The notes beneath the pieces are model-generated. The model was not told the DNA's origin, did not search any database, and saw nothing but the letters and a program-made list of their open reading frames with translations. From Patescibacteria group bacterium (GTDB lineage Bacteria; Patescibacteriota; Minisyncoccia; Phycocordibacterales; PALSA-1337): DNA of 64,000 nt. The stretch lies in assembly GCA_018971685.1 (NCBI GenBank), contig JAGXAG010000001.1, positions 90,396-154,395 on the forward strand. The letters are read 5' to 3'. Within the stretch, counting starts at the first letter, position 1. Each line of letters starts with the position of its first letter. Below are positions 1 to 64,000 of the stretch, in pieces. The translations under genes were made by a program, and so were the position numbers.

Positions 1-4
1 GGTC

Positions 5-538
5 TTGATCGGCATATTCGCTTTGGCGGGACTCATATTCTGGTGGCGGCGCACTTCCACAGGCAAACGGTTCGACCATTTTTTGATATTGAAATTGCCG
101 GTCTTAGGATCTTTGGTCCAGGAAGTAAATGCGGCGCGAACAGCCCGCACGCTCTCGTCGTTGTTGTCGGCTGGCGTGGATGTGGTCGAGTCGATCCAAA
201 TAACCTCGGAAGTGGTGCAAAATGTGCGCTTCCGCGCGGTACTTTCGCGCGCCAAGGACGCGATCAAAAAAGGCGATTTGATGTCGAAGGTCTTCAGCGC
301 CGGAGATAATCTGTATCCGATTTTCTTATCGGAAATGATGAGCGTCGGTGAAGAGACTGGCAAAATAGGGGAGATGCTTCTGGGAGTGGCGAAATATTAC
401 GAGGATGATATTGAGATCAAAACCAAGGACATGTCTACAATCGTCGAGCCTGTTCTCATGGTTATCATCGCCGCCGCGGTCGGCTTTTTCGCGGTTTCGA
501 TGATTTCGCCCATCTACTCGCTCGTGAGCGCGATGTGA
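5..538 (+). CDS. pilC: Type IV pilus assembly protein PilC / T2SS protein F, C-terminal part (5' end lies outside the window)
   Basis: T2SSF-type motif LSSLLSAGVDVVESI; C-terminal TM helix; followed directly by pilin genes. Confidence 0.75.
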   Translation: MIGIFALAGLIFWWRRTSTGKRFDHFLILKLPVLGSLVQEVNAARTARTLSSLLSAGVDVVESIQITSEVVQNVRFRAVLSRAKDAIKKGDLMSKVFSAGDNLYPIFLSEMMSVGEETGKIGEMLLGVAKYYEDDIEIKTKDMSTIVEPVLMVIIAAAVGFFAVSMISPIYSLVSAM

Positions 539-622
539 TTCTCGGGCCCCAACCTTATTTTTTCTGTACGGCATCGGAATGCAGGAATACATACGTCCGA
601 CATGTGTTACAATTGATGCAAG

Positions 623-2416
623 ATGTGTGACAATTCTAACAAAGGCTTCACATTGATCGAAATATTGGTCGGTGCGGCGGTATTCGTGGTCATAGCCATC
701 GCGGCCTATAATGCATTCGTGTCATTATCTCAGCTCATAAGGCTCGATCAAGACAGAGTGTTGGCCATCGAATTGGCTGACGAACAGTTCGAGATCGCGC
801 GCAATATGCCATACACCAATGTCGGCGTCGAAGGCAGTATACCGAGCGGCAGTATTCCCCATATCCAAACGCTTGTCCGCGGCGGCGTCACATTCACGGT
901 CACGACCATTGTGAGGAATATCGATTTGCCTTTCGACGGTACCGCCGGAGGCGTGCCCAATGACCTGTCGCCGGCTGACAACAAACTGGTGCAAATAACC
1001 GTGTCCTGCGATACTTGTAATAATTTCCAAAATATTGTTTTGACCGGACAAGTTGCGCCCAAGAACTTGGAAGAGGCGTCGACCAATGGTTCGTTGTTCA
1101 TACGCGTTTTTGATGCCAACGGCCAGCCGGTGCAAAACGCGTCCGTCCATGTGGTCAATGTGGCTACGACTACGACAATTGTTATTGACGATGTTACCGA
1201 CGCCAACGGCATGTTGCAACTTGTAGACATTCCGCCTGGGAACAATGCATACCGGGTTACGGTGACAAAAACCGGCTACTCGACTGATCGCACTTACCCA
1301 CCCAATGATCCCACCAACCCCAATCCTTCGAAACCCGACGCAACCGTCGTCGCACAGCAAGTAACCCAGGTAAGTTTTGCAATAGATAAATTGAGCACTT
1401 TGCATTTTTCGTCGGTAACTCCGACCTGCACCCCGGTGGGTAATTTTGCTTTTAATCTTACCGGTGCAAAGCAGATAGGCCAGAATCTTCCGAAATATTC
1501 CGCAAATCAGACAACGGATGCCGGCGGAACGCTTGATCTGAACAATATGGAATGGGATTCCTATACTGTTACGCCGACAGACTCGACTCATTATTTGACG
1601 GGTGTAAACCCGTTGAATCCCGTAGCGTTGAATCCCGGAAGCTCTCAAAATATACAACTGATCGTTGTTCCGCAGGATTCTAATGCGCTTTTAGTGACAG
1701 TGAAAGATTCTTCGACAGGATTGCCGCTTACCGGCGCGGCGGTCGAACTGGCCGGTCCGGGCGGTTATGACAAGACATTAACGACCGGCCAAGGCTTCTT
1801 GTCGCAAACAGATTGGTCCGGTGGACCTGGCCAAGTCGACTTTACCGATAACACGAAATATTTTGCCGATGACGGTAATGTGGATACTTCGACAACGAGC
1901 GGAGATATCGTATTACGGAATGCCTTCGGACAATATAACCAGAGCGGCATGCTGGAGTCGTCCACTTTCGATACCGGCTCCGCCAGCAACTTCTTTTCGC
2001 TTATTTGGTCTCCTACAGATCAACCGCAGCTAGCCGGTCCGAATGCGGTAAAAATGCAATTTGCAACAAATGCCACCATTACACCGACGACCACATGGTC
2101 ATTTATCGGTCCCGACGGTACCGCAGGCAGTTATTATATCTCGTCAATCTCATCGTTAAATGCCATCCATAATGGCAATGAATATGCGCGTTATCGCGTT
2201 TATCTTTCCACAAATACGGCAACCGTCACTCCCAATGTATCCAATGTTGCCTTTACTTATACCTCGGCGTGCGTGCCATCCGGTCAGGTTATATTCACGG
2301 GACTTGCAACCGGTACTTATACCGTGACTGTTTCGAAATCGGGCTATTCCAATTTTACCGTCGCAGTGTCAGTATCGAACGGCTGGCAGGAAGAGCAGGT
2401 GTTGCTCGGGCCGTAA
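623..2416 (+). CDS. Large type IV pilin-like protein with an N-terminal prepilin cleavage/methylation motif
   Basis: N-terminus KGFTLIEILVGAAVFVVIAIAAY is a class III prepilin signal; repeated CarboxypepD_reg-like beta-sandwich segments; T/N-rich. Confidence 0.7.
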   Translation: MCDNSNKGFTLIEILVGAAVFVVIAIAAYNAFVSLSQLIRLDQDRVLAIELADEQFEIARNMPYTNVGVEGSIPSGSIPHIQTLVRGGVTFTVTTIVRNIDLPFDGTAGGVPNDLSPADNKLVQITVSCDTCNNFQNIVLTGQVAPKNLEEASTNGSLFIRVFDANGQPVQNASVHVVNVATTTTIVIDDVTDANGMLQLVDIPPGNNAYRVTVTKTGYSTDRTYPPNDPTNPNPSKPDATVVAQQVTQVSFAIDKLSTLHFSSVTPTCTPVGNFAFNLTGAKQIGQNLPKYSANQTTDAGGTLDLNNMEWDSYTVTPTDSTHYLTGVNPLNPVALNPGSSQNIQLIVVPQDSNALLVTVKDSSTGLPLTGAAVELAGPGGYDKTLTTGQGFLSQTDWSGGPGQVDFTDNTKYFADDGNVDTSTTSGDIVLRNAFGQYNQSGMLESSTFDTGSASNFFSLIWSPTDQPQLAGPNAVKMQFATNATITPTTTWSFIGPDGTAGSYYISSISSLNAIHNGNEYARYRVYLSTNTATVTPNVSNVAFTYTSACVPSGQVIFTGLATGTYTVTVSKSGYSNFTVAVSVSNGWQEEQVLLGP

Positions 2417-2435
2417 TTAATGCGATAATAATACA

Positions 2436-3038
2436 GTGACTTCTCGCGCCTTCACATTGGTCGAAGTAATAGTCGCCATTTCCATAATGGTTATCGTTAT
2501 GGTCGCCGTGGCCGCTTTTGAATACGATGTGCTCGATTATAATCGCCAATCGCAGGAATCTCTGAATAATATCACCGACGCCGAAAACATATTGAAATTC
2601 ATGATCAAGGAATTGCGCACCATGTCGCCATCGGCTTCCGGATCGTATCCTATATTAAATGCCGCAACCAGTACGATCACTTTCTATTCCGATGTTAATG
2701 GCGACGGCGTGAATGATCAAGTTAGGTATTATTTGGCCTCGACCACGCTGTACCGAGGAGTTACGATCCCTTCGGGTACGCCGCCGGTTTACAATTCCGG
2801 CAATGAAACGATCTCGATCATAGCCAATGATGTGCGCAATTCACCGTCTTTTCCGGTCTTTGAATACTTCGACGGCAATTACGACGGAACCACGGCACCG
2901 CTCTCGTATCCGCTGAATCTGGCAGTCATCAGGTTGGTCAAAGTCAACCTGACTCTGGATACTACACCGGACAGGTCGCCGTTGCCGGTAACTTATACTG
3001 CACAAGCAACCCTGCGAAATTTAAAGGATAATTTGTAG
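2436..3038 (+). CDS. Pseudopilin / minor pilin with prepilin N-terminus
   Basis: N-terminus RAFTLVEVIVAISIMVIV prepilin-type methylation motif; 200 aa. Confidence 0.7.
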   Translation: MTSRAFTLVEVIVAISIMVIVMVAVAAFEYDVLDYNRQSQESLNNITDAENILKFMIKELRTMSPSASGSYPILNAATSTITFYSDVNGDGVNDQVRYYLASTTLYRGVTIPSGTPPVYNSGNETISIIANDVRNSPSFPVFEYFDGNYDGTTAPLSYPLNLAVIRLVKVNLTLDTTPDRSPLPVTYTAQATLRNLKDNL

Positions 3039-3085
3039 AAGACGGTTCGATTTCCAATTGACTTGGTTGATCTAATTTCTAAAAA

Positions 3086-4534
3086 ATGACCAAATTTAAG
3101 TTTTTGATCAAAAACGGTAAATCATGCAAAAACGGAGACATTCTGATCTCTGTGCTAGTTTTTTCTGCGATCGCGATCACGGTAACTATTGCTTTGGTAA
3201 ATTGGGCGGCGACAGTGCTTAAGACCACACGGCTTCTGCAGGTTCGTGAACAGGCGTTCCAAATAGCTGAAGCGGGGATAGATTATTACCGATGGCATTT
3301 GGCGCATGCGCAGTCCGACTATCAAGACGGTACCGGCGTTGCCGGGCCATATGTGCACGATTTCACGGACGCGTCCGGCAATATCATAGGCCAATTCTCG
3401 CTCAACATAACGCCGCCGCCGATCGGTTCAACTATCGTAAAAATAAAATCTACCGGCACGGTCTCGTCGAATCCATCGGTGAAAAGGAGTATTTTGGCGA
3501 CAATGGCCATACCGTCTCTGGCAAAATTCGCGGTAGTAGCCAACGATAACATGCGTTTTGGCGCCGGCACGGAAGTTTTCGGACCGGTACAGTCGAATGG
3601 CGGCATAAGATTTGATGGTCTGGCTCACAACCTCATTTCGAGTTCCGAGACAACATACACCGATCCTGATACAGGGTTAACCGAATTTGGAGTTTATACG
3701 ACTGTTACGCCGCAAGATCCGCAACCGCCGGCGGCCGTGCCTTACCGCCCGGATGTGTTTATGGCGGGCAGACAATTCCCGGTGCCGGCTTTCGACTTTA
3801 CGGGACTGACTGTCGATCTGTCGCAAATCAAGGCGAACGCACAATCGGGTGGCGAATATTTCAGTTCTTCGGGTAAGCAAGGTTATCATATAATCTTGAA
3901 AACCAACGATACTTTTGACTTGTACAAGGTGAAATCTTTACAATCGGCTTCGAGCTGGTGTTCGTATTATGATAACGGCCAGGCGAATTGGGGGACATGG
4001 AGTATCAGCCAGCAGCAATTCGTCGGCAACTATCCGTTCCCGGCGAATGGATTGATATTTGTGGAAGATAATTTGTGGATTGACGGACAAATCAACGGTG
4101 CGCGGCTAACGATCGCCGCCGGCCAATTCCCGGACAATCCGACGACCAGGAGAAGTATTACGGTAAATTCGAATTTGGTTTACACGAATTACGATGGATC
4201 GGACACACTGGCGCTAATAGCGCAAGGAGATGTCAATGTGGGGCTTAACAGCGCGGACACTTTGCGAATCGACGGCGCTTTGGTGGCGCAAAACGGCAGG
4301 GTCGGAAGGTATTACTATTCTTCTTATTGCGGCTCGAATTATAAGCGGACCAGTATTACGACGGATGGGATGATCGCGACAAATCAACGGTATGGTTTCG
4401 CTTACACGGACGGCACTGGTTATCAGACGCGTGATATCATTTATGACAGTAATCTTCTTTACGGTCCGCCGCCGTCGTTTCCGCTGACCTCGGACCAATA
4501 TCAGACGATTTCCTGGCAGGAAGTAAGTCCGTAA
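3086..4534 (+). CDS. PilX-like type IV pilus minor pilin / assembly protein
   Basis: N-terminal hydrophobic segment followed by QAFQIAEAGID, resembling the PilX N-terminal domain; sits within the pilus cluster. Confidence 0.45.
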   Translation: MTKFKFLIKNGKSCKNGDILISVLVFSAIAITVTIALVNWAATVLKTTRLLQVREQAFQIAEAGIDYYRWHLAHAQSDYQDGTGVAGPYVHDFTDASGNIIGQFSLNITPPPIGSTIVKIKSTGTVSSNPSVKRSILATMAIPSLAKFAVVANDNMRFGAGTEVFGPVQSNGGIRFDGLAHNLISSSETTYTDPDTGLTEFGVYTTVTPQDPQPPAAVPYRPDVFMAGRQFPVPAFDFTGLTVDLSQIKANAQSGGEYFSSSGKQGYHIILKTNDTFDLYKVKSLQSASSWCSYYDNGQANWGTWSISQQQFVGNYPFPANGLIFVEDNLWIDGQINGARLTIAAGQFPDNPTTRRSITVNSNLVYTNYDGSDTLALIAQGDVNVGLNSADTLRIDGALVAQNGRVGRYYYSSYCGSNYKRTSITTDGMIATNQRYGFAYTDGTGYQTRDIIYDSNLLYGPPPSFPLTSDQYQTISWQEVSP

Positions 4535-4616
4535 TCGGACCTTGAATTAGACAGTGGCTGCAATTACTGTTTTGCGCGGGGCGGCGCAGAGGCCGGGACT
4601 GTGGTAATATATCGGC

Positions 4617-5381
4617 ATGAGTAATAGACGATTGGTGGTGGGAAATTGGAAAATGAATCCGGGCACGCTCGCGGAGGCAAAGAAGATTGCGCGGAAAGTG
4701 AAGAGGGCGGCGGCGGGATTGGAAAAGACGGAGGTGGTAATATGCCCGCCGTTTACTTTTGTGGCGGCGGTAAAGCCGAGGCAAAAGTCGAAAAACTTCG
4801 CATTGGGCGCGCAATCGGTGTCGGTGGAAGAAGGAGTCGGGGCGCATACGGGGGAAGTGAGCGCGGCGATGCTCTCGGATATCGGCGCGGAATTTGCGAT
4901 CGTCGGACATTCGGAGCAGAGGAAAAAGGGCGATACGGACGAAATGGTTGCCCAGCGTTTGAAGGCGGCGCTCGACGGCGGCCTGACGCCGATTGTCTGT
5001 GTGGGCGAAACGGTGCGGGACAAGGCGGGCGCTTACATGGAAGGACTGAAAGATCAGATCAAAAACAGTTTGGCCTTGGCGCCGAAGATCGCGGCGAAAA
5101 ACATCATTATCGCCTATGAGCCCGTATGGGCGATCGGCGCGAAAGAGCCGATGGTGGCGGACCAAATCTACGAAACATCGATTTTCGTAAAGAAGGCGTT
5201 TGCAGACATTTTCGGCTCGGCGAACGGCCTAAAAGTGAGAGTGTTATACGGCGGCGCGGTCAACTTCCGGAACGCTTATGAGATCATGACTGCGGGCAAA
5301 GTCGACGGACTCCTGGTGGGACGCGAGAGCGTCAACACGCCCGGATTTATCGAGCTTTTGAAGGCGGTTGATAGGATTTGA
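4617..5381 (+). CDS. tpiA: Triosephosphate isomerase
   Basis: VVGNWKMN, AYEPVWAIG and GGAV motifs classic of TIM. Confidence 0.95.
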   Translation: MSNRRLVVGNWKMNPGTLAEAKKIARKVKRAAAGLEKTEVVICPPFTFVAAVKPRQKSKNFALGAQSVSVEEGVGAHTGEVSAAMLSDIGAEFAIVGHSEQRKKGDTDEMVAQRLKAALDGGLTPIVCVGETVRDKAGAYMEGLKDQIKNSLALAPKIAAKNIIIAYEPVWAIGAKEPMVADQIYETSIFVKKAFADIFGSANGLKVRVLYGGAVNFRNAYEIMTAGKVDGLLVGRESVNTPGFIELLKAVDRI

Positions 5382-5426
5382 AAAATACGAGTTATCTTGT
5401 TTATAGATTGATTTGCCTTATATACA

Positions 5427-6554
5427 ATGAGATCAATAACTGAAATCGAATATTTCGATGGGGTTAAAATATTGGTGAGAGCGGACTTTAATGTGCCCAT
5501 AAAAAACGGCGCGGTGACTGATGATTTTCGCATAAGGACAGCTTTGCCGACCATTAATTTTCTTTGCGAAAAAGGGGCGAAAGTGATATTGATGAGCCAC
5601 TTAGAAGTCAAAGAAGGCGAAAAAGCAACACTGGCGCCGGTGGCCGAAGTGTTGAAGAAGCTTGGTCGGGAAGTCAAATTCATATCAAACATAAGAGATG
5701 CCAACGAATTCATAGACCATGAATTGGACAACGGCCAATGCGTCCTTTTGGAAAATCTTCGCTTGAATGAAGGCGAGAAGAAAAATGACCGTAAATTCGC
5801 CGAAGAATTGGCTTCGCTGGCCGACATATTCGTTAACGAGGCTTTCTCGGCTTGCCACAGGAAACACGCGTCGATCGTCGGTGTGCCCAAATTCTTGCCA
5901 AGTTATGCCGGTTTTCAGCTGGAAAAAGAAGTCAAGAATCTATCCCAAGCCTTCAACCCAGCGCATCCGTTCATTTTCATTTTGAGCGGCGCCAAATTCG
6001 AGACAAAATTGCCTTTGCTGGAAAAATTCTTGCGGATTGCGGATACGGTTTTTGTCGGCGGCGCGCTGGCTAACGACATATTCAAGGCCAAGGGCTATGA
6101 AACGGGAAGGTCGGTAGTGTCTGATGGAAGCGTTGATTTGTCGAAGTATTTAAGTAATCCGAAATTGACGGTGCCGGTTGATGTTGTTATCGAAAATAAT
6201 GAAATCAAGGCGCCGGATTTATTGGGCAAAGATGAGAAAATAGTCGATGCCGGGCCGGCGACGGTCGAATCGTTGCGCGGAAAAATAAATGCCGCCAAAT
6301 TTATTCTCTGGAACGGGCCGCTGGGGCTCTATGAAGACGGATTCACGGCCGCTACGGCCGGAGTGACGCGAATAGTTGCTGATCATACTTCCGAAAACAA
6401 AAATGTGATGTCGATCGTCGGCGGCGGCGATACGGTCGCGGCCATCGAATCGCTCGGCATTTCCGACAAGTTCACCTTTCTCTCCACCGGCGGCGGCGCG
6501 ATGCTCGATTTCCTCGCCCAAGGCAATTTGCCCGGGATTGAAGCGTTGGGCTGA
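5427..6554 (+). CDS. pgk: Phosphoglycerate kinase
   Basis: VLVRADFNVP N-terminal motif; full-length PGK (375 aa). Confidence 0.95.
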   Translation: MRSITEIEYFDGVKILVRADFNVPIKNGAVTDDFRIRTALPTINFLCEKGAKVILMSHLEVKEGEKATLAPVAEVLKKLGREVKFISNIRDANEFIDHELDNGQCVLLENLRLNEGEKKNDRKFAEELASLADIFVNEAFSACHRKHASIVGVPKFLPSYAGFQLEKEVKNLSQAFNPAHPFIFILSGAKFETKLPLLEKFLRIADTVFVGGALANDIFKAKGYETGRSVVSDGSVDLSKYLSNPKLTVPVDVVIENNEIKAPDLLGKDEKIVDAGPATVESLRGKINAAKFILWNGPLGLYEDGFTAATAGVTRIVADHTSENKNVMSIVGGGDTVAAIESLGISDKFTFLSTGGGAMLDFLAQGNLPGIEALG

Positions 6555-6557
6555 TTG

Positions 6558-6577
6558 ATGCACATGTCGGACATGTG
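6558..6577. terminator. Hairpin between the convergent pgk and HIT genes (putative bidirectional terminator)
   Basis: gcacatg-tcgga-catgtgc, a 7-bp perfect stem followed by gcgaggtttta. Confidence 0.4.
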
Positions 6578-6597
6578 CGCGAGGTTTTAGCGGACTT

Positions 6598-6981
6598 TTA
6601 TTGCACCAAAGCGGCAATAATCTTCTTTTTGTTCTCCTCAAAGTCATCTTTGTCACCATCGACTTCAGGGTTCGGAAACACCCAGATATGCGCGTGGGGA
6701 ACTTCATCGCCGACAATGCGGGAAAGAATCCAGTCAGTGCCAAAAGCTTTTTGTTGCGCCCTGGCGATCTTTTGCGCCACGGCGAAATAATCGCCAATGC
6801 CGCCTTTGCCGGTATTGGGCAGATCCCATACCCAGCGGTAATGTTTTTTCGGAATTACCTGCACATGGCCCGGCGCGCGCGGATGAATGTCTAGAAAAGC
6901 GATGAAATCGTCATCTTCGTAAACAATGTGCGCCGGAATTTCTTTATTGGCGATTTTGCAGAAAATGCAATCGGTTGACAT
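6598..6981 (-). CDS. HIT-family (histidine triad) nucleotide hydrolase
   Basis: N-terminus CIFCKI...; histidine triad HAHIWVFP. Confidence 0.85.
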   Translation of the reverse strand: MSTDCIFCKIANKEIPAHIVYEDDDFIAFLDIHPRAPGHVQVIPKKHYRWVWDLPNTGKGGIGDYFAVAQKIARAQQKAFGTDWILSRIVGDEVPHAHIWVFPNPEVDGDKDDFEENKKKIIAALVQ

Positions 6982-6987
6982 GGGTAT

Positions 6988-7045
6988 AGTATATCATGCA
7001 CCGGTCCGACCGGTGTACACCGGTCGGACCGGTGCATGATATACT
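6988..7045. repeat. Perfect 58-bp palindrome in the divergent HIT/recJ promoter region
   Basis: agtatatcatgcaccggtccgaccggtgta | caccggtcggaccggtgcatgatatact; the right half is the exact reverse complement of the left; TATACT-like ends lie 7-8 nt from each start codon. Confidence 0.9.
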
Positions 7046-7052
7046 CAAACAC

Positions 7053-8801
7053 ATGAAATATTCGATCAGGCGGCAACTTTCGAATGAAGAATTGACTAAA
7101 TTGGCGACATTTCCGCCTCTGGTGGCACATTTGTTATTTCACAGGGGAATATCAGACGGGAACGCCGCGGAAAAATTCATGGTGCCGGATTACGAACGCG
7201 ATACCCATGATCCGTTATTGCTCCAAGATGCCGGTAAGGCCGCCGCGCGTATCATTCAAGCAATAAAGAATGATGAAAAGACGGTGATATATGCAGACTA
7301 TGATGCCGATGGCATACCCGGCGCCGTTATTTTCGACCAACTGTTCAAGAAAATCGGCTTTAAAAATTATTTCGTCTATATTCCGCATCGCCACGACGAA
7401 GGATTCGGCTTGAACGAAGACGCTGTTCTCGAATTTGCGGAGCAGGGAGTGAAGCTCGCGATCACGATCGACTGCGGCATTACCGACAAAACCGCGCTCG
7501 AGCTCGCCTTCGGCAAAGGTATAGATATCATCGTTACCGATCATCACGAGCAGCCAGAAGCCGGATTGCCGCCGGCCTATGCCGTTGTCGATCCCAAAAG
7601 GAACGATTGTGCGTATCCGGACAAGAACATCTGCGGCGCCGGCGTCGCTTACAAACTCATTCAGGCCGTACTCGGCGTCGACAGTTTCGGCATAAAGAAA
7701 GGGTGGGAAAAGTGGCTGCTAGACATGGTCGGCGTCGCTACGCTCTCGGACATGGTGCCTTTGACCGGTGAAAATCGCGTTTTTTCCCATTATGGCCTGC
7801 AAGTCTTGCGCAAATCGCCGCGCAAAGGCCTGAATGAATTGCTCGGCAAGCTCAGGATCTCGAAAAAACATTTGACCGAAGATGATATCGGCTTTATGAT
7901 CACGCCGCGCATCAATGCCGCCTCGCGCATGGGCGTGCCCATGGACGCATTCAATCTTTTGTCGGCCGAAAATGACATCCTGGCGGCCAAATATGCCGAA
8001 CGCCTGGACGCCGTCAACAACGAGCGGAAAGCGGCGGTTGCGGTACTGGTCAAAGAAGTCAAACGGACGATCAGGGAACGGTATGGTGAGAATATCACCG
8101 CCGTGATCGTGCTCGGCAATCCCGTTTGGCGCCCGTCGCTCCTGGGACTTGCCGCCAACACCTGCGCCGCCGAATTCAACCGACCGGTTTTCCTCTGGGG
8201 CCGCGACGGCGGCAATATTATCAAAGGGTCATGCCGCTCCGAAGGCCGCACCAATGTCGTAGAATTAATGCGCGCCGTACCGGGCGGAGTCTTTTCCCAA
8301 TTTGGCGGGCACAAACATTCGGGCGGCTTCGCGGTATCGAACGATCAAGTATATTTTTTGGAAAAACATTTGAACGAAGCCGACGAAAAAACCAAAAACC
8401 AAAAACCAAAAATAAAGAATTCGGAACAAGAAAGCGGCCTTGGCGAAGAGGATTTCATCGACGCGGAGCTGGCTTTGGGAGCCGTTGATTGGGAATTGTA
8501 CGAAGATATTTCCAAATTGGCGCCGTTCGGGAAGGATAATCCGAAGCCGGTATTTTTATTTAGGAATGTAATGCCGGCCGAGGTCAGACGGTTTGGCAAG
8601 GGCAAAGAGCATATAGGCGTGGATTTTAAGCGCCTCAACGGTTCGCGCTTGTCGGCGATTTCATTCTTCGGCGCCGAAAATGAATGGGCCGGCGAAATAA
8701 AAACAGGAAAACCGATTGACATGATCGCTTCACTGGAAAAATCGATATTTAGGGGAAAAATCGAGCTCAGATTGAGAATATTTGATATTATTTCGTTATG
8801 A
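7053..8801 (+). CDS. recJ: Single-stranded-DNA-specific exonuclease RecJ
   Basis: DHH motifs DYDADGIPG, ITIDCGITD, IVTDHH; DHHA1 region; start taken at MKYSIRR (the ORF's upstream ATG lies inside the palindrome). Confidence 0.9.
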   Translation: MKYSIRRQLSNEELTKLATFPPLVAHLLFHRGISDGNAAEKFMVPDYERDTHDPLLLQDAGKAAARIIQAIKNDEKTVIYADYDADGIPGAVIFDQLFKKIGFKNYFVYIPHRHDEGFGLNEDAVLEFAEQGVKLAITIDCGITDKTALELAFGKGIDIIVTDHHEQPEAGLPPAYAVVDPKRNDCAYPDKNICGAGVAYKLIQAVLGVDSFGIKKGWEKWLLDMVGVATLSDMVPLTGENRVFSHYGLQVLRKSPRKGLNELLGKLRISKKHLTEDDIGFMITPRINAASRMGVPMDAFNLLSAENDILAAKYAERLDAVNNERKAAVAVLVKEVKRTIRERYGENITAVIVLGNPVWRPSLLGLAANTCAAEFNRPVFLWGRDGGNIIKGSCRSEGRTNVVELMRAVPGGVFSQFGGHKHSGGFAVSNDQVYFLEKHLNEADEKTKNQKPKIKNSEQESGLGEEDFIDAELALGAVDWELYEDISKLAPFGKDNPKPVFLFRNVMPAEVRRFGKGKEHIGVDFKRLNGSRLSAISFFGAENEWAGEIKTGKPIDMIASLEKSIFRGKIELRLRIFDIISL

Positions 8802-9286
8802 TTAAAATCTTTACGGATGGCTCGTCTCGAGGCAATCCCGGACCGGGAGGGTGGGGAGCAATAGTGCAGATCGAAAGTGAGAAGTCAAAAATGAAAAATG
8901 GCGGTGCGGCGACGAGAGAGCTGGGAGGGAGGGAAAATTCGACGACGAATAACAGAATGGAGTTAAAAGCGGCAATTGAAGCGCTAAGGTATGTTAAAAC
9001 ATTAAATATCGGCAGCGATGAAACGGTGGAAATCAATTCTGACTCGGAATATGTGGTTAAAGGCATGACGCAATGGATCTATGGTTGGAAAAGGAAAGGA
9101 TGGACAGGCAGCGCCAAGAAGCCGGTGATGAACAGGGACTTGTGGGAAGATCTCGATTTGGCCGCTTCAGGACTGAATGTTAGGTGGAATCATGTGGCCG
9201 GCCATTCCGGACATGCGGAAAATGAAAGATGCGATAAAATCGCCACCGATTTTGCCGACGGCAAGGAAATCGAACTGCAAGAATGA
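8798..9286 (+). CDS. rnhA: Ribonuclease HI
   Basis: MIKIFTDGSSRGNPGPGGWGAIV and C-terminal HSGHAENERCD motifs. Confidence 0.9.
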   Translation: MIKIFTDGSSRGNPGPGGWGAIVQIESEKSKMKNGGAATRELGGRENSTTNNRMELKAAIEALRYVKTLNIGSDETVEINSDSEYVVKGMTQWIYGWKRKGWTGSAKKPVMNRDLWEDLDLAASGLNVRWNHVAGHSGHAENERCDKIATDFADGKEIELQE

Positions 9287-9477
9287 TTTCCCCGTAACAA
9301 TATGTTCCGTTCCAACAAGTTCCAAATTGAATCGGGGATTTGGAGGTCGCCGTTTTTCATTTCGCGTAACTCCTTGAAAAGGAACACATTGTTGCGGGGA
9401 AATCATGCGTTTATCGGACAATTCGATGTTATCAAAATGTTATCAGTTCGTAATCGGACCGTAATCTCACTCTGATA

Positions 9478-9507
9478 TCGTTGATCGGATCCTGCGTTCG
9501 GGATCCG
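9478..9507. terminator. Perfect 10-bp-arm hairpin between rnhA and comEC
   Basis: gatcggatcc-tgcgttcg-ggatccgatc followed by ttt. Confidence 0.35.
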
Positions 9508-9515
9508 ATCTTTCG

Positions 9516-10946
9516 ATGAGAAAGGGAATCACAATCTTCTGGTCTGTTTTCATTGCCGCGGCGATATTGCGGTTGGCCTTTTCGTTTTATTTAACGCCGC
9601 CCTTCATAGGATCGTGTCTGAAGCGAGAAATTATCGGCACCGGTATCATAACAACCGAGCCGGAACGGAAAGAGAGCGGCCAAATATTGGTAATCAGTAC
9701 CGACTCGATAAAACCGGCAAGCACTTCAACGGAAAATATTTCTTGCGGCGCCGGTTTTCAGATCCGCGCCAAAGCGAAGCTTTATCCGCTGTATTCATAC
9801 GGCGATCGCGTGGAATTCTCCGGGAAATTGTCGCAGCCGATGAATTTTGGGAGCGGCCGCGGCAGAGCGTTCGATTATCGTGGCTATCTGGCCAAAGATG
9901 ACATATTTTACGAGATTAAAAGCGCCAGTGTTAGAAAAATCTCGAATGGCGGCGGCATGGATTCGATCACGATGTTCGTAACTTCCGCGCTCTATAAGGT
10001 CAAAAGATGGTTTGTCGGCAACCTCGAACGCTCTCTCGGCGAACCGCACGCGGCGCTGGCGGCCGGATTGGTGGTGGGCGAAAAGAGCGCGCTCGGCAAA
10101 GATCTCCTAGCCGATTTTCGGACTGTGGGGCTGATACACATAGTCGTATTGTCAGGTTTCAATATCACTGTGGTCGCCGATGCGCTACGAAGATTGTTGT
10201 CGCGCCTGCCGCGGGTCTGGGGTATATTCGCCGGCGCGTTCGGCATTATTCTCTTTGGCGTGATGGTTGGCGGCGGCGCCACGGTCGTGCGTTCTTGCGC
10301 CATGGCGAGTGTGGCACTTTTCGCCAATCTGATAAGACGCGATTACAATGTGCCGCGCGCTCTGGCGTTCGCGGCGCTCTTGATGCTCATACAAAATCCT
10401 ATGATATTGCTACACGATCCGTCGTTCCAGCTGTCGTTCCTGGCGACGCTCGGTCTCATATTGTTGTCCGGTCCGATCGAAAAACGCATACAATTCTTGC
10501 CGGAAGTGTTCGGCATACGCGGCACGGTTGCGGCCACTTTTGCGACCCAGATTTTCGTTTCGCCCTATATTCTCTATATGATGGGCCAGCTTTCGCTGAT
10601 CGGCGTGGTCGTGAATATTCTGGTCTTGCCGCTCATTCCGCTTACGATGCTTGCGGTATTCTTGACCGGCGCGGCCGGCTTCGTCCTATCGCCACTGGGC
10701 CAATTACTGGGCTGGTTCGCGCACCTTCTGCTCTCCTACGAATTGTTCATGGTCGAATATTTCGCGCGCTTGCCTTTCGCGGCTGTCTTCGTACCGGCGT
10801 TTTCTTTCTGGTGGGTGGTAGGATTTTACACGGTATTCACGATCGCATGGTTATTTACGAGAAGAAGTAATCTTTACTGCTTATCAGTCTCTAATGAGAT
10901 TGACGCTGGCGGCCGAGCCGAATTTTCCGCTCTTAGAGAATCTTGA
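9516..10946 (+). CDS. comEC: DNA internalization competence protein ComEC/Rec2 (channel domain only)
   Basis: Competence domain motif FRTVGLIHIVVLSGFNITVV; polytopic membrane protein. Confidence 0.9.
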   Translation: MRKGITIFWSVFIAAAILRLAFSFYLTPPFIGSCLKREIIGTGIITTEPERKESGQILVISTDSIKPASTSTENISCGAGFQIRAKAKLYPLYSYGDRVEFSGKLSQPMNFGSGRGRAFDYRGYLAKDDIFYEIKSASVRKISNGGGMDSITMFVTSALYKVKRWFVGNLERSLGEPHAALAAGLVVGEKSALGKDLLADFRTVGLIHIVVLSGFNITVVADALRRLLSRLPRVWGIFAGAFGIILFGVMVGGGATVVRSCAMASVALFANLIRRDYNVPRALAFAALLMLIQNPMILLHDPSFQLSFLATLGLILLSGPIEKRIQFLPEVFGIRGTVAATFATQIFVSPYILYMMGQLSLIGVVVNILVLPLIPLTMLAVFLTGAAGFVLSPLGQLLGWFAHLLLSYELFMVEYFARLPFAAVFVPAFSFWWVVGFYTVFTIAWLFTRRSNLYCLSVSNEIDAGGRAEFSALRES

Positions 10947-11043
10947 AATCCTCGAAGCTGTGTCTGTATTATGATCGTTTTTTGCCGCAAGTCAAGGCCG
11001 ATTTGTTCGGCATTTCATTCAAGGCAAAAAATAAGGCGGGCAA

Positions 11044-11643
11044 TTACTGCGAGGCGCGTTTGAAATTTTCCTCGATTACGCTCCAATTCAGATTGGCGAA
11101 GAAATCCTCGATGTATTGCTTCTTGCCCGACGGCTGATAATCGTAGACATACGAATGTTCCCACATGTCCAGCCCGAGAATAATAGCGCAATCGTTCAGC
11201 TGTCCCAGATGCTGTTCGTCAACCCACGAAACCAAGAGGCGATCGTCTTTGCGGTCGTACCAGAGCATAGCCCAGCCGACACCGCGGGTGAGGGCGACCG
11301 ACTTGAATCCTTCGAGCCAGGCATCGAATGTCGCCCAAGTTTCCTCGATCTTTTTTCTGAGCGGACTGTTTTCGGACAGATGTCCGGCGCCTCCTTCCAG
11401 CGAAGAAAAGTAGGCTTCGTGGTTGCGCATACCGTTGTATTCGAAGCTGAAGCGGCGATTGAGCTCGCCCAGAGCATAAGCGTTGCCTTGCGGGTCTTCT
11501 TTGCCGTATTTGCCGATCATTTCCAATGCGCCGTTGGCGTTCTTGACATAGCCTTGGTAGAGCTTCAAGTGTTCCTCGACGCTCTTGGCCGACATACCCT
11601 TTAATCCGGGGATTTTGAAAGTTTTTGCCGTGAATGTTTGCAT
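11044..11643 (-). CDS. sodA: Fe/Mn superoxide dismutase
   Basis: DMWEHSYVYDY metal-binding motif; N-terminal HH..YV; 199 aa. Confidence 0.9.
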   Translation of the reverse strand: MQTFTAKTFKIPGLKGMSAKSVEEHLKLYQGYVKNANGALEMIGKYGKEDPQGNAYALGELNRRFSFEYNGMRNHEAYFSSLEGGAGHLSENSPLRKKIEETWATFDAWLEGFKSVALTRGVGWAMLWYDRKDDRLLVSWVDEQHLGQLNDCAIILGLDMWEHSYVYDYQPSGKKQYIEDFFANLNWSVIEENFKRASQ

Positions 11644-11746
11644 TTAATTTTTATTTATTAGGCGGTTAATGTAATCTTATTACGACATCGCCGCGGTTTA
11701 CGCTGCAAATCCTTGAATATGTAGCGCGGCGGTTTGTTTATTCTCT

Positions 11747-12697
11747 ATGAAAATCATATCAAAACAATTCGCGATTGTCGCCGCCGCGATCTTGATAGCA
11801 TCCGGCGTCGGCGCTTATGCCTGGCGCATGGAACATCGGCCGCATGTTCTGGAAATATACGCGTTTTCGCTTGCGAGCGGCCGTTCGTATTTCATCCGTA
11901 CGCCGAACGACAAGCGCATCTTGGTTGACGGCGGCGCCAGTTCGGAAGTGATCCGCAATATCACGGAAATACTGCCTTTTTATTCGCGGCGCATAGATAT
12001 GATCATTACCACGAATTCCGACAGCAAGAATGTCGGCGGCCTGATAGACGCGCTTGGAAGATACAAAGTCGGCGAAGTGATCATCCCAAAATTCACGGCC
12101 GAATCGCTCGGCTTGGCGAGCTCGTCGGATCAGATCTATTCGACTTTTATCGATGCCGTGAATGAATCCGGAGCTCTTGTTAAGGAAGTCTCGGCCGGCG
12201 ATCTGGTTGTTTTTGACGGCGGAAATGTCGGAGATATTACCGCCGGTTATGATATTGACACCGGCAGCGATAAAGACGATCAAGCGATTGCGAGCATTCT
12301 GTTTCCCGTAAGTCCCGACTTGTTCCAGTATTCGAAAACGAGCGCGCCGGAAATAATCATGCGTTTAACTTACGGTAAAAATTCATTCTTTTTCTTGAAT
12401 GACGCTACGGTGAAAATACAAAAAGCGGTTGCTTTCCAAGGTCGGGCCTTGGAAAAAACGAATGTCCTGATCGTGTCTACAAGCGCTTTGCCGGCGAACC
12501 TGGCGGATGAGCTAACCGGCGTGATCAGGCCGGACTATCTGGTCTATTCGAAGAATACAAATGCCAGATCATCGGCATCGGCAAAAAACAAGACCACGGA
12601 TCCGCTCTACTATCTGCTGGATTCCAAAAGATTCAATATAAAAGAAAAGGGAATCGTGCGGATAATTTCCAACGGTTCGGAAGTGTCGATCGAGTGA
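11747..12697 (+). CDS. Membrane-anchored ComEC-type MBL-fold domain protein with a degenerate metal-binding motif
   Basis: Matches the ComEC C-terminal lactamase-like pattern (RILVDGGA...IDMIITTNSDSKNVGG) but TNSDSK replaces THxHxDH; N-terminal TM helix. Confidence 0.5.
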   Translation: MKIISKQFAIVAAAILIASGVGAYAWRMEHRPHVLEIYAFSLASGRSYFIRTPNDKRILVDGGASSEVIRNITEILPFYSRRIDMIITTNSDSKNVGGLIDALGRYKVGEVIIPKFTAESLGLASSSDQIYSTFIDAVNESGALVKEVSAGDLVVFDGGNVGDITAGYDIDTGSDKDDQAIASILFPVSPDLFQYSKTSAPEIIMRLTYGKNSFFFLNDATVKIQKAVAFQGRALEKTNVLIVSTSALPANLADELTGVIRPDYLVYSKNTNARSSASAKNKTTDPLYYLLDSKRFNIKEKGIVRIISNGSEVSIE

Positions 12698-12700
12698 TCG

Positions 12701-12943
12701 TCAAATAATGCCGGCGTCTCTCAGGGCGCGAAACGCACCTTTCTTTTCTATAGTGCGTAATCCTCTGGTGGAAGTGGTTATGACAACGGTCTTCTTCAAT
12801 TCGGGCACGAATACGCGTTTTTTCTGCAGATTGGGGTAACGGCGTACTTTGCCGCAAGGGTTGAATTGGGTGGCGCGGGTGCGGTTGGAATATCGTCCGC
12901 CGGTTTTCGAGCCGCGTTTGGTTATTTGGCAGATTTTGGCCAT
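12701..12943 (-). CDS. rpmB: 50S ribosomal protein L28
   Basis: MAKICQITKRG...RVFVPEL pattern typical of L28. Confidence 0.85.
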   Translation of the reverse strand: MAKICQITKRGSKTGGRYSNRTRATQFNPCGKVRRYPNLQKKRVFVPELKKTVVITTSTRGLRTIEKKGAFRALRDAGII

Positions 12944-13197
12944 GAAAGTTTATAAACAGTATGCTAGCATAAAGAAAGTGTTTTGGAAAGCACGACATTG
13001 TTTTTTGCGAATCTGCGGAACTCGCTTCCTAAATTTCTAGGCAAAAGCTCGCGGGATTGCTCGGCGCTCCGCATACGCTTTGCGCCGTAGCAATTCCGGC
13101 GAGAGCTCGCTTTTGCCAAGAAATTTATGGTCGCTCAGACAGGTCCTCGATTCGCAAAAAACGATGTCGTGCTTTCCAAAACGCTTTCTTTAACGCC

Positions 13198-13806
13198 ATG
13201 TTTACCATCATTTCAATCGTAATATTAATAATGTCCGTGATTATTCATGAACTGGCGCATGGATTCACGGCGAACGCGCTTGGCGATCCGACGGCGCGGC
13301 TTTCGGGCAGGCTGACTTTGAATCCGATAGCGCATATCGATCCGGTAGGGTCAATACTGGTGCCGCTGGTGACTTCGCTTTTCGGTTTTACTTTCGGCTG
13401 GGCGAAACCGGTGCCGTACAATCCGTACAACATCAAGAATAAGAGAACCGGCGAATTTCTGATCGCGGCGGCGGGACCGGCTTCGAATTTGTTGATCGCG
13501 ATTATCTTCGGCACTTTCATCCGTTTTGCGACCGCCGGCGCTACGACGATCACGCCTTTCATCGAGATTTCATCCTACATTGTTGTCATCAACATTATTC
13601 TGGCGATTTTCAATCTCATTCCTCTGCCGCCATTGGACGGTTCGAAACTTCTCTTTGCCATCCTTCCGAACCAATACGGCCGCACCCGCATGGTCCTCGA
13701 AGCCTATGCGCCGGTCTTCGTGCTCATTGTTGTCTTTTTCTTGTGGCAAATCGTGGCACCGGTTATTCCGGTCTTATTCAGGTTGTTAACGGGCATAGGG
13801 TTTTGA
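13198..13806 (+). CDS. Site-2 protease family (peptidase M50) membrane metalloprotease
   Basis: HELAHG HExxH motif in a TM helix, multiple TM segments, LDGSKLL; start taken at the internal MFTIISI because the upstream part of the ORF is non-coding-like. Confidence 0.8.
   Translation: MFTIISIVILIMSVIIHELAHGFTANALGDPTARLSGRLTLNPIAHIDPVGSILVPLVTSLFGFTFGWAKPVPYNPYNIKNKRTGEFLIAAAGPASNLLIAIIFGTFIRFATAGATTITPFIEISSYIVVINIILAIFNLIPLPPLDGSKLLFAILPNQYGRTRMVLEAYAPVFVLIVVFFLWQIVAPVIPVLFRLLTGIGF
13709..13795. repeat. Direct repeat copy 1 (3' end of the M50 gene)
   Basis: gccggtcttcgtgctcattgt...ggcaccggttattccg repeated at 14918-15003 at roughly 90% identity. Confidence 0.85.
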
Positions 13807-13875
13807 GCGATAATATAGCCATGGATGATGTCTTTGATGCCCAAGAATGGGACAGAGAGGTAGAGGATCCTTATC

Positions 13876-14085
13876 GTGCCCGATAACGATTATGAAGATT
13901 CGGAGCCGGACCGGATAGTATTGAAGTCAATGGCTAAGCTCATTAGTAATAATTATCCACAAGTGCCGAAAGAGAGTATCATAGGCCATTGCGAAGTGAA
14001 CAAGAATACGACATGTCCGGGAGAACGATTTTTACCGAGCTTAACCGATAAAGGGTGGAAGGAAAAATTACTGTCTCTCATTTGA
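13876..14085 (+). pseudogene. C-terminal remnant of an N-acetylmuramoyl-L-alanine amidase (Amidase_2/PGRP)
   Basis: IIGHCEV...TTCPGERF matches the Amidase_2 C-terminus; only about 69 aa are present, with no upstream domain. Confidence 0.55.
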
Positions 14086-14225
14086 ATACGATTATATGTC
14101 AATCTCCAAACTGAAGAACTACGCAATTTATTCCTCGATCTATTGACCTGATCGCGTGGGGTACGCCGGTTTTCCGGTGCACCATTTATGTTTGTCAAAA
14201 TGTCGTCGCGTGGTATCATTGCGTT

Positions 14226-14612
14226 ATGGATGAAGTCGTAAAATATTGGCTGGAAACGGCCGCTCATGATTATGAGACCATGGAAGCATTGCTAAAGACG
14301 GCCAGATATTCCGACGCCTTATTTTTCGGCCATATCATTCTGGAGAAGGCTTTTAAAGCTCTGATAGTTAAAAGGACAAAAGAACACGCGCCGTATGTGC
14401 ACAACCTATTGCAATTACAAGCTATTTCCGGCATACCGTTGAACGAGGACGACCTCAACTTGTTGGTCGAAGTGAACGATTTTAACATCCGGGCCAGATA
14501 TCCGGAGCAGAAATTGGCGTTTTACAAACAAGCCACCGAGGAATTCACGGGTGGATACATGACGCGAATCACGAATCTGTACAAAAAGCTATGTCAAACG
14601 GTGAAATCGTAA
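14226..14612 (+). CDS. HEPN domain protein (toxin component of a HEPN/MNT pair)
   Basis: HEPN-like helical protein with an R(X)4-6H-like IRARYPEQ region; overlaps the downstream MNT gene. Confidence 0.65.
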   Translation: MDEVVKYWLETAAHDYETMEALLKTARYSDALFFGHIILEKAFKALIVKRTKEHAPYVHNLLQLQAISGIPLNEDDLNLLVEVNDFNIRARYPEQKLAFYKQATEEFTGGYMTRITNLYKKLCQTVKS

Positions 14613-14905
14613 ACATTGTGAAGAAATACGGAGAAGGCCTGAGGAAAAACGGCATCGATTTCCAGGCGCTCTACCTTTTCGGTTCTTACGCCAAAGGGAA
14701 CAATAAAGATTGGAGCGACATAGATGTGGCGGTAGTGTCGGATTATCTTGACGATAAATACGATGAAGGCAGGTTTCTCCTCTGGAAGCTGACTCGCGCC
14801 GTGGATCTGCGTATAGAGCCGCACGGGTTCGCGCTTTCCGCATGGAACGATCCCAATAACCCGATGGCCCATGAGATAAAGAGCACTGGATTGAAAGTGG
14901 CATAG
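14591..14905 (+). CDS. Minimal nucleotidyltransferase (MNT) partner of the HEPN protein
   Basis: LFGSYAKG...SDIDVAV nucleotidyltransferase motif (GS...DxD). Confidence 0.75.
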   Translation: MSNGEIVNIVKKYGEGLRKNGIDFQALYLFGSYAKGNNKDWSDIDVAVVSDYLDDKYDEGRFLLWKLTRAVDLRIEPHGFALSAWNDPNNPMAHEIKSTGLKVA

Positions 14906-14917
14906 TATCAATCCAAA

Positions 14918-15003
14918 AAAGATCATTCGCCGGTCTTCGTGCTCATTGTCGTTTTCTTCTTGTGGCAGATCGTGGCACCGGTTATTCCGTTCGTTTTCAG
15001 GCT
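14918..15003. repeat. Direct repeat copy 2 (duplicate of the M50 3' end)
   Basis: Encodes PVFVLIVVFFLWQIVAPVIPFVFRLFTGTSF*, against the M50 C-terminus ...PVIPVLFRLLTGIGF*. Confidence 0.85.
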
Positions 15004-15086
15004 GTTTACCGGAACCAGTTTCTAATTTCCTTGACTTTTTGATGTTGAAGGCTATATTTAAGCCGAACCCTCAACAAAGGAGCTCG

Positions 15087-15440
15087 ATGAAAAAGAATCT
15101 TGTCGGAGTTGCGGCTGCCGGTACTTTGGTGGCACTGTTTGTCGCGATTTACAACGGTTGGTTTATCATGTCGCTTATATGCGTCACCTTTCAGGTCTCG
15201 TTGTTAATTGCGAAGAGAATGAATGACAACGAACTGCGTTATCGGTCACTCAGACGAGTTAACTCAGCGTACAGAGATCTTTTATCGTTACCAATGAATA
15301 CGGCTTACGATGAAAGGAGAAGACATATTGGCGTGTTTATGGATGAGGTAAGCAATCATCTCGCAAGATGGCCGGATGAAAAACGGTGTGGTTTTGAGAG
15401 GTGCAGATATCTTTTTTGTGAGATGGTGAATGACTGGTGA
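15087..15440 (+). CDS. Hypothetical small membrane protein
   Basis: AAGGAG RBS 6 nt upstream of the ATG; N-terminal TM helix; no recognisable domain; the upstream part of the listed ORF is a frame artefact of the duplicated M50 end. Confidence 0.35.
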   Translation: MKKNLVGVAAAGTLVALFVAIYNGWFIMSLICVTFQVSLLIAKRMNDNELRYRSLRRVNSAYRDLLSLPMNTAYDERRRHIGVFMDEVSNHLARWPDEKRCGFERCRYLFCEMVNDW

Positions 15441-15618
15441 TTTTCGAATCGCAACAGTAAGGCACGGTCTGAATCCGTCGCCTTGCTTTTTTTATTTGAA
15501 ATTGTTAGTGTATCACCACTGCTCCATAAGAGCACTTTATCAGGGCAAGAATGAGTAATCGCGGCACGCAAAACATTCAGGGACTAACGGGGCGGGCGGC
15601 GGTGAAAAAATTCAGACT

Positions 15619-16038
15619 ATGCCGACAATAAACCAACTTACGAAAAGAAACAGAAAGCGTTTCAGCCGGAAGTCAAAATCGGTCGCTTTGACGCGCACAT
15701 TCAATTCCATACAGAACCGCCCCGTTTTCTTCCCGGCGCCATTCAAGAGAGGCGTATGCGTGAAAGTCACCACCAAGACGCCGAAAAAGCCGAACTCTGC
15801 CATCAGAAAGATCGCCCGCGTGCGCTTGACCAACGGCATGGAAGTGACCGCGTATGTTCCTGGAATGGGACACAACTTGCAAGAACACGCCGTGGTTTTA
15901 TTGCGCGGCGGCCGCGTCAAAGATGTCGGCTTGCGTTATTCGATCGTACGCGGCGTGTTGGACTGCGCCGGCGTGGAAGCGAGGAGAAAGGGTAGGAGTC
16001 AGTATGGCAATAAGAGGCCGAAAGCGGCTAAGGCATAG
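15619..16038 (+). CDS. rpsL: 30S ribosomal protein S12
   Basis: MPTINQL...PKKPNSA(I)RK...VRGG conserved S12 motifs. Confidence 0.95.
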
Positions 16039-16074
16039 TTGTTATCTTTTCGCGGGAACGGCACAGATAAAAGC

Positions 16075-16545
16075 ATGAGACGCAAAATAAACATCAAAAG
16101 AGAAATCAGCCCCGACGCGGCCTATGACTCCGTGAAGCTTTCGAAGTTCACCAATTACATCATGGAATCCGGCAAAAAGACGATCGCCAGAAGCATCGTG
16201 CGAGACTGCATGGAGCAGATCAAAGAACAAGCCAAAGTCGAGAACCCGATCGAAATCTTTGAAGCCGCCTTGCGCAATACGGCGCCGATGATGGAAGTGC
16301 GCTCCAGGCGCGTCGGCGGTGCGAATTATCAAGTGCCGCGCGAAGTCAGGCCAGAAAGGAGGCAGGCGCTCTCGATGAAATGGATCATCGAAGCCGCGCG
16401 AGGCAAAAAGGGCAAGCCGATCTCGATCAAATTGGCCGATGAAATCATCGCCGCTTCGAAAAATGAAGGCGAAGCGGTCAAAAAGCGCGAGAATGTCCAC
16501 AAGATGGCTGAAGCGAACAAGGCTTTTGCACACTTCGCATGGTAG
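16075..16545 (+). CDS. rpsG: 30S ribosomal protein S7
   Basis: S7 signature ...DSVKLSKF.N.IM..GKK..A..IV; start taken at MRRKINIK. Confidence 0.95.
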   Translation: MRRKINIKREISPDAAYDSVKLSKFTNYIMESGKKTIARSIVRDCMEQIKEQAKVENPIEIFEAALRNTAPMMEVRSRRVGGANYQVPREVRPERRQALSMKWIIEAARGKKGKPISIKLADEIIAASKNEGEAVKKRENVHKMAEANKAFAHFAW

Positions 16546-16613
16546 CATGTTATAATTCGTTCAAGGCTGACGCTTTGCAAGCGTTTTAATTTTTAAGAAA
16601 TTTTAAAATTACA

Positions 16614-18779
16614 ATGAACCGAGACTACCCGTTAGAAAAAGTACGCAATTTCGGAATCATCGCCCATATCGACGCCGGCAAAACTACTACCAGCGAGCGC
16701 ATCTTGTATTACACCGGCATGACGCACAAAATCGGCGAAGTGCACGAAGGCGATACTGTCACCGATTGGATGGAACAGGAACGGGAGCGCGGCATTACCA
16801 TCACTGCCGCCGCCGTGACCTGTTTCTGGAACCCGACTTACATGGCCGGAGCCAAAAACGCCGACGGCGCGCCCGATGTTTCCAAGAAAGTGCGCTTCAA
16901 TATAATCGATACGCCCGGGCACATCGATTTTACCGTAGAGGTCAAAAGATCCCTGCGCGTGCTCGATGGCGCCGTAGTCGTATTTGACGGCGTCGCCGGC
17001 GTCGAACCGCAATCTGAGACGAATTGGCGCTATGCCGACGAAGGCAATGTGCCGCGCCTTTGTTTCATCAATAAGATGGATCGCATGGGAGCATCTTTCG
17101 AATTCTCGTACAAGTCCATTCTCGAAAGATTGAGCAAGAAAGCCGTGCGCTTTCAGATACCCATCGGTTTGGAAGGCGATCACGCCGGAGTCATCGATCT
17201 TATGAAGATGAAAGCTTATTACTTCGAAGGCGAAATGGGCAGTCAAGTCGTCGAGAAGGATATCCCTGCGGAATTGGCCGAAGATGCCAAGAAGTATCGC
17301 GCGGAAATGATCGAAAAGATCGTCGAACACGACGATGCCGCCATGAATGCTTATCTCGAAGGCAAAGAGCCGGCAACGGAAGAGCTCAAGAAGATAACCC
17401 GCAAGGCGGTCATTGAAAACAAAATGTTTCCGGTTTTTACCGGTTCGGCCCTGAAAAACATCGGCGTACAGCTGGTTTTGGACGCGGTCGTCGATTATTT
17501 GCCGTCGCCGTTGGACATTCCTCCGGTTGAAGGCATCAATCCCAACACCGGCGAAGAAGTCGTCCGCCATGCTTCCGACAGCGAACCATTCTGCGCGCTG
17601 GCTTTCAAATTGCAGAACGATCCGTTTGTCGGCGCGCTGACTTTCTTCCGTGTTTATTCCGGGACGATCGAAGCGGGCACCTACATATACAATGCGCGCA
17701 CCGGCAAGAAAGAACGCCTCGGCCGCATTGTCCGACTGCAGGCCGACAAGCGCGAAGAAGTCGCCAAGGTTTTTGCCGGCGAAATTGCGGCGGCGGTGGG
17801 CCTGAAAGACGCGCGCACTTCCGATACTTTTTGCGATGAGAACAACCCGATTACTTTGGAAGCGATCAAATTTATGGACCCGGTCGTTTCGCTTAGGATC
17901 GAGCCCAAGACCAAGGCGGACCAAGAAAAAATGGGCATGGCACTGCGCAAATTGACGATCGAAGATCCGACTTTCCATGTCTCTTCCAACCCTGAAACCG
18001 GTGAAACGATCATTGCCGGCGTGGGCGAGCTTCAGCTAGAGATCATGGTCGATCGTATGAAGCGTGAGTTTGGCGTGGAGGCGAATACCGGCGAACCGCA
18101 AGTGGCTTATCGCGAAACCATCCTGGGCACCGCCGAAGCGGAAAACAAATACATCAAGCAAACCGGCGGCAAGGGCCAGTACGGCCATGTGCGCATCACT
18201 CTGAAACATATGGAACTGTGGCCGGAAGGCGAAAAGATGCCCAAGAACATAAAGCGGTACGACGATTTCGAATTTATAAACTCCATCAAAGGCGGCGTTA
18301 TCCCGAACGAATTCATTCCGGCCGTGGAAAAAGGCGTGCACGAAGCTATGGATCGCGGCATTGTCGCCGGCTACCCGATGGTAAATGTTTCTTGCGAGCT
18401 GACTTTCGGCTCGTATCACGATGTCGATTCGTCCGAGATCGCCTATAAGATAGCGGCCTCGCAAGCTTTCCAGGACGCGGCCAAACGCGCCAAGCCGGTT
18501 ATCTTGGAGCCGATCATGAAGCTTGAAGTGGTTTGTCCGGAAAAATACATCGGCGATGTCAATGGTTCGATCGCTTCCAAGCGCGGCATGATCGAAGGCC
18601 AGAATCCAAAAGGCCAGAACATATCGATCATCGCAAAAGTGCCGCTGGCCGAAATGTTCGGCTACACTACGCAGTTGCGCTCGATGACCTCCGGCCAAGG
18701 CAGTGCCATGATGGAATTCGACCATTACGAGGTGGTGCCGGCGAATGTGGCCGAGGAGATCAAGGAGAAGAGGAAATAA
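16614..18779 (+). CDS. fusA: Elongation factor G
   Basis: [23 protein letters not shown]-domain; domains II-V; 721 aa. Confidence 0.97.
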
Positions 18780-18791
18780 GCCGGTAAAATT

Positions 18792-21698
18792 TTATAGGAA
18801 ATTTGCAATAAACCGTATCAGCTGTGTAAATACGGACATTGTAGCGTTTACTGCAGTGTTTATAAAATCAAGAATTGACTGTCCGGTCGTTGTTACCGAT
18901 GGAGCTTTTGTCGGTATGAGAATGTTCGAATTCAAGCGTCCTATCTCTGCATTGACAAGCGCCAGTGTAGCGTTGTCGAGCGTGCCCGAAGAAGTAATGC
19001 CGGTGGCGGCGTTGTTTTTTTGGAACGCCTTCAAAGCTTTTAGCGTGTTTTCGTCGAATAATCCGGTTTCGTTGCCCAGTGTTCCGGCGCCGGTTTCCGC
19101 AATTGTATATCCCAATTTGTCGAGAACAGTCTGCAATATCCGCACATCGTTGCCGGTATCTCCGAATTTGAGGTTTCTGTTTATCGGAGTCAATATAAAT
19201 TTGATGTTGTTTTGATTATTGATCGGCGGCGGTACATCGTAGTATGGGTTGTTTGTCTTGGTAATATTTGGCACAAGATTGGTTGTCGGGTTTTGCGGCA
19301 CTGTCTGCAGTACCGGAGGATTTTGATCGATAATTGCCGGTGCCGAAACGGCGGCAGTGGTAAAGATTGAGTCGCCTGAAGCCGCGATATTTCCGGAGGC
19401 ATCGGCGGAAATTATTTTGAAATGATATGTGGTGTTGCTGTTTAGGCCGGACAATAATATCTGGTGCGAGGCTGCGAATGCCGATCCCGACCAATAGGTA
19501 TTTCCGTAAACATTGGTTAGTCCGTAATCAATCCTACCGCTTACTGGCGCATCCGTGTTCCAACTTATTGTTGCCGAATAGGGACCGACCGATATCTGTA
19601 TGTTCGATATTGTGATCATTTTTTGCGCGTACGACGATGTGGGCGGGCTTATCGAACCATTGTTTATCGAAGGCGTAGAAACCGTCGCGGCCGGAGAATT
19701 TGAAGGGGAAGGGGAAGGGGAAGGGGAAGCTGTCGGACTCGGAGATGAAGAAGGATAAGGAGGCGGAGAGTTTTGCACGGTTAATACCGGCGGCAAAGGC
19801 AGATCTTGCGGCGTATTTACGGATGGGACAGCCAGCTCATAAGCGCCTATATCGAACCCCGGAGCTCCTCCCGCGTCCGGCCGCTTGTTGCCGATGAAAT
19901 CATCCGGCACTAAACTCAAAGGGGTGCCGTTATCAATAGCCGGACTGCTTGCCGGTACGGAAAATTGGCCGGCATTGGCGTTTGCGAATTGCGGATCGGC
20001 TACGATCGAATGCGCATCGAATCCGCGTTTTTGCCAGTCGGAAAAAGACCAGTTACTGGACCAATCCATTGTTCCGCCGAAGGTAAGCGGTCCCGTTGGT
20101 GAATAAAATATATTGTAATCAGAAGTGTTATTGGTAGAACTGTACGGGGCAGAAACATCCTGGACGATGAATAGCGGCACATGCGAATGGTCAGTTTGGT
20201 AAAATATATTGTTGAGAAAACTGATATTATCTATAGATTGGCGTATCGCTCCGGCATCCAACCCGTGAGCAGTGCCGGCTGAATTGTAAAATACATTGTT
20301 ATACACATCTACATAATGTGACGCCGAGATATAAAGATTGCCGTTCTCAAATATGTTGTTGCGCACGACAATGGGCTGATTCGCGGTACCGGCCGATATC
20401 TCTATCATCAGGTTTATCGGCGCTCCACCGGTTCCGTTGCCGCTAAATGTATTCCGCTCTATCGTATGTCCACCACCCATACTGTCGAACCATATGCCCG
20501 GACAAAGCTTGTTGTTTTCGACAGTATTTTTTTTGATAACCATATTTTCCAGGCCAGGTATCAATTTTATTCCGCCGCAAGCCCATTTTGCAGAAAACAA
20601 CCTATAGTTATTTGCGTTGATCGTGTTGTTATCGTAGATCGTGCCGTTTCCTTCGAGTCCAGAACCCTCGTTGCCGTTATTCGACAATATGGAATTTTTT
20701 ACCGTACAGTTGTCACACATACCGCCCAAACCCGCAAAACCGTTGTATTCCGAATCCAAAGTATCCACCACATTGTTACTGCCGCCAATTACCAGTCCGT
20801 CGTAATTGGAATACCTTACGGATATATCGGATATGTCGACATCATGTTGCGATCCGAGCATTATCCATCGATTTATCCCGACTTCAATCGGTTTGCCATT
20901 TGGGTCAGAACTATCCGGCAGCCAGACGAATAAGCGGCCGTATTGCGAGTTTGACGGGTCACTTTCATAGTAGAAATCTCCGGCGATCATATCATTTTCA
21001 CTGGTTCTAACCGAAACCATGCAAGGTCCTCCGCATTGCGCATCTTGCAAGTGATAGCCGTTCTTTTCCGAGTTAACTTCCTGCAACAGCACGGGCTGGC
21101 CGTAATCAATCGCGACTACCTGGGGCGTAAATTTCAGAAGCTGGTTTCCTGACTGCCAATTGTCGTAAGCGTACTGGTACGGATAATTATTTTGTACGAA
21201 TTTCTGCCAGTCTGTGTACCATATGTTTCCGTCAGACCTGCCGGTGTATTTTTGCCATCCGGAATCCATGCGCGCTGACATATACAGGTACGCCTGTTCG
21301 CCGGGGTACCCTGAAATGCGCGTCGGTTGTCCCGGCGTGCCGCTGATCTGGTCTGTCGCAAGGCTGTTTCCTCCGCTGGTCAAGGCGGCTTCGTCAAATC
21401 GGTATATGCCGCCTCTCAGGTATAGCGTATCGCCACCGTGCAGATATGCCGATTGCGTTGTGTCGAATGCCCTGCCGAAAGTTTTCCACGGCTTGTCTAT
21501 CGTACCGGGGTTGGCGTCGTCTCCTGACGGAGAAACATAGTATGTAGCTGATACTGACGACCCTCCAACTTGCGCCGTTTGCACTTTTGTAATTACTGGC
21601 ACATACGCATGCGACCAATAAAAAACACAACTGATTGAAATCAAAACAGCCAAAGCAACGAGAGCGGATGCATTATAAGATCGTTGGTATCTGTCCAT
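18792..21698 (-). CDS. Large cell-surface protein with right-handed beta-helix repeats, P/S/T-rich linker, FN3-like domain and C-terminal peptidoglycan-binding domain
   Basis: N-terminal signal-anchor; NNxFxN beta-helix repeats (NNIFENGNLYISAS, NNVFYNSAGTAHG); PSPSPSP linker; PG_binding_1-like DVRILQTVLDKLGY...LKAFQ. Confidence 0.7.
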   Translation of the reverse strand: MDRYQRSYNASALVALAVLISISCVFYWSHAYVPVITKVQTAQVGGSSVSATYYVSPSGDDANPGTIDKPWKTFGRAFDTTQSAYLHGGDTLYLRGGIYRFDEAALTSGGNSLATDQISGTPGQPTRISGYPGEQAYLYMSARMDSGWQKYTGRSDGNIWYTDWQKFVQNNYPYQYAYDNWQSGNQLLKFTPQVVAIDYGQPVLLQEVNSEKNGYHLQDAQCGGPCMVSVRTSENDMIAGDFYYESDPSNSQYGRLFVWLPDSSDPNGKPIEVGINRWIMLGSQHDVDISDISVRYSNYDGLVIGGSNNVVDTLDSEYNGFAGLGGMCDNCTVKNSILSNNGNEGSGLEGNGTIYDNNTINANNYRLFSAKWACGGIKLIPGLENMVIKKNTVENNKLCPGIWFDSMGGGHTIERNTFSGNGTGGAPINLMIEISAGTANQPIVVRNNIFENGNLYISASHYVDVYNNVFYNSAGTAHGLDAGAIRQSIDNISFLNNIFYQTDHSHVPLFIVQDVSAPYSSTNNTSDYNIFYSPTGPLTFGGTMDWSSNWSFSDWQKRGFDAHSIVADPQFANANAGQFSVPASSPAIDNGTPLSLVPDDFIGNKRPDAGGAPGFDIGAYELAVPSVNTPQDLPLPPVLTVQNSPPPYPSSSPSPTASPSPSPSPSNSPAATVSTPSINNGSISPPTSSYAQKMITISNIQISVGPYSATISWNTDAPVSGRIDYGLTNVYGNTYWSGSAFAASHQILLSGLNSNTTYHFKIISADASGNIAASGDSIFTTAAVSAPAIIDQNPPVLQTVPQNPTTNLVPNITKTNNPYYDVPPPINNQNNIKFILTPINRNLKFGDTGNDVRILQTVLDKLGYTIAETGAGTLGNETGLFDENTLKALKAFQKNNAATGITSSGTLDNATLALVNAEIGRLNSNILIPTKAPSVTTTGQSILDFINTAVNATMSVFTQLIRFIANFL
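19703..19730. repeat. Tandem hexanucleotide (GAAGGG)n inside the surface-protein linker
   Basis: gaaggggaaggggaaggggaaggggaag encodes the PSPSPS linker; frame-preserving. Confidence 0.8.
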
Positions 21699-21744
21699 GA
21701 TCAAGATGTTCCCTCGAGCAAAGTTTACCACAGTTTCTCTGTCT

Positions 21745-23160
21745 TTACCGCCAGTTTGAGAACCACATTCTTTGATTTAGCGCCAGATCGGAAAGCGGCG
21801 TGCCATATGTGAGGGGGCTGAAATATAAGAACGCGGCAAACGCCGATGAGATTATCACGACAATCGCAACCTTTTTAATCTTTGGCCCGAACGAATCAAG
21901 GAAAAAAGCTATTGCAAACACGCTGAATGCGAGCGCGGCTTCATAGTGATACAGAAACATGACGCGTCCTATAAGGACAAACGGCAAAAAATTTGCCAAG
22001 AATCCGACGACTATAAAGGATAGGCGTCGCCAGTCATCATCCGAAAAAGCCGAAGACCGGCGGCTTGCAGTCATCCACAGCCAATAAAGGATTAATCCCA
22101 GTGTAACGGCGCCGCCGGACCAATAAATGACCGGGTTGCCCAGATAATATATGTAAGAGTGTGGAGTTGACGGATCGCCGGAATTATTACCTTCCCAATA
22201 ATATATTGGCCGCGCCATGGTCGGCCAGGTATACCATTTGCTGGAATATGGATGAGTCGCGTTCATTGTTGCGTTGGCCTCGTACATTTCCTTGTTCAAT
22301 TCCAGGAATTTGCCGAATAAACCGAGCGGCTTTATGTTCGAATCGCCCGCATATTGATTGCCGGCCAATGTCTTTTGGAAAGAGGGGGTCATGAAAGCGT
22401 CACCTTGCCCGGAATGGGGCAGGAGGGCGAAATGGATTGCGAAACCGGCGGCATATATCGCCAAGCCAACCGAAAGATATAACGCCGCCTTCAAAAAAGC
22501 TCCTTTCAAAGCGCGCCGGATCCCGACTATCGTCGTTGCGGCCGTCCATAATTCCGTAAGCAGTATCAGTCCCAGGAATGAAAGGCCGGTCCATTTCATG
22601 TTGAATGCCAAAGCCGCCGTGATCGCCGACGCGACCAGATAAGCGATTTTCAAGCGGCCGCGGCTTTGACGATGCGAAAGGTAGAGCCAAAGAGATGAAA
22701 AGCCGAAAAGTAGCAGCATGCTGTCGAGTGAAATCATTCGCGATTGGACCAGAAGCGAATTTTCAAAGACGATCAAAAGTCCGGCCAGGAATGAAACGCC
22801 GCGCGAAAACTTCAGGCGAAGCGTGAGTAAAAATACGACCAAAGGCAATAAAGTTCCGGCGAGCGTCGGCAGGAACCGGTACCAGAGATATAATTTGTTC
22901 GAATAAGCGTCGCCGATTTTGGAATAGTCGGTTCCGTCGGAACTTATGCCCGACAAATGCCCGAAGCCGCTTATGATGAGTTTGCCCAAAGGCGGATGCT
23001 GGTCGAAATAATAATCGCCGGTAATGTAATCCGAGGCAAATCTGCCGAAATAGACTTCGTCGAAAACGGTCTGCGCCGGATAGCCGAAATAGGCGAAATG
23101 GGTAAGCGCGCTTAAAGCAAACAAAATCAGCAAACAATTTTTTGATTTATGATGAAATTT
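21745..23160 (-). CDS. Glycosyltransferase family 39 (PMT/ArnT-like protein O-mannosyltransferase-type) membrane protein
   Basis: DEVYFGRFA...HPPLGK GT39 loop-1 motif; polytopic membrane protein. Confidence 0.75.
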   Translation of the reverse strand, partial: KFHHKSKNCLLILFALSALTHFAYFGYPAQTVFDEVYFGRFASDYITGDYYFDQHPPLGKLIISGFGHLSGISSDGTDYSKIGDAYSNKLYLWYRFLPTLAGTLLPLVVFLLTLRLKFSRGVSFLAGLLIVFENSLLVQSRMISLDSMLLLFGFSSLWLYLSHRQSRGRLKIAYLVASAITAALAFNMKWTGLSFLGLILLTELWTAATTIVGIRRALKGAFLKAALYLSVGLAIYAAGFAIHFALLPHSGQGDAFMTPSFQKTLAGNQYAGDSNIKPLGLFGKFLELNKEMYEANATMNATHPYSSKWYTWPTMARPIYYWEGNNSGDPSTPHSYIYYLGNPVIYWSGGAVTLGLILYWLWMTASRRSSAFSDDDWRRLSFIVVGFLANFLPFVLIGRVMFLYHYEAALAFSVFAIAFFLDSFGPKIKKVAIVVIISSAFAAFLYFSPLTYGTPLSDLALNQRMWFSNWR

Positions 23161-23221
23161 CATGAGATAAGAGTATTTTCCCATGTTACGACCATAAATC
23201 AATTGTTGTTATAATTACTGT

Positions 23222-23956
23222 ATGCGCATATCGATAGTAATTCCAGTATTTAACGAACGGCATCGCATAGGCGTCACATTGCAAAAAATAGCCAGTTATT
23301 TTTCTTCCAGGCCGGATTTTAATCACGAAATAATTGTAGTTAATGACGGCTCTTGCGACGATACGGCGTCGATTGTCGATGGAATTTCTAAGACGGTGGC
23401 TAATATTTCGTTGATAAATCTGGGTAAAAACATGGGCAAAGGCGCCGCGGTAAAAGCCGGTATGCTTGCGGCAAAAGGTGAATACAAGTTTTTTATGGAT
23501 GCCGACGGCTCTACAGCCATAGAAGAAATTGAAAAATTATTGCCGTTTGTTTTTCAAGGTTTCCGAATAGTTATCGGTTCGCGCGGTGTGGCCGGGGCGA
23601 CGATAAAGAAAAACCAACCATGCGTGCGGTTGGTTCTCGGCAGAATTTTTCGCGCGATCGTCAATGCGATCTTGCCGGTTGGAGTAGTCGATTCACAGAA
23701 CGGTTTTAAGCTTTTTGCCGCCGAGACGGCAAACATTCTTTTCCGGAAGTTAAATACTACGGGATGGGCTTTTGATGTGGAGATATTGGCTTTGGCGCGC
23801 ATATCCGGATTCAGAGTAAAAGAAGTGCCCGTGATATGGACAAACGACGACGATAGTAAAGTTACGCTAAAAGGCATGGTAAACATGTTAGTTGAGCTGT
23901 TTCTTATCAGACGCAGTGTTGTAAAGATCAAATCCGCCAACAATAAGAGCCATTGA
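23222..23956 (+). CDS. GT2 polyprenol-phosphate glycosyltransferase (Dpm1/GtrB-like)
   Basis: SIVIPVFNE...EIIVVNDGSCDDT...DADGS motifs of dolichyl-phosphate mannosyl/glucosyltransferases. Confidence 0.85.
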   Translation: MRISIVIPVFNERHRIGVTLQKIASYFSSRPDFNHEIIVVNDGSCDDTASIVDGISKTVANISLINLGKNMGKGAAVKAGMLAAKGEYKFFMDADGSTAIEEIEKLLPFVFQGFRIVIGSRGVAGATIKKNQPCVRLVLGRIFRAIVNAILPVGVVDSQNGFKLFAAETANILFRKLNTTGWAFDVEILALARISGFRVKEVPVIWTNDDDSKVTLKGMVNMLVELFLIRRSVVKIKSANNKSH

Positions 23957-24107
23957 CAGCGGTTTCATCCGTGCTAACATGGTGTCATAGCGCAAACTCT
24001 GCGTTTTATTTGTCAATTATCAGGTCAGTTAATTAATAACAAATATTAAAAATAAAATATGAAAACTTTTTTATCTTTTGTATTTTATTTTTCATATAAA
24101 CAATAAC

Positions 24108-25295
24108 ATGGCAGCAGAATTCAATCGTTCGAAGCCCCATGTCAATGTCGGCACAATCGGCCACATTGACCACGGCAAGTCCACTTTGACCGCCGCCATC
24201 TTGGCGGTGCAGGCCAAGAAGGGCATGGCCAAAGAAAAGGCCTATGCCGATATTACCAAAGGCGGCACTGTCCGTGATGCCACCAAGACCGTCACGATCT
24301 CGCTTTCGCATGTCGAATACGAAACGCCCAACCGCCACTATGCGCACATCGACGCGCCCGGACACGCTGACTACATCAAAAACATGATCACCGGCGCCGC
24401 CCAAATGGACGGAGCCATACTGGTCGTGTCCGCGACCGACGGCGTCATGCCTCAGACGCGCGAGCACATACTGCTCGCCCGCCAAGTAGGCGTGCCGAAA
24501 GTGCTTGTTTTCCTCAACAAATGCGATATGGTCCCGGAGAAGGACCTTATCGATCTGGTCGAAGAAGAAGTTCGCGAGCTCTTGACGAAATATCAATTCG
24601 ACGGCAAAAACGCACCGGTTATCCGCGGTTCGGCCCTGAAAGCCCTCGAAGGCGACGCGGCTTGGACGGTGAAGATCGACGAGCTTATGAACGCCCTCGA
24701 CACTTTCATCCCGGAACCTGTCCGCGAAGTCGATAAGCCGTTCCTGATGCCGATCGAAGACATTTTCTCGATCGAAGGGCGCGGCACGGTCGTAACCGGC
24801 CGTATCGAGCGCGGCAAAGTCACAGTCGGCGATGAAATTGAGATTGTCGGATTCAAAGACACCAGCAAGACGACCGTTACCGGCATTGAAATGTTCAACA
24901 AGTCGCTTAAAGAAGGCATTGCGGGCGATAATGCCGGCGTACTCCTGCGCGGCACCGCCAAAGACGATGTCTCGCGCGGCCAAGTTTTGGCCAAGCCGGG
25001 ATCCGTCAAGCCGCACACCGAATTTGAAGCGGAAGTTTATATCCTGAAAAAGGAAGAGGGCGGCCGTCATACGCCGTTCTTCACCGGCTATAAGCCGCAA
25101 TTCTATATCCGCACCACCGATGTTACCGGCGAAGTAACTCTGCCTGAGAAGGTTGAAATGGTCATGCCGGGCGACACGGTCTCATTCAAGGTCAAACTGG
25201 TCGCGCCGGTCGCCTTGGAAAATCAGATGCGTTTTGCCATCCGCGAAGGAGGCAAGACCGTGGGCTCGGGTGTCGTCACCAAGGTTGTCGCGTAA
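24108..25295 (+). CDS. tuf: Elongation factor Tu
   Basis: [49 protein letters not shown]; 395 aa. Confidence 0.97.
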
Positions 25296-25393
25296 ATTTT
25301 CATCCAAAAGGCTTCCGTCGTTCACGCGCTCGATGCTACTCGTCGGGCGGTGTAACGGCGGGAGTTTTTGGAATCGAAAAACCATATTTAACC

Positions 25394-25921
25394 ATGAATG
25401 AACCAGGCAAAAATTCAACACGCAGAGAAAGTCCTCGAACAAGGACTAGGTTTTCCGCTTTCTCATTCAGTCTCTTAGCTGGCGACAGGTATTCAAGAGT
25501 CGTTGCCGAAGTGGATCGCATCAAATACGGATCGATTAAGGATGAAGTTACAGACGGAGCAGTTTTGTCTAAAGTTTTACTTGATAAAGGCTCCAAACCA
25601 ATTCCTGTGGTGTTCAACAGGTACAATTTTAAAAAGATTCTCTGGCACCACGGTTATTTCAGGTCAATCAATATTGTCGTCACGGCCAATGAATTTGAAG
25701 AAGGCGTTTACATTAAAGGCGTTGACGGCAGGCCAGACAAAATTAATCTTATTAAGAATACTGACGGCGGCTGCTATATTATTGGAGCGAATCGGTTCAA
25801 TGGTTACGGAGTAGTCACTTTTTTCGAACAGTGTGAACCGAGCCAGAAACAGCAATACCTCGCCAGTATGCGCAAGCGAGGTACACCTTTACAGGTCCTG
25901 GAGGGCGGCGGGTCCTCATAA
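25394..25921 (+). CDS. Hypothetical protein between tuf and rpsJ
   Basis: ORF only; no recognisable motif; low-complexity Arg/Ser-rich N-terminus. Confidence 0.3.
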   Translation: MNEPGKNSTRRESPRTRTRFSAFSFSLLAGDRYSRVVAEVDRIKYGSIKDEVTDGAVLSKVLLDKGSKPIPVVFNRYNFKKILWHHGYFRSINIVVTANEFEEGVYIKGVDGRPDKINLIKNTDGGCYIIGANRFNGYGVVTFFEQCEPSQKQQYLASMRKRGTPLQVLEGGGSS

Positions 25922-26011
25922 CATCTAATCCCTCTGATATCGGAGGAAATCGTGTGCCAGCGAGCCTTCCTGGCGTCAGGGCTGATGATTAAAGTGTATT
26001 CCCGGAACGGG

Positions 26012-26042
26012 CAGTTGTCAAGCGAATCGGGATCTGCTAGTA
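26012..26042 (+). promoter_or_regulatory. Putative sigma70-like promoter of the S10 operon
   Basis: TTGTCA, 17 nt, TAGTAT about 30 nt upstream of rpsJ. Confidence 0.35.
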
Positions 26043-26072
26043 TCTATTATGTTTTCATAAATATCAAAAATC

Positions 26073-26444
26073 ATGCCGACAACAAAACCGACAGTTAAGC
26101 GCGCGCCGAGAGCAAAGAAGGTCAAGGAACCGGGCGAGGTGCCGCATCTGAGGATCCGGGTAAGGGCGTACGAGCACAAAATCCTTGACGCGTCTTTGAA
26201 GCAGATTATGGACACCGCCGCGCGTTATGATGCTGAAGTGCACGGTCCGGTGCCGTTGCCGACGGAAATAAAGAAATACACCGTCAACCGCTCGTCATTC
26301 ATAGACAAAAACGCCCGCGAACAATTCGAAATGAGGGTTCATAAGAGGCTGATCGATATTATCAGCCCCGGACCGAAGGTAATCGAAGCTTTGCAAAATC
26401 TGAATTTGCCGTCCGGAGTCAATATCGATGTAAAAATGATATAA
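26073..26444 (+). CDS. rpsJ: 30S ribosomal protein S10 (with N-terminal basic extension)
   Basis: LRIRVRAYEHKILD...IKKYTVNRSSFIDK. Confidence 0.9.
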   Translation: MPTTKPTVKRAPRAKKVKEPGEVPHLRIRVRAYEHKILDASLKQIMDTAARYDAEVHGPVPLPTEIKKYTVNRSSFIDKNAREQFEMRVHKRLIDIISPGPKVIEALQNLNLPSGVNIDVKMI

Positions 26445-26475
26445 TTTCCGACGAAAGATGCGATCAAAAACAGCC

Positions 26476-27105
26476 ATGAAATTTATCCTTGGAAGAAAAT
26501 TGAATATGTCGCAAATCTACGATGAGAAAGGTGCGGCCACTCCCGTGACTTTGATCGCGGCGAAGGATAATGTCGTCACTCAATTGAGAACCAAAGAAAA
26601 AGACGGCTATGAAGCGGTGCAAGTCGGCGAAGGTTCCAGGAATGCCAGAAAGATAAACAAAGCGCAGAAAGGCCATTTTGGCGAAATGGGAAATTTCACG
26701 GCGCTGGCCGAATTCCGGACTGATGCATCCGCCAAGGGAAAGTCAGATAAATCGCCGCTCAATGTCGGCGACAAAGTGGCGGTTTCCCAATTCAAAGCCG
26801 GCGATGAAGTTATGATTAGCGCGATCTCAAAAGGCAAAGGTTTCCAGGGTGTTGTCAAACGCCATGGTTTCGGCGGCGGTCCGCGTTCTCACGGCCAGAA
26901 GCATAGCGAGCGAGAACCGGGCTCGATTGGCGGCGGCTTGCGCACCAGGGTGCCGGTCGGCACCAGGATGGCCGGCAGGATGGGAGGAGATCGCGTGACT
27001 GTCAAAAATTTGAAAATCGCGCACATTGATGCCGAAGAGGGCATTGTCTATATAACGGGCGCGATTCCCGGCAAGCGCGGTACTTTGGTTGAGATAGTCG
27101 GATGA
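26476..27105 (+). CDS. rplC: 50S ribosomal protein L3
   Basis: GKGFQGVVKRHGFGGGPRSHG. Confidence 0.9.
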   Translation: MKFILGRKLNMSQIYDEKGAATPVTLIAAKDNVVTQLRTKEKDGYEAVQVGEGSRNARKINKAQKGHFGEMGNFTALAEFRTDASAKGKSDKSPLNVGDKVAVSQFKAGDEVMISAISKGKGFQGVVKRHGFGGGPRSHGQKHSEREPGSIGGGLRTRVPVGTRMAGRMGGDRVTVKNLKIAHIDAEEGIVYITGAIPGKRGTLVEIVG

Positions 27106-27196
27106 TTACCGAGGCTAGGTATCGGTAACGGCCGCTTGACCGCGAAATAAGCCTCTGTTAGTATGTCCACACTGCTCACGGGAGCGTTTTTCTTTC

Positions 27197-27856
27197 ATGG
27201 AAGCAAAAGTATACAATCAACAGGGCAAAGAAACGGGGAAAGTTACAATCCCAAAAGGCGTTTTTGATTTGCCATGGAATGCCGACCTGGTGCACGAAGT
27301 CGTGCGTTTGATGAATTCAAATTCACGGACCAACATAGCGCATACAAAAACCAGAGGCGAAGTCCGCGGCGGCGGCAAAAAACCGTGGCAACAGAAAGGT
27401 ACCGGCCGTGCCAGGCATGGTTCGACCAGGTCGCCCATCTGGGTCGGCGGCGGCGTGCATGGCCCGAGAAATGAGAAGAATTTCGAACGCAAAATCAATA
27501 AGAAAGCTCGCGCCAAAGCGCTGCTCACCGTCCTTTCCAGAAAGTGGAACGAAGGCGAGATCATTTTCGTCGATGCCGTGAATATGTCCGAGCCGAAGGC
27601 AAAAGAAGCCAAGAACATATTGACGGGATTGTCGAAAATCAAAGGATGCGAAAAGTTGGCGACTAAGCCGAAGAACGCCGCTATCATTGCCTTGAATGGA
27701 AAATTCGCGGCGGCCGAAAAAAGCTTCAGGAATTTCGGCAATGTGTCGGTCGAGGAATTCAGGAATTTAAACCCGGTGTCGGTGTTGAACCACAAGTATT
27801 TGATCATCAGCCAGCCGGAGCCGTCATTAAAAACACTTTCGGAGAAAATTAATTAG
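27197..27856 (+). CDS. rplD: 50S ribosomal protein L4
   Basis: TKTRGEVRGGGKKPWQQKGTGRARHGS. Confidence 0.9.
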   Translation: MEAKVYNQQGKETGKVTIPKGVFDLPWNADLVHEVVRLMNSNSRTNIAHTKTRGEVRGGGKKPWQQKGTGRARHGSTRSPIWVGGGVHGPRNEKNFERKINKKARAKALLTVLSRKWNEGEIIFVDAVNMSEPKAKEAKNILTGLSKIKGCEKLATKPKNAAIIALNGKFAAAEKSFRNFGNVSVEEFRNLNPVSVLNHKYLIISQPEPSLKTLSEKIN

Positions 27857-27868
27857 AAACAAACCGCC

Positions 27869-28345
27869 ATGCCGCTTTTCGGATTTAGAACCCATAAGAA
27901 GTACGACAAAGATTTTTCGCAAGAGAAGCAGGTTAAAGCCGCGCCCGATAAGATCGAGAAGAAGACAAAACCGCGCAAAGAAACAATCAAAGCCGAAAAA
28001 TTGCCTGCGCCGAAAGTCGCTGTGGCCAAAACCAAGATTTCGGCGGCAGCGATCGTTCCGGGGGCTCATTCAAGTTCGGCCGAGGCAATAATCCGCCCGC
28101 GTATAACGGAAAAATCCGGCCTGTTGAGCCAAAACGGCGCTTATACATTCCAGGTGACAGAAAGCGCCAATAAGCAGACAATCACCAAAGCGATCGTCGA
28201 TCTGTACAAAATCAGGCCCGTCAAAGTTGCGGTTATGAACATTCCGGCAAAATCGGTTTTCGTCCGGGGCAAGATCGGCCGCGTGCCGGGAATGAAGAAA
28301 GCGGTCGTGACTTTGAAAAAAGGCGACAAAATCGACTTTGTTTAA
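27869..28345 (+). CDS. rplW: 50S ribosomal protein L23 (Lys-rich N-terminal extension)
   Basis: IIRPRITEKS...YTFQV...ANK.QIK.A...Y. Confidence 0.85.
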   Translation: MPLFGFRTHKKYDKDFSQEKQVKAAPDKIEKKTKPRKETIKAEKLPAPKVAVAKTKISAAAIVPGAHSSSAEAIIRPRITEKSGLLSQNGAYTFQVTESANKQTITKAIVDLYKIRPVKVAVMNIPAKSVFVRGKIGRVPGMKKAVVTLKKGDKIDFV

Positions 28346-28402
28346 TTATAATCAAGCTTTAAAAGTCCAGATCCCCGCTTTTGCGGGGATGACAAGAAAA
28401 TC

Positions 28403-29257
28403 ATGAAATCATACCGCCCCACAACTCCATCGCGCAGACATATGACGGTTTTGCCATTCAAGCAGTATTTGACGGCTTCGGAACCGCATAAGCCGCTGAC
28501 CAGAGGTTTCAAAAGGGACATGGGCCGCAACAGCCACGGCCGTATCACCGTGCGCCACAAGGGCGGCGGACACAAGAAACTGTATCGCATCGTCGATTTC
28601 CTTTATGACAAGAAGAATATTCCGGCCAAAGTCATGACCGTGGAATATGATCCGTTTCGGACCGGTTATATCGGCCTGGTTGCTTATAAGGACGGCGAAA
28701 AGCGTTATACGCTTTTGCCCAAGACGATGAAAACCGGCGATTCGTTCATGGTATCGGAAAATGCGGCCATAGAGACGGGCAATAGGTTGCCGCTAAAAAG
28801 TATTCCGGTGGGTACCTTCATCTTTAATATCGAAGTCAGGCCCGGTGGCGGCGCGAAACTGGTCCGTTCGGCCGGTTCATTCGCCCAAGTGATCGCCAAT
28901 GACGCCGGTTATACTCATATCAAGATGCCTTCTACGGAAGTTCGCAAAATTCATGAAAACGCTTGGGCGTCGGTAGGCGCCGTATCGAACGAAGAAAATC
29001 ATTTGGTGCATATTGGCAAAGCCGGCCGCACCCGCTGGCTGGGTATCCGCCCGACGGTGCGTGGCTCGGTTATGAACCCGGTTGATCATCCTTACGGCGG
29101 CGGCGAACAGAGGACGGGACGCGGTCTGCGCCGGTTAAAGACGATGTGGGGCAAACCGGCCGGCAAAGGCCAGAAGACGCGCACGCCGAAGAAATATTCC
29201 AATGTTTTTATCGTTTCGCGCCGCCAAGTCGGCAAGAAGAAGTCCGCGGCCGAATAA
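28403..29257 (+). CDS. rplB: 50S ribosomal protein L2
   Basis: MKSYRPTTPSRRHM...GGGHKKLYRI...HPYGGGEQRT. Confidence 0.95.
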   Translation: MKSYRPTTPSRRHMTVLPFKQYLTASEPHKPLTRGFKRDMGRNSHGRITVRHKGGGHKKLYRIVDFLYDKKNIPAKVMTVEYDPFRTGYIGLVAYKDGEKRYTLLPKTMKTGDSFMVSENAAIETGNRLPLKSIPVGTFIFNIEVRPGGGAKLVRSAGSFAQVIANDAGYTHIKMPSTEVRKIHENAWASVGAVSNEENHLVHIGKAGRTRWLGIRPTVRGSVMNPVDHPYGGGEQRTGRGLRRLKTMWGKPAGKGQKTRTPKKYSNVFIVSRRQVGKKKSAAE

Positions 29258-29392
29258 TTTTATCTCACCTCGCTATTTTCCCTGAATGTTTGGCCTTTTC
29301 GTCAAAGCAACCAAGAAAGTCATTGAGACGATAACTCTGTATATTGTCGGGTATTATTGACGGCTGTAGATAACGGCATTTGCTTTTCAGGT

Positions 29393-29400
29393 GGGGGGGG
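29393..29400. repeat. G8 homopolymer about 75 bp upstream of the surface-protein gene
   Basis: gtgggggggg in the intergenic region. Confidence 0.9.
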
Positions 29401-29474
29401 CGTACTATTAACGCCAGGAATAAAGGGCCAACATCGTAAGGCTCTATTAATAAACTGTAAGTCTATTATTTATC

Positions 29475-31031
29475 ATGAAGAAATCTTTATTTTCATTCGT
29501 TGTTCCATTGGCAGCGGTTTTTGCGTTTGCGGTAACCGTATTCATCCCGGCACCGGCAAGTGCGCAGACCACGCCGATTTGTCCTGCCGGTTACACTTGT
29601 ACGCCCATTAATCCTCAACCCATGAATTGTCCGGCGGGGTATATTTGCACGCCGACAAGCCTGCCTGCGCAAACATATTGCCATACTTTCAATACCAATT
29701 TAGGCATTGGCAGTTCTGGCGACGAAGTAGCCGCTTTGGTAAAAGTTTTGGGTATGGACGGTGAAGCGTTGGGTGTCGGCGGTTACTATAATCAATTTAA
29801 CGAAAATGTCGCATCAGCAGTCTCGTCATTCCAAGAGAAATACTCTTCAGACATTCTTACTCCAGTCGGCTTAACTTATGGCACCGGTTATGTCGGCGCG
29901 TCGACTCGGGCGAAATTGAATCAGTTATATGGATGCGTGACGACCAGCAATCAGAGTTCGCATGTAATATCATATCTTCAAGCGGCGGCCGAAGACAAAA
30001 ATATTATGCATGCCGGAGAACAAACCTGGATTTATGGATCGGGACTTTCTAGCGCTCAATATATAATGATAAACGGTCAAAGTGTGCCGATGTTACACTC
30101 TAGCGATACCTCGGTCTCGTTTTATGCGCCTTCATCGTTGCAAAATGGCACCGCTTCCATTTATGTCGGAGATCAAACTCTTTGGACAAGTAACTCAATT
30201 ACCGTTCAAACTGTAGCAAACGCCGCGAATTCTTCTTGTGCCTCCGGCCAAACATGGAACGGCACGGCGTGCGTAACAACGCAACCTTCAATCACCGTCT
30301 TGAGCCCGAATGGGGGACAGGTTTTCAATTCAGGAGGAACACTTACGGTAAATTGGAGTGCAAACAACATACCTGCGGCAGATTATTATCTATTCGTCTA
30401 CCTAAAGACCAAGCCGGATCAGATACTGGGCGGAACCGTATCCAATACCTATATTCCGCTTATGTTTAGAATCCGAAATGGAACAATGTTGACTTCGTCG
30501 TATACTACCAACATCACTTCGCCAGATACAAAAGGTGGCGGTGTAAGTCCCGGAGCGTATTATATTGAAGTTGATGCCGCTGATGAAAATGGCAATGTAT
30601 ACGCATCCGGAACAAGTAACGGAACCATTACCATTACTCCCCCAACTCCAGTGTCCGCAGTATCGCCCTCGATCACTTCGATTACCCCGACATCCGGCGT
30701 AGCGGGCGGCAAGGTACAGGTGACGCTTTACGGAACGGGTTTCATTCAGGGTACGCAAGTGTCATTCACAGGTCCGGTCGGTCCGTCGGCGACGAATACG
30801 CAAGTGCCGGCGTCGTCGATTTCCGCCGATGGAACCAGCCTGACTGTGGCTATGCCGACAACACTGACACCGGGCACTTACAATGTAAGAGTGATAAATA
30901 CTAACGGCATGAGCGCCAGAGCGGTATTCACGGTGACGCAATCGCCCAGCACGCAAACTTCCAGCATAATGGACGCACTCAGGGCGTATTGTAATAGCGG
31001 AGGCCAGTATTGCGACAGTTCGTGGAGGTAA
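29475..31031 (+). CDS. Secreted/surface protein with Cys-motif repeats, peptidoglycan-binding-like domain and Ig-like (IPT/TIG) domains
   Basis: Signal peptide MKKSLFSFVVPLAAVFAFA; CPAGYTCTP/CPAGYICTP repeats; PG_binding-like segment; TIG-like SITSITPTSGVAGGKVQVTLYGTGF. Confidence 0.6.
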   Translation: MKKSLFSFVVPLAAVFAFAVTVFIPAPASAQTTPICPAGYTCTPINPQPMNCPAGYICTPTSLPAQTYCHTFNTNLGIGSSGDEVAALVKVLGMDGEALGVGGYYNQFNENVASAVSSFQEKYSSDILTPVGLTYGTGYVGASTRAKLNQLYGCVTTSNQSSHVISYLQAAAEDKNIMHAGEQTWIYGSGLSSAQYIMINGQSVPMLHSSDTSVSFYAPSSLQNGTASIYVGDQTLWTSNSITVQTVANAANSSCASGQTWNGTACVTTQPSITVLSPNGGQVFNSGGTLTVNWSANNIPAADYYLFVYLKTKPDQILGGTVSNTYIPLMFRIRNGTMLTSSYTTNITSPDTKGGGVSPGAYYIEVDAADENGNVYASGTSNGTITITPPTPVSAVSPSITSITPTSGVAGGKVQVTLYGTGFIQGTQVSFTGPVGPSATNTQVPASSISADGTSLTVAMPTTLTPGTYNVRVINTNGMSARAVFTVTQSPSTQTSSIMDALRAYCNSGGQYCDSSWR

Positions 31032-31040
31032 AGTAATCGC

Positions 31041-31079
31041 GGTAAAACCACCACGAGGTCCGACCTCGTGGTGGTTTTT
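31041..31079 (+). terminator. Rho-independent terminator
   Basis: aaaaccaccacgaggtc-cga-gacctcgtggtggttttta, a 13-bp perfect stem plus T-tract. Confidence 0.65.
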
Positions 31080-31216
31080 ATGTTGACAAATAAGGTGTTT
31101 GCACATTTTGTACCCAAAGGTGCGAAAAAACGGTAAAAAACGCACCTTAAGGTACGAAATATGCTAATTTTAAGAAAAAATTTATAGAATAATTGAATTG
31201 ATGCTATAATCAACGC

Positions 31217-32737
31217 ATGAAAATATTCAAGCGTTTTCGGTTGAGAACTTATGTAATCGCTGGAATAATAATTCTGGTAATCGTATTCATAGCCGTGGCA
31301 AGCCGCGGATCCTCGGTATCGAACATAGAGTCCGCCGCCGTGACCAGGGGCAATATCGTCGAGCAAGTGAGCGTAACAGGCAAAGTGTCGCCGATCGACA
31401 AAGCCGACCTCGCTTTCGAGAAAAGCGGCGTAATTTCCAAAATCTTTGTGAAAGTCGGCGACAGCGTCAAGGCCGGCGACAAAATCGCGGCGCTGGACAG
31501 CGCCGGCGATCTCGCCAATCTGCAGTCGGCGCAAGCCAAACTCGACGATATGACCAGGACTTTGCGTCCCGAAGAATTGAGCGCCGAGCAGGCTAAAGTT
31601 GACTCGGCGAAAACTGCGCTGGATAACGCCAAAACCGACGCCTTGAACGCCGCGCGCGACGGATATGTCGAGACGGAAGGCGCAGTGGTAAATTATGCCG
31701 ACGCGTTCTTTACCAACCCACAAAGCGCCAATCCGACCATAAAAGTGACGACGCAGTCGCAGACTCAGGAAAATAGCATCGACGCCGAGCGCGTGGCCGT
31801 CACGGACGAATTGGCGGCGTGGCAAGCGGATTTGGCCGCGGCGACTTCGACGGATCGGGCCGCGTATTATCTATCGCGCGCGCACGGCCACCTTTCGATG
31901 ATCAAGAATTTCATGAACGATCTTTCCGGCATCGCGAACTATTTGAGCCCGGGCAATTCCGGGCTGGTGCAATCGGCAATCGATGCATATGTCGGCGCCA
32001 TGAATTCGGCGCAATCGGCGCTGAATCAGGCGATTTCCTCGGTAACAACGGCGGAAGCGGAACTGCAAAACGCTTCCGCGGCATACGACGAGGCGCGCAG
32101 CAATTTCATCCTGAAAAACGCCGGTTCTTCGCCGGAAGCGATCGCGGCACAGCAAGCTTCGGTGGCGTATTACCAGTCCGCTCTGGATAACGATGTCCTG
32201 GTTTCGCCGATCGACGGATTGGTTACGCGCGTCGATCCGAGCGATGGTGAATTTGTCTCGGCCGGGCAATCGGCGTTCTCGGTGCAGAGTTACGGCGATT
32301 ACAAGGTGGAAGCTTATGTGCCGGAAGCGGACATCGCCAAAGTGGCCTTGAATAATACCGCGGCGATCACGCTCGACGCTTACGGTCCGGATGTCAACTT
32401 TCCGGCGGTAGTTACCGCCATTGATCCGGCCGAAACGGTTCTGGAAGGCGTGCCCACTTACAAAGTCACCATGCATTTTACCCAAAAAGACGATCGCGTC
32501 CGCTCGGGCATGACGGCCAATACGGAAATCTTGACTCACGAACACGACAATGTGCTTACGATCCCCACGCGCGCCGTGGTCGACAATAGCGGCCAGAAAT
32601 CCGTGCGCGTCCTCGACGCCGACGGCAAAACTTACCGATCGGTGCCGGTCGTCGCCGGTCTGAAAGGGTCGGACGGCATGACGGAGATTATTTCGGGGCT
32701 TACGGAAGGGCAAAAGGTGGTGACTTATGTGAAGTAA
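31217..32737 (+). CDS. HlyD/MacA-like efflux periplasmic adaptor protein
   Basis: N-terminal TM anchor, biotin-lipoyl-like VKAGDKIAALD, long coiled coil, beta-barrel C-terminus. Confidence 0.8.
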   Translation: MKIFKRFRLRTYVIAGIIILVIVFIAVASRGSSVSNIESAAVTRGNIVEQVSVTGKVSPIDKADLAFEKSGVISKIFVKVGDSVKAGDKIAALDSAGDLANLQSAQAKLDDMTRTLRPEELSAEQAKVDSAKTALDNAKTDALNAARDGYVETEGAVVNYADAFFTNPQSANPTIKVTTQSQTQENSIDAERVAVTDELAAWQADLAAATSTDRAAYYLSRAHGHLSMIKNFMNDLSGIANYLSPGNSGLVQSAIDAYVGAMNSAQSALNQAISSVTTAEAELQNASAAYDEARSNFILKNAGSSPEAIAAQQASVAYYQSALDNDVLVSPIDGLVTRVDPSDGEFVSAGQSAFSVQSYGDYKVEAYVPEADIAKVALNNTAAITLDAYGPDVNFPAVVTAIDPAETVLEGVPTYKVTMHFTQKDDRVRSGMTANTEILTHEHDNVLTIPTRAVVDNSGQKSVRVLDADGKTYRSVPVVAGLKGSDGMTEIISGLTEGQKVVTYVK

Positions 32738-32770
32738 TGGATGACTTGTTTGCGTGCCTGGTGTAAATGC

Positions 32771-33862
32771 ATGAAAGATTTATTCACGCGGTCAAAATCG
32801 AATCCGATCTTGAAACCCAATCCGGATAACGGCTGGGAGTCATTGAAAGTTTATAATCCCGGTGCCATTTTCCATGAAGGCAAATATCATCTCTTTTACC
32901 GCGCGGTCGGCAAAAGCGAGGATGCTCACTCCGCCATAGGCTATGCGACTTCCGTTGACGGCGAACATTTCGATCGATATCCAAAGCCGATACTTGACCG
33001 TGAAGAAGGCAACCCCCTTGAACTCCGCGGCTTGGAAGATCCCAGAATCACGAAAATCGGAGACACATTTTATATGGCATATGCGGCATATGATGGTAAG
33101 TTACCCAGACTTTGCACTGCAGAGTCAAAAGATTTGGCAATCTGGCATAAACAGGGGATTGCGTTTAAAAATTTTGACTTTATAAGTACCGATGGCAGAT
33201 TTTGGGGATTAAAAGGAGAAGGCAAATTTAGAGTGAACGCGGCGACGAAAAAGCAAAAAAATAACTGGAGCAAATCAGGCGCTATCTTTCCAGAAAAGAT
33301 TAACAATAAATACTGGATGATTTTTAATGATCCTACGATTTGGATAGCGAATTCGGACGATGCTATAAATTGGAACCTTGCCGTCAAAGAACCGTTGATT
33401 TACTCACGAACCAGTACTGATTTATTTGACAATTTGTATGTCGAAGTCGGTCCGCCGCCGATTAAAACCAATAGAGGGTGGTTTGTTATGTATCATGGGA
33501 TTAATGAATTACATCAGTATCAATTGGGATTTGTGCTTTTAGAACTTAATAATCCGTTGAAAGTCATCTATCGTTCCAGTGGACCTATATTCGGACCAAG
33601 AGAAGAATATGAACTTGGTGGCATGGTCGATATTGTACCAGGCGTTATGGATTTGATTTGGGAAGGTGATGAACGAAAAATCAAGCTACATCTGAAAGAA
33701 GCGGAGGCGAAAGGTTTCATGCCGCAGGTCGCATTTGTTCCGGCGGCCGTGCTAGTCGATGGTAATCTGCGCTTATTCTACGGCGCCGGCGATCAATACA
33801 TCTGCACCGCAACCGCACGAATCGACGATATTCTAGCGACGATTGATTCGGTTCAGGCTTGA
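32771..33862 (+). CDS. GH130-like glycosidase/phosphorylase (beta-propeller)
   Basis: NPILKP...VYNPGAIFHEGKYHLFYRA...GYATSVDG pattern of GH130/DUF377-type proteins. Confidence 0.55.
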   Translation: MKDLFTRSKSNPILKPNPDNGWESLKVYNPGAIFHEGKYHLFYRAVGKSEDAHSAIGYATSVDGEHFDRYPKPILDREEGNPLELRGLEDPRITKIGDTFYMAYAAYDGKLPRLCTAESKDLAIWHKQGIAFKNFDFISTDGRFWGLKGEGKFRVNAATKKQKNNWSKSGAIFPEKINNKYWMIFNDPTIWIANSDDAINWNLAVKEPLIYSRTSTDLFDNLYVEVGPPPIKTNRGWFVMYHGINELHQYQLGFVLLELNNPLKVIYRSSGPIFGPREEYELGGMVDIVPGVMDLIWEGDERKIKLHLKEAEAKGFMPQVAFVPAAVLVDGNLRLFYGAGDQYICTATARIDDILATIDSVQA

Positions 33863-33887
33863 CTACTAAGCACATGGCGATATAATT

Positions 33888-34103
33888 GTGGTTATGAGTA
33901 AAATAACCATATCAAAAACCGAATATTCAAACCTAAAGAAACAGTCGAAAGCTTATAGAGTTGTCATGGCCAGATTATTCGAGTTGTTGATAAAAGATCC
34001 CGTCAAATCAGTCGTAGACGATTTTCGTAAAATCGGCCTGTATTCTGACGGATTCCTGTCCGATCTGGAAGCGGGATTGCGCAAATCTTCCTACGGTGGT
34101 TAA
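33888..34103 (+). CDS. Putative antitoxin partner of the YoeB-like toxin
   Basis: Small ORF 8 nt upstream of the toxin gene; no strong motif. Confidence 0.3.
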   Translation: MVMSKITISKTEYSNLKKQSKAYRVVMARLFELLIKDPVKSVVDDFRKIGLYSDGFLSDLEAGLRKSSYGG

Positions 34104-34111
34104 TCAACGGC

Positions 34112-34363
34112 ATGAAAATTGAACCTCTTCGGAGAGATCTTCTTGAATATTTGAACAGCCACAAGCTTGCCTCCAAATGGAAGAAGTCCGCAAGATTATT
34201 TGAGACTAATGTGCGCCATCCGTCACTTCATGTGGAATTGCTGGAGCCGAAATGGCACGGCATTTATTCTTTCAGGATTGATAAAAAATATCGCGCCCTG
34301 TTTTTCATAGTAGACGGAGCTTCTGCGGAAGTATTTCAGATTACCAATCATTACAAGAAATAA
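34112..34363 (+). CDS. YoeB/Txe-like (RelE/ParE superfamily) toxin
   Basis: C-terminal LEPKWHGIYSFRIDKKYRALFFIVDG...VFQITNHY resembles YoeB E.LK..G.WSRRI...RLVY..D....I...YHY. Confidence 0.5.
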   Translation: MKIEPLRRDLLEYLNSHKLASKWKKSARLFETNVRHPSLHVELLEPKWHGIYSFRIDKKYRALFFIVDGASAEVFQITNHYKK

Positions 34364-34406
34364 AATCGATGAAGACGGGCAATAAATTCAAGGGACTGAA
34401 AACAAA

Positions 34407-35126
34407 ATGGATATTATCGTAGCAAAAGACTTGCGAAAGTCATACAAGGATGGTGAGGCCGAGACGGTCGCTTTGGACGGCGTTTCATTCACGGTGAGGA
34501 AAGGGGAGTTCATGGCGATCATGGGGCCGTCGGGGAGCGGCAAGTCGACACTGTTGCATGTTTTGGGATTACTCGACGAGCCGACGAGCGGGCACTACGG
34601 CTTCAACGGCAAGGATACTTCCGAATATTCGCGTGACGAGTTGGCGGATCTGCGCAATCGGGAAGTTGGCTTCGTTTTCCAGGCGTTCAATCTGCTACCC
34701 AGGACTTCGGTGCTCGAGAATGTCAAACTGCCGCTTTATTATTCAGGCATCGATGAGAGCGAATGGGAAAATCTCGCCAAAAAAGCGGTTGAAGATGTCG
34801 GGCTCGGGCAGCGCATGTATCACGAACAGGCCGAACTTTCCGGCGGCGAAAAACAGAGAGTCGCCATTGCGCGGGCGCTCGTCACCGACCCGGAAGTGAT
34901 ATTTGCCGACGAGCCGACCGGCAACCTCGATTCCAAATCGGGCAAGAATGTCATGTCGATCATTCAGCACCTGAATGAAGAGCACGGCAAAACAATCGTC
35001 CTTATCACCCACGAAACTTCCACGGCCGAACATTCCGAGCGCATTATCCGGCTTCTGGACGGGAAAATTGAGAGCGATGAGAAGGTCGCAAAACGCTTGA
35101 CGGCGGATGATGAGTTTGTGAAATGA
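34407..35126 (+). CDS. ABC transporter ATP-binding protein (MacB/LolD family)
   Basis: Walker [11 protein letters not shown]-loop, signature [15 protein letters not shown], Walker [12 protein letters not shown]. Confidence 0.9.
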
Positions 35127-35197
35127 AGCGCAGGTGCCTGTTTTGTCGATCACGGTGAGCCAGTCAAATTGATTCAAGTAAAACCGAAAATTTCCAA

Positions 35198-36436
35198 ATG
35201 ACTTACAAACATATATTCAATACGGCGATCAGAGGACTGTCGACCAACCGGTCGCGCTCTTTCCTGACGATTTTCGGCATAGTGATCGGCATCACGGCGA
35301 TCATGCTGGTGGTGTCTTTGGGCGCGGGCGCGCAGGATCTGATACTCGGCCAGGTGCAGGGTCTGGGCACGAATACCATAGCCGTTATTCCCGGCAGGGA
35401 ACCGACCGGACCGTCCGATGTGACCGCCCTATACAGCGACTCGCTCAAGGACAAGGACATAACCGCGCTCACCAATAAAGGCAATGTGCCGTATTTGAAA
35501 AGCATCATGCCCGTGGTCTTCGGCGCCGGCGCTTCGTCTTACGGTTCCAATACCTATCAAGTGACCATATTCGGCGGCACCGATCTCGTCGCCGAAGTAT
35601 TCGATCTGCATCCGTCCGAAGGCCAGTTTTTTGACGCCAGCGACGTGCCGTCCCGTTCAAATGTGGCGGTCATCGGTTCCGATGTCGTCGATCACTTGTT
35701 CGACGGGCAAGATCCTGTAGGGCAAAATATCAAAGTAAAGAGCCGGAACCTGCGCGTGGTGGGCGTATTGCCCAAGTCCGGCGGCGGCACTCTCTTCAAT
35801 TTCGATTCTATGGTCATAATGCCGTATACTACGGCGCAGGATTACATTCTGGGTCAGAAATATTTCAGCCGCATAATCATACAAACCGAGACGGATGCGG
35901 AAGTGGCGGTTACGGCCGAGGACATCAAGCTCACCCTACGGGATTCTCACGGGATCACCGATCCGACCAAGGACGACTTTACGGTCCAAACACAGCAGGA
36001 TCTGGCCAACAGGCTGGGAACGATCACTTCGGCGCTCACCTGGTTCCTGGTGGCGGTGGCATCAATCGCGCTTTTTGTCGGCGGCGTCGGCATCATGAAT
36101 ATCATGCTGGTGGCGGTGACGGAACGCACGCGGGAGATCGGCCTTCGGAAAGCGCTGGGCGCGACGGATCGCGATATTCTGTCGCAATTCTTGCTGGAAG
36201 CGGTCTTGCTCACGGCGATCGGCGGAGCGATCGGGATATTCTTGGGGACGGTGTTAGCGTTCGTGATCTCGGTCGGCCTTTCGAAAGGCCTGGGCGTGAA
36301 CTGGCAGTATGTTTTCCCTTGGGGCGGCGCGCTCTTGGGTTTCGGCGTGTCGGCGCTCGTCGGTCTTGTTTTCGGCGGCTATCCGGCCAGCCAAGCGAGC
36401 AAAAAGAGTCCGATCGAGGCGTTACGGTATGAGTGA
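35198..36436 (+). CDS. ABC transporter permease, FtsX-like (MacB-type)
   Basis: MacB_PCD-like periplasmic domain plus the C-terminal four-TM FtsX domain. Confidence 0.85.
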   Translation: MTYKHIFNTAIRGLSTNRSRSFLTIFGIVIGITAIMLVVSLGAGAQDLILGQVQGLGTNTIAVIPGREPTGPSDVTALYSDSLKDKDITALTNKGNVPYLKSIMPVVFGAGASSYGSNTYQVTIFGGTDLVAEVFDLHPSEGQFFDASDVPSRSNVAVIGSDVVDHLFDGQDPVGQNIKVKSRNLRVVGVLPKSGGGTLFNFDSMVIMPYTTAQDYILGQKYFSRIIIQTETDAEVAVTAEDIKLTLRDSHGITDPTKDDFTVQTQQDLANRLGTITSALTWFLVAVASIALFVGGVGIMNIMLVAVTERTREIGLRKALGATDRDILSQFLLEAVLLTAIGGAIGIFLGTVLAFVISVGLSKGLGVNWQYVFPWGGALLGFGVSALVGLVFGGYPASQASKKSPIEALRYE

Positions 36437-36437
36437 G
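36375..36437. repeat. Left copy of the ~63-bp direct repeat (permease 3' end) bounding the DGR island
   Basis: ggcggctatccggccagccaagcgagcaaaaagagtccgatcga... repeated at 42331-42393 (44 nt identical, then 5 mismatches); both encode GGYPASQASKKSPIEALRYE*. Confidence 0.9.
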
Positions 36438-36552
36438 GCATTGTTCCAAGTTTTCTCTTTCATATAAAATAATAACGGCGATCTTAAAGACGCTTAAATT
36501 ATCCACAGGTAAATCTTAAATTCGGCGTTGTTTTTTTGTTATAATTTGATTC

Positions 36553-37572
36553 ATGAAGAGAGCGATTGTCATGATTTCTTTCGGTTCGGTATTGATTCTT
36601 ACCCCGTTTTTTGAGGTTATGGCGGCTGGGTATGGAGATACCGGTTGGGGGATAACGGCTACGGTTACCAATGCATGGCAAAGCGTAGTATGTACGGTGG
36701 GATCGTGGATGTCGATAGCCCCGGCGTATTGCGGTTATGAAGAGAAAGCGGCCAACAAACCGACAGTACCAAAGACACCGTCATTAAACACCGTCATTTC
36801 CCGTGATTCAATCGGCTCAAGGCAAATCGCCGAACCGGTTCAAACATCACGGTTTTTGTCACCGACGGTGCCGTCTGTATCAGGTAAGGCCGATATCCAA
36901 TCGATAGTGAACGAAGCCGTAGCTGTGGCTTTATCTAAACTCCAGATCCCCGCCAACCAATCGCCAAGTCCCGCCGATATCACCGGTCGCGCATCGACTT
37001 CCCCAACCAATTATGCCAATACTATTCCACCGGACATATACCGTTTTGTTTCCGATCAGGCCTCATCGAACGGTTACAGTGCAGGTCAAGCCGTATCGAA
37101 CAGTGCATCGGCCATAACCTCCGCATATACTTCCGCCATATCAGACGCCGTTACCGGCGGGCTTACCGCCTTCGATGGTTCGACTCTGCATGCGGGTACA
37201 AGCACCTTAGGCCAACTTACGGCAGGATCAACCACACTCTCAAGCCTAAATGTATCCGGAAATGCTGCCGTAACAGGCGCTCTCACTGTCGGTTCTCTGG
37301 TTTCGGGCGGTCAGACCATAGGAGGTAACTTCGGTGTTAGTGGCACGACCACCCTAGCTACTACAACGGTTAGCAATCTATCGGCTTCAACTATGAGTAT
37401 TGGTTCATTGAGCGGTATACTATATGGGAACAATGGGATTGTCGGGACTACCAGTTTGTCCAGTCTCACTTCAAACATTATATCCACACAAGGCAATACT
37501 ATAACTTCAAATATAAACGGTGTACAGGCTAGCGCCTTATTGCCGTATGCGTCGGCTTCGAGCGACGGTTAG
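36553..37572 (+). CDS. N-terminal part of the DGR target protein (signal peptide plus S/T-rich repeat region), ended by an in-frame TAG
   Basis: Signal peptide MKRAIVMISFGSVLILTPFFEVMAAG; the TAGSTTLSSLNVSG repeat continues as TAGSTTLSSLSVTG in the next ORF, in the same frame. Confidence 0.5.
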   Translation: MKRAIVMISFGSVLILTPFFEVMAAGYGDTGWGITATVTNAWQSVVCTVGSWMSIAPAYCGYEEKAANKPTVPKTPSLNTVISRDSIGSRQIAEPVQTSRFLSPTVPSVSGKADIQSIVNEAVAVALSKLQIPANQSPSPADITGRASTSPTNYANTIPPDIYRFVSDQASSNGYSAGQAVSNSASAITSAYTSAISDAVTGGLTAFDGSTLHAGTSTLGQLTAGSTTLSSLNVSGNAAVTGALTVGSLVSGGQTIGGNFGVSGTTTLATTTVSNLSASTMSIGSLSGILYGNNGIVGTTSLSSLTSNIISTQGNTITSNINGVQASALLPYASASSDG

Positions 37573-37623
37573 GTTTCCACCACCACCCAGTCATTTTCCG
37601 GTAACAAGAATTTCTCAGGATCA

Positions 37624-38457
37624 TTGACGGCAGGTTCGACCACACTATCATCGCTGTCAGTCACAGGTTCGACATCTTTGGCGTCGCTTGCAGTCAGCGG
37701 CGTTACGGCATTGTCAGGTCCTCTTACGGTCTCTCTCGGTAGCCTGTCCGGGTCTGATACTTATTATGATATGAGTAAAATAGCAAATTACAATCAAATG
37801 TCCATAAGCTCCGGACAGATACAACTGTCTCTGGCGTGGACTTGTGGAAGTCACACTCTGGTAGGCCCAGACGGTTTGACCTATGGTACTGTCGTCGGGG
37901 CTGACGGCAACTGCTGGCTGGACAGGAACCTAGGCGCTACGGAAGTAGCCACAGCCTACAACGATGCCAATGCATATGGTTACTACTATCAATGGGGACG
38001 CGGTATGGATGGCCACCAGATATCTACCAGTTTGACCACAAATACTCTATCCTCCACTGACCAGCCGGGCAACAGCAATTTCATATTGGCGCCAAGCTCT
38101 CCTTATGACTGGCGTAGTCCGCAGAATAACAATCTATGGCAAGGAGCGTCGGGAGTAAACAATCCTTGTCCGAATGGATTCCGCTTGCCGACTAACCAGG
38201 AATGGTCGAACCTGGTATCGGCGGCGGGAATTACCGATTACTCAACAGCTTTCAGTTCCTCATTGAAACTAACACTAGCCGGCGACCGCGACTACTCCTC
38301 CGGTAGTCTCAGCCCTCAGGGAGGTTTCGGTCTCTACTGGTCGAGCTCAGTCTCCGGTGCGAATGCTTTCTCCCTGTACTTCAGCTCTTCCGGGGTTAGC
38401 CCTTCGTACTCGTACTACCGGGCCTACGGCTTCTCGGTTCGTTGTATAAAGAATTGA
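37624..38457 (+). CDS. DGR variable (target) protein with a C-type-lectin/FGE-like fold and C-terminal VR
   Basis: TTG start in frame with the upstream ORF; C-terminal ...YWSSSVSGANAFSLYFSSSGVSPSYSYYRAYGFSVRCIKN is a variable-repeat copy of the TR. Confidence 0.75.
   Translation: MTAGSTTLSSLSVTGSTSLASLAVSGVTALSGPLTVSLGSLSGSDTYYDMSKIANYNQMSISSGQIQLSLAWTCGSHTLVGPDGLTYGTVVGADGNCWLDRNLGATEVATAYNDANAYGYYYQWGRGMDGHQISTSLTTNTLSSTDQPGNSNFILAPSSPYDWRSPQNNNLWQGASGVNNPCPNGFRLPTNQEWSNLVSAAGITDYSTAFSSSLKLTLAGDRDYSSGSLSPQGGFGLYWSSSVSGANAFSLYFSSSGVSPSYSYYRAYGFSVRCIKN
38277..38451 (+). repeat. DGR variable repeat (VR)
   Basis: About 170 nt homologous to the TR; 19 mismatches, every one at a TR adenine; 3' ends identical (ggcttctcggttcgttgtataaag). 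Confidence 0.85.
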
Positions 38458-38486
38458 CAATTTATCAATTTGACAATTAAAAAATT

Positions 38487-39209
38487 ATGGCGCTCTACTA
38501 CACATTGCCGATATACAAATCTAGTTACAAACTTGCTTTCTTGTTGTTCGATGCCTCTACCCATTTTGCCAGAGAGTATAAATATACTGTTGGTCAGCAA
38601 TTGAAAGACGAAGCGATGAAATTGGTTAAAAATGTGTATAGAGCCAATAAAGCTATTGATAAAAATTGTGCCATAAATGAGGCGAGAGAAAATGCGGAAA
38701 TGATACGGCTGATGGTCCGTCTGATGAAGGATTTCAATCAGCTTAGCCTGAAAAAATTCCTGGAAATCAATCTGTGCATAGAAGATGTGTCCAAGCAACT
38801 CACTTCTTGGGGAAAGAGCTTTAGGACAAAATTATCAATACCGCCTGAATCGTCTGTAGCCAGAGCCCAGACGAGCGTGCGGAGCAAATTCAATGGCCCC
38901 CTTGCCTCATCAGGCAAGGAATATCGTCCGGATCACGGATGTGTTTCGCCGTCCCGTACTCATGGGGAAGGTGCGACAAATACAGAGGCCATAATCACAG
39001 TAGCCGGCTACCGCGACAACTCCTCCGGTAGTCTCAACAATCAGGGAGGTAACGGTAACTACTGGTCGAGCTCAGTCTCCGGTACGAATGCTTTCAACCT
39101 GAACTTCAACTCTTCCGGGGTTAACCCTTCGAACACGAACAACCGGGCCAACGGCTTCTCGGTTCGTTGTATAAAGCATTTGCAAATAGCGTATGAAAAA
39201 GTCAATTAA
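38487..39209 (+). CDS. avd: Avd-like accessory variability determinant (first ~115 aa) in an ORF that reads through the TR
   Basis: Helical, basic N-terminal part (about 115 aa) at the position of Avd; the rest of the ORF is TR sequence in an open frame. Confidence 0.5.
   Translation: MALYYTLPIYKSSYKLAFLLFDASTHFAREYKYTVGQQLKDEAMKLVKNVYRANKAIDKNCAINEARENAEMIRLMVRLMKDFNQLSLKKFLEINLCIEDVSKQLTSWGKSFRTKLSIPPESSVARAQTSVRSKFNGPLASSGKEYRPDHGCVSPSRTHGEGATNTEAIITVAGYRDNSSGSLNNQGGNGNYWSSSVSGTNAFNLNFNSSGVNPSNTNNRANGFSVRCIKHLQIAYEKVN
39002..39176 (+). repeat. DGR template repeat (TR)
   Basis: Adenine-rich (AAC codons: NNQGGNGNYW...NLNFN...NTNNRAN) counterpart of the VR, immediately upstream of the RT. 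Confidence 0.85.
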
Positions 39210-40377
39210 CGACAACCCGCAACTACTTTTGAACTTGTTCAAGGCATATTATGATGCCCGTAGGCACAAGGGTTTGTCTGCCAATGTTCTGGCTTTTTCG
39301 GCTGATTATGAGAGCAAATTATTCAAACTCTATGAAGATATTCTAGATCGAAGATATGTCATAGGGCCAAGCGTATGCTTCATCGTCAATCGGCCGGTAA
39401 AGCGAGAAATATTCGCCGCCGACTTTCGCGACAGGGTTGTTCATCATCTAATATTCAATTATCTCAATCCTATAGTTGAGAGAGATTTTATAAAGGATAG
39501 TTATAGTTGCAGATTGGGGAAAGGCACTTCTTATGGCGTGCGCAGAGTTAATCATTTTCTGCATTCTTGCTCAGAGAACTATACTCACGAGTGTTGGATC
39601 ATGAAACTGGATATACGAGGTTACTTTATGTCTATGAATAAAGATATTCTATACGGCAAGGTAAAAGAAGTCGTCGATAAGGCGAGAAATATATCTTTTG
39701 ACAAGGAACTCCTCATGTATCTGGTGAATAAAGTTGTATACCACGATCCTGTCACTAATTGTCGTATAAAAGGCGACAGATCAGACTGGGTGGGATTGCC
39801 AAAATCAAAAAGTTTGTTTTTCGCCGAAAAGAACCGAGGATTTCCTATAGGGAATCTCACTAGTCAACTATTCGGGAATATATACATGAATAGGTTCGAC
39901 CATATAATAAAGGAAGATCACAATTTTAAGCATTATGGCCGATATGTTGATGATATGATCTTCGTGCATAAAGACAAGGGGACATTGGCGTCCACGATCC
40001 CGATCGTAAAAAAGTATCTTTTTGAAGAACTTGGGTTGGAATTACATACCAAAAAGATATATTTACAGCCGTCTGCTGTCGGTGTTAGCTTTTTGGGGGC
40101 TTACATAAAGCGATGGTGCCAATATGTCGGAAAAAAGACCAAGACTAATTGTTATACTAGAATCAGTAGGTGGAATTCAGAAGTTAATAAAAACAGCTAC
40201 GACAAGTTTTTATCTTCGATGAATTCATATCTTGGATTTATGAGCCAATACGATACTTATAGGCTTCGCCAGAAAGTCATGTCAAAATTAAGCCGCCAGA
40301 TTGTATCGAAACTGATCATTTCCAAAGATTTTTCTTCGATAAAAATAAATTCTGCAGCGAATACATTACGAACATGA
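39193..40377 (+). CDS. DGR reverse transcriptase
   Basis: RT domain with the IGNLTSQ motif characteristic of DGR RTs and YVDDMIF (YxDD) in the catalytic box; adjacent TR/VR. Confidence 0.9.
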   Translation: MKKSINDNPQLLLNLFKAYYDARRHKGLSANVLAFSADYESKLFKLYEDILDRRYVIGPSVCFIVNRPVKREIFAADFRDRVVHHLIFNYLNPIVERDFIKDSYSCRLGKGTSYGVRRVNHFLHSCSENYTHECWIMKLDIRGYFMSMNKDILYGKVKEVVDKARNISFDKELLMYLVNKVVYHDPVTNCRIKGDRSDWVGLPKSKSLFFAEKNRGFPIGNLTSQLFGNIYMNRFDHIIKEDHNFKHYGRYVDDMIFVHKDKGTLASTIPIVKKYLFEELGLELHTKKIYLQPSAVGVSFLGAYIKRWCQYVGKKTKTNCYTRISRWNSEVNKNSYDKFLSSMNSYLGFMSQYDTYRLRQKVMSKLSRQIVSKLIISKDFSSIKINSAANTLRT

Positions 40378-42326
40378 GAAACAAGCCATCAACAATTCGA
40401 GCGATTGTCACGACGGTTATTATACCAGCAATAGGATTTGCAATACTTTTAGGTATGACGCCAGCCATGGTTATGGCTTCCGCGACCTACTTTTCTTCCG
40501 GTACTGTCAGCTCGACTAACTTACTATCAGGCAGCACAGCATCGTCCATAAACGACTTCTATTACAACTTGTCATCTCTTCCGGGCAACTCAAGTGTTAC
40601 GGTCCAATTCAGCCAAGACGGAACAAATTGGTATTCGGCCGCCGGTACGCTCAACGCTTCCACGAGTATTTCTACCATCGGCGGGGCTACGATCGATCTG
40701 TCAGCTTTGCACTGGTCCGGTTCGTCTTTCTACTATAAGTTTACTTTCTATGCCACTACCGATCAAACCGGCACGCCGGTCATAAACGGAGTCAGAGTCG
40801 ATTATTCGACATCCGGTTCGAATGGCGGCATATTCGCCATAAATAACGGCGGCCACATAGCGGTGGGTACGACTTCTGCCCTGTCGACTCTCGACATAGC
40901 GGGCGGTACAGCCATAGGGACTTATGCCGGCACCGCCGCCGCTCCCAATAACAGTTTGATATTGAGCGGTTTTTTGGGCGTGGGTACTTCTACTCCATCC
41001 AGCAAACTTACCGTGGCGGGAGACGGTTATCTATCCGGCAATCTGACGGTCAACGGCTCGCTCAGCGTGGCTGGTTCTCTATTCCAGATCAACTCTAACG
41101 GAACTTTTACGGCGTCGAGCACGCAAGCTTCGGCGGCTACATCCACCGTATACGGCAATCTCAATGTTACCGGCAACCTGCACGGCCAGACTATTACTTC
41201 GGGCGATCTTGTATTCGCGAACGCTTTCCGGTTCACTGAAGCGCGGCTCGACGGTTCACCACAAGGTATTTTGCTCAAGAATCAGTATGGTTCGACAACT
41301 TTGTCTGTAGATGAGAACGGCAATCTAACCGTTTTGGGCGACATATGTTCCAATGGGAATGTTTCATGTTGGGGCAGATCCATAGTCGATCTGAACAGCG
41401 GCCTAGCTTCTCTGGCTTCATCTACCATGCTTGATATATCCGCCAATGCCGCTTCTACTACGAGGTCGATGTCCGAACTATCTTCAGATATCGACAAGAT
41501 CGACTGGTCTTTGAATCGTGTGTCTTCGAGGTTAGATGCACTGGCTTCATCCAGTCTGACTATGTCCGCTCTGGCCTCGGCCACCGATGCCATGGCCTCT
41601 TCGGCCGGATCGATCTTGGCTTCTTCGACATCGTTCATCCAGAGCGTATCCCAAGCCGTTAACAGCGCCATCCAGTCCACAGGTCAATGGCTTGCGAACC
41701 AAATAACGGTTGCCAAGGGTATCTTTACCGAGCTTACAGCCGGCAAGGCTGACATTCAGACGGCCAATATTCAAACGCTCTGTATCGGCCAGACTTGCGT
41801 GTCAGAGAGCCAATTCAAGGCGATGTTGGCGCACGAGAATGTGACGCCGGTCCAACCATCCCCGATGTCGGCGCAGAGCAGTTCGACGAACATTACGACT
41901 GATACTGCGACAGCTCCCGCTGCCACGACCGCTTCTACGACAATGCCTGCGGCTGTGTCGGCAGGTACCTCTATAATTGCAACTTCATCCACTGACCGGG
42001 CAGATCAGACAGCGACCACTTCTGTAGGCGTTGTTCCCGCGGCTTCTACGACATCAGCCACGATCATGGTTTCGGAAGCTTCCGGAACATCGACTGCCGC
42101 CGCGGTATCAGAGACTTCAACCACTTCAACGGCAACGGTTTATACAACTCTGCCGATCATGAGTTCGACCACTACGGTATCTGCCCCGGTTGAACCGGCG
42201 GCATCGTCCGTTTCCGAATCGTCGACCACGGCGGTCGACCGTGTTTCCGCGGCTCCCACACCAATCACAGATATGACTACCACCGGCACCGCTCCTGCGC
42301 AGGCGTCAACTTCAGCGGCCCACTAA
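40374..42326 (+). CDS. Large S/T-rich surface protein (fibre-like), co-transcribed with the RT
   Basis: N-terminal TM anchor; G/S/T-rich beta-repeat region (LTVNGSLSVAGS...); T/S/A-rich C-terminus; the ATG overlaps the RT stop (ATGA). Confidence 0.6.
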   Translation: MRNKPSTIRAIVTTVIIPAIGFAILLGMTPAMVMASATYFSSGTVSSTNLLSGSTASSINDFYYNLSSLPGNSSVTVQFSQDGTNWYSAAGTLNASTSISTIGGATIDLSALHWSGSSFYYKFTFYATTDQTGTPVINGVRVDYSTSGSNGGIFAINNGGHIAVGTTSALSTLDIAGGTAIGTYAGTAAAPNNSLILSGFLGVGTSTPSSKLTVAGDGYLSGNLTVNGSLSVAGSLFQINSNGTFTASSTQASAATSTVYGNLNVTGNLHGQTITSGDLVFANAFRFTEARLDGSPQGILLKNQYGSTTLSVDENGNLTVLGDICSNGNVSCWGRSIVDLNSGLASLASSTMLDISANAASTTRSMSELSSDIDKIDWSLNRVSSRLDALASSSLTMSALASATDAMASSAGSILASSTSFIQSVSQAVNSAIQSTGQWLANQITVAKGIFTELTAGKADIQTANIQTLCIGQTCVSESQFKAMLAHENVTPVQPSPMSAQSSSTNITTDTATAPAATTASTTMPAAVSAGTSIIATSSTDRADQTATTSVGVVPAASTTSATIMVSEASGTSTAAAVSETSTTSTATVYTTLPIMSSTTTVSAPVEPAASSVSESSTTAVDRVSAAPTPITDMTTTGTAPAQASTSAAH

Positions 42327-42330
42327 GAGT

Positions 42331-42393
42331 GGCGGCGGCTATCCGGCCAGCCAAGCGAGCAAAAAGAGTCCGATCGAAGCCCTCCGGTATGAG
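42331..42393. repeat. Right copy of the direct repeat bounding the DGR island
   Basis: See 36375-36437. Confidence 0.9.
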
Positions 42394-42682
42394 TGATTGA
42401 AATTTCGCGCGATGTCAGCCGATAAACCATTCGTGGGCCGGCACGATCTCTATTTTTGCGCCATCGAGTTCAATAACCTCTTTCCAGAAATTTATTATGT
42501 CTCTTATTTTTTCGTCGTTTTTTGTGGTCATGTTTAAGTCAAGTATATGTTACTAAATACTATAAAATAAGTCAAGTATACATGACTTATTTGTAAATCT
42601 CTCAAGAAATCCAAGTATTAAGCCATTTTTTGTCATTTTTTTATCGCAATTAATTAACAGTGACTATTATTGTGCGCATCAA

Positions 42683-43522
42683 TCAGTTCACCGAAGGCAA
42701 TACGATCTTGAAAGTCGACCCTTTGCCGGCGCCGGGAGAAGAGACCTCGATCCGGCCGCGGTGGCGGCGGACGATGGAATCGGCCAAATAGAGGCCGACG
42801 CCGAAACCTTCGGTATCAGCCGATACGGCGTTTTTGCCGCGGAAGAATTTCGAAAACAGGCGGGGGAATTCTTCCGGAGAAATGCCGATGCCTTGGTCCG
42901 AGACAGTGATGGCCGCTTTTGCGCCAATTTTGGAAACATCGACGCGCACACTTTTGCCGGGCGGAGAGTAAAGGCGGGCATTGTCAAAAAGGACCTGCAG
43001 GGCGAATTCCACGCGCGCCTTATCGACTTTGACATAAATCGGTTCGCGGTCGCATTCGACGGAAAAGAAAATATTTTTTTCATGAAAAGAATCTTTCGCC
43101 AAACCGGCGACGCGGCGCGTGAGTTCGCAGAGGTCGGTCTTTTCGAACAAATAAGCCGCCCGGGCCAGGCCGTCTGAGTCGGCCAGTTCGACAAGCGTAC
43201 CGGTCAGATCTATCAATTGGCGATTTGCTTTCGCGATCTGGCCCAAGCTCTCCAGTTTGTACGGATCCTGTTCCGCGGAGGCCATGCTCTCGATGAGCCA
43301 TTTGACCTGCGAAAGCGGTGTCTGGAATTTGTGGGCGATGATGGTGATAAACTCCTCTTTTAAGTCCTCATTTTTCCTCGAGGAGAGATTTAGCATGTAA
43401 ACAAGAAGAAAAATGAGCGCAATCGCCGCGACGAATAACACCATGACCAATGTCGAATGGTCGGCTATATAGCTTTCGATGGACAAGACCGCTTCGGCGC
43501 TCATATTTTCATTATACAGCAA
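42683..43522 (-). CDS. Sensor histidine kinase (membrane-anchored, orphan)
   Basis: H-box IIAHKFQTPLSQ; HATPase_c G-boxes GFGVGLYLADSIVRRHRG...GKGSTF. Confidence 0.8.
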   Translation of the reverse strand: MLYNENMSAEAVLSIESYIADHSTLVMVLFVAAIALIFLLVYMLNLSSRKNEDLKEEFITIIAHKFQTPLSQVKWLIESMASAEQDPYKLESLGQIAKANRQLIDLTGTLVELADSDGLARAAYLFEKTDLCELTRRVAGLAKDSFHEKNIFFSVECDREPIYVKVDKARVEFALQVLFDNARLYSPPGKSVRVDVSKIGAKAAITVSDQGIGISPEEFPRLFSKFFRGKNAVSADTEGFGVGLYLADSIVRRHRGRIEVSSPGAGKGSTFKIVLPSVN

Positions 43523-43529
43523 TGTCCTT

Positions 43530-43557
43530 GACCGGAAAACGGCGCTCTGTTAATATG
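43530..43557 (+). promoter_or_regulatory. Putative promoter re-initiating the ribosomal operon after the accessory block
   Basis: TTGACC, 17 nt, TAATAT about 40 nt upstream of rpsS. Confidence 0.3.
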
Positions 43558-43595
43558 TTTTCAAGCTCCGCAACGGGCTTATTTATTTCAAAAGG

Positions 43596-43940
43596 ATGTC
43601 GCGATCACTCAAAAAAGGTCCATTCGTGGACGAAAATCTCCTAAAGAAAATCGCCGGCAAGAAACCGGGCTCTTTGGGCGTGATCAAGACTTGGGCGCGC
43701 CGCTCGCAGATATCGCCGGAAATGGTCGGTTTTACCTTCGGCGTGCATAATGGCAAAAATCACATAGATGTGTTCGTCACCGAGGATATGGTAGGACACC
43801 GCCTCGGTGAATTCGCTCTTACCAGAAAATTCACGCGCCACGGCGGCAAAATGCAAAAGGAGATCGAAGCCAAGGCCAAAGAAGCCGAAGTGGCGGCAGC
43901 CAAGTCGGCGAAAGAAGCGGCAACGGCGGCGGCCAAATAA
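43596..43940 (+). CDS. rpsS: 30S ribosomal protein S19 (A/K-rich C-terminal extension)
   Basis: [12 protein letters not shown]...[15 protein letters not shown]. Confidence 0.9.
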
Positions 43941-43961
43941 ATCCGGCGTTATCGTATCACC

Positions 43962-44339
43962 ATGATCACCGCATCCCTCAAAAACTACCGAATATCGCCG
44001 CGAAAGATGCGCATTGTCGCAGATATGATCCGTGGCAAGAATGTGAGCCAGGCCAAGCTCATTTTGCAGAATGCGGCCAAAAAAGCCAAGCATCCTCTGA
44101 GCGACTTGGTCGACTCGGCGATGGCGAATGCCAAGCATAATTTCAAGGTTGACGCCGACCTGCTCATAGTCAAGGAAATCCGCGTCGACCGGGGCATTGT
44201 CATGAAGAGATTCCGGCCGGTATCGAGAGGTTCGGCGCACCCGATAAAAAAGAAAACCAGCCATGTCAGTATCACGCTGGCGCCGATGGCACCGTCGAAA
44301 AGCCAAAAAATCGAAAAGCCGAAAAGCAAACACCCTTAA
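43962..44339 (+). CDS. rplV: 50S ribosomal protein L22
   Basis: ARNIRISPRKMR-type N-terminus (NYRISPRKMRIVADMIRG). Confidence 0.9.
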   Translation: MITASLKNYRISPRKMRIVADMIRGKNVSQAKLILQNAAKKAKHPLSDLVDSAMANAKHNFKVDADLLIVKEIRVDRGIVMKRFRPVSRGSAHPIKKKTSHVSITLAPMAPSKSQKIEKPKSKHP

Positions 44340-44345
44340 ACTCCC

Positions 44346-45017
44346 ATGTCACACACCGTACATCCATATTCGCACAGGCTAGGGATCATCCGCGACTGGA
44401 AGAGCCGCTGGTTTTCGATGCACAAAAATTACCGCACGGCGCTCAAAACCGACATCATCATCCGTGAATTCTTGCAGGAAGAATTGCGGCCGTATTTCTT
44501 GGGCGGAGTTGAAATAGAAAGAACCAGAAAAGCGCTGCGCGTGCTGGTCAAAACTTCAAGGCCCGGCATGATCATCGGCAAATCGGGCGACGGAGCCGCC
44601 AAATTGCGCGCCAAGGTTTTGTCGCTTTTGCGCAAAAACAAGATCGATTTGGGGACGCAAGAATTCAAGCTCGACATAGAAGAAATACGAAATCCGGAAT
44701 CAAATGCGGCGATAGCGGCCATGATGATAGCCGAATCGCTGGAAAAACGCTTGCCGTTCCGGCGCGTAATGAAGCAATCGCTGGAAAAAATCATAGCGAA
44801 CAAAGATGTAAAAGGCGTGCGCATATACCTGGGCGGCCGCTTGGGCGGCGCGGAAATCGCGCGTTCTGAAGATATGAAGAAGGGTCGCGTGCCGTTGCAA
44901 ACCTTGCGCGCGGACATCGACTTTGCCCGCGAGAAAGCGCACATGGCATACGGGGACATCGGCATAAAAGTGTGGATTTACAAGGGAGAAGTGTTTAAAA
45001 AAGACCAAAATAAATAG
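44346..45017 (+). CDS. rpsC: 30S ribosomal protein S3
   Basis: KH domain GMIIGKSGDG; C-terminal domain. Confidence 0.9.
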   Translation: MSHTVHPYSHRLGIIRDWKSRWFSMHKNYRTALKTDIIIREFLQEELRPYFLGGVEIERTRKALRVLVKTSRPGMIIGKSGDGAAKLRAKVLSLLRKNKIDLGTQEFKLDIEEIRNPESNAAIAAMMIAESLEKRLPFRRVMKQSLEKIIANKDVKGVRIYLGGRLGGAEIARSEDMKKGRVPLQTLRADIDFAREKAHMAYGDIGIKVWIYKGEVFKKDQNK

Positions 45018-45019
45018 CC

Positions 45020-45445
45020 ATGTTATTCCCCAAGAAAGTCAAACACCGCAAGTGGTTCACGAAGCGCAAGCATCCGCTGAAAGAGGCGGCGCATCCGGAG
45101 ACGCGCGGCATCAAACTGTCGTTCGGGTCTTTCGGCTTGAAAGCGTCGGAATACGGCCGGGTCACTTCTAATCAGATCGAAGCGGCCAGAAAGGCGGCGA
45201 TGCATAGAGCGGGCAAGACCGGCAAAGTCTGGATCCGCGTCTTTCCGGACCATCCTTTTACTCAGAAGCCGGCCGAGGTCAAAATGGGCAAAGGCAAGGG
45301 CGATCCGGTCGGATTTATCGCGGAAGTCAAGCCGGGACGGATCATTTTCGAAATTGACGGCGTGGAATCGGCCGATGCGACCGAAGCGATGAGAAAAGCG
45401 GGCACGAAACTGCCGATCAAGACCAGGTTCGTGAGCCGAGCGTGA
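45020..45445 (+). CDS. rplP: 50S ribosomal protein L16
   Basis: [11 protein letters not shown]... Confidence 0.9.
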
Positions 45446-45466
45446 TTTTTTGCCACAATTAACATC

Positions 45467-45658
45467 ATGAAGACCAAAGAAATAACAAACAGGACGGCTG
45501 CCGATCTGGCGAAAATGCTCGCGGAGAAGCGGGAAGCTTTGCGCGTATTCCGGTTCGGCGGAGCGGGAGCGAAAACAAAAAATGTCAAGGAGGGTGCGGC
45601 GATCAGAAAGGATATCGCCAGGATTTTGACGGTTATTAACGGGAAAAACACAGGTTAA
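45467..45658 (+). CDS. rpmC: 50S ribosomal protein L29
   Basis: Size and position; L29-like helical protein. Confidence 0.8.
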
Positions 45659-45735
45659 CTTTATTTTTAAGCAATACCGGCAACACAACGCCGGATTTGT
45701 AAAAATGTCTGAATTAATGTAATATCGAGAATCAC

Positions 45736-45990
45736 ATGCCAACCGCAGAAACAACCGAAAATGAGATCAGGCGCCAAACATTCACCGGCGTCGTAACTTC
45801 CGACAAGATGAAAGATACGGCGGTTGTGACGATATCCAGATATGTGAAGCATCCGAAATACCATAAGTACCAAATGAAGAAGACCAAATTGCTGGCGCAC
45901 GATCCGGGCAACACCAAGAAAATCGGAGACAAGGCGACGGTGGAGGCGTGCCGGCCGATGTCTAAGAGAAAAGCCTTCAAGATAATATGA
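45736..45990 (+). CDS. rpsQ: 30S ribosomal protein S17
   Basis: GVVTSDKMKDTAVV...HDPGN..K.GD.V.I..CRP.SK.K. Confidence 0.9.
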   Translation: MPTAETTENEIRRQTFTGVVTSDKMKDTAVVTISRYVKHPKYHKYQMKKTKLLAHDPGNTKKIGDKATVEACRPMSKRKAFKII

Positions 45991-46358
45991 TACAACCGCG
46001 CACAATCGTAAATATCGCTGACAATTCCGGCGCCAAGATCGGACGCATATTCAAGGTGCTGGGTGCGACGAGGAAGAGATATGCCGAAATCGGCGACATC
46101 GTTGTTTTGTCGGTACAAAAGGCCGAGCCGCGCAAGACGGTCAAAAAGAAAGATGTTTTGCAAGCAGTCGTGGTCAGGCAATCTAAGCCGACGAGGAGAA
46201 AGGACGGTTCGTATGTCCGCTTTGACGAGAATGCGGTCGTGGTGCTGGAGAAGGGCAAGAAGGAGCCCTTGGCGGGACGCATTTTCGGGCCGATACCCAG
46301 AGAAATCGCGGATAAAGGATTCAAAACGATCGCGTCGAAAGCGGCGGAAATAGTTTAA
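45987..46358 (+). CDS. rplN: 50S ribosomal protein L14
   Basis: MIQPRTIVNIADNSGAK. Confidence 0.95.
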   Translation: MIQPRTIVNIADNSGAKIGRIFKVLGATRKRYAEIGDIVVLSVQKAEPRKTVKKKDVLQAVVVRQSKPTRRKDGSYVRFDENAVVVLEKGKKEPLAGRIFGPIPREIADKGFKTIASKAAEIV

Positions 46359-46362
46359 TACC

Positions 46363-46581
46363 ATGCATATCAAAAAAGGCGACACAGTCAAAATACTTTC
46401 CGGCGATGACAAAGGCAAAACCGCCAAGGTCGCCAAGGCCTTTCCAAAAGAAGGAAGGATTTTGATCGAAGGCGTGAATACGGTGAAGAAGCACGAGAGA
46501 TCGAGACAGCAAGACGGCAAAGGACAAGTGGTGGAGAAAGCAATGCCGATACGGGCTTCAAAGGTTTCAAAGGTTGGTTAA
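46363..46581 (+). CDS. rplX: 50S ribosomal protein L24
   Basis: MHIKKGDTVKILSGDDKGK KOW motif. Confidence 0.9.
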   Translation: MHIKKGDTVKILSGDDKGKTAKVAKAFPKEGRILIEGVNTVKKHERSRQQDGKGQVVEKAMPIRASKVSKVG

Positions 46582-46587
46582 AATCAA

Positions 46588-47130
46588 ATGGCATACAAAA
46601 CCACGCAAGAATTGAATAAGGATTCATTCAAGGCTTTGAAGGAAAAGCTTGCTTTGAAAAATCCGATGCAGGCGCCGAAGCTGGTGAAGGTGGCGGTTTC
46701 GAGCGGCTTCGGTTCCACCAAGGATCAGAAAAAAATCGGACTTATCGCGGACAGGCTGGCGAAGATCACGGGCCAAAAGCCGGCGACGCGCGCGGCGAAA
46801 AAGGCGATCGCGACCTTCAAGACCAGGACCGGCGATCCGTTGGCGTATCAAGTCACTTTGCGAGGCAAACAGATGCATGAATTCTTGGACCGGCTGATCC
46901 ACATCGCTCTGCCGCGCACCAAAGATTTCCGCGGCCTGCCGAGGACGGCGATCGACGCGATGGGCAATTATACTATCGGCGTGAAAGAGCACACTATTTT
47001 CCCGGAGACGGCGGATGAAGATCTGAAAGATGTCTTCGGCCTGGGGATCACGATCGTCACGACTTCGCGCGACAAAAAGGCGACTGAGGCGTTCCTGGAG
47101 CATTTGGGATTGCCGCTGAAAAGGGAGTAA
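46588..47130 (+). CDS. rplE: 50S ribosomal protein L5
   Basis: L5 family; position after L24. Confidence 0.9.
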   Translation: MAYKTTQELNKDSFKALKEKLALKNPMQAPKLVKVAVSSGFGSTKDQKKIGLIADRLAKITGQKPATRAAKKAIATFKTRTGDPLAYQVTLRGKQMHEFLDRLIHIALPRTKDFRGLPRTAIDAMGNYTIGVKEHTIFPETADEDLKDVFGLGITIVTTSRDKKATEAFLEHLGLPLKRE

Positions 47131-47209
47131 AATCGCGCTTCGTTGCCGACTTTTATGGTGTAAGAAATGTCTTTGCGGAATTTGCGCCTGACACTATAAT
47201 AGAGGAACG

Positions 47210-49198
47210 ATGACGCAAAAGGAGGCATTGGAAATATTGAAGACCGGCGCGAATGTTTTCTTGACAGGCGCGGCCGGAAGCGGCAAGACGCACATCCTGC
47301 GGGAATATTTGGCGTGTTTGAAAGAGCGTAAAATCCCGGTCGGAGTGACGGCTTCGACCGGCATTGCCGCCACGCATATGGGCGGAGTCACCATACATTC
47401 ATGGTCCGGAATAGGAGTCAAAGACCAATTGAGTGATTGGGACATAGACGAAATATCGCAGCGGGAAAAATTATCGGCCAGAATAAACGCCGCCAAAGTA
47501 CTGGTGATCGACGAAATCTCGATGCTGCACCACTATCAGCTGGACATGGTGAACCGCGTGCTCAAGTCTGTGCGCAATTCGCCGGAGCCGTTCGGCGGAT
47601 TGCAGGCGGTCGTCTGCGGGGACTTCTTCCAACTGCCGCCGGTCTCGCGCCGGCCGAGATCGTTCGACGCGGACGGGATGCTCTTTATCGACGACGATTA
47701 TGATGCGGACGGCAAAGCCAGGTTCGCGTACCATTCGCGGGCGTGGCGGGAGGCGGAGTTTGCGGTGTGCTATTTGGAGGAAAATTACAGGCAAAGCGAC
47801 GAACAATATTTGCAGGTGTTGAACGCGATCAGGAATTCCGCGGTCACCGATGAAATCGTTGAAATCTTGAAGAGTCGATTCAAGGCGGCAATTCCGCCGT
47901 CTGCTCTGCCAAATAAAGCGGTTGCCGAAGCGTCCCGCGGCACAAGTTTTTTGAGTTCCGCGACTCCGCCGCGAAGCAATCCGTCGCCGCGTTTCCCAAC
48001 CGACAAGTCCGTGTATGTCCGAGAGGGCTTGTCGGTTGCGGAAACGCCGACGGTTGCGAGCGGCATTCGCGGAACTCAAAAAACTTGTGCCGCGGGACGC
48101 GAATCTGTTACCAGATTGTATTCTCATAACGCCAATGTCGACGCGGAGAACGAGCGGGAGCTGGCGAAATTGAAAACGCCTTTGCAAAAATACGAAATGA
48201 CCGGGCGCGGCAAGAGACATTTGGTCGAAGCGCTCAAGAAGAGCTGTCTGGCGCCGGAAGTGTTGAAATTGAAAGATGGCGCCAAAGTGATGTTCGTGAA
48301 GAATAATTTCGAAAAAGGATTCGTGAACGGCACTACCGGGATCGTGAAGAAATGCACGCCGTTCGAAATCGTGGTGGCGACCGATAAAGGGCATGTGCGG
48401 GTCGAAACGGAGTCGTGGCACATCGAAGACAACGGCAAAATCCTGGCGGAAATCGAGCAGTACCCTCTGCGGCTGGCTTGGGCGATAACGATACACAAAA
48501 GCCAAGGCATGTCGCTGGATGCGGCGGAAATCGATCTGTCTCAGTCGTTCGAAAAAGGCATGGGCTATGTGGCGCTTTCCAGGGTGAAAACTTTGGATGG
48601 TCTATCGCTTTCCGGCCTGAATAAAACCGCGCTTGAGATACACGGAGAGGCGTTGGAGTACGACAAATCATTCAGGGAACAATCGGACAGAGCGGCGGCG
48701 GAATTGGCGGTTATGCCGGAAGAGGAATTGAAGAGAAGGCAAACAGGATTCTTGGGGCCGGAGCCGGCGCGCACAAATATGACCAGAAAATCCCACGCCT
48801 CGCGAAGCGAGGTACCCCCTTTTTCAAAGGGGGATTTCGCGCGGCGAGACCAGGAAACTGGTTCTGCGAATGGGTCCAGAGAACCGAAAATACCGACGAC
48901 GGAACGAACAAGGCGATTATTGGATGCCGGAATGACGGTGGGAGAAGCGGCGGCGGCCAGGGGGTTGAAGGCGGAGACTATCATCAACCATATCGGACTG
49001 ATCAAGCGCGCGGATGATTCTTGGGACATTTCGAGGTTCAGATCAATCATACCGGCCGACAGACTGGAGAAGATCATTGAAGCGTTCAACGGATCGAAAC
49101 CGGGCGCGGACGGCTTGCCGCCGCTCACTCCGGTAAAACAAAGATTGGGCGCGGGGTATTCGTATGAGGAGATAAAAATCGCGAGGCTGTTCCTGTGA
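47210..49198 (+). CDS. Pif1/RecD-family ATP-dependent DNA helicase
   Basis: Walker A FLTGAAGSGKTHIL, VLVIDEISML, GDFFQLPPV, TIHKSQGMSLD motifs; C-terminal HTH-like region. Confidence 0.8.
   Translation: MTQKEALEILKTGANVFLTGAAGSGKTHILREYLACLKERKIPVGVTASTGIAATHMGGVTIHSWSGIGVKDQLSDWDIDEISQREKLSARINAAKVLVIDEISMLHHYQLDMVNRVLKSVRNSPEPFGGLQAVVCGDFFQLPPVSRRPRSFDADGMLFIDDDYDADGKARFAYHSRAWREAEFAVCYLEENYRQSDEQYLQVLNAIRNSAVTDEIVEILKSRFKAAIPPSALPNKAVAEASRGTSFLSSATPPRSNPSPRFPTDKSVYVREGLSVAETPTVASGIRGTQKTCAAGRESVTRLYSHNANVDAENERELAKLKTPLQKYEMTGRGKRHLVEALKKSCLAPEVLKLKDGAKVMFVKNNFEKGFVNGTTGIVKKCTPFEIVVATDKGHVRVETESWHIEDNGKILAEIEQYPLRLAWAITIHKSQGMSLDAAEIDLSQSFEKGMGYVALSRVKTLDGLSLSGLNKTALEIHGEALEYDKSFREQSDRAAAELAVMPEEELKRRQTGFLGPEPARTNMTRKSHASRSEVPPFSKGDFARRDQETGSANGSREPKIPTTERTRRLLDAGMTVGEAAAARGLKAETIINHIGLIKRADDSWDISRFRSIIPADRLEKIIEAFNGSKPGADGLPPLTPVKQRLGAGYSYEEIKIARLFL
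47931..48099. repeat. Nested palindromic element inserted in-frame in the helicase CDS
   Basis: 32-nt perfect inverted arms (cgtcccgcggcacaagttttttgagttccgcg ... cgcggaactcaaaaaacttgtgccgcgggacg) flank about 105 nt that themselves hold imperfect inverted repeats. Confidence 0.85.
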
Positions 49199-49246
49199 GA
49201 GCAACTTTTTTATCAAAGGCGAAGTAATATATGTATTATAAAGGTA

Positions 49247-49843
49247 ATGACAAAAACAAACATGGCAAACAAAAATAAAGAAATATTGAAGATCGCAATA
49301 ATTATAGGTAGCACCAGGCCGGGCAGATTTGGCGACAAGCCGGCCAAGTGGATATACGAAGAGGCGAAAAGAACGGACGGGGTAGAGGCGGAATTGCTGG
49401 ATTTGCGGGATTATCCGATGCCTTTTTACGCCGAAGACCATTCGTTCAGCATGAATCCGGCGGTTTCCGACCAAACGGCGGAGAAATGGCAGGCGAAAAT
49501 CGGCGCGGCGGACGCTTTTGTCATCGTCACGCCGGAATACAACCACGGCCCCTCGGCAGTCTTGAAGAACGCGCTCGACTATGCGTACCGCGAATGGAAC
49601 GACAAGCCGGTTGCTTTCGTCGCTTATGGCAGTGTGGGCGGCGCCCGCGCGGTGGAACAATTGCGGCTGGTCGCGATCGAACTGCAAATGGCGCCGATCC
49701 GAAACGCGGTGCACATTCCGGCGCCGTGGTTCTTGGTTGACGGCAAAGGCGATCTGAAGCCGAATGCCCTGGATCCATTCAAGGACGCGGCAAAAAATAT
49801 GCTGGAACAACTGGTAAGATGGGGGAGGGTGATGAAAAGATAG
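49247..49843 (+). CDS. NAD(P)H-dependent FMN reductase (flavodoxin-like, SsuE/YieF family)
   Basis: IAIIIGSTRPGRF... and VIVTPEYNHGPSAVLKNALDY motifs. Confidence 0.8.
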   Translation: MTKTNMANKNKEILKIAIIIGSTRPGRFGDKPAKWIYEEAKRTDGVEAELLDLRDYPMPFYAEDHSFSMNPAVSDQTAEKWQAKIGAADAFVIVTPEYNHGPSAVLKNALDYAYREWNDKPVAFVAYGSVGGARAVEQLRLVAIELQMAPIRNAVHIPAPWFLVDGKGDLKPNALDPFKDAAKNMLEQLVRWGRVMKR

Positions 49844-50214
49844 ATTCAGAGCTAGATAAAGGGTGGGTACAAATTGTACATACCCTTAGCATAAACACTG
49901 CAGGAGGGACGCTGAAAGTGCTTTGTGCCAATACCGAGGGCATATTCCGCATCATTCAATCTATTCCATCGCCCAAGGCTGAGCCGTTCAAACGCTGGCT
50001 GGCGAGGGTTGGCTACGAGCGCATTCAGGAGATTGAAGACCCGGAGCTGGCCACCAAGCGCACCCGCGCCCTTTATAAAGCCAAGGGCTATGATGATGCC
50101 TGGATCGAGAAGCGCATGCGCGGTATTGCCGTTCGCGAAAAATTGACCGATGAGTGGCAGAAACGGGGGATTAGACTCTCAGGATTCGCGACCTATTGTC
50201 GTAAATTCAGTTGA
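49819..50214 (+). pseudogene. Remnant of a Bro-N/DinD-like (phage antirepressor-type) protein lacking its N-terminus
   Basis: SPKAEPFKRWLA resembles the Bro-N KPEAKxFKRWV motif; the first ~60 aa of the domain are missing; overlaps the end of the FMN reductase gene. Confidence 0.35.
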
Positions 50215-50277
50215 GTCCGCAATCCACAAGGAATTGCGGTGTGCAGATTTTATTTTCGGTATCTACACAGTTGACCG

Positions 50278-50508
50278 TTAGGTTTTGATAAAACCCTGAA
50301 AATCTTCGGCTGGAACGGCGCCCCATCCTCTGGGAACATTGTCGACGATGCTCACAGCGATAATGGAACTCTTTCCCAGCTTTCCAATTTCCGTTCGGAC
50401 CTTCTCAACAAAAGCGTCGGCTTCTTCGGTACCCTTGAGAGGACCGTAAAAGCTTCGACTCGTGCTAGAAGTTCCGACACCAGTTAGGATAAGTGCGTAC
50501 TTTTCCAT
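50278..50508 (-). CDS. Hypothetical 76-aa protein, second gene of an unknown two-gene operon
   Basis: ATG 1 nt after the upstream gene's TAA; no recognisable domain. Confidence 0.35.
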   Translation of the reverse strand: MEKYALILTGVGTSSTSRSFYGPLKGTEEADAFVEKVRTEIGKLGKSSIIAVSIVDNVPRGWGAVPAEDFQGFIKT

Positions 50509-50509
50509 G

Positions 50510-51676
50510 TTAACAAACTTCGCTAAGCGCTCCCTTGGGTAACGACCCCTGTGGCAACCTGTCCTTGCGAACTATGCACGGTCTTACCTGCACGATTTTC
50601 GGTGCGGACGGATTGTCTCCTGTGCCAGGCGCTCGCCGCCAGTGACCTCGACGGAAGTGTGCCGATATTTCGACCAGTGTTGAACGCGCACTTGAAGAAA
50701 TCACTCTGAGAGCTTCTTTCTCATCAGTTGATAACTTGTGACAGAAATCAACCGAGCAAACGAGCGCTTCCTTTGTGATAACAGTCGCGTCTTTGGTCGG
50801 ATTCGGCACTCTCTGCCAATCACTTGCATGGCTTGACTCCGAGGGCAGGGTTTTGAGATATAGGCATAAGCCCACGACAAGACGCTTAATCATTTCGAAC
50901 TCAGCGTGCTCATCGAAGTTTTCGATGCGTGTCTCGTTTGTGACCTTGTCGAAATACTCGATACCATCACTCTGCTCCTCCGTAACTTTCCCGAATGTGT
51001 ACGGGATGTACGAAACGGCGGCGAATGTATCGGCTTTCTGGTCACTTGCCTTGGCGAGTAGTTCACTCGCAGTACCCCAACGGCGTTTACTGATCGCTTC
51101 CCGAATCCGCTGACGCACATACGGGGAGATTGCAGGAATTTCGCAGTAGCCTGGCGCAAATGCACGAATGCACATGGTATCTTCCTTGCACGCAATCCCC
51201 GTCTCTCGCGAGAATAGGATGCAGTCAAGTTGATGTCCACGAGAATCGCGGATCGGCGTCTCCAGGGTGATAGCGAATGAATCGAATGGCCAAGGCACCT
51301 CATCCCAACAAATGTCAGAAAGAGAAGTGGCCATCAGAATGTGGGCGAGATCGGACGACAGATGGAACACTCGCCGGGAATACTTGGTCCAAGCAGTCAG
51401 ACTGCAGGGTAAGAATTCCAGAAAGTGACCGGCTGTCGCCACGGCCTTGCGGACCTCGTCAACTCCGACATACTTGCTGTAGTCAAACTCTTCCGAGTGG
51501 CATTTGAGCAAGTACTTGCGGAAATTGAAGGCGTTAACCAGAGGACCTTGTTCGGGTAGAACAAGGTCGGGATGTTGACCGCTTGCCCTGCTTAGGATTG
51601 ACTCCGTTTGCAGGTGAAAGCAGTAGTTTTCCCAACGGCGCAGAGCGCCTTCGAGGTGCAGAATGTTCGTTTTCAT
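50510..51676 (-). CDS. Hypothetical 388-aa protein (unknown function; possible defence/accessory gene)
   Basis: Long ORF with no recognised motifs; Cys-rich central region; sits between RhuM/Bro-N-like remnants. Confidence 0.4.
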   Translation of the reverse strand: MKTNILHLEGALRRWENYCFHLQTESILSRASGQHPDLVLPEQGPLVNAFNFRKYLLKCHSEEFDYSKYVGVDEVRKAVATAGHFLEFLPCSLTAWTKYSRRVFHLSSDLAHILMATSLSDICWDEVPWPFDSFAITLETPIRDSRGHQLDCILFSRETGIACKEDTMCIRAFAPGYCEIPAISPYVRQRIREAISKRRWGTASELLAKASDQKADTFAAVSYIPYTFGKVTEEQSDGIEYFDKVTNETRIENFDEHAEFEMIKRLVVGLCLYLKTLPSESSHASDWQRVPNPTKDATVITKEALVCSVDFCHKLSTDEKEALRVISSSARSTLVEISAHFRRGHWRRAPGTGDNPSAPKIVQVRPCIVRKDRLPQGSLPKGALSEVC

Positions 51677-51980
51677 GCTGTTTCAATGTTCTGTTCAGTG
51701 ACTTCCGAAAATTTACCTCTTGTAAGTATAGCATACTACGACATAAAAATCAAGAGCTGTCTAACAAGCTGCGGAATTATACAAGGAATTATAGAGATGG
51801 GAAAATAAATCCGGAAAATGACTGAAGCAGAACATTTTCGGCGGGTTTGGTGTAGAATATTCGCATGAATGACGAAAATGGCGAAAAAATTGATGAAAGT
51901 ATTCAGAGCGCGCCTGATAAGATGAAAAATAAATAAACTATGAAAAAGAAGCATATACAAAAGAATGTGGTGATATTCTA

Positions 51981-52154
51981 ATGGACAGAGAATTGGATGC
52001 CAATTCAGTATGTGCAAATTTTGCACATACTGCCGAGGACGGAAAAACATACCAAGTCAGATTTTATAATCTCGATGTTATCTTGTCTGTCGGGTACAGA
52101 ACCAATTCAGTACGGGCAGTAGAATTTAGGAAATGGACAATGTCCGATTACTGA
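51981..52154 (+). pseudogene. Fragment of a RhuM-family (Virulence_RhuM) gene
   Basis: DGKTYQVRFYNLDVILSVGYRTNSVRAVEFRKW matches the RhuM core (YNLDaIIsVGYRV.S..g.qFR.WAT); an upstream in-frame TAA and a premature stop after 57 aa. Confidence 0.5.
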
Positions 52155-52347
52155 AGTCCGACCTCAGTAATCCAAAAGAAAAACGATTAACTAACCGCTA
52201 TTGACGAAAACCCCCAAGGTTTGCTAGTATCAAAATACCTCAAAAAGGCAGTTTGCGAGGAAATGATTGGAAGCAGGCCGCGCGGCGGGAACGAAAAGCC
52301 GGCGGGGAGCTAACCAATCAAATTTTAATTGAGGAAATAAACAATTC

Positions 52348-52533
52348 ATGGCAACAAGCGCGATGATAGCCAGATCGGCCAAGAAGCCGAAATTCAAATC
52401 CAGAGTCGTCCGGCGCTGTTTTCGTTGCGGCCGCAAGCGCGCATATATGAGGGATTTCGACATGTGCAGGATCTGCTTCAGGGAATTCGCCAATGAAGGC
52501 ATGATTCCCGGCATCAAAAAATCGTCATGGTAA
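52348..52533 (+). CDS. rpsN: 30S ribosomal protein S14 type Z (zinc-binding)
   Basis: 61 aa; CxxC...CxxC (CFRCGRKRAY...CRICFRE). Confidence 0.9.
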   Translation: MATSAMIARSAKKPKFKSRVVRRCFRCGRKRAYMRDFDMCRICFREFANEGMIPGIKKSSW

Positions 52534-52913
52534 CAGACCCAGTATCGGATTTGATCATAAGAATCAAGAACGGCAGCGATGCCGGACTTGGTGTTGTGGC
52601 CGTGACCAAATCAAAATTGATTGAAAATATCGCGCACGCGCTCAAAAAGGCCGGCTTCGTTTCTTCGGTTGAAAAAGGCAAGAATGACCGAGAATTGGCG
52701 CTCGGCATCATCTACTTCGATGGTGCGCCGCGGATACACGGAGTCGAACGGATCTCGAAGCCGTCGCGCAGAATATACCAAAAATCGCGCGACATCAGGG
52801 GATACAAGAGCGGATTCGGCAATGTGATATTGTCCACGCCAAAGGGAATATTTACGGATGTCGAGGCGCGGAAGATGAAAGTTGGAGGAGAGGTGTTGTT
52901 TCGAATTTGGTGA
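52527..52913 (+). CDS. rpsH: 30S ribosomal protein S8
   Basis: MVTDPVSDLIIRIKNG. Confidence 0.9.
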   Translation: MVTDPVSDLIIRIKNGSDAGLGVVAVTKSKLIENIAHALKKAGFVSSVEKGKNDRELALGIIYFDGAPRIHGVERISKPSRRIYQKSRDIRGYKSGFGNVILSTPKGIFTDVEARKMKVGGEVLFRIW

Positions 52914-52939
52914 AGTTAAAGAAATTATAATTTATCAAA

Positions 52940-53473
52940 ATGGCCCGCAACGCTAAAAAACCGATAATCCTGCCGCCGAAGACCGAAGCTTCTTTTTCGG
53001 GCGGCGTGATGGCGGTCAAGGGGCCGCTTGGTGAATTGAGAATGCCCTTTAAGGAAGGCGTGAAAATAACGATCGCCGACGGCAAAATATTGTTCGAGCC
53101 GGCGGCGGATACGATCCGGGTCCGGGAATTGTGGGGCAGTTATGCGGCGCATACCAGGAATATGATCGCCGGCGTAAACAAGCCGTATGAGAAAAAGCTG
53201 GCTATCGAAGGCATCGGTTACAAGGCCGATGTCAAAGGCAATGAGTTGGTTTTGTCGGTCGGATTTTCGCATCAAGTGAATCTGCCTATACCGGCCGGAG
53301 TCAAAGTAGTGTCGGACAAAAACGGCATTGCCGTAAGCGGCATCGATAAGGAAAAGGTCGGGCAATTCGCGGCGGTAATAAGGGCGACGAAAAAGCCGGA
53401 ACCGTATCTGGGAAAAGGGATCAGGTATGCCGATGAGATTATCAGGAGAAAACAGGGCAAGAAGGCGGCATAA
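52940..53473 (+). CDS. rplF: 50S ribosomal protein L6
   Basis: Two-domain L6 pattern; position after S8. Confidence 0.9.
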   Translation: MARNAKKPIILPPKTEASFSGGVMAVKGPLGELRMPFKEGVKITIADGKILFEPAADTIRVRELWGSYAAHTRNMIAGVNKPYEKKLAIEGIGYKADVKGNELVLSVGFSHQVNLPIPAGVKVVSDKNGIAVSGIDKEKVGQFAAVIRATKKPEPYLGKGIRYADEIIRRKQGKKAA

Positions 53474-53491
53474 TATACAGACTATACGAAT

Positions 53492-53845
53492 ATGAAAAAC
53501 GCATTACAGATAAAAAATCAAAAATTCGAAAGGCGCCGCAAGAGAATCAGGGCGAAAATTTCGGGCACGAAGGAAAGGCCGAGATTGTCGATTTTCAAAT
53601 CGCATAAATATGTTTATGTACAGCTCGTCGATGACGACAATGGTTGTACGCTCGCCGCATTTAATTCAAGGAAAGTAAAGGGCAAAACGCCGGCGGAAAG
53701 AGCCAAAGAAGTCGGGTTGGGGCTTGCCAAGGAAGCATTGGCGGTTAAGATAAAAAGAGCGGTATTCGACAAAGGCGGATATCTCTATGCCGGCAAGATC
53801 AAATTGGTGGCGGAAGGGGCGAGAGAGGGAGGGCTTGAATTTTAG
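53492..53845 (+). CDS. rplR: 50S ribosomal protein L18
   Basis: RLSIFKSHKYVYVQLVDD... Confidence 0.9.
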   Translation: MKNALQIKNQKFERRRKRIRAKISGTKERPRLSIFKSHKYVYVQLVDDDNGCTLAAFNSRKVKGKTPAERAKEVGLGLAKEALAVKIKRAVFDKGGYLYAGKIKLVAEGAREGGLEF

Positions 53846-53857
53846 GCAAAAAACAAA

Positions 53858-54598
53858 ATGAAAGACGACGAAATAAAAATCGAAAATGAACAGGAAGCCG
53901 CAATCGAGGCGGTCGACTCAACAGAGCCGGTCGAATCGGTGGAGCCGACGGAACCAGTCGAAACGGCAGAATCTGCGCCGGAAACGGTAATCGCGCCTGC
54001 CGCGCCGAGAGGCAAAGTTACGATGGGCAAAAGGATGCGCGATACGGCCAGAAAGGGCGGCCGCGGCGCGCGTGCAAACGGCGGAGACAGGATGGGCAGA
54101 GAACGGGGCCGCGGCGGCGAAAACAGGGAGAGGATCAAGCCGGAATTCGACGCCAAGATGATCGACATCAGGCGCGTGGCGCGCGTGGTTGCCGGCGGTC
54201 GCAGATACAACTTCAGCGTAGCGGTGGTCGCGGGAGACGGCAAGGGGCGCGTGGGGGTGGGTTTGGGCAAAGGCGCGGACACGGCGCTCGCCGTCGAGAA
54301 GGCGACGCGTGAAGCCAAGAAACATCTAATAAAGGTCCCGCTCTCGCCGCAAATGACGATACCTCACGCTGTCGAAGCGAAATATTCGAGCGGGCGCATC
54401 ATGTTGTTCCCGGCGCGCGGCAGCGGCGTGGTCGCCGGCAGTTCGGCGCGCACGGTCATCGAAATGGCCGGCATCAAGGATATTTGCGCCAAAATAATGT
54501 CTGGTTCGAAAAATAAGGTCAACATCGCGAAAGCGACAGTCGAAGCGTTGAATAGCCTGATCAAAATGCCAAGGACTATGATAATGCCGAAAAAGTAA
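53858..54598 (+). CDS. rpsE: 30S ribosomal protein S5 (acidic N-terminal extension)
   Basis: IDIRRVARVVAGGRRYNFSV...GLGKG S5 dsRBD-like motifs; the extension contains PVESVEPTEPVET repeats. Confidence 0.9.
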   Translation: MKDDEIKIENEQEAAIEAVDSTEPVESVEPTEPVETAESAPETVIAPAAPRGKVTMGKRMRDTARKGGRGARANGGDRMGRERGRGGENRERIKPEFDAKMIDIRRVARVVAGGRRYNFSVAVVAGDGKGRVGVGLGKGADTALAVEKATREAKKHLIKVPLSPQMTIPHAVEAKYSSGRIMLFPARGSGVVAGSSARTVIEMAGIKDICAKIMSGSKNKVNIAKATVEALNSLIKMPRTMIMPKK

Positions 54599-54633
54599 AT
54601 TCTGGTTTACTCGACATGTTTAATTTATAAAAA

Positions 54634-55098
54634 ATGCAAACTCACCAACTAAAACGCAATCATCCGAACCGCAAGCGTATGATCGTGGCGCGCGGCGGCC
54701 ATCGCGGCAAGACATCGGGCCGCGGCGGCAAAGGACAGACAGCTCGCGCCGGCAACAAGCGCCGGCCGGAATGGCGCGATATCATAAAGAGATTGCCGAA
54801 ATTGCGCGGCCGCGGCGTCAATTCGCATAAATCGATCCAAACAAAGCCGGTGATTGTAAATCTGAACGCGATTGAAGAAATATTCGCCAATGGCGATAAA
54901 GTTACGCCGGCGATCCTGATGGAAAACGGCGTGATCGCGACGGTTTCCGGCAAAGTTCAGGCAGTCAAAATATTGGGCGGCGGGGAATTGACCAAAGGAA
55001 TTAAAGTAAGCGGATGCAAAGTGTCAGAAGCGGCCAAATCCAAGATCGAAAAAGCGGGCGGGTCGATAGAAATAATAAAAAGCAAAGTAGCAAGTTAA
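54634..55098 (+). CDS. rplO: 50S ribosomal protein L15
   Basis: Gly/Arg-rich N-terminus GRGGKGQTARAG; follows S5 directly with no L30 gene between. Confidence 0.9.
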   Translation: MQTHQLKRNHPNRKRMIVARGGHRGKTSGRGGKGQTARAGNKRRPEWRDIIKRLPKLRGRGVNSHKSIQTKPVIVNLNAIEEIFANGDKVTPAILMENGVIATVSGKVQAVKILGGGELTKGIKVSGCKVSEAAKSKIEKAGGSIEIIKSKVAS

Positions 55099-55101
55099 TC
55101 T

Positions 55102-56400
55102 GTGGTCAGTTGGCGGCATATGCAAGATTTTTCTCAAAAATTTATGAATGCCCTGAAAGATCCGACTCTGAGAAAGCGTATCGGTTTTACGATAATTGCG
55201 CTTGTTCTCTTCAGGGTATTGGCGGCTATTCCGATTCCCGGTGTCGATGCGGCTAACTTGGCGAAACTGCTGTCGTCGAGCCAATTGTTCGGATTTTTCA
55301 GTATTTTCTCCGGCAGCGGCCTTTCGAACTTGTCGATCGTCATGTTGGGCGTAGGCCCGTTCATCACGGCTTCGATCGTCATCCAATTGCTTACAATGAT
55401 GCTGCCTCGATGGAAAGCGCTGATGCACGAAGAGGGCGAGGCCGGCCGCATGAAATTGTCTCAGTATTCGCGTCTGCTCTCGGTGCCGCTGGCTCTCATC
55501 TCGGCGGTCGGCTTTATCGAGCTTTTGCAGTCGCAAGGCGTATTGCCGCATCTGGGTATCGCGTCATTGATTTTCAATGCGGTGGTTATCACCGCCGGAT
55601 CGACCTTGTTGATGTGGATTGGCGAATTGATTTCGGAATTTGGCGTTGGCAATGGAGTGTCGCTCATTATTTTTGCCGGTATAATTTCGCGTCTGCCGAC
55701 CGACTCTATGCAGGCTTATACAAGGCTTTCCGGCGACATGTCGCTTTTGCCGGTATACCTCATAATCCTGGCGGTTTCGGTGGTGATCGTGGCGGGAGTG
55801 GTGTATGTGACGGAGGCGGAACGGTCGGTGCCGATAACTTATGCCAAGCAAGTGCGCGGCAACAAAGTCTACGGCGGCGCGGCGACATATCTGCCGTTGC
55901 GCCTGAACCAGGCCGGCGTTATCCCGATAATCTTCGCGCTTTCGATCATAATTTTCCCGAGAATAATAGCCGGCGCGCTTTCAAAGGTGTCGAATGACAC
56001 TATCGCGAGCTTTGCCGTGTGGGTTTCGGGCGTTTTCAACAACCAGTGGGTATACGGCACGCTGTATTTCATCCTGGTGGTGGCTTTCACTTATTTCTAC
56101 ACGGCGGTTACTTTTGACCCCAAGATGATCTCCGAAAATCTCCAGCGTTCGGGCGCGTTCGTTCCGGGAGTCAGGCCGGGCGAGCACACGGAACACCATC
56201 TGGCGAACATTGTCACACGCATCACGCTGGTCGGCGCGCTATTCCTGGGCATCGTGGCGGTCTTGCCGTTCATCATCCAGGCTTTCACTCAAGGAGACCA
56301 GTCGGTCGCTATCGGCGGCACGGCATTACTCATCGTGGTTTCGGTGGTTATCGATCTCCTGAAGAAGATAGAGGCGCAAGTGGCGATGCGGGAGTATTGA
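55102..56400 (+). CDS. secY: Preprotein translocase subunit SecY
   Basis: Ten-TM protein ...LRKRIGFTIIALVLFRVLAAIPIPGVD; the true start may be an internal Met. Confidence 0.9.
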   Translation: MVSWRHMQDFSQKFMNALKDPTLRKRIGFTIIALVLFRVLAAIPIPGVDAANLAKLLSSSQLFGFFSIFSGSGLSNLSIVMLGVGPFITASIVIQLLTMMLPRWKALMHEEGEAGRMKLSQYSRLLSVPLALISAVGFIELLQSQGVLPHLGIASLIFNAVVITAGSTLLMWIGELISEFGVGNGVSLIIFAGIISRLPTDSMQAYTRLSGDMSLLPVYLIILAVSVVIVAGVVYVTEAERSVPITYAKQVRGNKVYGGAATYLPLRLNQAGVIPIIFALSIIIFPRIIAGALSKVSNDTIASFAVWVSGVFNNQWVYGTLYFILVVAFTYFYTAVTFDPKMISENLQRSGAFVPGVRPGEHTEHHLANIVTRITLVGALFLGIVAVLPFIIQAFTQGDQSVAIGGTALLIVVSVVIDLLKKIEAQVAMREY

Positions 56401-56424
56401 CTGTATAATCAGGCGGTAAGCCAA

Positions 56425-57018
56425 ATGAAACCGCAAACTTTCATATTTATCGGCAGGTCGGGCTGCGGCAAAGGCACGCAAGCGGCGCTTTTAGATAAAG
56501 CCTTGAAGAAGCAAACGCCGAAAATGCCGATTGTGCATCTCGAAACCGGCAAATTATTCCGCGATTTCATTCAAGGCAAAAATTATACGCATGAATTGTC
56601 GAAGAAAATTTATGAAAACGGCGGACTGCAACCGGAATTTTTGACGGTGCATCTGTGGTCGGATTTCTTCGCCGAGAATATGAAAGTTGACGCCAACTTG
56701 ATCATCGACGGCACGCCGCGAAAATTGGCCGAAGCTCGAATATTGCATACGGCTTTCGAGTTTTACGGGCGCGGACGGCCGAAGGTGATTTTATTGAATG
56801 TGTCGCGGAAATGGTCGGAAGATAGGATGCTCGAGCGCCATCGCGCCGACGACAACAAGCGCGATATCAAAGCGCGGCTGGATTGGTTCGACACGGAAGT
56901 GGCGCCGACGGTCGAATTCTTCAGGAACAATTCGTTTTATGAATTTTTCGACATTGACGGCGAGCGGGCGATCGAAGCGATTCACAGCGATATTGTGAAA
57001 ACGCTGGATTTGAGGTAA
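56425..57018 (+). CDS. adk: Adenylate kinase
   Basis: FIFIGRSGCGKGTQA P-loop. Confidence 0.85.
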   Translation: MKPQTFIFIGRSGCGKGTQAALLDKALKKQTPKMPIVHLETGKLFRDFIQGKNYTHELSKKIYENGGLQPEFLTVHLWSDFFAENMKVDANLIIDGTPRKLAEARILHTAFEFYGRGRPKVILLNVSRKWSEDRMLERHRADDNKRDIKARLDWFDTEVAPTVEFFRNNSFYEFFDIDGERAIEAIHSDIVKTLDLR

Positions 57019-57024
57019 TTTGAG

Positions 57025-57792
57025 ATGATAACCATCAAAACAAAAGAAGAAATTTCGATCCTGCGCGAAGGAGGCAGGCGGCACGCTGATATATTGAGAA
57101 AATTGGCGGCTATGGTAAAGCCCGGCATAAGCGCCGCGGAATTGAACGACGAGGCGGAAAGATTGATCGCGGAAGGCGGCGACAAGGCGGCGTTCATGAA
57201 TTATCGGCCGAAAGGAGCGAAACGGCCGTATCCGGCCGCTCTGTGCGTGTCGGTGAACGATGAGGTGGTTCACGGCATACCGAACGAATGCGATAAAATC
57301 TTGAAGGAGGGCGACATCGTGAGCATTGACTTGGGTTTGACGCACGAAGGACTGATAACCGATGCGGCGGTGACTGTGCCGGTCGGGCAAATATCGCCGG
57401 CATTGGAACAGCTTTTGCGCGTGACCAAAGAGGCGCTTATGGCCGGCATCAAGGCGGCCAAAGGCGGCAAGAAAACCGGCGATATCGGCGCGGTGGTCGA
57501 ACGGACGGCGGTGCCTTACGGATACGGCATCGTGGAAATATTGGCGGGACACGGGGTCGGCTATGAAGTGCATGAAATGCCGTATGTGCCGAATTTCGGC
57601 GAGCGCGGTTCCGGCGATGTTTTAAAGCCGGGAATGGTAATCGCGATCGAACCGATGTTCAATCTGGGCGGCAAGCGCGTGGTTTTGTCGGACGATGATT
57701 ATACTTACAAGACGGCCGACGGCAGTCCGAGCGCGCATTTCGAACATACGGTGCTTATTACGAAAGGGAATGCGGAGATTTTGACAATGTGA
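57025..57792 (+). CDS. map: Methionine aminopeptidase type I
   Basis: MITIKTKEEISILREGGR...; pita-bread fold metal ligands D..D..H..E..E. Confidence 0.9.
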   Translation: MITIKTKEEISILREGGRRHADILRKLAAMVKPGISAAELNDEAERLIAEGGDKAAFMNYRPKGAKRPYPAALCVSVNDEVVHGIPNECDKILKEGDIVSIDLGLTHEGLITDAAVTVPVGQISPALEQLLRVTKEALMAGIKAAKGGKKTGDIGAVVERTAVPYGYGIVEILAGHGVGYEVHEMPYVPNFGERGSGDVLKPGMVIAIEPMFNLGGKRVVLSDDDYTYKTADGSPSAHFEHTVLITKGNAEILTM

Positions 57793-57793
57793 C

Positions 57794-57941
57794 CGCACCC
57801 GAAGCAAGCGCCGCATTTCCAAGCCGTCAAGACTCGCTCCGTTACAAAGTCCGAGCGAAGATGATATATGAGCGAAGCGATTATACTGCGCTCAAACAGG
57901 TTGCCGGCTTGGAAATACGGCGCTTGCTTCGGGTGCGGCCG
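57794..57941. repeat. Long inverted-repeat (hairpin) element between map and ndk
   Basis: 34-nt arms ccgcacccgaagcaagcgccgcatttccaagccg / cggcttggaaatacggcgcttgcttcgggtgcgg (one mismatch) flank about 80 nt. Confidence 0.85.
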
Positions 57942-57982
57942 AACTCTATAATAGACGCATTACAATTCAAGAAATAAAATCA

Positions 57983-58591
57983 ATGAACACGCACCCAAAG
58001 CACGAGCGCACACTCATCATCGTCAAACCGGATGGCATTCAGAGAGGACTGATCGGCGAAATCATCAACAGGTATGAACGCGTAGGGTTGAAATTGACGG
58101 CGTTAAAAATGATGATACCGACGGCCGAAATGGTGGAAAAACACTATACGCTCGATCCGGAATGGCGTATGAAAACCGGATTGAAATCCATTAAAGGCTA
58201 TACCGACAAAGGCTTGAAACCGCCACACGCCGATCCGTTGAAAGTTACGGAAATTGTATTGGAAAAGTTGAAAGAATATTTGACGAGCGGGCCGGTTATC
58301 GCCATGGTCTGGCAAGGCGCACATGCGGCAGAGATCGTGCGCAAACTGATCGGCGGTACTGAGCCGCGTTCGTCAGATGTCGGCACCATTCGCGGCGATT
58401 TTGTGTTGGATTCTTATGCCATGAGCGACAGCGACGGCCGCGCGGTCAGAAATCTGGTCCACGCTTCCGGTTCAGCCAAAGAAGCCGAAGATGAAATCGC
58501 CCACTGGTTCAAAAAAGAAGAAATATTCGACTACAAACTGCTGGTTGAGCAGATTATTTACGAAAAGGATCTTGACGGTATCCTAGAGTGA
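57983..58591 (+). CDS. ndk: Nucleoside diphosphate kinase (long form with insertion)
   Basis: ERTLIIVKPDGIQRGLIGEIINRYERVGLKL; the catalytic His region sits after an insert. Confidence 0.8.
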   Translation: MNTHPKHERTLIIVKPDGIQRGLIGEIINRYERVGLKLTALKMMIPTAEMVEKHYTLDPEWRMKTGLKSIKGYTDKGLKPPHADPLKVTEIVLEKLKEYLTSGPVIAMVWQGAHAAEIVRKLIGGTEPRSSDVGTIRGDFVLDSYAMSDSDGRAVRNLVHASGSAKEAEDEIAHWFKKEEIFDYKLLVEQIIYEKDLDGILE

Positions 58592-58689
58592 TTTGCCGAT
58601 ATTATTCGGCGTGTGATGGGCCGAGTAATATTTACCGGTCTTGCCGTGATGTCAAACATCGTGTCGGAACTTATTTTTTGCTTGCGTTT

Positions 58690-58892
58690 CATTCAAGGAG
58701 TACTAAAATTAAATCAGGTTGCGGGAGTATAAACCCTATACCAACATATTCGGGAGGCCAATGAATGATTCGCGAGGATCGTTCTGATTCGTAGGCGCTT
58801 AGGCGCTCTATGTGAGGCAACCCACCTGTAGTAAACAGGTTATGGTACTCTCGCAATCGACAAAAAATACCCAGCGGGTATTTTTTGTTTGT
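58690..58892 (+). ncRNA. Candidate structured leader/ncRNA ending in a rho-independent terminator just upstream of a membrane-protein gene
   Basis: About 330 nt without a credible ORF; terminator aaaaaataccc-agc-gggtattttttgtttg at 58862-58895, only 28 nt before the ATG at 58923. Confidence 0.3.
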
Positions 58893-58922
58893 AGGTTTCC
58901 GTGATATCATATTAAACAAGCC

Positions 58923-59315
58923 ATGAAACAAATACGGATATATTCAATCTCGATTTTTATTTTGTGCGCGGTAATGATCGTACATTATTTAGGAATACAC
59001 GGAATGTATGCCAAATATCAACTTTACGATATTATTCCGCATTTGCTGGCGGGATTGGGCGCCGGATTATTTCTTTCAGGTTTTATTGCGGAAAGATCGG
59101 CATCATTCGGCAAGCGCCAAGGATTTATGGTCGTGGCGGCCGTTTTTGCCGTCGCCTTTTGCTGGGAAATATTCGAAATATACACCAATACGGCCGGATA
59201 TGTCTTGTTCACGCCGCAATATTATGCTGATACAGTCAAAGACATAACAATGGGCGTGCTCGGGAGCATAATCGCTGTTTTGGCGGCCAAGAAAATTTTC
59301 GAAGATGAAAGATAG
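58923..59315 (+). CDS. Small integral membrane protein (4 TM), unknown function
   Basis: Hydrophobic helices; no recognisable motif. Confidence 0.4.
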   Translation: MKQIRIYSISIFILCAVMIVHYLGIHGMYAKYQLYDIIPHLLAGLGAGLFLSGFIAERSASFGKRQGFMVVAAVFAVAFCWEIFEIYTNTAGYVLFTPQYYADTVKDITMGVLGSIIAVLAAKKIFEDER

Positions 59316-60690
59316 TCGGCGATTGACATTTTGTTCAGGCGCAGGCACGGTTACCGGCGCAAATTTTTTGCTGGAAGTTTTGAACGGCAAAAAGTTGTTG
59401 GTTGATTGCGGTTTGATCCAAGGTGAACGGTTTGCCGATGAAATAAACCGGCAGAAATTTATCTACGAACCGGCGGCGATAGATGCGCTCTTGGTGACCC
59501 ACGCGCATTTGGACCATGTCGGACGGATACCGAAGTTGGCCAAAGAAGGGTTCAAGGGGCCGATCTATTCGACGCCGCAGACGATGGAGTTGGCGCAGTT
59601 GGTATTGGATGATGCGGTTGGAATATTGGCAAATGAAGCGCGCGATGCCGGCCGCGAACCGCTGTATGGCGAGAAGGAAGTCTCGGCGGTTTGGAATATT
59701 TGGCATACGATAAATTATCACGAGCTTGCAGAAATCGTGCCGGGCGTTTCCGTGTTTTTGAAAGACGCCGGGCACATTTTGGGCTCGGCGATGGTTGAAT
59801 TTACCGTTACTTCCGCCAAATCTGACGGGGATGCGATGAAAATCCTTTTCACCGGCGATCTCGGCAATTCGCCGGCGCCACTTTTGAGAGATACCGAATC
59901 TGTCGGCGATGTTGATTATCTGGTCATGGAGAGTACTTACGGTGACCGCAATCACGAGCCGAAAGAAGAACGCTCGGCCAAATTCGAAACGATCATCAAC
60001 GAAGCCGTGAATCGGGGCGGCACGCTGGTTGTTCCGACTTTTTCGATCGACCGCACGCAGGTATTGCTTTACGAACTGAACAATCTGGTAGAGCAAGGGA
60101 AGATCAGGCCGGTTCCGATATTCTTGGACTCGCCCATGGCGATTGCCGCCACGAAGATTTACAGATCCAACGAAGCGTTATTCAATGACGAAGCGAAAGG
60201 GCAAATCGCCCGCGGCGACGATATCTTCGCGTTTCCGAAATTAGAATTTACTGTCGCTTCACGGGATTCGCGGGAGATAGAGAAACAGTCCGGCCCGAAG
60301 ATTATTCTGGCCGGATCGGGCATGTCGGTCGGCGGCAGGGTAATAGGCCACGAGGTTCACTATCTTCCGGATCCGAAAAGCACTATCCTATTGGTCGGTT
60401 ATCAGTCGACAGGTTCGCTCGGACGAGAATTGGCGGAAGGCGCGAAGAAAGTCCGCATTCACGGAGAAGATGTTCGCGTCAGGGCCCGCATCGAAACCCT
60501 TTACGGTTATTCGGCGCACAAAGACAGCGATCATTTGCTCGAATTTGTCGCGACGGCGTCTGATCGGCTGAAAAAGGTTTTTGTCGTTATGGGCGAACCG
60601 AAAGCGTCGATGTATTTGGCGCAGAGAATTAACGGGGAGTTAAAGGCGGAAGCGATGGCGCCGGAAGTCGGGACGGTTTTCGATCTATGA
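59305..60690 (+). CDS. Beta-CASP family MBL-fold ribonuclease
   Basis: MBL motif LVTHAHLDHVGRIP; beta-CASP and RNA-metabolising MBL C-terminal regions. Confidence 0.75.
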   Translation: MKDSRRLTFCSGAGTVTGANFLLEVLNGKKLLVDCGLIQGERFADEINRQKFIYEPAAIDALLVTHAHLDHVGRIPKLAKEGFKGPIYSTPQTMELAQLVLDDAVGILANEARDAGREPLYGEKEVSAVWNIWHTINYHELAEIVPGVSVFLKDAGHILGSAMVEFTVTSAKSDGDAMKILFTGDLGNSPAPLLRDTESVGDVDYLVMESTYGDRNHEPKEERSAKFETIINEAVNRGGTLVVPTFSIDRTQVLLYELNNLVEQGKIRPVPIFLDSPMAIAATKIYRSNEALFNDEAKGQIARGDDIFAFPKLEFTVASRDSREIEKQSGPKIILAGSGMSVGGRVIGHEVHYLPDPKSTILLVGYQSTGSLGRELAEGAKKVRIHGEDVRVRARIETLYGYSAHKDSDHLLEFVATASDRLKKVFVVMGEPKASMYLAQRINGELKAEAMAPEVGTVFDL

Positions 60691-60779
60691 AAATGGCCCC
60701 AGAGGCGGATCAGATCGTATGCGGCAGAGTCCCTACAACCTAACCCTCCATAACCTCCGGGGCGAAAGGCGAATGTTTA

Positions 60780-61124
60780 TTATTTTACCTCCTTAACCAC
60801 CCTTTTGAAAGCGTCGGAGTTGAACTCGGCCAGATGCGCCAATGATTTTCGGTCGAGGGCGATATTCTTTTTCTTGGCGGCGCCGATGAACTTGCTATAG
60901 GAGAGGCCGAGCGGGCGGAGGGCGGCGTTTATCTTGACATTCCACAATCGTCGGAAATCGCCCTTTTTGTCGCGGCGATGGGCGAAAGCGTAAGCGCCGG
61001 CGTGGGCGAGCGCTTCGTTCGCGGCCCTTTCGGTCTTTGACCGGCGGAAACGGAAACCTTTGGCTTGCTTCAGTACGGATCGGCGATTCTTCAGAGCGTG
61101 GACTGCTTTTTTGACTCGGGACAT
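60780..61124 (-). CDS. rplT: 50S ribosomal protein L20
   Basis: MSRVKKAVHALKNRR... Confidence 0.9.
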   Translation of the reverse strand: MSRVKKAVHALKNRRSVLKQAKGFRFRRSKTERAANEALAHAGAYAFAHRRDKKGDFRRLWNVKINAALRPLGLSYSKFIGAAKKKNIALDRKSLAHLAEFNSDAFKRVVKEVK

Positions 61125-61226
61125 TTTAGTTATTATTTCGTGCTGTCACCACCGCTAATGCGGGGGTCCAGGATTCGGTCCCGGTTTCCCGCTTTCGCGG
61201 GAATGGCATCGCACGGTGTTATTCTG

Positions 61227-61415
61227 TTAAGTGGTTGCTAAAAAACGGCTTTTAATCTTATTATCCATATTCAACATACGCATTCTGTGTTTATTGCCGC
61301 TTACCTTGGTCTTCTCTTTTGCATTGAAATGGTTTTGTCCGGCTTTGCGCGACAAAATTTTGCCCGTACGGGTTATTTTCAAGCGTTTGTTGAATGATTT
61401 GTGGGTTTTGATCAT
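61227..61415 (-). CDS. rpmI: 50S ribosomal protein L35
   Basis: MIKTHKSFNKRLKITRTGK. Confidence 0.85.
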   Translation of the reverse strand: MIKTHKSFNKRLKITRTGKILSRKAGQNHFNAKEKTKVSGNKHRMRMLNMDNKIKSRFLATT

Positions 61416-61469
61416 TTTTTCGTTATCAGGGTTTTCCGTTTTCGCGGAAAGGCATCCTCTATAATTACA

Positions 61470-62018
61470 TTATTTTCTTTCAACCATCACCGTTACGCCC
61501 TTAGGCCCTTTCATCGGTTCCTGTGATACCTTGTATTCGACCGTGATGAGCTTCATGATCCTTTCGAGGCGGCCTTTCAGGAAACTGAAGTCCATATATT
61601 TGGATCGGCCGATCAGGTATAGATCTATTTTGACGCGATCACCGTCGGCGAGCCATCCGGAGACTTTCTTGGCTTTCAATTCGAGATCATGTTCGCCGGT
61701 GCCGATCTTGATCTGAATTGTCCGCAGTTCGCTGGTGCGCGCGCGGGTCTTGGACTCCTTGTCTTTCTTTTTCTCGTCGTAAAGGTACTTGCCGTAATCC
61801 GTTATTTTGGCGACAGGCGGGTTGGCGTTGGGGGAGATCTCTATGAGGTCGAGGCCTCTTTCCTTGGCCTCCGTCAATGCCTTACCCGTAGCCATCACGC
61901 CCAAATTCTCGCCTTCGGCGGTTATGACGCGCAATTCCGGCGCCTTGATTTGATGGTTTATGCGTGCTTTTGCCACGAGGATTACTGTGTATTTATAGCA
62001 TAGGCGGTACTTTGCCAC
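61470..62018 (-). CDS. infC: Translation initiation factor IF-3
   Basis: INHQIKAPELRVI...; the real start is probably the internal GTG near 61976 (IF3 genes commonly use atypical starts). Confidence 0.85.
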   Translation of the reverse strand: MAKYRLCYKYTVILVAKARINHQIKAPELRVITAEGENLGVMATGKALTEAKERGLDLIEISPNANPPVAKITDYGKYLYDEKKKDKESKTRARTSELRTIQIKIGTGEHDLELKAKKVSGWLADGDRVKIDLYLIGRSKYMDFSFLKGRLERIMKLITVEYKVSQEPMKGPKGVTVMVERK

Positions 62019-62280
62019 AATATTGACAAATATCTATTATTGTGGCGAGACTACAACCTCTGTAAAAACAGTTATGACTGAACAACAGATACCCATTTTT
62101 GGGCTGGAAGCACTTTATAAGTCATAGGATTCTGAGAACTTCAACGAAAAACAGGATGTTCAAGAAATTGGCCGAAAACCCGAAAGAAGCTACGCTCGCG
62201 TCATATCTCGGAATGTTGTCGCACGGCAACGCTTATAAGTTGACCAAACGATTCCCGGCGGCGGTCTGAGCAGAATAACA

Positions 62281-63360
62281 CTACAACAACTTCCTCACGA
62301 ACTTGATCAAAAACTCGGGAATTTTCTCAATGAAGAATCGCCGGCGCCACTGGGGCAAGGTCACTTCGCGGCATGACGCAAGGTCTTGAATGAGTTGCTG
62401 TGCTACCGCGCGGGCAAATTCAGGGTCGAAAGAAACAAGATTGGCCTCGAAATTGTAGAGGAGGCTGATGCGGTCCCAATTCATGGAGCCGACCGAAGCC
62501 CATTCATAGTCGACGGCAATCGTCTTGCCGTGCATCATGGCGCCCTGATAGAGGAAAATCCGCGCGCCCGATTCCATCAGGGTATTGAAATACGAACGCG
62601 CTCCCAAGTCCACGGCGTAATAGTCAGACTTTTCCGGCAAAACGATCCGCACATCCACGCCCGCCTCGGCCGCTTTCTTCAAGAGGCGGATCAGCCGGTG
62701 CGTCGGCACGAAGTATGGCGTCGTCAAGTATATATGTTTGCGCGCTTGGCGGATCGCCTGAACCATGGCCGAGTAAACATGGCGGCGGCCCGGCGAAGGA
62801 TAATTGGTGAGGTACCTGAAATCGGCGCCACGATAATGAAGTTTCTTAGCCAAAGGTCTTGAATGCAATGCCCGGTCCCACATGCGGTCGAAAGCGTTCT
62901 CCATTTGCCTGGCGACAGCCCCTTCGACGCGGACATTGGCGTCGCGCCAATCTTTCGTGTGGTCGGAAACGCATATGCTTCCCGTATAGCCGACTTTGCC
63001 GTCGATGGCCAGGGTGCGGCGGTGATTGCGCAGGAACCACGAGCGCAAGCTGGGCAACTTGAAATAGCCCGGGATCAAAGTGCGCCAAAAAAGCAGTTTG
63101 ATACCTTTGGTTTTCAATTCCGCGGCTATGCTTGATCCCCACAAGGTGAAACTGCCGGCGGCATCCCAGAGAAAACGGACTTCTATCCCATGCGCCGCGC
63201 GTTCAGCGCAAACATCGAGCAGTTTCTTGCCAAAATCGTCGTTGACGAAGATGAATTGTTCGAGGGCGATGCTCTTCTCGGCTTTGGCGCAGTCGGCGAG
63301 CATAGCTTCCCAGGCCTCTTCGTTTCGGGAATATAGGGTCCATTTGGTTTCTTGGGACAT
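62281..63360 (-). CDS. Phospholipase D / cardiolipin synthase-like protein with two HKD motifs
   Basis: HRRTLAIDGKVGYTGS and HGKTIAVDYEWASVGSMNWD (HxK(x)4D). Confidence 0.75.
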   Translation of the reverse strand: MSQETKWTLYSRNEEAWEAMLADCAKAEKSIALEQFIFVNDDFGKKLLDVCAERAAHGIEVRFLWDAAGSFTLWGSSIAAELKTKGIKLLFWRTLIPGYFKLPSLRSWFLRNHRRTLAIDGKVGYTGSICVSDHTKDWRDANVRVEGAVARQMENAFDRMWDRALHSRPLAKKLHYRGADFRYLTNYPSPGRRHVYSAMVQAIRQARKHIYLTTPYFVPTHRLIRLLKKAAEAGVDVRIVLPEKSDYYAVDLGARSYFNTLMESGARIFLYQGAMMHGKTIAVDYEWASVGSMNWDRISLLYNFEANLVSFDPEFARAVAQQLIQDLASCREVTLPQWRRRFFIEKIPEFLIKFVRKLL

Positions 63361-63406
63361 GGGGATATTATAGCGGAAATATCGTTTTTGGCGTACGATA
63401 TGTTGG

Positions 63407-63853
63407 ATGACTACCCTGATCGACCACAGAAAGTCAAGGTTCGATTATGAAATCGTCGACACATTCGAGGCCGGCGTCGAACTGCTGGGCCTTGAAGTGA
63501 AATCGCTAAAGAATAAAGCCGGCTCGCTGGACGGTTCTTATGTCATCGTGCGGGGCGGGGAAGCTTACGCGATCAATGTTTTCATACCGCCATATCAGGA
63601 AAAGAATACCCCGGCCGGCTATGATCCGCGCCGCAACCGCCGATTGATATTGACCAAGAATGAGATCAAAAAATTGGCGGCGGTCGACGACGGTAAAAAC
63701 TTGACAATCGTGCCAATTTCCGTGTATACTAAGGGCGATCGAGTCAAAGTCGGCATTGCGATCGTAAGAAGCAAGAAAAAAGTCGACAAGAGGGAAACGA
63801 TCAAAAAACGCGAAGCGGACAGAGATATCGAAAGGGAAATGAAAGGTCGTTGA
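63407..63853 (+). CDS. smpB: SsrA-binding protein SmpB
   Basis: Full-length SmpB pattern (IAENRKARHDYEIL-like DHRKSRFDYEIV...). Confidence 0.9.
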   Translation: MTTLIDHRKSRFDYEIVDTFEAGVELLGLEVKSLKNKAGSLDGSYVIVRGGEAYAINVFIPPYQEKNTPAGYDPRRNRRLILTKNEIKKLAAVDDGKNLTIVPISVYTKGDRVKVGIAIVRSKKKVDKRETIKKREADRDIEREMKGR

Positions 63854-63870
63854 CATAAAATAACATAAGG

Positions 63871-64000
63871 GGATGACAGGCATAGACAATCGCCGGTTTT
63901 CGTTCGTGCGGCGGAAGCAGTATCGACTTCCAAATCCGATGCAAACCCATAAATGCCAAAACCGTTTCTCCGTATTTCGGAGTGAATGATTTCGCATTCG
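63871..64000 (+). ncRNA. ssrA: Possible 5' portion of tmRNA (ssrA), truncated by the window end
   Basis: ggggatgacaggcatagacaa resembles the tmRNA 5' GGGG.UGA..GG.UUCGAC acceptor/T-arm pattern; lies directly downstream of smpB. Confidence 0.25.

Follow-up and report, generated by a model that had tools for sequence, protein, structure and literature searches.

The question raised by this locus is whether the target gene, avd, template repeat (TR) and reverse transcriptase (RT) gene found in a 64-kb window, the whole stretch of DNA analysed, form a genuine diversity-generating retroelement (DGR), and in what state this element is preserved. Our analysis confirmed a genuine DGR, a known kind of system, in a Patescibacteria genome, with tests supporting the presence of each defining component (Table 1). 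We assign a probability of about 0.9 to a chromosomal DGR in the order target-avd-TR-RT, which is a common DGR gene order, with the mechanism proposed below and the split state of its target included. An earlier note on this DNA had described a complete DGR and guessed at a CPR host. The host guess holds, since NCBI lists the source genome as 'Patescibacteria group bacterium', and RT, Avd, TR, variable repeat (VR) and target were all found, but the target frame is broken by an in-frame TAG. This split target, the read-through of the Avd frame, an upstream RNA that would close the TR and a bracketed 5.96-kb cassette are new relative to that note.

Table 1. Features of the DGR locus (positions in the window).
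Feature	Position	Strand	Remarks
Left copy of 64-nt direct repeat	36373..36436	+	Repeat family D2, both copies translated
Target, N-terminal part, 339 aa	36553..37572	+	Ends at in-frame TAG 37570-37572
Target, C-terminal part with VR at its end	37624..38457	+	FISUMP / Fib_succ_major domain
VR	38277..38451	+	Mismatch table; strictly A-only part 38285-38451
IMH-like 3' flank of VR (AATTGACA)	38452..38459	+	TR/VR 3'-end comparison, 20 loci
Avd four-helix-bundle domain	38487..38831	+	PF22296 bAvd, phrog_3206
Structured RNA domain of DGR transcript, RT-7-like	38843..38999	+	Rfam RF03028, covariation, RNAfold
Helix P0	38843-44/38879-80	+	Structured RNA domain
Helix P1	38850-56/38868-74	+	Structured RNA domain
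Strand J	38884-38891	+	Structured RNA domain
Helix P2	38892-98/38987-93	+	Structured RNA domain
Helix P3	38900-07/38912-19	+	Structured RNA domain
TR	39002..39176	+	175 nt; repeat search and mismatch table
J' (GCATTTGC)	39176..39183	+	Last TR nucleotide and IMH*-like 3' flank; pairs with J
DGR RT, 394 aa	39193..40377	+	17-nt overlap with end of Avd-TR ORF, +1 frame
650-aa cassette protein	40374..42326	+	ORF listing; ATG overlaps RT stop (ATGA)
Right copy of 64-nt direct repeat	42333..42396	+	6 nt past stop of 650-aa ORF

Repeats and reverse transcriptase

TR and VR lie within a direct repeat of 189 nt with an offset of 725 (38272-38460 and 38997-39185), in which the homology begins at about 38997 and the first 13 nt contain two non-A mismatches. 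Between the TR and the VR as delimited in Table 1 there are 20 mismatches, 19 at TR adenines, as had been counted before, and a single one at T39009 (G38284 in the VR, Tyr to Asp), which lies 8 nt in from the 5' edge and by which the earlier figure of zero non-A mismatches was off. Over the 167 nt of 38285-38451 the TR has 42 adenines, and none of the 19 mismatches lies outside these (hypergeometric p = 9e-14); each mismatch is at codon position 1 or 2 of the ORF 37624-38457. At the protein level 13 of the 14 TR Asn codons are changed in the VR, to Y, S, F, L or P, and two Thr codons to A or S; the Y, S, F and L previously listed as Asn replacements were recovered, whereas Val is absent and Pro present. 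When the TR was compared by BLAST with the whole window, only one VR and no second copy was found. The 3' ends follow an IMH/IMH*-like boundary pattern in the 20 loci compared, and the VR flank, which includes the stop TGA 38455-38457, carries non-A differences from its TR counterpart. Two features differ from the BPP-1 DGR, in that avd here has no stop codon and that a hairpin 3' of the VR, an element of BPP-1, is not predicted (z = -0.15).

The assignment of the RT to the DGR clade, proposed earlier from its IGNLTSQ and YVDD motifs, was upheld. These motifs align with IGxLTSQ/YxDD and are invariant across 32 RT homologues, the best PDB match is the Bordetella-phage bRT (8ub7_A, E 6.5e-27), in which I181/G182/Q187/D215/D216 agree with the published bRT residues (bioRxiv 10.1101/2023.10.23.563531), and phrog_1423 is matched with E 3e-91. 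Most RT relatives adjoin Avd, and about 50 of 80 related genome loci contain an A-biased (T-biased if reversed) TR/VR pair beside the RT, the loci lacking such a pair being mostly short contigs. In the window the Avd domain reaches 52 bits with PF22296 bAvd (cut-off 40) and E 9e-17 with phrog_3206 ('Avd protein of DGR'), while the match to NCBIfam NF033474 is below its cut-off. A retron, a group II intron or a defence RT placed beside a repeat by chance is effectively refuted as an explanation of the locus: the NCBIfam matches to group II, retron and DRT models that could speak for it are sub-threshold only and all far under their cut-offs, and the A-only mismatch pattern (p of about 1e-13), the adjacent Avd, bRT as the best solved relative and relatives that are themselves DGRs all stand against it.

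By its avd-TR-RT architecture the locus falls into family B, which accounts for 68% of catalogued DGRs (Wu et al., 2018). With the CPR/Patescibacteria DGRs of the CLec2 / Fib_succ_major-DUF1566 target class (category 'd' in Wu et al., 2018, with the Legionella DGR as exemplar; Paul et al., 2017) the locus shares its CPR host and a VR in a Fib_succ_major-type CLec domain. However, 90% of the CPR set of Wu et al. (2018) has the sub-architecture B3 and is only distant kin of other DGRs, whereas the RT studied here clusters at 45-60% identity with RTs of CPR as well as Bacteroidota, Ignavibacteria and Omnitrophota genomes. Although the system is of a known kind, its split target and upstream RNA scaffold set it apart from the textbook DGR.

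A target gene split by an in-frame stop codon

Comparison of sequences indicates that a single ancestral target gene has been divided by the TAG at 37570-37572. The ORFs 36553-37572 and 37624-38457 share one frame and their repeat style persists past the stop, a homologue of 765 aa (P0249) aligns to both, with one local alignment crossing the TAG, and in related cassettes the target is one long ORF. TAG terminates 11 of the 60 long ORFs in the window, the rpsC ORF among these. The upstream ORF encodes a hydrophobic N-terminus and a Ser/Thr-rich stalk, and the downstream ORF comprises 277 aa from a TTG or 228 aa from ATG 37771; because of the TAG the VR-bearing ORF is separated from the hydrophobic anchor, and its product, if made, is without it. 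The VR corresponds to the last approximately 58 residues of the FISUMP domain. Modelling gave this C-terminus the C-type-lectin fold of the FISUMP / Fib_succ_major family, in agreement with what had been claimed for it, as was its terminal sequence GFSVRCIKN. The solved DGR variable proteins TvpA of Treponema denticola and TaqVP of Thermus have only 10-15% sequence identity to the target and belong to another Pfam family, of the FGE-sulfatase type.

These observations bear on whether the locus is a relic, in which the TAG inactivated the target, the VR is frozen and nothing useful is diversified now. Judged by the upstream ORF, called at 339 aa or 333 aa, each of the six recorded contigs carries the in-frame TAG, single-ORF targets are intact in related cassettes, and the description of the VR as hypervariable was not borne out: it is 100% identical to the window in the two contigs compared at the DNA level, and among the proteins that cluster with the target at 90%, which come from four NCBI protein accessions and Logan, there are start-call variants only and no variant target protein on record. 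We nevertheless regard a relic as possible but not the probable state, as the RT, the Avd domain, the RNA helices and the TR have each stayed intact, and the fact that 167 nt of TR/VR are free of non-A mismatches argues for recent or continuing overwriting of the VR. Moreover, a promoter-like site (10/12 match) at 37624-37651 lies upstream of ATG 37771 and therefore leaves a truncated product possible.

The RNA between avd and the template

The region between avd and the TR matches the Rfam model RF03028 (RT-7) over its full length (model positions 1-191; E 4e-9) with helices P0/P1, P2 and P3 and an adjoining RT gene; however, its 44.2 bits do not reach the gathering score of 116.8, for which there was likewise no match in 17 related loci, and the model ends at the TR and lacks the J:J' pairing. 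RT-7 is one of 19 'RT' motifs near RT genes with unassigned function, among which only RT-10, the BPP-1 spacer RNA, was assigned to a DGR and others were speculated to act in other DGRs (Weinberg et al., 2017). When 20 loci were aligned with MAFFT, 88.8% of the helix positions were paired compared to 36-47% when slid, and both sides had changed in 21 of 25 pairs (0/500 shuffles). RNAfold again gave P1, P2 and P3, and the covariance model R1 retrieved 26 more matches (E<=0.01), almost all of which precede related RT genes. The structure is found family-wide. The J:J' helix, which is absent from the MFE fold, pairs in 92.5% of cells across the 20 loci relative to 20-50% in other registers (0/2000 shuffles), and in independent strong matches of the model at least 7 of 8 pairs formed in 10 of 13, with new compensatory variants. 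This covariation shows an upstream RNA predicted to close the 5' end of the TR and to pair with its 3' flank.

In BPP-1, with the order mtd-avd-TR-brt, primer and stop duplexes flank the TR, both strands being provided by a spacer RNA of about 140 nt between TR and brt (Handa et al., bioRxiv 10.1101/2023.10.23.563531). The likeness lies in the two-duplex topology around the TR, whereas here the RNA is located between avd and TR, on the far side of the template compared with the textbook case, and a chromosomal FISUMP fibre protein takes the place of the phage tail-fibre tip as target. Judged from covariation and the BPP-1 cryo-EM model, J and the TR 3' flank would form the template:primer duplex, and P2, followed by P3 and an A-rich stretch, would provide the stop duplex at the 5' end of the TR, leaving the latter as a loop between two adjacent duplexes. 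An RT-Avd complex may bind this RNA and reverse-transcribe the TR, misincorporating at random opposite adenines, and the cDNA would then replace the VR, direction being given by the TR-specific IMH*-like 3' flank versus the IMH-like VR flank. The priming role of J is suggested by analogy; the would-be priming position is C or U here and A in BPP-1. Since the BPP-1 primer is located 3' of the TR, and hairpins directly follow J' in many relatives with longer TR-RT gaps, cDNA might instead be primed by RNA hidden in the 5' coding sequence of the RT, the upstream domain serving only to bind protein or stop synthesis. We consider this unlikely on three counts: TR and RT are 16 nt apart in the window, and for most of the family this gap is 6-116 nt; the TR 3' flank covaries with the upstream strand J, whose 3' end points toward the TR; and J runs directly into the helix that closes the TR at its 5' end, an arrangement that mirrors Sp47-56 / Sp59-70 in BPP-1.

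An Avd domain does lie between VR and TR as formerly described, but its ORF runs on across the structured RNA and the TR to 39209 (240 aa), and neither a stop codon nor a terminator-like site occurs in the avd-RNA-TR-RT unit from avd to RT. It is conceivable, though still less likely than downstream priming, that this open frame is functional and yields an Avd with a C-terminal extension including a TR-encoded copy of the lectin tail, or an Avd-TR-RT polyprotein in relatives. Coverage of the 240-aa ORF reaches at least 94% in about 30 protein clusters of 217-260 aa, at least nine clusters of 624-660 aa join Avd, the TR-encoded segment and RT in one ORF, and the linker peptide PPESSvARAQaSvRSKSNNPLA is nearly invariant. 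However, the sequence coding for this peptide is that of helix P1 and its flanks, which vary by compensatory base changes in the wider family, where avd stops ahead of the RNA, and its conservation is thereby explained at the RNA level. In addition, read-through of the TR is seen in about 40% of the close Avd homologues, the rest stopping in the variable part of the RNA, a share close to chance in view of the 38% estimated for approximately 20 unconstrained codons staying open, and a 1:1 fusion would not fit the BPP-1 complex of an Avd pentamer and one bRT. An avd stop precedes the TR in 40 of 42 genome loci, read-through occurring among these only in the window and in its closest relative, and we read it as a by-product of avd stop loss in this sub-lineage. 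The full text of Wu et al. (2018) contains none of the terms 'fused', 'fusion', 'RNA structure' and 'secondary structure'.

An accessory cassette behind a macB-like gene

Two 64-nt direct repeats, identical at 60 positions and with all four differences synonymous, flank the 5.96-kb cassette, the left copy being the 3' end (GGYPASQASKKSPIEALRYE*) of a MacB/FtsX-type permease gene (35198-36436; Pfam MacB_PCD and FtsX). In the relative L164 macB is followed by rpsS 1.65 kb on and the cassette is absent from the syntenic site. Together, the repeats and the cassette-free site indicate that the DGR and the conserved 650-aa fibre-like gene within the repeats constitute a 5.96-kb accessory unit inserted after the macB-like gene. 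The coupling of this gene to the RT, already noted earlier, is evident in the 4-nt ATGA overlap. Its product had no match in Pfam, NCBIfam or PHROG and has a hydrophobic N-terminus and a conserved N-terminal domain, followed by a middle part rich in Ser, Ala and Leu and a tail rich in Ser and Thr. The P0249 cassette has a 650-aa ORF in the same position, and the same-position ORF in L003 shares 58% identity over the N-terminal 230 aa.

The repeat pair, the reverse transcriptase and Avd

A repeat search of the window recovered a 189-nt direct repeat with a spacing of 725 nt, whose two copies contain the variable repeat (VR) at the 3' end of the target gene and the template repeat (TR), respectively. 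When VR and TR were compared position by position, 20 mismatches were counted, 19 of which have A in the TR copy. The adenine-specific pattern reported in the earlier note was thereby borne out, although its statement that non-A mismatches were entirely lacking was off by one, since T39009 in the TR stands against G38284 in the VR, 8 nt inside the 5' edge. Over positions 38285-38451 all mismatches (19/19) fall on the 42 adenines of the 167-nt TR (hypergeometric p = 9e-14), and all 19 changes occupy codon positions 1 or 2 of the VR-bearing ORF. Altered in the VR are 13 of the 14 TR Asn codons and two Thr codons (N to Y, S, F, L or P; T to A or S); Val, which had been listed among the replacements of Asn, is absent. 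No second match to the TR beyond this one VR was found elsewhere in the 64 kb.

Positions of the cassette features and of neighboring elements in the window
Feature	Position	Remark
rplB	28403-29257
Two small adjacent ORFs	33888-34363	71 and 83 aa
Left 64-nt direct repeat	36373-36436	last 64 nt of macB-like gene
Upstream target ORF	36553-37572	339 aa; hydrophobic N-terminus, Ser/Thr-rich
TAG splitting the target	37570-37572
VR-bearing target ORF	37624-38457
Promoter-like site	37624-37651	10/12 match
189-nt direct repeat	38272-38460, 38997-39185
VR	38277-38451
Avd ORF	38487-39209	240 codons
RT-7 match	38843-38999	RNA domain
Helix P1	38850-56/38868-74
Strand J	38884-38891	GCAAATTC
Helix P2	38892-98/38987-93
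Helix P3	38900-07/38912-19
TR	39002-39176
Strand J'	39176-39183	GCATTTGC
RT	39193-40377
650-aa ORF	40374-42326
Right 64-nt direct repeat	42333-42396	6 nt after stop of 650-aa ORF
Small ORF (- strand)	42400-42534	about 40 aa, MTTKNDEKIRDIINFWKEVIELDGAKIEIVPAHEWFIG
20-nt direct repeat	42535-42554, 42568-42587	just beyond the small ORF
rpsS	43596
Pif1/flavodoxin-like/Bro-N block	47210-52300	after rplE
Pif1-like helicase ORF	47210-49198
34-nt inverted repeat	47930-47963, 48067-48100	perfect; arms 103 nt apart

The reverse transcriptase (RT) matches Pfam RVT_1, and its closest solved relative is chain 8ub7_A (E 6.5e-27), in whose numbering IGSLTSQ lies at 181-187 and YMDD at 213-216. These positions coincide with residues I181, G182, Q187, D215 and D216 of bRT, the RT of the reference DGR of Bordetella phage BPP-1, as named in a cryo-EM preprint (Handa et al., bioRxiv 10.1101/2023.10.23.563531). 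The IGNLTSQ (219-225) and YVDD (251-254) motifs of the RT, previously designated as DGR-specific, align to IGSLTSQ and YMDD of bRT and are invariant among 32 homologues. The protein is named 'hypothetical protein [Patescibacteria group bacterium]' at NCBI (assembly GCA_028865255.1), and its nearest homologues are only ~60% identical. Scanning one genome per species, we found 80 related RT loci in CPR phyla, Bacteroidota, Ignavibacteria, Omnitrophota and others. A TR/VR finder of our own located an A-biased repeat pair next to the RT in roughly 50 of the 80, nearly always together with an Avd homologue, while the loci with no detected pair are mostly short contigs. Since its relatives are embedded in DGR cassettes in this way, the RT is a member of a bona fide DGR clade, in keeping with the grouping expected in the earlier note. 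Phage relatives of the RT share at most 49% identity with it and are more distant than the cellular ones.

The helical ORF that had been described as Avd-like matches Pfam PF22296 (bAvd) above the cut-off (52 bits, cut-off 40) as well as the PHROG family 'Avd protein of DGR'. Its score for the NCBIfam Avd equivalog (43) is below the cut-off of 80, and neither sequence nor profile searches found relatives in the PDB. In the scheme of Wu et al. (2018) the DGR of the window belongs to architecture family B and to the Fib_succ_major/DUF1566-type (CLec2) target class. The element itself is one more DGR beside many already catalogued in CPR bacteria.

A structured RNA and an open frame between avd and the RT gene

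The region between avd and the TR matches the Rfam model RF03028 (RT-7) over its full length (44.2 bits, E 4e-9), with the consensus helices of RT-7 and a location adjoining an RT gene. The match lies below the gathering score (44.2 vs 116.8 bits), no Rfam family reaches its gathering threshold in the window, and RT-7 is absent at this threshold from 17 related loci. RT-7 is one of 19 motifs located near RT genes, of which only RT-10, the BPP-1 spacer, was tied to a DGR (Weinberg et al., 2017). Covariation was analyzed in 20 loci, aligned with MAFFT without reference to a structure. Pairing in the four helices amounted to 88.8% across these loci compared to 36-47% when the partner column was slid, changes on both sides were present in 21 of the 25 helix pairs, and the observed values were reached in 0/500 shuffles. 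P1, P2 and P3 were also recovered by RNAfold from the window sequence alone. When loci outside the seed were searched with a covariance model built from the 20-locus alignment, 26 more matches were obtained at E<=0.01; all but one are on the RT strand (25), nearly all lie upstream of a related RT, and about half are found in phage contigs. With these results an orphan class of structured RNA (RT-7-like) would gain a genomic context and a probable function, that of RNA scaffold in a large DGR lineage.

A further pairing connects this RNA with the end of the TR. Strand J, the 8 nt just 5' of helix P2, is complementary to J', which consists of the last TR/VR-homologous base and the TR 3' flank. 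When the 20 loci were compared with conserved Arg-Cys codons as the sole anchor, pairing in this register was seen in 92.5% of the cells versus 20-50% in 13 other registers, a level matched by 0/2000 shuffles across loci, and several positions swap pair type (e.g., A-U/G-C, C-G/A-U). Likewise, 10 of the 13 strong covariance-model hits outside the seed form at least 7 of the 8 pairs in the same register, and new compensatory J/J' variants (TGAGTCC/GGACTCA, TTAAATTT/AAATTTAA) occur among the hits. At the 3' end of TR and VR, about 24 nt that are identical and A-invariant are followed by 8 nt with non-A differences (GCATTTGC in the TR, GAATTGAC in the VR), a pattern that was found in 20 loci. The VR counterpart of J' contains the target stop codon, and the sole breach of A-invariance is an A to G change in the related locus L066, at the base immediately 5' of J'. 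This boundary is an IMH*/IMH-like arrangement, for which we infer a function in directionality. For BPP-1 a hairpin/cruciform just 3' of the VR is described, which to our knowledge is not a universal DGR feature; in the window none was predicted at this site, the DNA fold of 38420-38500 giving -4.8 kcal/mol (z = -0.15).

No stop codon closes the Avd ORF behind the four-helix domain; it continues through the TR, in the frame of the VR, to overlap the RT ATG by 17 nt. Among database proteins, the whole Avd ORF is spanned by about 30 clusters (217-260 aa), and about 40 clusters end earlier. Avd, TR and RT are joined in one ORF in at least 9 clusters of 624-660 aa from relatives outside the window (P0012, P0020, P0021, P0029, P0035, P0039, P0046, P0057, P0060). 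Fused ORFs of the P0012 type comprise Avd, the RNA scaffold, a TR-encoded lectin tail and then the RT, and bear the database label 'reverse transcriptase domain-containing protein'. In 40 of 42 loci with the order Avd-TR-RT, avd ends before the TR; across these 42 loci the avd-TR distance is mostly 140-260 nt and the TR-RT gap mostly 6-116 nt. The linker peptide PPESSvARAQaSvRSKSNNPLA is almost invariant in the Avd clusters and might be regarded as a conserved protein extension, an explanation that was dropped in favor of RNA conservation on the basis of the DNA alignment and the covariation counts. It is helix P1 with its flanking sequence that encodes this peptide. The read-through is thus most simply explained as a side effect that arose when a sub-lineage lost the avd stop, its RNA being open in this frame by chance. 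Annotation pipelines present the Avd-TR(-RT) ORFs as unusual 'four helix bundle' proteins or as fused RT proteins; RNA constraints explain them better.

Comparison with BPP-1 and a proposed permuted RNA

Mutagenic retrohoming is part of the general DGR background. The analysis shows the parts of the element and the order in which they stand, as well as the RNA helices and an A-specific pattern of TR/VR mismatches; under the established DGR model the RT-Avd complex would copy the TR RNA to cDNA with misincorporation opposite adenines, after which the cDNA would replace the VR. In BPP-1 Sp47-56 is paired with the TR 3' end (TR117-129), and its last nucleotide serves as the primer for synthesis. 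The stop duplex is formed two nt further on, between Sp59-70 and the segment avd369-379 that immediately precedes the TR; a short stem-loop and adenosines come next, the TR being looped out between both duplexes (Handa et al., bioRxiv 10.1101/2023.10.23.563531). Similar to this situation, two adjacent duplexes in the window bind the TR 3' end and the TR 5' side to one continuous strand. Along this strand (38884-38898) J:J' is contiguous with P2 and followed by P3 and AAUAU; P2a follows J at once, its pairing partner P2b lying 8 nt ahead of TR coordinate 39002, and the 3' end of J points towards the TR. In contrast to BPP-1, the primer-like/stop strand of the window lies upstream of the TR, and a structured TR-RT spacer is missing, as TR/VR homology ends at 39176 and the RT ATG lies at 39193. 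The same two-duplex arrangement with its strand upstream of the TR leads us to propose a circularly permuted DGR RNA, in which cis-priming would occur from about nucleotide 38891 and the primer strand would span 285 nt to pair with the IMH*-like TR 3' flank. This proposal is an analogy backed by covariation rather than a demonstrated reaction. The survey by Handa et al. (bioRxiv 10.1101/2023.10.23.563531) reached no further than 40 nt upstream of TRs and 100 nt beyond them, so that J would be missed.

Taken together, we give roughly even odds to the following reading. A lineage-wide DGR RNA (in CPR bacteria, Bacteroidota and some phages) would possess a 5' RT-7-related, protein-binding and cis-priming scaffold that is a circular permutation of the BPP-1 RNA, with the primer strand (J) and the stop-duplex strand (38892-38898) placed before the TR. 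In the sub-lineage of the window the avd stop and the TR-RT spacer would have been lost, so that ribosomes translating avd would continue across the scaffold and the TR, and in some relatives into the RT, with translation and templating competing for the same RNA. Such a permuted architecture, which keeps the two-duplex geometry, would represent an independent covariation-based test of the cis-priming/stop-duplex model and could serve as a guide for engineering compact DGRs. In a literature search of incomplete coverage, no description of either an upstream DGR RNA scaffold or Avd-TR-RT fusions was found; novelty is thus unproven. Within this coverage three points may be new, namely the link drawn between DGRs and an RT-7-like RNA, the J:J' pairing and the permuted topology that goes with it, and the repeated occurrence of open Avd-TR(-RT) frames.

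The split target and the cassette in its surroundings

The model of the FISUMP domain closed by the VR has a C-type-lectin fold, consistent with the CLec-like C-terminal domain proposed earlier. The two target ORFs lie in the same frame with one TAG between them, and the translation beyond this TAG keeps the same repeat style. P0249, a 765-aa target homologue from a related cassette, aligns to both ORFs, with one local alignment crossing the stop; its cassette, located between a HepT/MNT pair and mraZ, has the order target (765 aa)-Avd (236)-RT (404)-650-aa ORF. In L003, the closest genome locus, the target ORF comprises at least 1727 aa. The TAG is present in 6/6 public contigs, and its recoding as the cause of the split was rejected, because 11 of the 60 long ORFs in the window, that of rpsC among them, end with TAG. 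With an ordinary TAG, ORFs in the same frame and relatives in which the target is a single ORF, the target in the window is a nonsense-split gene. Its VR-bearing piece is without a signal or anchor of its own, and a promoter-like site is found there (see table). The RT occurs on six contigs; for two of them the DNA was read, and over the VR both match the window at 100%. VR variants were not found among public copies, the 90%-identity protein clusters of the target holding only alternative start calls. Given the identical VRs, the lack of a variant target protein on record and the split target, the activity of this DGR is unproven.

The entire 5.96-kb cassette is bracketed by the two 64-nt direct repeats, the left copy of which completes the macB-like gene. 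The copies agree over the first 45 nt and differ at 4 positions, in each case synonymously, both encoding the MacB C-terminus. Judging from these synonymous-only differences, a simple target-site duplication appears less probable than recombination with a copy that evolved under coding constraint, for example in an att-like or Campbell-type event. Apart from the split target, avd, RT and 650-aa ORF the cassette holds no genes, and no integrase or recombinase was found inside it. In the related contig L164 (MacB 78% identical at the amino acid level) macA-ABC-macB is followed by 1.65 kb of unrelated sequence and then by rpsS-rplV-rpsC, with no cassette at this site (L164 3380-5084); being only ~72% identical at the DNA level, L164 shows cassette absence and not the precise excision point. 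The Logan contig L002 (5975 nt, corresponding to window 36388-42362) was considered as a circular form of the cassette and rejected, as its ends are k=31 unitig breaks at the 45-nt identical repeat core.

The 650-aa ORF overlaps the RT stop and shares 58% identity over 230 aa with the ORF at the same position in L003, and an ORF of 650 aa also follows the RT in the P0249 cassette, so that its product is a conserved cassette member. No family match was obtained for this protein in Pfam, NCBIfam or PHROG, nor any significant similarity to the 339-aa protein; it is a plausible candidate for a fibre-like surface protein. The GC content is 38-39% in avd (38487-38831) and RT and 50-55% in the target, TR, RNA domain, 650-aa gene and the rest of the genome, the value for the genome being 50%.

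The cassette illustrates how a DGR can behave as a separate accessory unit within a ribosomal-protein gene cluster; ribosomal protein genes have been reported inside five CPR DGR cassettes (Wu et al., 2018). The cluster is interrupted for about 14 kb between rplB and rpsS by genes for a TIG-domain protein, a MacA-like adaptor, GH130, two small ORFs, a MacB-type ABC pair, the DGR and a histidine kinase. L164 has the same macAB interruption, without the DGR, the histidine kinase and the later Pif1/flavodoxin/Bro-N block. The two small ORFs upstream of the ABC ATPase gene resemble a toxin-antitoxin pair in size, and the right repeat copy is separated from the histidine kinase gene by another small ORF. 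The inverted repeat in the Pif1-like helicase ORF has a total length of 171 nt, a multiple of 3, leaves the frame open and could be a small inverted-repeat element inserted in frame. Related DGR cassettes occur in many different genomic contexts, adjoining a 16S rRNA gene (L018 5498-6747), group II intron fragments (L016 1344-1402 and 5930-6045) or a tRNA cluster (L007 46-448).

Follow-up and report, generated by a model that had tools for sequence, protein, structure and literature searches.

A nested palindrome in frame within an inter-domain linker of a Pif1-like helicase gene from a member of the Patescibacteria

A helicase gene that carries a long self-complementary stretch in the middle of its reading frame raises the question of how this palindrome came to lie there and what it means for the protein. 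The gene belongs to a bacterium of the Patescibacteria (CPR) lineage and was studied within a 64-kb stretch of its DNA, here called the window. The initial annotation had taken the host gene for a Pif1-type helicase, which was borne out by Pfam matches to PIF1 (4.7e-35), AAA_30, Pif1_2B and HTH_40 as well as by solved Pif1 structures in the PDB (best E-value 6.5e-63). More than 100 invariant columns are common to this helicase and 18 homologues, every helicase motif is kept, and the ORF is intact despite the 171-nt insert. The gene lies within a ribosomal-protein operon, with rplE on one side and rpsN on the other, a position that was also found in relatives.

The palindrome occupies positions 47930-48100, and its 171 nt correspond to 57 codons starting with codon 241 (Table 1). 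The terminal arms had been described as perfect and 32 nt long; their perfection was confirmed (100% complementarity), while their length is 34 nt and the sequence that they enclose, 103 nt long, is itself an imperfect palindrome. Matches to the arm expected by chance amounted to 0.00, none having been obtained in dinucleotide shuffles of the window. The interior is interrupted by several small bulges and indels as well as by an apical loop of 14 nt (48011-48024), and the entire unit forms one hairpin of 71 pairs, namely 34 perfect outer pairs and 37 interior pairs. The prediction of its fold stability, which had been suggested as a check, gave a minimum free energy of -136.6 kcal/mol (z = -14.0) as RNA and of -88.3 kcal/mol (z = -14.8) as DNA. 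Pairing reaches 34/34 in the terminal arms versus approximately 77% in the interior (P ~1e-4 under a uniform rate), and ends that are better paired than the interior are the pattern expected of terminal inverted repeats with an unconstrained interior. The perfect inverted repeat ends exactly at 47930 and 48100, with a GAA abutting on each side. This pair of trinucleotides, with a chance of occurrence of about 1/64, is weak evidence for a possible target-site duplication or microhomology junction.

In the frame of the helicase the element encodes the peptide ASRGTSFLSSATPPRSNPSPRFPTDKSVYVREGLSVAETPTVASGIRGTQKTCAAGR of 57 residues, and the opposite strand gives the same arm peptides in the matching frame (ASRGTSFLSSA…RGTQKTCAAGR), as had been pointed out. 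Four of the six frames are open across the element, +0 and -0 among these, and besides the host frame there is neither a meaningful ORF nor a transposase gene. The GC content of the element is 62% versus 54% for the remainder of the gene, and both halves of the element are unlike the gene in GC content and codon-position profile. At codon position 2 the GC content of 0.70 versus 0.42 in the gene indicates that the element was not shaped as coding sequence in the host frame. By chance, a frame would be free of stops with a probability of about 0.13-0.17 and a length would be divisible by three in about 1/3 of cases, so that the survival of an in-frame, stop-free element is plausible. The covariance models of Rfam 15, applied at the gathering score to the whole 64-kb window, gave no match, and no promoter or terminator consensus site was found at the element.

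Table 1. Positions of the helicase gene, the components of the palindrome and the second hairpin cluster in the window.
Feature	Position	Strand	Basis
Pif1-like SF1B helicase gene, 662 aa, C-terminal HTH_40 domain	47210..49198	+	ORF, Pfam and PDB matches
Left GAA of the 3-bp flanking direct repeat, codon E240	47927..47929	+	Sequence
Left terminal arm, 34 nt, GCGTCCCGCGGCACAAGTTTTTTGAGTTCCGCGA	47930..47963	+	100% complementary to right arm
Interior, 103 nt, imperfect nested palindrome with arms of 47 and 42 nt, 37 pairs	47964..48066	+	Folds and inverted repeat
Right terminal arm, 34 nt, exact reverse complement of left arm	48067..48100	+	Inverted-repeat comparison
Right GAA of the 3-bp flanking direct repeat, codon E298	48101..48103	+	Sequence
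Two adjacent small hairpins, cctcgcgaagcgagg (48798-48812) and ccccctttttcaaaggggg (48815-48833)	48798..48833	+	Sequence and fold

The element is located in a short surface linker between the domain-1A part, after the Pif1 signature-motif helix, and the first strand of domain 2A, in agreement with the earlier description of an in-frame unit between helicase motifs. Alignment to homologues, the check proposed for that description, showed that the insert of about 57 residues is missing from them. The linkers found at this position in the family range from 11 to 104 residues, are unrelated in sequence and are not palindromic; some relatives reach 77-104 residues without any element, and the corresponding stretch of solved Pif1 structures comprises about 19 residues. 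Conservation of the region as ordinary protein sequence, which had been named as grounds for abandoning the idea of an insertion, was thus not observed. In the AlphaFold model, residues 227-297 form a coil with a pLDDT of about 30 that is flanked by well-folded elements, and the hypervariable host linker is accordingly predicted to be a disordered, permissive site. In silico excision of 174 nt (the element and one GAA) left the linker RFKAAIPPSALPNKAVAESVTRLYSHN, which is similar to the linker RFLGIASVAPRSVDSEAAVEPTKLYSHN of the relative P0006. Upon excision the alignment to P0006 rose from 541 to 614 bits with gaps falling from 64 to 6, the alignment to P0021 rose from 512 to 572 bits, and for P0002 and P0022 two alignment fragments merged into one. 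Colinearity with short-linker relatives was therefore regained on deleting the element, and the empty-site junction expected after excision reads …GCCGAA + TCTGTTACC…. Sharp ends, the GAA repeat, this regained colinearity and the disordered host loop all agree with the behaviour of an insertion that the initial annotation had assumed.

Relatives at 53-68% identity are without the element, and beyond the four near-clonal strains that carry it the nearest is at most 68% identical; a near-identical allele with an empty site was thus not found. In about 85 relatives the helicase gene contained no hairpin of at least 60 nt, the long linkers being non-palindromic. Either half of the element scored at the shuffle mean throughout when compared with the linker DNA of relatives, a comparison of low power in a linker that evolves fast. 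The possibility that the long linkers of relatives are decayed copies of the element was rejected, as they have neither inverted repeats nor similarity to it. A peptide-only test for palindromic coding, aimed at the relative P0007, was powerless and missed the palindrome of the window itself.

Further copies of the element were sought in several collections. None was found in the 64-kb window, in about 30 kb more of the source genome (about 94 kb covered in all, a minor part of that genome) or in 640 kb of DNA from relatives. An exact 25-mer gave 0 matches in the GTDB representative genomes, exact words of 21-25 nt gave 0 matches in IMG/VR, and an exact 21-mer gave one match in JGI metagenomes, where about one is expected by chance; the source genome was recovered from none of these three collections, so that the results are silent on copies within it. 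The single JGI match, L008, was rejected as a second copy, as it consists of a lone arm-like 21-mer that lacks an inverted counterpart and lies in an unrelated oxidoreductase-like ORF. BLAST against phage and plasmid records gave no match to the element, and no related autonomous element or parent insertion sequence with the same termini was found in the searched data. An exhaustive phmmer search of 1.84 billion representative proteins with the 57-residue peptide returned only two spurious matches, to repeat proteins. Word-indexed protein searches, run with concatenated six-frame translations and with the plain 57-residue peptide, failed to recover P0001, a positive control detected by local phmmer at E = 2e-25, and their negative results are for this reason uninformative. 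An RPE-like family is consequently neither proven nor refuted by these searches, which covered a minor part of the source genome.

The helicase gene contains a second cluster of hairpins in its C-terminal region, as had been reported, which is real but modest: two stems of 6 bp and 8 bp, each with a 3-nt loop, in a 121-nt region with a fold z of -3.9. Both stems are placed in the other disordered linker of the protein, which joins the helicase core to the HTH domain (pLDDT <50 at residues 523-560) and differs in length from that of the closest relative; a relationship to the 171-nt element could not be demonstrated. Elsewhere in the window there are several long intergenic foldbacks unrelated to the element, and no similarity was detected among the five long foldbacks of the window. 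A whole-window fold scan for decayed intragenic foldbacks yielded just one bulged fold, at 57326-57475 in a methionine aminopeptidase gene, which is not an insert. The genome also has a RAYT-like Y1 gene with REPs of its own, about 44 kb from the helicase element and about 3 kb beyond the left edge of the window. The REP motif of this genome is CACCGGTC-N-GACCGGTG, and the motif CCGGTCNGACCGG has 10 matches around the Y1 gene and 2 at 7001-7032. Descent of the element from this REP/RAYT system was rejected, since the motif is absent from 47930-48100 and the repeats differ. A canonical DGR is located about 8 kb upstream of the element with its own VR/TR pair at 38272/38997, and no link between the two was found.

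The comparison with RPEs made in the initial annotation holds for anatomy and for the consequence to the host gene. Like these elements, the palindrome lies in the range of about 100-170 bp, folds into a long hairpin and sits in frame in a housekeeping gene that it leaves unbroken, and to which it contributes a peptide in a surface-exposed or permissive place. RPEs end in CGTC (PMC3733652), and the element starts with G-CGTC, this tetranucleotide being nt 2-5. The comparison finds no support in the trait of a repeated family: RPEs form repeated families with conserved peptides, numbering 44 copies and ten families in R. conorii (Ogata et al. 2000/2002 and Claverie & Ogata 2003, summarised in PMC10969869 and PMC6649704), whereas the element is known as one copy and matches no known peptide or RNA family. 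No kinship to described RPE families or peptides was found by phmmer, none of the 1.84 billion representatives sharing the peptide of the element. Moreover, the host is a Patescibacterium rather than a Rickettsia, and the arms are longer and perfect (34 bp). MITEs such as QMITE1 and QMITE2 of Coxiella (PMC5896051) or ERIC, Correia and MITEAba12 (PMC10969869) are similar in their terminal inverted repeats, small size, lack of a transposase, strong predicted hairpin, occasional overlap or fusion with ORFs and short flanking direct repeats, which measure 2-3 nt in QMITE1 (PMC5896051). In contrast, neither a multi-copy family of the element nor a parent insertion sequence sharing its termini was found in the searched data; about 90% of MITEs are intergenic (PMC11602168), and QMITE effects on functional genes occur at 3' ends, whereas the element lies mid-gene. 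REPINs, too, fold into long hairpins whose ends are conserved and whose middle is looser, and for intragenic REPs a preference for replication and repair genes has been reported (PMC3733652, PMC3116915). A repetition of the element was, however, not found in the searched data, and its terminus is without the stem of 8-9 bp and loop of 4-5 nt of a CGTC REP unit. The sequence next to its CGTC, CCGCGGCACAAG…, pairs only with the distant arm and forms no REP unit; an identity as a CGTC-tagged REP was rejected, as only the tetranucleotide agrees. The coding palindromes of Nematomorpha share with the element long perfect inverted repeats within translated sequence, and in both the upkeep of arm identity by template switching or conversion is at issue. 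There, however, both arms encode conserved protein parts and many palindromes occur per genome, while the arms of the element specify an additional disordered loop that is not conserved and is absent from all homologues.

With the structure of the element, its in-frame position, its absence from homologues, the disordered hypervariable site and the gene-unlike composition in hand, we consider it somewhat probable that the element is a non-autonomous foldback insertion of MITE/RPE-like type, translated as a disordered loop and tolerated as selfish DNA. A short non-coding foldback element with 34-bp perfect terminal inverted repeats would have inserted into the helicase linker, duplicating or using the trinucleotide GAA. 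Its 171 nt, a multiple of three and by luck stop-free in the host frame, would have kept the gene open. Judged from the open frame alone, the insert would be translated, and read-through would add 57 residues rich in Ser, Thr, Pro, Ala, Arg and Gly, including peptides such as GTSFLSSATPPR, in the form of a disordered loop that stays clear of the folded core. Helicase function would thus be expected to continue, with the insert persisting essentially as a selfish passenger; we infer its transposition-like arrival, its translation and its neutrality. Insertion in frame has precedents among RPEs, QMITEs and intragenic REPs, and in certain MITE families a genome may contain just a single copy (PMC10969869, PMC5896051, PMC3733652). 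Against a foldback insertion speak the lack of a second copy or an autonomous relative in the searched data and the fact that a 3-bp GAA is equally expected from a microhomology template switch.

Such a template switch is the core of an explanation without any mobile element, which we regard as considerably less probable, though one to be taken seriously: an extra linker stretch of about 85 nt, already present in this lineage, may have been copied inverted during replication by a fold-back or strand switch at GAA, after which the arms would have been partly homogenised by quasi-palindrome correction or arm conversion, or the centre would have diverged because central asymmetry stabilises long palindromes. 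The GAA microhomology suits a template-switch junction, the element is unique in all searched data, and the linker is hypervariable, with the longest linkers of some relatives lacking the element altogether. Furthermore, at least four other long unrelated foldbacks in the window (6988, 9283, 12970, 57793) raise the possibility that this genome generates or tolerates palindromes, and perfect inverted repeats are known to arise by template switching and arm conversion, as discussed for the coding palindromes of Nematomorpha (PMC6649704). However, one inverted duplication followed by drift predicts even divergence, which is at odds with the perfect outer 34 bp and the less paired interior. The best fit to relatives was obtained on excising the whole element and not half of it, neither half is detectably akin to the linker of any relative (at the low power mentioned above), and it is both halves that differ in composition from the gene. 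A palindrome produced by a chimeric fold-back read or by an assembler or amplification error is very unlikely. Palindromes do disrupt these assemblies, the contig of one strain stopping inside a 58-nt palindrome at about window position 7035 and that of the closest relative ending within the helicase linker. Nevertheless, the same element recurs in four NCBI assemblies, three of which have an identical protein and the fourth a one-residue variant caused by a SNP inside the element (48004 C>A, D265E), and this recurrence makes an artefact unlikely. Fold-back errors, moreover, copy adjacent sequence perfectly, whereas the arms are not copies of the flanking gene, the interior pairs imperfectly and contains indels, and the frame of the gene is kept.

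A functional structure under selection that acts in cis on helicase expression, for instance as an RNase III target, a translation pause at the domain boundary, a cruciform or protein-binding site or an invertible segment, appears improbable. Its extreme stability, the perfection of the termini despite the imperfect interior, the openness of both +0 and -0 and the fact that the two hairpin clusters of the gene fall exactly in its two disordered inter-domain linkers would fit such a role. However, both positions are free of hairpins in the relatives, in spite of the conserved gene and operon context; Rfam offers no match, and two open frames are not rare at the base composition of the element. 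Additionally, the SNP at 48004, the sole polymorphism among the near-clonal strains, breaks a stem pair without compensation, and all four strains (4/4) carry the element in the same orientation. In programmed bypassing, as in gene 60 of phage T4 or the mitochondrial 'byp' elements of Magnusiomyces, a hairpin insert lies between identical codons, and the known gaps measure 27-55 nt. The in-frame GAA codons on either side of the element might similarly serve for take-off and landing; by comparison, the element has no stop after the take-off codon, is fully open, and its 171-nt gap is far longer. It is a very doubtful idea that ribosomes sometimes take off at E240 and land at E298, or that the interior, which is open in both orientations, inverts via the 34-bp repeats, giving helicase isoforms. 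Equally doubtful are the isoforms themselves, which would be with or without the 57-residue linker or would have alternative ones, and for which the bypass junction peptide would be …AVAESVTR…. If this were true, no recoding device of this sort would have been known before from a CPR bacterium, and its gap would far exceed the known bypass gaps.

On the practical side, palindromes of this kind cause breaks in short-read assemblies, and gene callers and domain annotation can be led astray by them. Returning to the probable tolerated foldback insertion, in-frame palindromic insertions that proteins tolerate are known chiefly from Rickettsia and a small number of other bacteria, and the locus described here is a clear example from the Patescibacteria. 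CPR genomes are tiny and gene-dense and leave little non-coding room for selfish DNA, and hypervariable inter-domain linkers of essential-type enzymes can be safe landing sites and can supply the material from which new protein segments arise. Should the element really be unique, it would represent the natural de novo birth of a palindrome within a gene; if more copies exist in the genome, it would belong to a new coding-compatible foldback family in CPR bacteria.

The 171-nt palindromic element in the helicase gene starts exactly at a codon boundary and corresponds to codons 241-297 of the 662-codon ORF 47210..49198. Its inverted terminal arms, recognized by repeat search, are slightly longer than the 32 nt of the initial annotation, and no arm matches with up to three mismatches occurred in dinucleotide shuffles of the window. 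The interior is itself an imperfect palindrome, and folding predictions gave a single 71-bp hairpin for the whole unit: the arms contribute 34 perfect outer pairs, the interior adds 37, and the loop comprises 14 nt (48011-48024). Fold energies were -136.6 kcal/mol for RNA (z = -14.0) and -88.3 kcal/mol for DNA (z = -14.8). The perfect repeat ends sharply on either side, where it is bordered by GAA. Four of the six frames are open across the element and, as had been claimed, the arm peptides recur in the mirror frame of the opposite strand. The second hairpin cluster proposed for this gene is present at 48798-48833, but folds only modestly (z = -3.9); it also lies in a linker predicted to be disordered (residues 523-560, AlphaFold2 model).

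Matches to Pfam (PIF1, 4.7e-35; Pif1_2B; HTH_40) and to solved Pif1 structures (E down to 6.5e-63) assign the host ORF to the SF1B helicases of the Pif1 family, with the HTH_40 domain at its C terminus. It is located between rplE and rpsN, within the ribosomal-protein operon, and since relatives share this placement the helicase gene is an old resident. In the window the rplE-rpsN interruption (47210-52900) additionally holds FMN-reductase-like, Bro-N, AcrVA2-like and RhuM-family genes, a set with the look of a small mobile or anti-defence island; past the window's right edge, the adjoining locus (L092:486-2057) encodes a serine recombinase.

Alignment with 18 homologues, the check proposed for a lineage-specific insert, placed the 57 residues in the linker between '…LKSRF' and 'TRLYSHN'. 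Rather than being conserved without palindromic structure in homologous helicases, this linker varies from 11 to 104 residues over the family, is unalignable between clades and measures about 19 residues in solved Pif1 structures. AlphaFold2 modelling on the basis of this alignment was confident for the helicase core and gave residues 227-297 as coil with pLDDT ~30, flanked by helix 214-221 and strand 301-304. A separate, clade-specific insert without palindromic structure (window 47636-47728, residues 143-173, …RRPRSFDADGMLFIDDDYDADGK…) directly follows the 'DFFQLPP' motif; it is common to the homologues P0007, P0009 and related proteins and is predicted to be disordered.

In silico excision of the element together with one GAA (174 nt) yields RFKAAIPPSALPNKAVAESVTRLYSHN, similar to the linker RFLGIASVAPRSVDSEAAVEPTKLYSHN of homologue P0006, and improved the alignment to all members of the clade with short linkers: P0006 rose from 541 to 614 bits, with gaps reduced from 64 to 6, P0021 rose from 512 to 572 bits, and for P0002 and P0022 two fragments each became one alignment. 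The linkers of the long-linker homologues P0004, P0005, P0008 and P0009 contain no inverted repeats, no hairpins of at least 60 nt were detected in helicase genes of 80 GTDB relatives and other loci (~560 kb), and neither half of the element resembled the linker DNA of relatives, all scores being at the shuffle mean. Moreover, GC content (62% vs. 54% in the gene) and GC at codon position 2 (0.70 vs. 0.42) indicate that coding in this frame did not shape the element. Pairing is complete at the termini (34/34) as compared to ~77% in the interior (P ~1e-4 under a uniform rate). Taken together, the sharp ends, the fit upon excision, the hairpin-free relatives, the composition and the contrast between termini and interior lead us to favour the arrival of what would have been a pre-formed foldback with terminal inverted repeats. 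By chance, the frame would be free of stops with a probability of ~0.13-0.17 and the length a multiple of three with one of ~1/3. It is thus plausible that an in-frame insertion in a permissive loop survived such filtering, and on balance we lean towards a tolerated in-frame foldback insertion in a disordered helicase linker.

Origin in situ, by template switching after which the arms were homogenised or the centre diverged, is a less likely but credible alternative: the element is unique in the DNA searched, the linker is hypervariable, the flanking GAA could be a microhomology junction and the same genome stretch contains four or more further long foldbacks, unrelated in sequence. The sharp contrast of termini and interior speaks against it, as does the finding that relatives are fitted best when the whole element is excised. 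It is less probable still that the hairpin is functional, be it as an RNase III site, a translation pause at a domain boundary, or a cruciform or invertible segment. Such a role, including the RNA-level one offered in the initial annotation, is at odds with the lack of conservation in relatives, the lack of an Rfam match and the sole strain polymorphism in the element: GCA_028870795, which differs from the window by two nucleotides across 22 kb, carries 48004 C>A (D265E), by which an interior stem pair is lost without compensation (ΔG from -135 to -129 kcal/mol). That the palindrome was made by assembly is very improbable, given the indels in its interior and arms that do not duplicate flanking sequence. 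Three NCBI accessions from Patescibacteria MAGs carry the identical helicase protein, and a one-residue variant occurs in a fourth assembly; being present in several assemblies, one with a SNP, the element is reproducible and not an assembly fold-back.

Coordinates of the element and of further structural features
Feature	Position	Strand	Properties
Element, left arm	47930-47963		34 nt, 100% complementary to right arm
Element, right arm	48067-48100		34 nt, 103 nt from left arm
Perfect palindrome	6988-7045		58 nt, no spacer, z = -10.6; overlaps first ATG of RecJ-like ORF 6996..8801
Nested foldback	12970-13192		223 nt, 44-nt arms 95% complementary, z = -15.3
Nested foldback	57793-57938		146 nt, 38-nt arms 95% complementary, z = -11.0
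Nested foldback	9283-9406		124 nt, 39-nt arms 85% complementary, z = -5.9
Bulged fold	57326-57475		~100 nt, z = -5.5; within methionine aminopeptidase gene
Long terminator-like hairpin	25295-25375		after tuf
Long terminator-like hairpin	31040-31080		~31.05 kb; GGTCCGACC core reminiscent of REP motif
Multi-stem structure and terminator	58751-58900		after ndk
Y1 (HUH, 'NHFH') transposase-like gene	L089:6068-6661	-	passes Pfam Y1_Tnp threshold, 27.4 bits
Diversity-generating retroelement (DGR)	37624-40377		target-gene 3' end (VR), bAvd, TR and reverse transcriptase all present
DGR VR	38272-38460		189 nt, 87% identity to TR
DGR TR	38997-39185		189 nt

Long foldbacks numbered 14 in ~657 kb of CPR DNA, and only the helicase element lies inside a real gene. 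The three nested foldbacks of the window are unique, mutually unrelated in sequence and all intergenic, two of them beginning at or overlapping the stop codon of the upstream gene; they resemble the helicase element in architecture, their outer arms pairing well and their interiors more loosely. The bulged fold, both terminator-like hairpins and the multi-stem structure had no Rfam match. In the closest relative (68% identity) the contig ends inside the helicase linker beside a small imperfect hairpin (L033:1-69), and an unrelated intergenic foldback of 110 nt with perfect 34-nt arms lies at the same locus (L033:2759-2868). At the 3' end of the P0005 helicase gene (L003:3442-3481, from another relative) a perfect hairpin with 19-nt arms is read through, adding a C-terminal tail …WAHPPQEIRSPRRSNLL that other homologues do not have; this tail is another case of hairpin DNA turned coding sequence.

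Furthermore, the Y1 gene, ~3 kb left of window position 1 on the same contig, has 'REP-associated tyrosine transposase' as its best NCBIfam match, below the cut-off, and is flanked on both sides (L089:5938-6840) by the 17-nt palindrome CACCGGTC-N-GACCGGTG, which occurs 10 times in 22 kb as compared to 0.08 expected. Gene and palindromes are like a REP/RAYT system in a Patescibacterium. The 58-nt palindrome consists of two inverted units of this motif, and a contig of GCA_028865955 ends within it (~window 7035), which shows that it breaks short-read assembly. The DGR, with 19 of 24 VR/TR mismatches at template adenines, is a canonical one as judged from its components; its reverse transcriptase gene contains one (39867) of the two SNPs seen between strains over 22 kb.

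By definition, RPEs and MITEs form repeated families (PMC10969869, PMC5896051). No second copy of the element was found in the 64-kb window, in ~30 kb more of the same genome beyond the window ends or in 640 kb of relatives. A 25-mer had no match in GTDB representative genomes, nor had the element any in IMG/VR or in phage and plasmid records. In JGI metagenomes a 21-mer gave one match, a solitary arm-like word inside an unrelated gene, in line with chance; the source genome itself was not recovered from any of these DNA collections. An exhaustive search of 1.84 billion representative proteins (50%-identity representatives) with the 57-aa peptide returned only two spurious matches to tandem-repeat proteins. 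Two word-indexed protein searches missed P0001, the very protein containing the peptide (local phmmer E = 2e-25), and their negatives are untrustworthy; the word index seems unable to register this segment and is unreliable in its negatives for low-complexity inserts. MITE families can nevertheless have a single copy per genome, as MITEAba12 with 1-22 copies (PMC10969869).

The RPE-like reading of the initial annotation therefore holds in part. In anatomy and consequence the element is like RPEs and intragenic MITEs or REPs, being palindromic, in frame and at a permissive surface site of a DNA-metabolism gene, and intragenic REPs reportedly favour replication and repair genes (PMC3733652). Its peptide is unrelated in sequence to RPE peptides and, with one copy in the DNA searched, it would be a candidate rather than an established member of such a repeated family. 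The REP motif of the genome itself is absent from the element, and only the initial CGTC is shared with CGTC-tagged REPs. In the coding palindromes of Nematomorpha, by contrast, conserved protein is encoded by the arms (PMC6649704). The insert is bracketed by identical in-frame GAA codons, reminiscent of bypass elements, from which it differs by having no stop codon; ribosomal bypass between these codons would be a long shot. The element is most probably a known kind of insertion in an unusual host lineage.

What the first reader, a model, noticed from the sequence alone, without database searches (positions are those of the whole stretch)
49819..52154. Unknown two-gene operon (388 aa + 76 aa) flanked by decayed Bro-N/DinD-like and RhuM-like genes inside the ribosomal operon
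Two minus-strand ORFs, 50510-51676 and 50278-50508, are separated by a single nucleotide (TAA-C-ATG). They have no motifs I can assign. On both sides sit fragments of Bro-N/DinD-like and RhuM-family genes, which typically ride with phage or defence islands. The RhuM copy carries an in-frame stop and is truncated. This context suggests a degraded mobile or defence island whose live cargo is the uncharacterised pair. That pair is a candidate for a novel accessory or defence function.
Basis: inference. Interest (0 to 1): 0.55.

Follow-up and report, generated by a model that had tools for sequence, protein, structure and literature searches.

The report
Divergent AcrVA2-like gene pair in ribosomal-operon hotspot
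The "unknown" 388-aa gene is a remote relative of the anti-CRISPR AcrVA2 and the plasmid fertility inhibitor FinQ (proteins that silence a chosen target by destroying its mRNA during translation), and with a small lineage-specific partner gene it sits in a variable slot inside the ribosomal-protein operon of an ultrasmall (CPR) bacterium.

Summary
Two intact minus-strand ORFs (388 aa, 76 aa; TAA-C-ATG) lie between a truncated Bro-N/PDC-S13 gene and a truncated RhuM gene, between rplE (L5) and rpsN (S14) of a Patescibacteria genome.

The claim of no assignable family does not hold. The 388-aa protein belongs to a large clade of about 1,000 clusters at 50% identity, found mostly in CPR genomes. 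This clade is remotely related to AcrVA2/FinQ (Pfam PF26125). Four lines support this:
- precomputed Pfam hits;
- hhalign at 80% probability over 239 collinear columns;
- top PDB fold hits are AcrVA2, and BFVD hits include an AcrVA2 homologue;
- a conserved HxRxxH motif matches the AcrVA2 residues essential for mRNA down-regulation.

The 76-aa gene is real (dN/dS 0.19) but is found only in close relatives, always one nucleotide after the AcrVA2-like gene. Its function is unknown.

The pair forms a cassette whose 3' end coincides with the truncation point of the PDC-S13 gene. The L5|S14 junction is a recurrent cargo hotspot in related genomes.

Most likely the 388-aa protein is a target-specific, translation-coupled mRNA-silencing factor used in genetic conflict, with an unknown target. 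I rate this a new variant of a known kind, of moderate interest.

The parts
50510..51676 (-). 388-aa AcrVA2/FinQ-like protein of a CPR-enriched clade. It has variable N-terminal and middle regions and a conserved C-terminal H340-F-R342-R-G-H345-W-R-R...VRPxIVRKDRL tail.
   Evidence: family. (PF26125). (hhalign 79-80%). (fold). (dN/dS 0.09). (conservation profile).
50278..50508 (-). 76-aa partner ORF starting one nucleotide after the stop of the 388-aa gene, which suggests translational coupling. It is lineage-specific and of unknown function.
   Evidence: (two other homologues, 84-89% identical). (same 1-nt junction behind an AcrVA2-like C-terminus). (dN/dS 0.19). (no family; low-confidence beta-beta-alpha-beta-alpha model).
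50170..50277 (-). Conserved 3' untranslated end of the cassette, with three consecutive hairpins. It ends where homology to PDC-S13 stops.
   Evidence: MFE -32.4 kcal/mol, z = -4.1. (conserved with L004 down to about 50172). (PDC-S13 homology ends at 50175).
51677..51980 (-). AT-rich (41% GC) non-coding leader upstream of the 388-aa gene, with two sigma-70-like promoter matches (51803->51776 and 51753->51725).
49819..50214 (+). Fragment of a Bro-N / PADLOC PDC-S13 gene (profile 55-165 of 286). Its 5' end overlaps the FMN reductase stop, and its 3' end is cut at about 50175 by the cassette.
   Evidence: An intact 283-aa orthologue lies in L054 at the equivalent hotspot.
51981..52154 (+). Fragment of a RhuM-family (PADLOC PDC-S05) gene, truncated at both ends.
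47210..49198 (+). PIF1/RecD-like helicase with a C-terminal HTH_40 domain. It is an older resident of the same slot and is shared by several relatives. It carries an in-frame palindromic insertion.
49247..49843 (+). NADPH-dependent FMN reductase, a further cargo gene of the slot.
46588..47130 (+). rplE (L5), the left border of the variable slot.
52348..52533 (+). rpsN (S14, short zinc-type), the right border of the slot. It is preceded by a promoter-like site at 52201-52230.

Best explanation
The 388-aa protein is a divergent member of the AcrVA2/FinQ family (Pfam PF26125), in a clade enriched in CPR bacteria.

Inferred mechanism, by analogy with AcrVA2:
- The variable N-terminal and middle parts bind a specific target polypeptide, probably while it is still being translated.
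- The conserved basic C-terminal module (HxRxxH followed by G-x-G and VRPxIVR) then triggers loss of the target's mRNA.
- The net effect is to switch off one chosen protein of a competing genetic element or of a defence system.
- The target here is unknown and need not be Cas12a.

The 76-aa gene is a translationally coupled accessory protein specific to this lineage.

The two genes, their AT-rich promoter region and a hairpin-rich 3' end form a cassette of about 1.8 kb. It landed in a hypervariable cargo slot between rplE and rpsN, cutting off the 3' part of a Bro-N/PDC-S13 gene.

Shown: family relationship (remote), intactness and purifying selection, cassette boundary, and the hotspot. Inferred: target binding, the translation-coupled mRNA decay mechanism, and the conflict role.
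For: Family:
- Precomputed PF26125 'AcrVA2-like' hits fall on the window protein (weak) and on 18 of 22 close homologues. Several tandem paralogues in L005 have hits at E<=1e-5.
- hhalign of the CPR-clade profile against an AcrVA2-family profile gives Prob 79-80% and E 1.4e-5. It covers 217-239 collinear columns, residues 94-369 against 93-351.
- That alignment pairs W96 with W79 and H340/R342/H345 with H286/R288/H291. Those histidine and arginine residues abolish mRNA down-regulation when mutated, and W79A causes a moderate loss of function (bioRxiv 10.1101/2022.11.29.518452).
- H340 is invariant and R342 near-invariant in 74 diverse members.

Fold:
- The AF2 model (pLDDT 79.5, pTM 0.79) has AcrVA2 structures 7ci1 and 7ci2 as its top three hits among 350,542 PDB chains, though weakly.
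- In BFVD it hits full-length phage proteins at prob 0.99-1.0. One is the Erwinia phage RisingSun protein, which AcrVA2 itself finds by tblastn at E 2e-7.

Modular evolution:
- The C-terminal 40 residues are the most conserved and the middle is the most variable.
- Six compared paralogues of the L005 tandem array (at least 7 copies) are 38-53% identical overall but about 90% identical in the C-terminal fifth.

Selection: dN/dS is 0.09 and 0.19.

Cassette and hotspot.
Against: - The relationship is remote. Identity to AcrVA2 is about 12%. HMM-to-sequence cross hits reach only 18 bits or less and mostly cover the C-terminal motif.
- A profile search of PDB sequences finds nothing. Foldseek against AcrVA2 gives E 0.16 and TM 0.26-0.32.
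- I could not check the Pfam gathering threshold, because the local Pfam copy lacks PF26125: AcrVA2 itself scores nothing in it.
- AcrVA2 D89 aligns to S107, not to an acidic residue.
- The C-terminal module is modelled with pLDDT below 50.
- Unlike AcrVA2 and FinQ, this clade is absent from sequenced phages and plasmids and nearly absent from IMG/VR. Its neighbours are mostly housekeeping genes.
- Even for AcrVA2, the way mRNA is destroyed is unknown.
Confidence: 0.6

Rival explanations
1. The biochemistry is the same but the side is opposite. The CPR clade would be a chromosomally retained (domesticated) exclusion or immunity factor. Each paralogue would recognise a nascent protein of a phage or plasmid and silence its mRNA, as plasmid-borne FinQ does to the F transfer genes.
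For: - The clade is found in 35 GTDB genomes, about 29 of them Patescibacteria. It is absent from phage and plasmid collections and nearly absent from IMG/VR.
- Neighbours are housekeeping genes with no integrase or phage enrichment.
- A tandem array of at least 7 diversified paralogues with a constant C-terminus looks like a recognition repertoire.
- FinQ provides a precedent for exclusion of a competitor.
- The slot in relatives carries defence-type cargo.
Against: - There is no experimental data for any member of the clade.
- PADLOC has no model for it.
- CPR phages and plasmids are badly under-sampled, so absence from mobile-element databases is weak evidence.
- One homologue lies beside a prophage-like block.
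- Enrichment next to tRNA and 16S genes fits mobile cargo as well as it fits domestication.
Confidence: 0.25
2. The pair is a selfish toxin-antidote (addiction) cassette. The 388-aa protein would damage host mRNA or translation, and the translationally coupled 76-aa protein would neutralise it. This would keep the cassette fixed in the slot.
For: - The arrangement is a two-gene unit with a 1-nt junction.
- It moves as a unit: the same pair and 3' end occur in another context in L004.
- The slot in relatives carries MazF/PemK toxins.
Against: - The 76-aa gene is missing next to every other family member examined, including relatives about 50% identical. The large protein is therefore not generally toxic on its own.
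- The gene order (large gene first) and the absence of any TA-family hit are atypical.
- AcrVA2 expression in Pseudomonas down-regulated only cas12a.
Confidence: 0.1
3. The 388-aa protein is unrelated to AcrVA2 apart from a convergent short basic motif, and has a different, unknown function (for example an RNA- or ribosome-binding factor linked to translation).
For: - Cross-family HMM hits are weak and centred on the HxRRGHW motif.
- The PDB fold match is not significant.
- Many copies lie next to 16S rRNA, tRNA or ribosomal-protein genes.
Against: - The profile-profile alignment is collinear over about 240 columns. It includes the N-terminal W motif and the LxLYL/LLWL helix, not just the C-terminal motif.
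- The independently curated Pfam model hits the clade.
- BFVD fold hits at prob 0.99-1.0 include a protein that is a sequence homologue of AcrVA2.
Confidence: 0.15

Closest known systems
AcrVA2 (Moraxella bovoculi prophage anti-CRISPR; PDB 7CI1/7CI2; Pfam PF26125 AcrVA2-like)
   Same: - The two proteins have a collinear architecture.
- The N-terminal Trp is conserved (W79 / W96).
- The essential C-terminal H-x-R-R-G-H-W motif is shared, followed by G-x-G and a hydrophobic/basic strand.
- AcrVA2 is the top PDB fold hit.
- Both show the pattern of variable recognition parts with a constant C-terminus.
   Different: - Identity is about 12%, and the window protein is 66 residues longer.
- AcrVA2 D89 is not matched by an acidic residue.
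- The window gene is chromosomal in CPR bacteria rather than prophage-borne.
- There is no AcrVA1 neighbour.
- It has a coupled 76-aa partner.
- The target is unknown, and nothing here indicates Cas12a.
FinQ (fertility inhibition protein of IncI1 and related conjugative plasmids)
   Same: - It shares the C-terminal H-I-R-R-G-H-W ... P-x-V module (hhalign Prob 66%).
- It is a homologue of AcrVA2 (25% identity, E 5e-11).
- It acts on a competitor's gene expression rather than on CRISPR (paper).
   Different: - FinQ is plasmid-borne: it occurs in 594 PLSDB records, 559 of them conjugative.
- Only the C-terminal module aligns to the CPR clade with a single sequence.
Phage AcrVA2-like proteins of jumbo Erwinia/Dickeya phages and uncultured siphoviruses (BFVD)
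   Same: They give the best structural matches to the model: prob 0.97-1.0, 244-367 aligned columns, and similar length (260-420 aa). The RisingSun protein among them is also found by AcrVA2 tblastn.
   Different: They are viral. There is no detectable sequence similarity to the window protein by tblastn.
acr-aca operons / type II toxin-antitoxin pairs
   Same: Both are small two-gene operons with tightly coupled ORFs on accessory DNA.
   Different: The 76-aa partner has no helix-turn-helix or antitoxin family hit. Its predicted topology is beta-beta-alpha-beta-alpha. It is not conserved with the family.

Membership tests
AcrVA2-like (Pfam PF26125; AcrVA2/FinQ) | Significant match to the family profile | tested here: inconclusive
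   The window protein has a precomputed PF26125 hit marked 'weak' (1e-5 < E <= 1e-3). Paralogues in L005 have unmarked hits at E<=1e-5. I could not check the gathering score because the local Pfam copy lacks the model. The independent hhalign comparison of family profiles gives Prob 80% and E 1.4e-5.
AcrVA2-like (Pfam PF26125; AcrVA2/FinQ) | C-terminal H-x-R-x-x-H motif (AcrVA2 H286/R288/H291, required for mRNA down-regulation) | tested here: met
   The window protein has H340-F-R342-R-G-H345-W. H340 is invariant and R342 is conserved in at least 90% of 74 clade members. The motif aligns in register with AcrVA2 and FinQ. The functional role of the residues comes from the paper.
AcrVA2-like (Pfam PF26125; AcrVA2/FinQ) | Conserved N-terminal Trp and Asp (AcrVA2 W79 and D89) | tested here: inconclusive
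   W96 is invariant in the clade and aligns to W79. D89 aligns to S107, and the nearest acidic residue is D109, two positions later.
AcrVA2-like (Pfam PF26125; AcrVA2/FinQ) | Fold like the AcrVA2 crystal structure (three domains) | tested here: inconclusive
AcrVA2-like (Pfam PF26125; AcrVA2/FinQ) | Carried by a phage, prophage or plasmid (typical of the family, not strictly defining) | tested here: not met
   There is no tblastn hit in 50,697 phage or 72,556 plasmid records, and only one partial hit in IMG/VR. Neighbours in 31 loci are housekeeping genes. The window copy does lie in a cargo hotspot and behaves as a cassette.
AcrVA2-like (Pfam PF26125; AcrVA2/FinQ) | Binds a target polypeptide and lowers its mRNA in a translation-dependent way; inhibits Cas12a | not testable with these tools
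   This needs expression, RNA-seq or pull-down experiments.
Bro-N / PADLOC PDC-S13 (DinD-like) gene | Full-length match to the 286-position profile | tested here: not met
   Only profile positions 55-165 are present. Homology to the intact L054 orthologue stops at window position 50175. The gene is a remnant.
RhuM family (PF13310 / PADLOC PDC-S05) | Full-length match (about 250-330 aa) | tested here: not met
   Only Pfam positions 1-49 of 252 are present, in a 57-aa ORF 194 nt from S14. The gene is a remnant.
acr-aca operon | Partner is a helix-turn-helix Aca regulator | tested here: not met
   The 76-aa protein has no HTH or any other family hit. Its AF2 topology is beta-beta-alpha-beta-alpha at low confidence.
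Known anti-phage defence systems (PADLOC) | Match of either protein of the pair to a defence-system model | tested here: not met
   Neither protein matched any family at E<=1.

The most novel reading that the evidence does not exclude
CPR/Patescibacteria may have retained and massively diversified AcrVA2-like proteins as a chromosomal repertoire of factors that silence mRNAs by recognising nascent peptides. The features consistent with this are about 1,000 clusters, tandem arrays of at least 7 paralogues with a constant C-terminal effector tail, and copies preferentially beside tRNA, 16S rRNA and ribosomal-protein genes. On this reading the family would be a new kind of innate immunity or host-manipulation system in these episymbionts, not a mobile-element counter-defence. 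The 76-aa protein would be a lineage-specific adaptor or regulator.
Probability: 0.2. Interest if true: 0.75.

Novelty: new variant of a known kind. Interest (0 to 1): 0.45.

Why it matters
AcrVA2 is so far the only prokaryotic protein reported to destroy a specific mRNA after recognising the nascent polypeptide, and how it does so is unsolved. A very large and divergent clade keeps only the C-terminal HxRxxH module and a few N-terminal anchors while everything else varies. That pattern marks out the likely effector part and the likely specificity part of the family, and it provides hundreds of natural specificity variants to test.

The clade is concentrated in CPR bacteria, which mostly lack CRISPR-Cas (my background knowledge). 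This suggests the family's main role is not anti-CRISPR.

Separately, the rplE|rpsN junction of the otherwise rigid spc ribosomal operon is a recurrent cargo slot in this lineage. That is an unusual piece of genome architecture.

Tried and rejected
- Direct hmmscan of both proteins against local Pfam, PADLOC, PHROGs and NCBIfam gave nothing. The Pfam negative is uninformative because the local copy lacks PF26125.
- phmmer and profile searches of PDB sequences gave no hit.
- The A3 alignment was too diverse for the search for related loci, so I used A1 instead.
- The 76-aa protein has only two other homologues. Its AF2 model has pLDDT 58.6. Foldseek gave only generic small alpha/beta folds at E>=0.44. 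No assignment was possible.
- I looked for a conserved operon partner or mobile-element hallmarks around 31 family loci and found none.
- I looked for flanking direct or inverted repeats that would delimit the cassette or the island. Only short, chance-level repeats turned up.
- Housekeeping-enzyme and non-coding readings are rejected.
- A genuine Cas12a-directed anti-CRISPR was considered, but nothing here supports it. The genome beyond the window could not be checked for Cas12a.
Full report
**Observation**

The window region 45987-56400 is the S10/spc ribosomal-protein cluster (L14, L24, L5 ... S14, S8, L6, L18, S5, L15, SecY). About 5.2 kb of unrelated DNA lies between L5 (ends 47130) and S14 (starts 52348):
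- a PIF1/RecD-like helicase with an HTH_40 tail (47210-49198, +);
- an FMN reductase (49247-49843, +);
- a Bro-N / PADLOC PDC-S13 fragment (49819-50214, +);
- the two minus-strand ORFs of the finding (76 aa, 50278-50508; 388 aa, 50510-51676);
- an AT-rich 300-nt leader;
- a RhuM / PDC-S05 fragment (51981-52154, +).

The junction TAA-C-ATG is as described. The region 49701-52400 is 100% identical, and the gene order the same, in an NCBI assembly (GCA_028865255.1, Patescibacteria) and a Logan assembly; a third, shorter Logan contig is 100% identical over 50092-52031. The insertion in the operon is therefore real.

**Are the ORFs genes?**

Yes.
- The 388-aa protein has 22 word-indexed homologues. 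In an exhaustive profile search it has 1,047 clusters at 50% identity with E<=1e-3 and 476 with E<=1e-30, nearly all 380-420 aa.
- A copy 87% identical at the nucleotide level in another sample (L004) gives dN/dS of 0.09 for the last 115 codons of the 388-aa gene. The 76-aa gene gives 0.19, against 1.3-1.5 in the two shifted frames.

**What is the 388-aa protein?**

Local hmmscans found nothing. However, the protein database carries precomputed Pfam hits to PF26125 on the window protein and on 18 of its 22 homologues. The locus tool names this family 'AcrVA2-like'. Several tandem paralogues in L005 have hits at E<=1e-5. The local Pfam copy lacks this model, because AcrVA2 itself scores nothing in it. 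The local negative is therefore meaningless.

I tested the lead independently.
1. I verified an AcrVA2 sequence against PDB 7CI1 (identical). I collected 70 AcrVA2 homologues and compared family profiles.
   - hhalign gives Prob 79-80% and E 1.4-1.6e-5 over 217-239 collinear columns, window residues 94-369 against AcrVA2 profile columns 93-351 of 359.
   - The alignment puts W96 on AcrVA2 W79.
   - It puts H340-x-R342-x-x-H345 on H286-x-R288-x-x-H291.
2. According to Marino et al. (bioRxiv 10.1101/2022.11.29.518452), H286, R288 and H291 are needed for AcrVA2 to lower Cas12a mRNA, and W79A causes a moderate loss of function. H286A/R288A/H291A mutants still bind Cas12a.
3. In 74 diverse clade members, H340, W96, S100, R101, P130 and R53 are invariant, and R342, G344 and R347 are conserved in at least 90%.
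4. An AlphaFold2 model (pLDDT 79.5, pTM 0.79; the C-terminal tail is below 50) has AcrVA2 chains as its top three of 350,542 PDB chains. These hits are weak (E 0.16-0.45, TM 0.24-0.32).
5. Against viral predicted structures, the model hits full-length phage proteins of 320-420 aa at prob 0.99-1.0. One of them is the Erwinia phage RisingSun 'putative mycothiosynthase', and AcrVA2 finds that same gene by tblastn (E 2e-7). This bridges fold and sequence.
6. FinQ of IncI plasmids is found by AcrVA2 in 594 plasmids. It shares the same C-terminal module with the clade (Prob 66%).

Against this, the relationship is remote.
- Cross-family HMM-to-sequence scores are 18 bits or less.
- PDB sequence searches are empty.
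- AcrVA2 D89 aligns to a serine.

I put family membership at about 0.8.

**How it probably works**

The conservation profile is modular. Residues 341-380 are the most conserved (1.3-1.5 bits of entropy). Residues 101-140 and 261-280 come next. Residues 21-40, 61-80 and 161-260 are variable.

In L005 at least seven paralogues stand in tandem. The six compared are 38-53% identical overall but about 90% identical in the last fifth. This fits a constant effector tail joined to diversifying recognition surfaces.

The model described for AcrVA2 is that the protein binds a short motif in the nascent N-terminus of its target and the target's mRNA is lost in a translation-dependent way. By inference the window protein silences one specific protein of a competitor or of a defence system. 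The target is unknown. The chemistry of mRNA loss is unknown even for AcrVA2.

**The 76-aa partner**

- Only two other homologues were found (84-89% identical). Each starts one nucleotide after a stop codon: in L004 the upstream ORF is confirmed as an AcrVA2-like C-terminus, while for P0025 the upstream 108-residue partial gene could not be read.
- Relatives about 50% identical, and all other clade loci, have unrelated downstream genes.
- No family, PDB or fold assignment was possible.
- It is a real, lineage-specific add-on of unknown function. It shows no Aca-type HTH and no antitoxin signature.

**Cassette and island**

Similarity to L004 runs from inside the 388-aa gene, through the 76-aa gene and a 3' UTR with three hairpins (z = -4.1), to about window position 50172. 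Beyond that point L004 has a different neighbour.

Homology of the Bro-N/PDC-S13 fragment to an intact 283-aa orthologue (L054) stops at 50175. The cassette end therefore coincides with the truncation point of that gene. I could not define the 5' end of the cassette. No delimiting repeats were found.

**The slot**

I retrieved 80 metagenomic loci by their L5 protein (54-87% identity).
- L5 and S14 are less than 450 nt apart in 13 loci.
- They are 600-7,080 nt apart in 25 loci.
- No S14 or S8 follows within at least 2 kb in 11 more.

The cargo includes PIF1 helicases, ECF sigma factors, MazF/PemK toxins, MFS transporters, an intact PDC-S13, RhuM/PDC-S05 and SspH-like genes. So the rplE|rpsN junction is a recurrent cargo hotspot in this lineage. 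A promoter-like site precedes S14 in the window.

**Distribution of the clade**

- In one genome per GTDB species I found 35 loci, about 29 in Patescibacteria (Saccharibacteria, Uhrbacteria, Paceibacterota and others).
- There is no tblastn hit in INPHARED phages or PLSDB plasmids, and one partial hit in IMG/VR.
- Neighbours are diverse housekeeping genes.
- 4 loci lie within about 0.25-1.5 kb of the 16S rRNA gene.
- 8 of 35 loci lie within 300 nt of a tRNA gene, against 2 of 169 control genes. That control set is tRNA-poor.

This differs from the phage and plasmid habitat of AcrVA2 and FinQ. It leaves open whether the clade is mobile cargo at classical insertion sites or a domesticated repertoire. 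No paper in the searchable library links AcrVA2 to Patescibacteria.

**Verdict**

It is wrong that the pair has no assignable family, and it leans to the wrong side, since the known relatives act in counter-defence or competitor silencing rather than defence. I rate it a new variant of a known kind, of moderate interest.

Noticed in passing
window 46588-52533; loci L047-L126: The rplE (L5) | rpsN (S14) junction of the spc operon is a hypervariable cargo slot in relatives of this organism. The gap is under 450 nt in 13 loci and 600-7,080 nt in 25. In 11 more loci no S14 or S8 follows within at least 2 kb. Cargo includes PIF1 helicases, ECF sigma factors, MazF toxins, PDC-S13, RhuM and SspH-like genes.
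   Followed up: partly
L005 8001-17224 (ENA ERZ28533575 NODE_3614): A tandem array of at least 7 AcrVA2-like paralogues. The six compared are 38-53% identical overall but about 90% identical in the C-terminal fifth. One copy is split into 241-aa and 178-aa ORFs. L016 has two copies 3 kb apart.
   Followed up: partly
L020, L022, L027, L029; L002, L012, L013, L014, L017, L023, L025, L034: About one third of the clade's loci lie beside stable-RNA genes. Four are within about 0.25-1.5 kb of the 3' end of the 16S rRNA gene. Eight are within 300 nt of a tRNA gene, against 2 of 169 control genes. Two of the 16S-adjacent contigs are binned as Gammaproteobacteria and Bdellovibrionales and may be mis-binned.
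   Followed up: partly
window 47930-47963 and 48067-48100: A perfect 34-nt inverted repeat, with arms 103 nt apart and unique in the window, lies inside the PIF1-like helicase ORF. It sits within an in-frame stretch of about 65 aa that orthologous helicases in L081, L084, L085 and L089 lack. It looks like a palindromic (MITE-like) insertion tolerated in a linker.
   Followed up: partly
window 52201-52230 (+): A sigma-70-like promoter match (TTGACG-18-TAGTAT with a TG extension) lies 118 nt upstream of S14. This suggests the distal half of the split ribosomal operon has its own promoter.
   Followed up: no
L128 1318-2409 (E. coli IncI1 plasmid NZ_CP122501.1): finQ is annotated as 259 aa (1630-2409). 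The ORF and the AcrVA2 similarity both extend upstream to a 363-aa reading frame starting at 1318, so the RefSeq start may be too short.
   Followed up: partly
L001 1-6657: A homologue about 49% identical lies 1.4 kb from a prophage-like block (SU10 portal, Phage_rep_O, N6_N4 methyltransferase), separated from it by a YchF GTPase gene.
   Followed up: no
L127 8001-8120 (IMGVR_UViG_3300027807_000003, 134 kb): This is the only IMG/VR match. It is a C-terminal-motif-only hit (residues 321-372, 42% identity) in a large viral contig and may belong to another AcrVA2-like subfamily.
   Followed up: no
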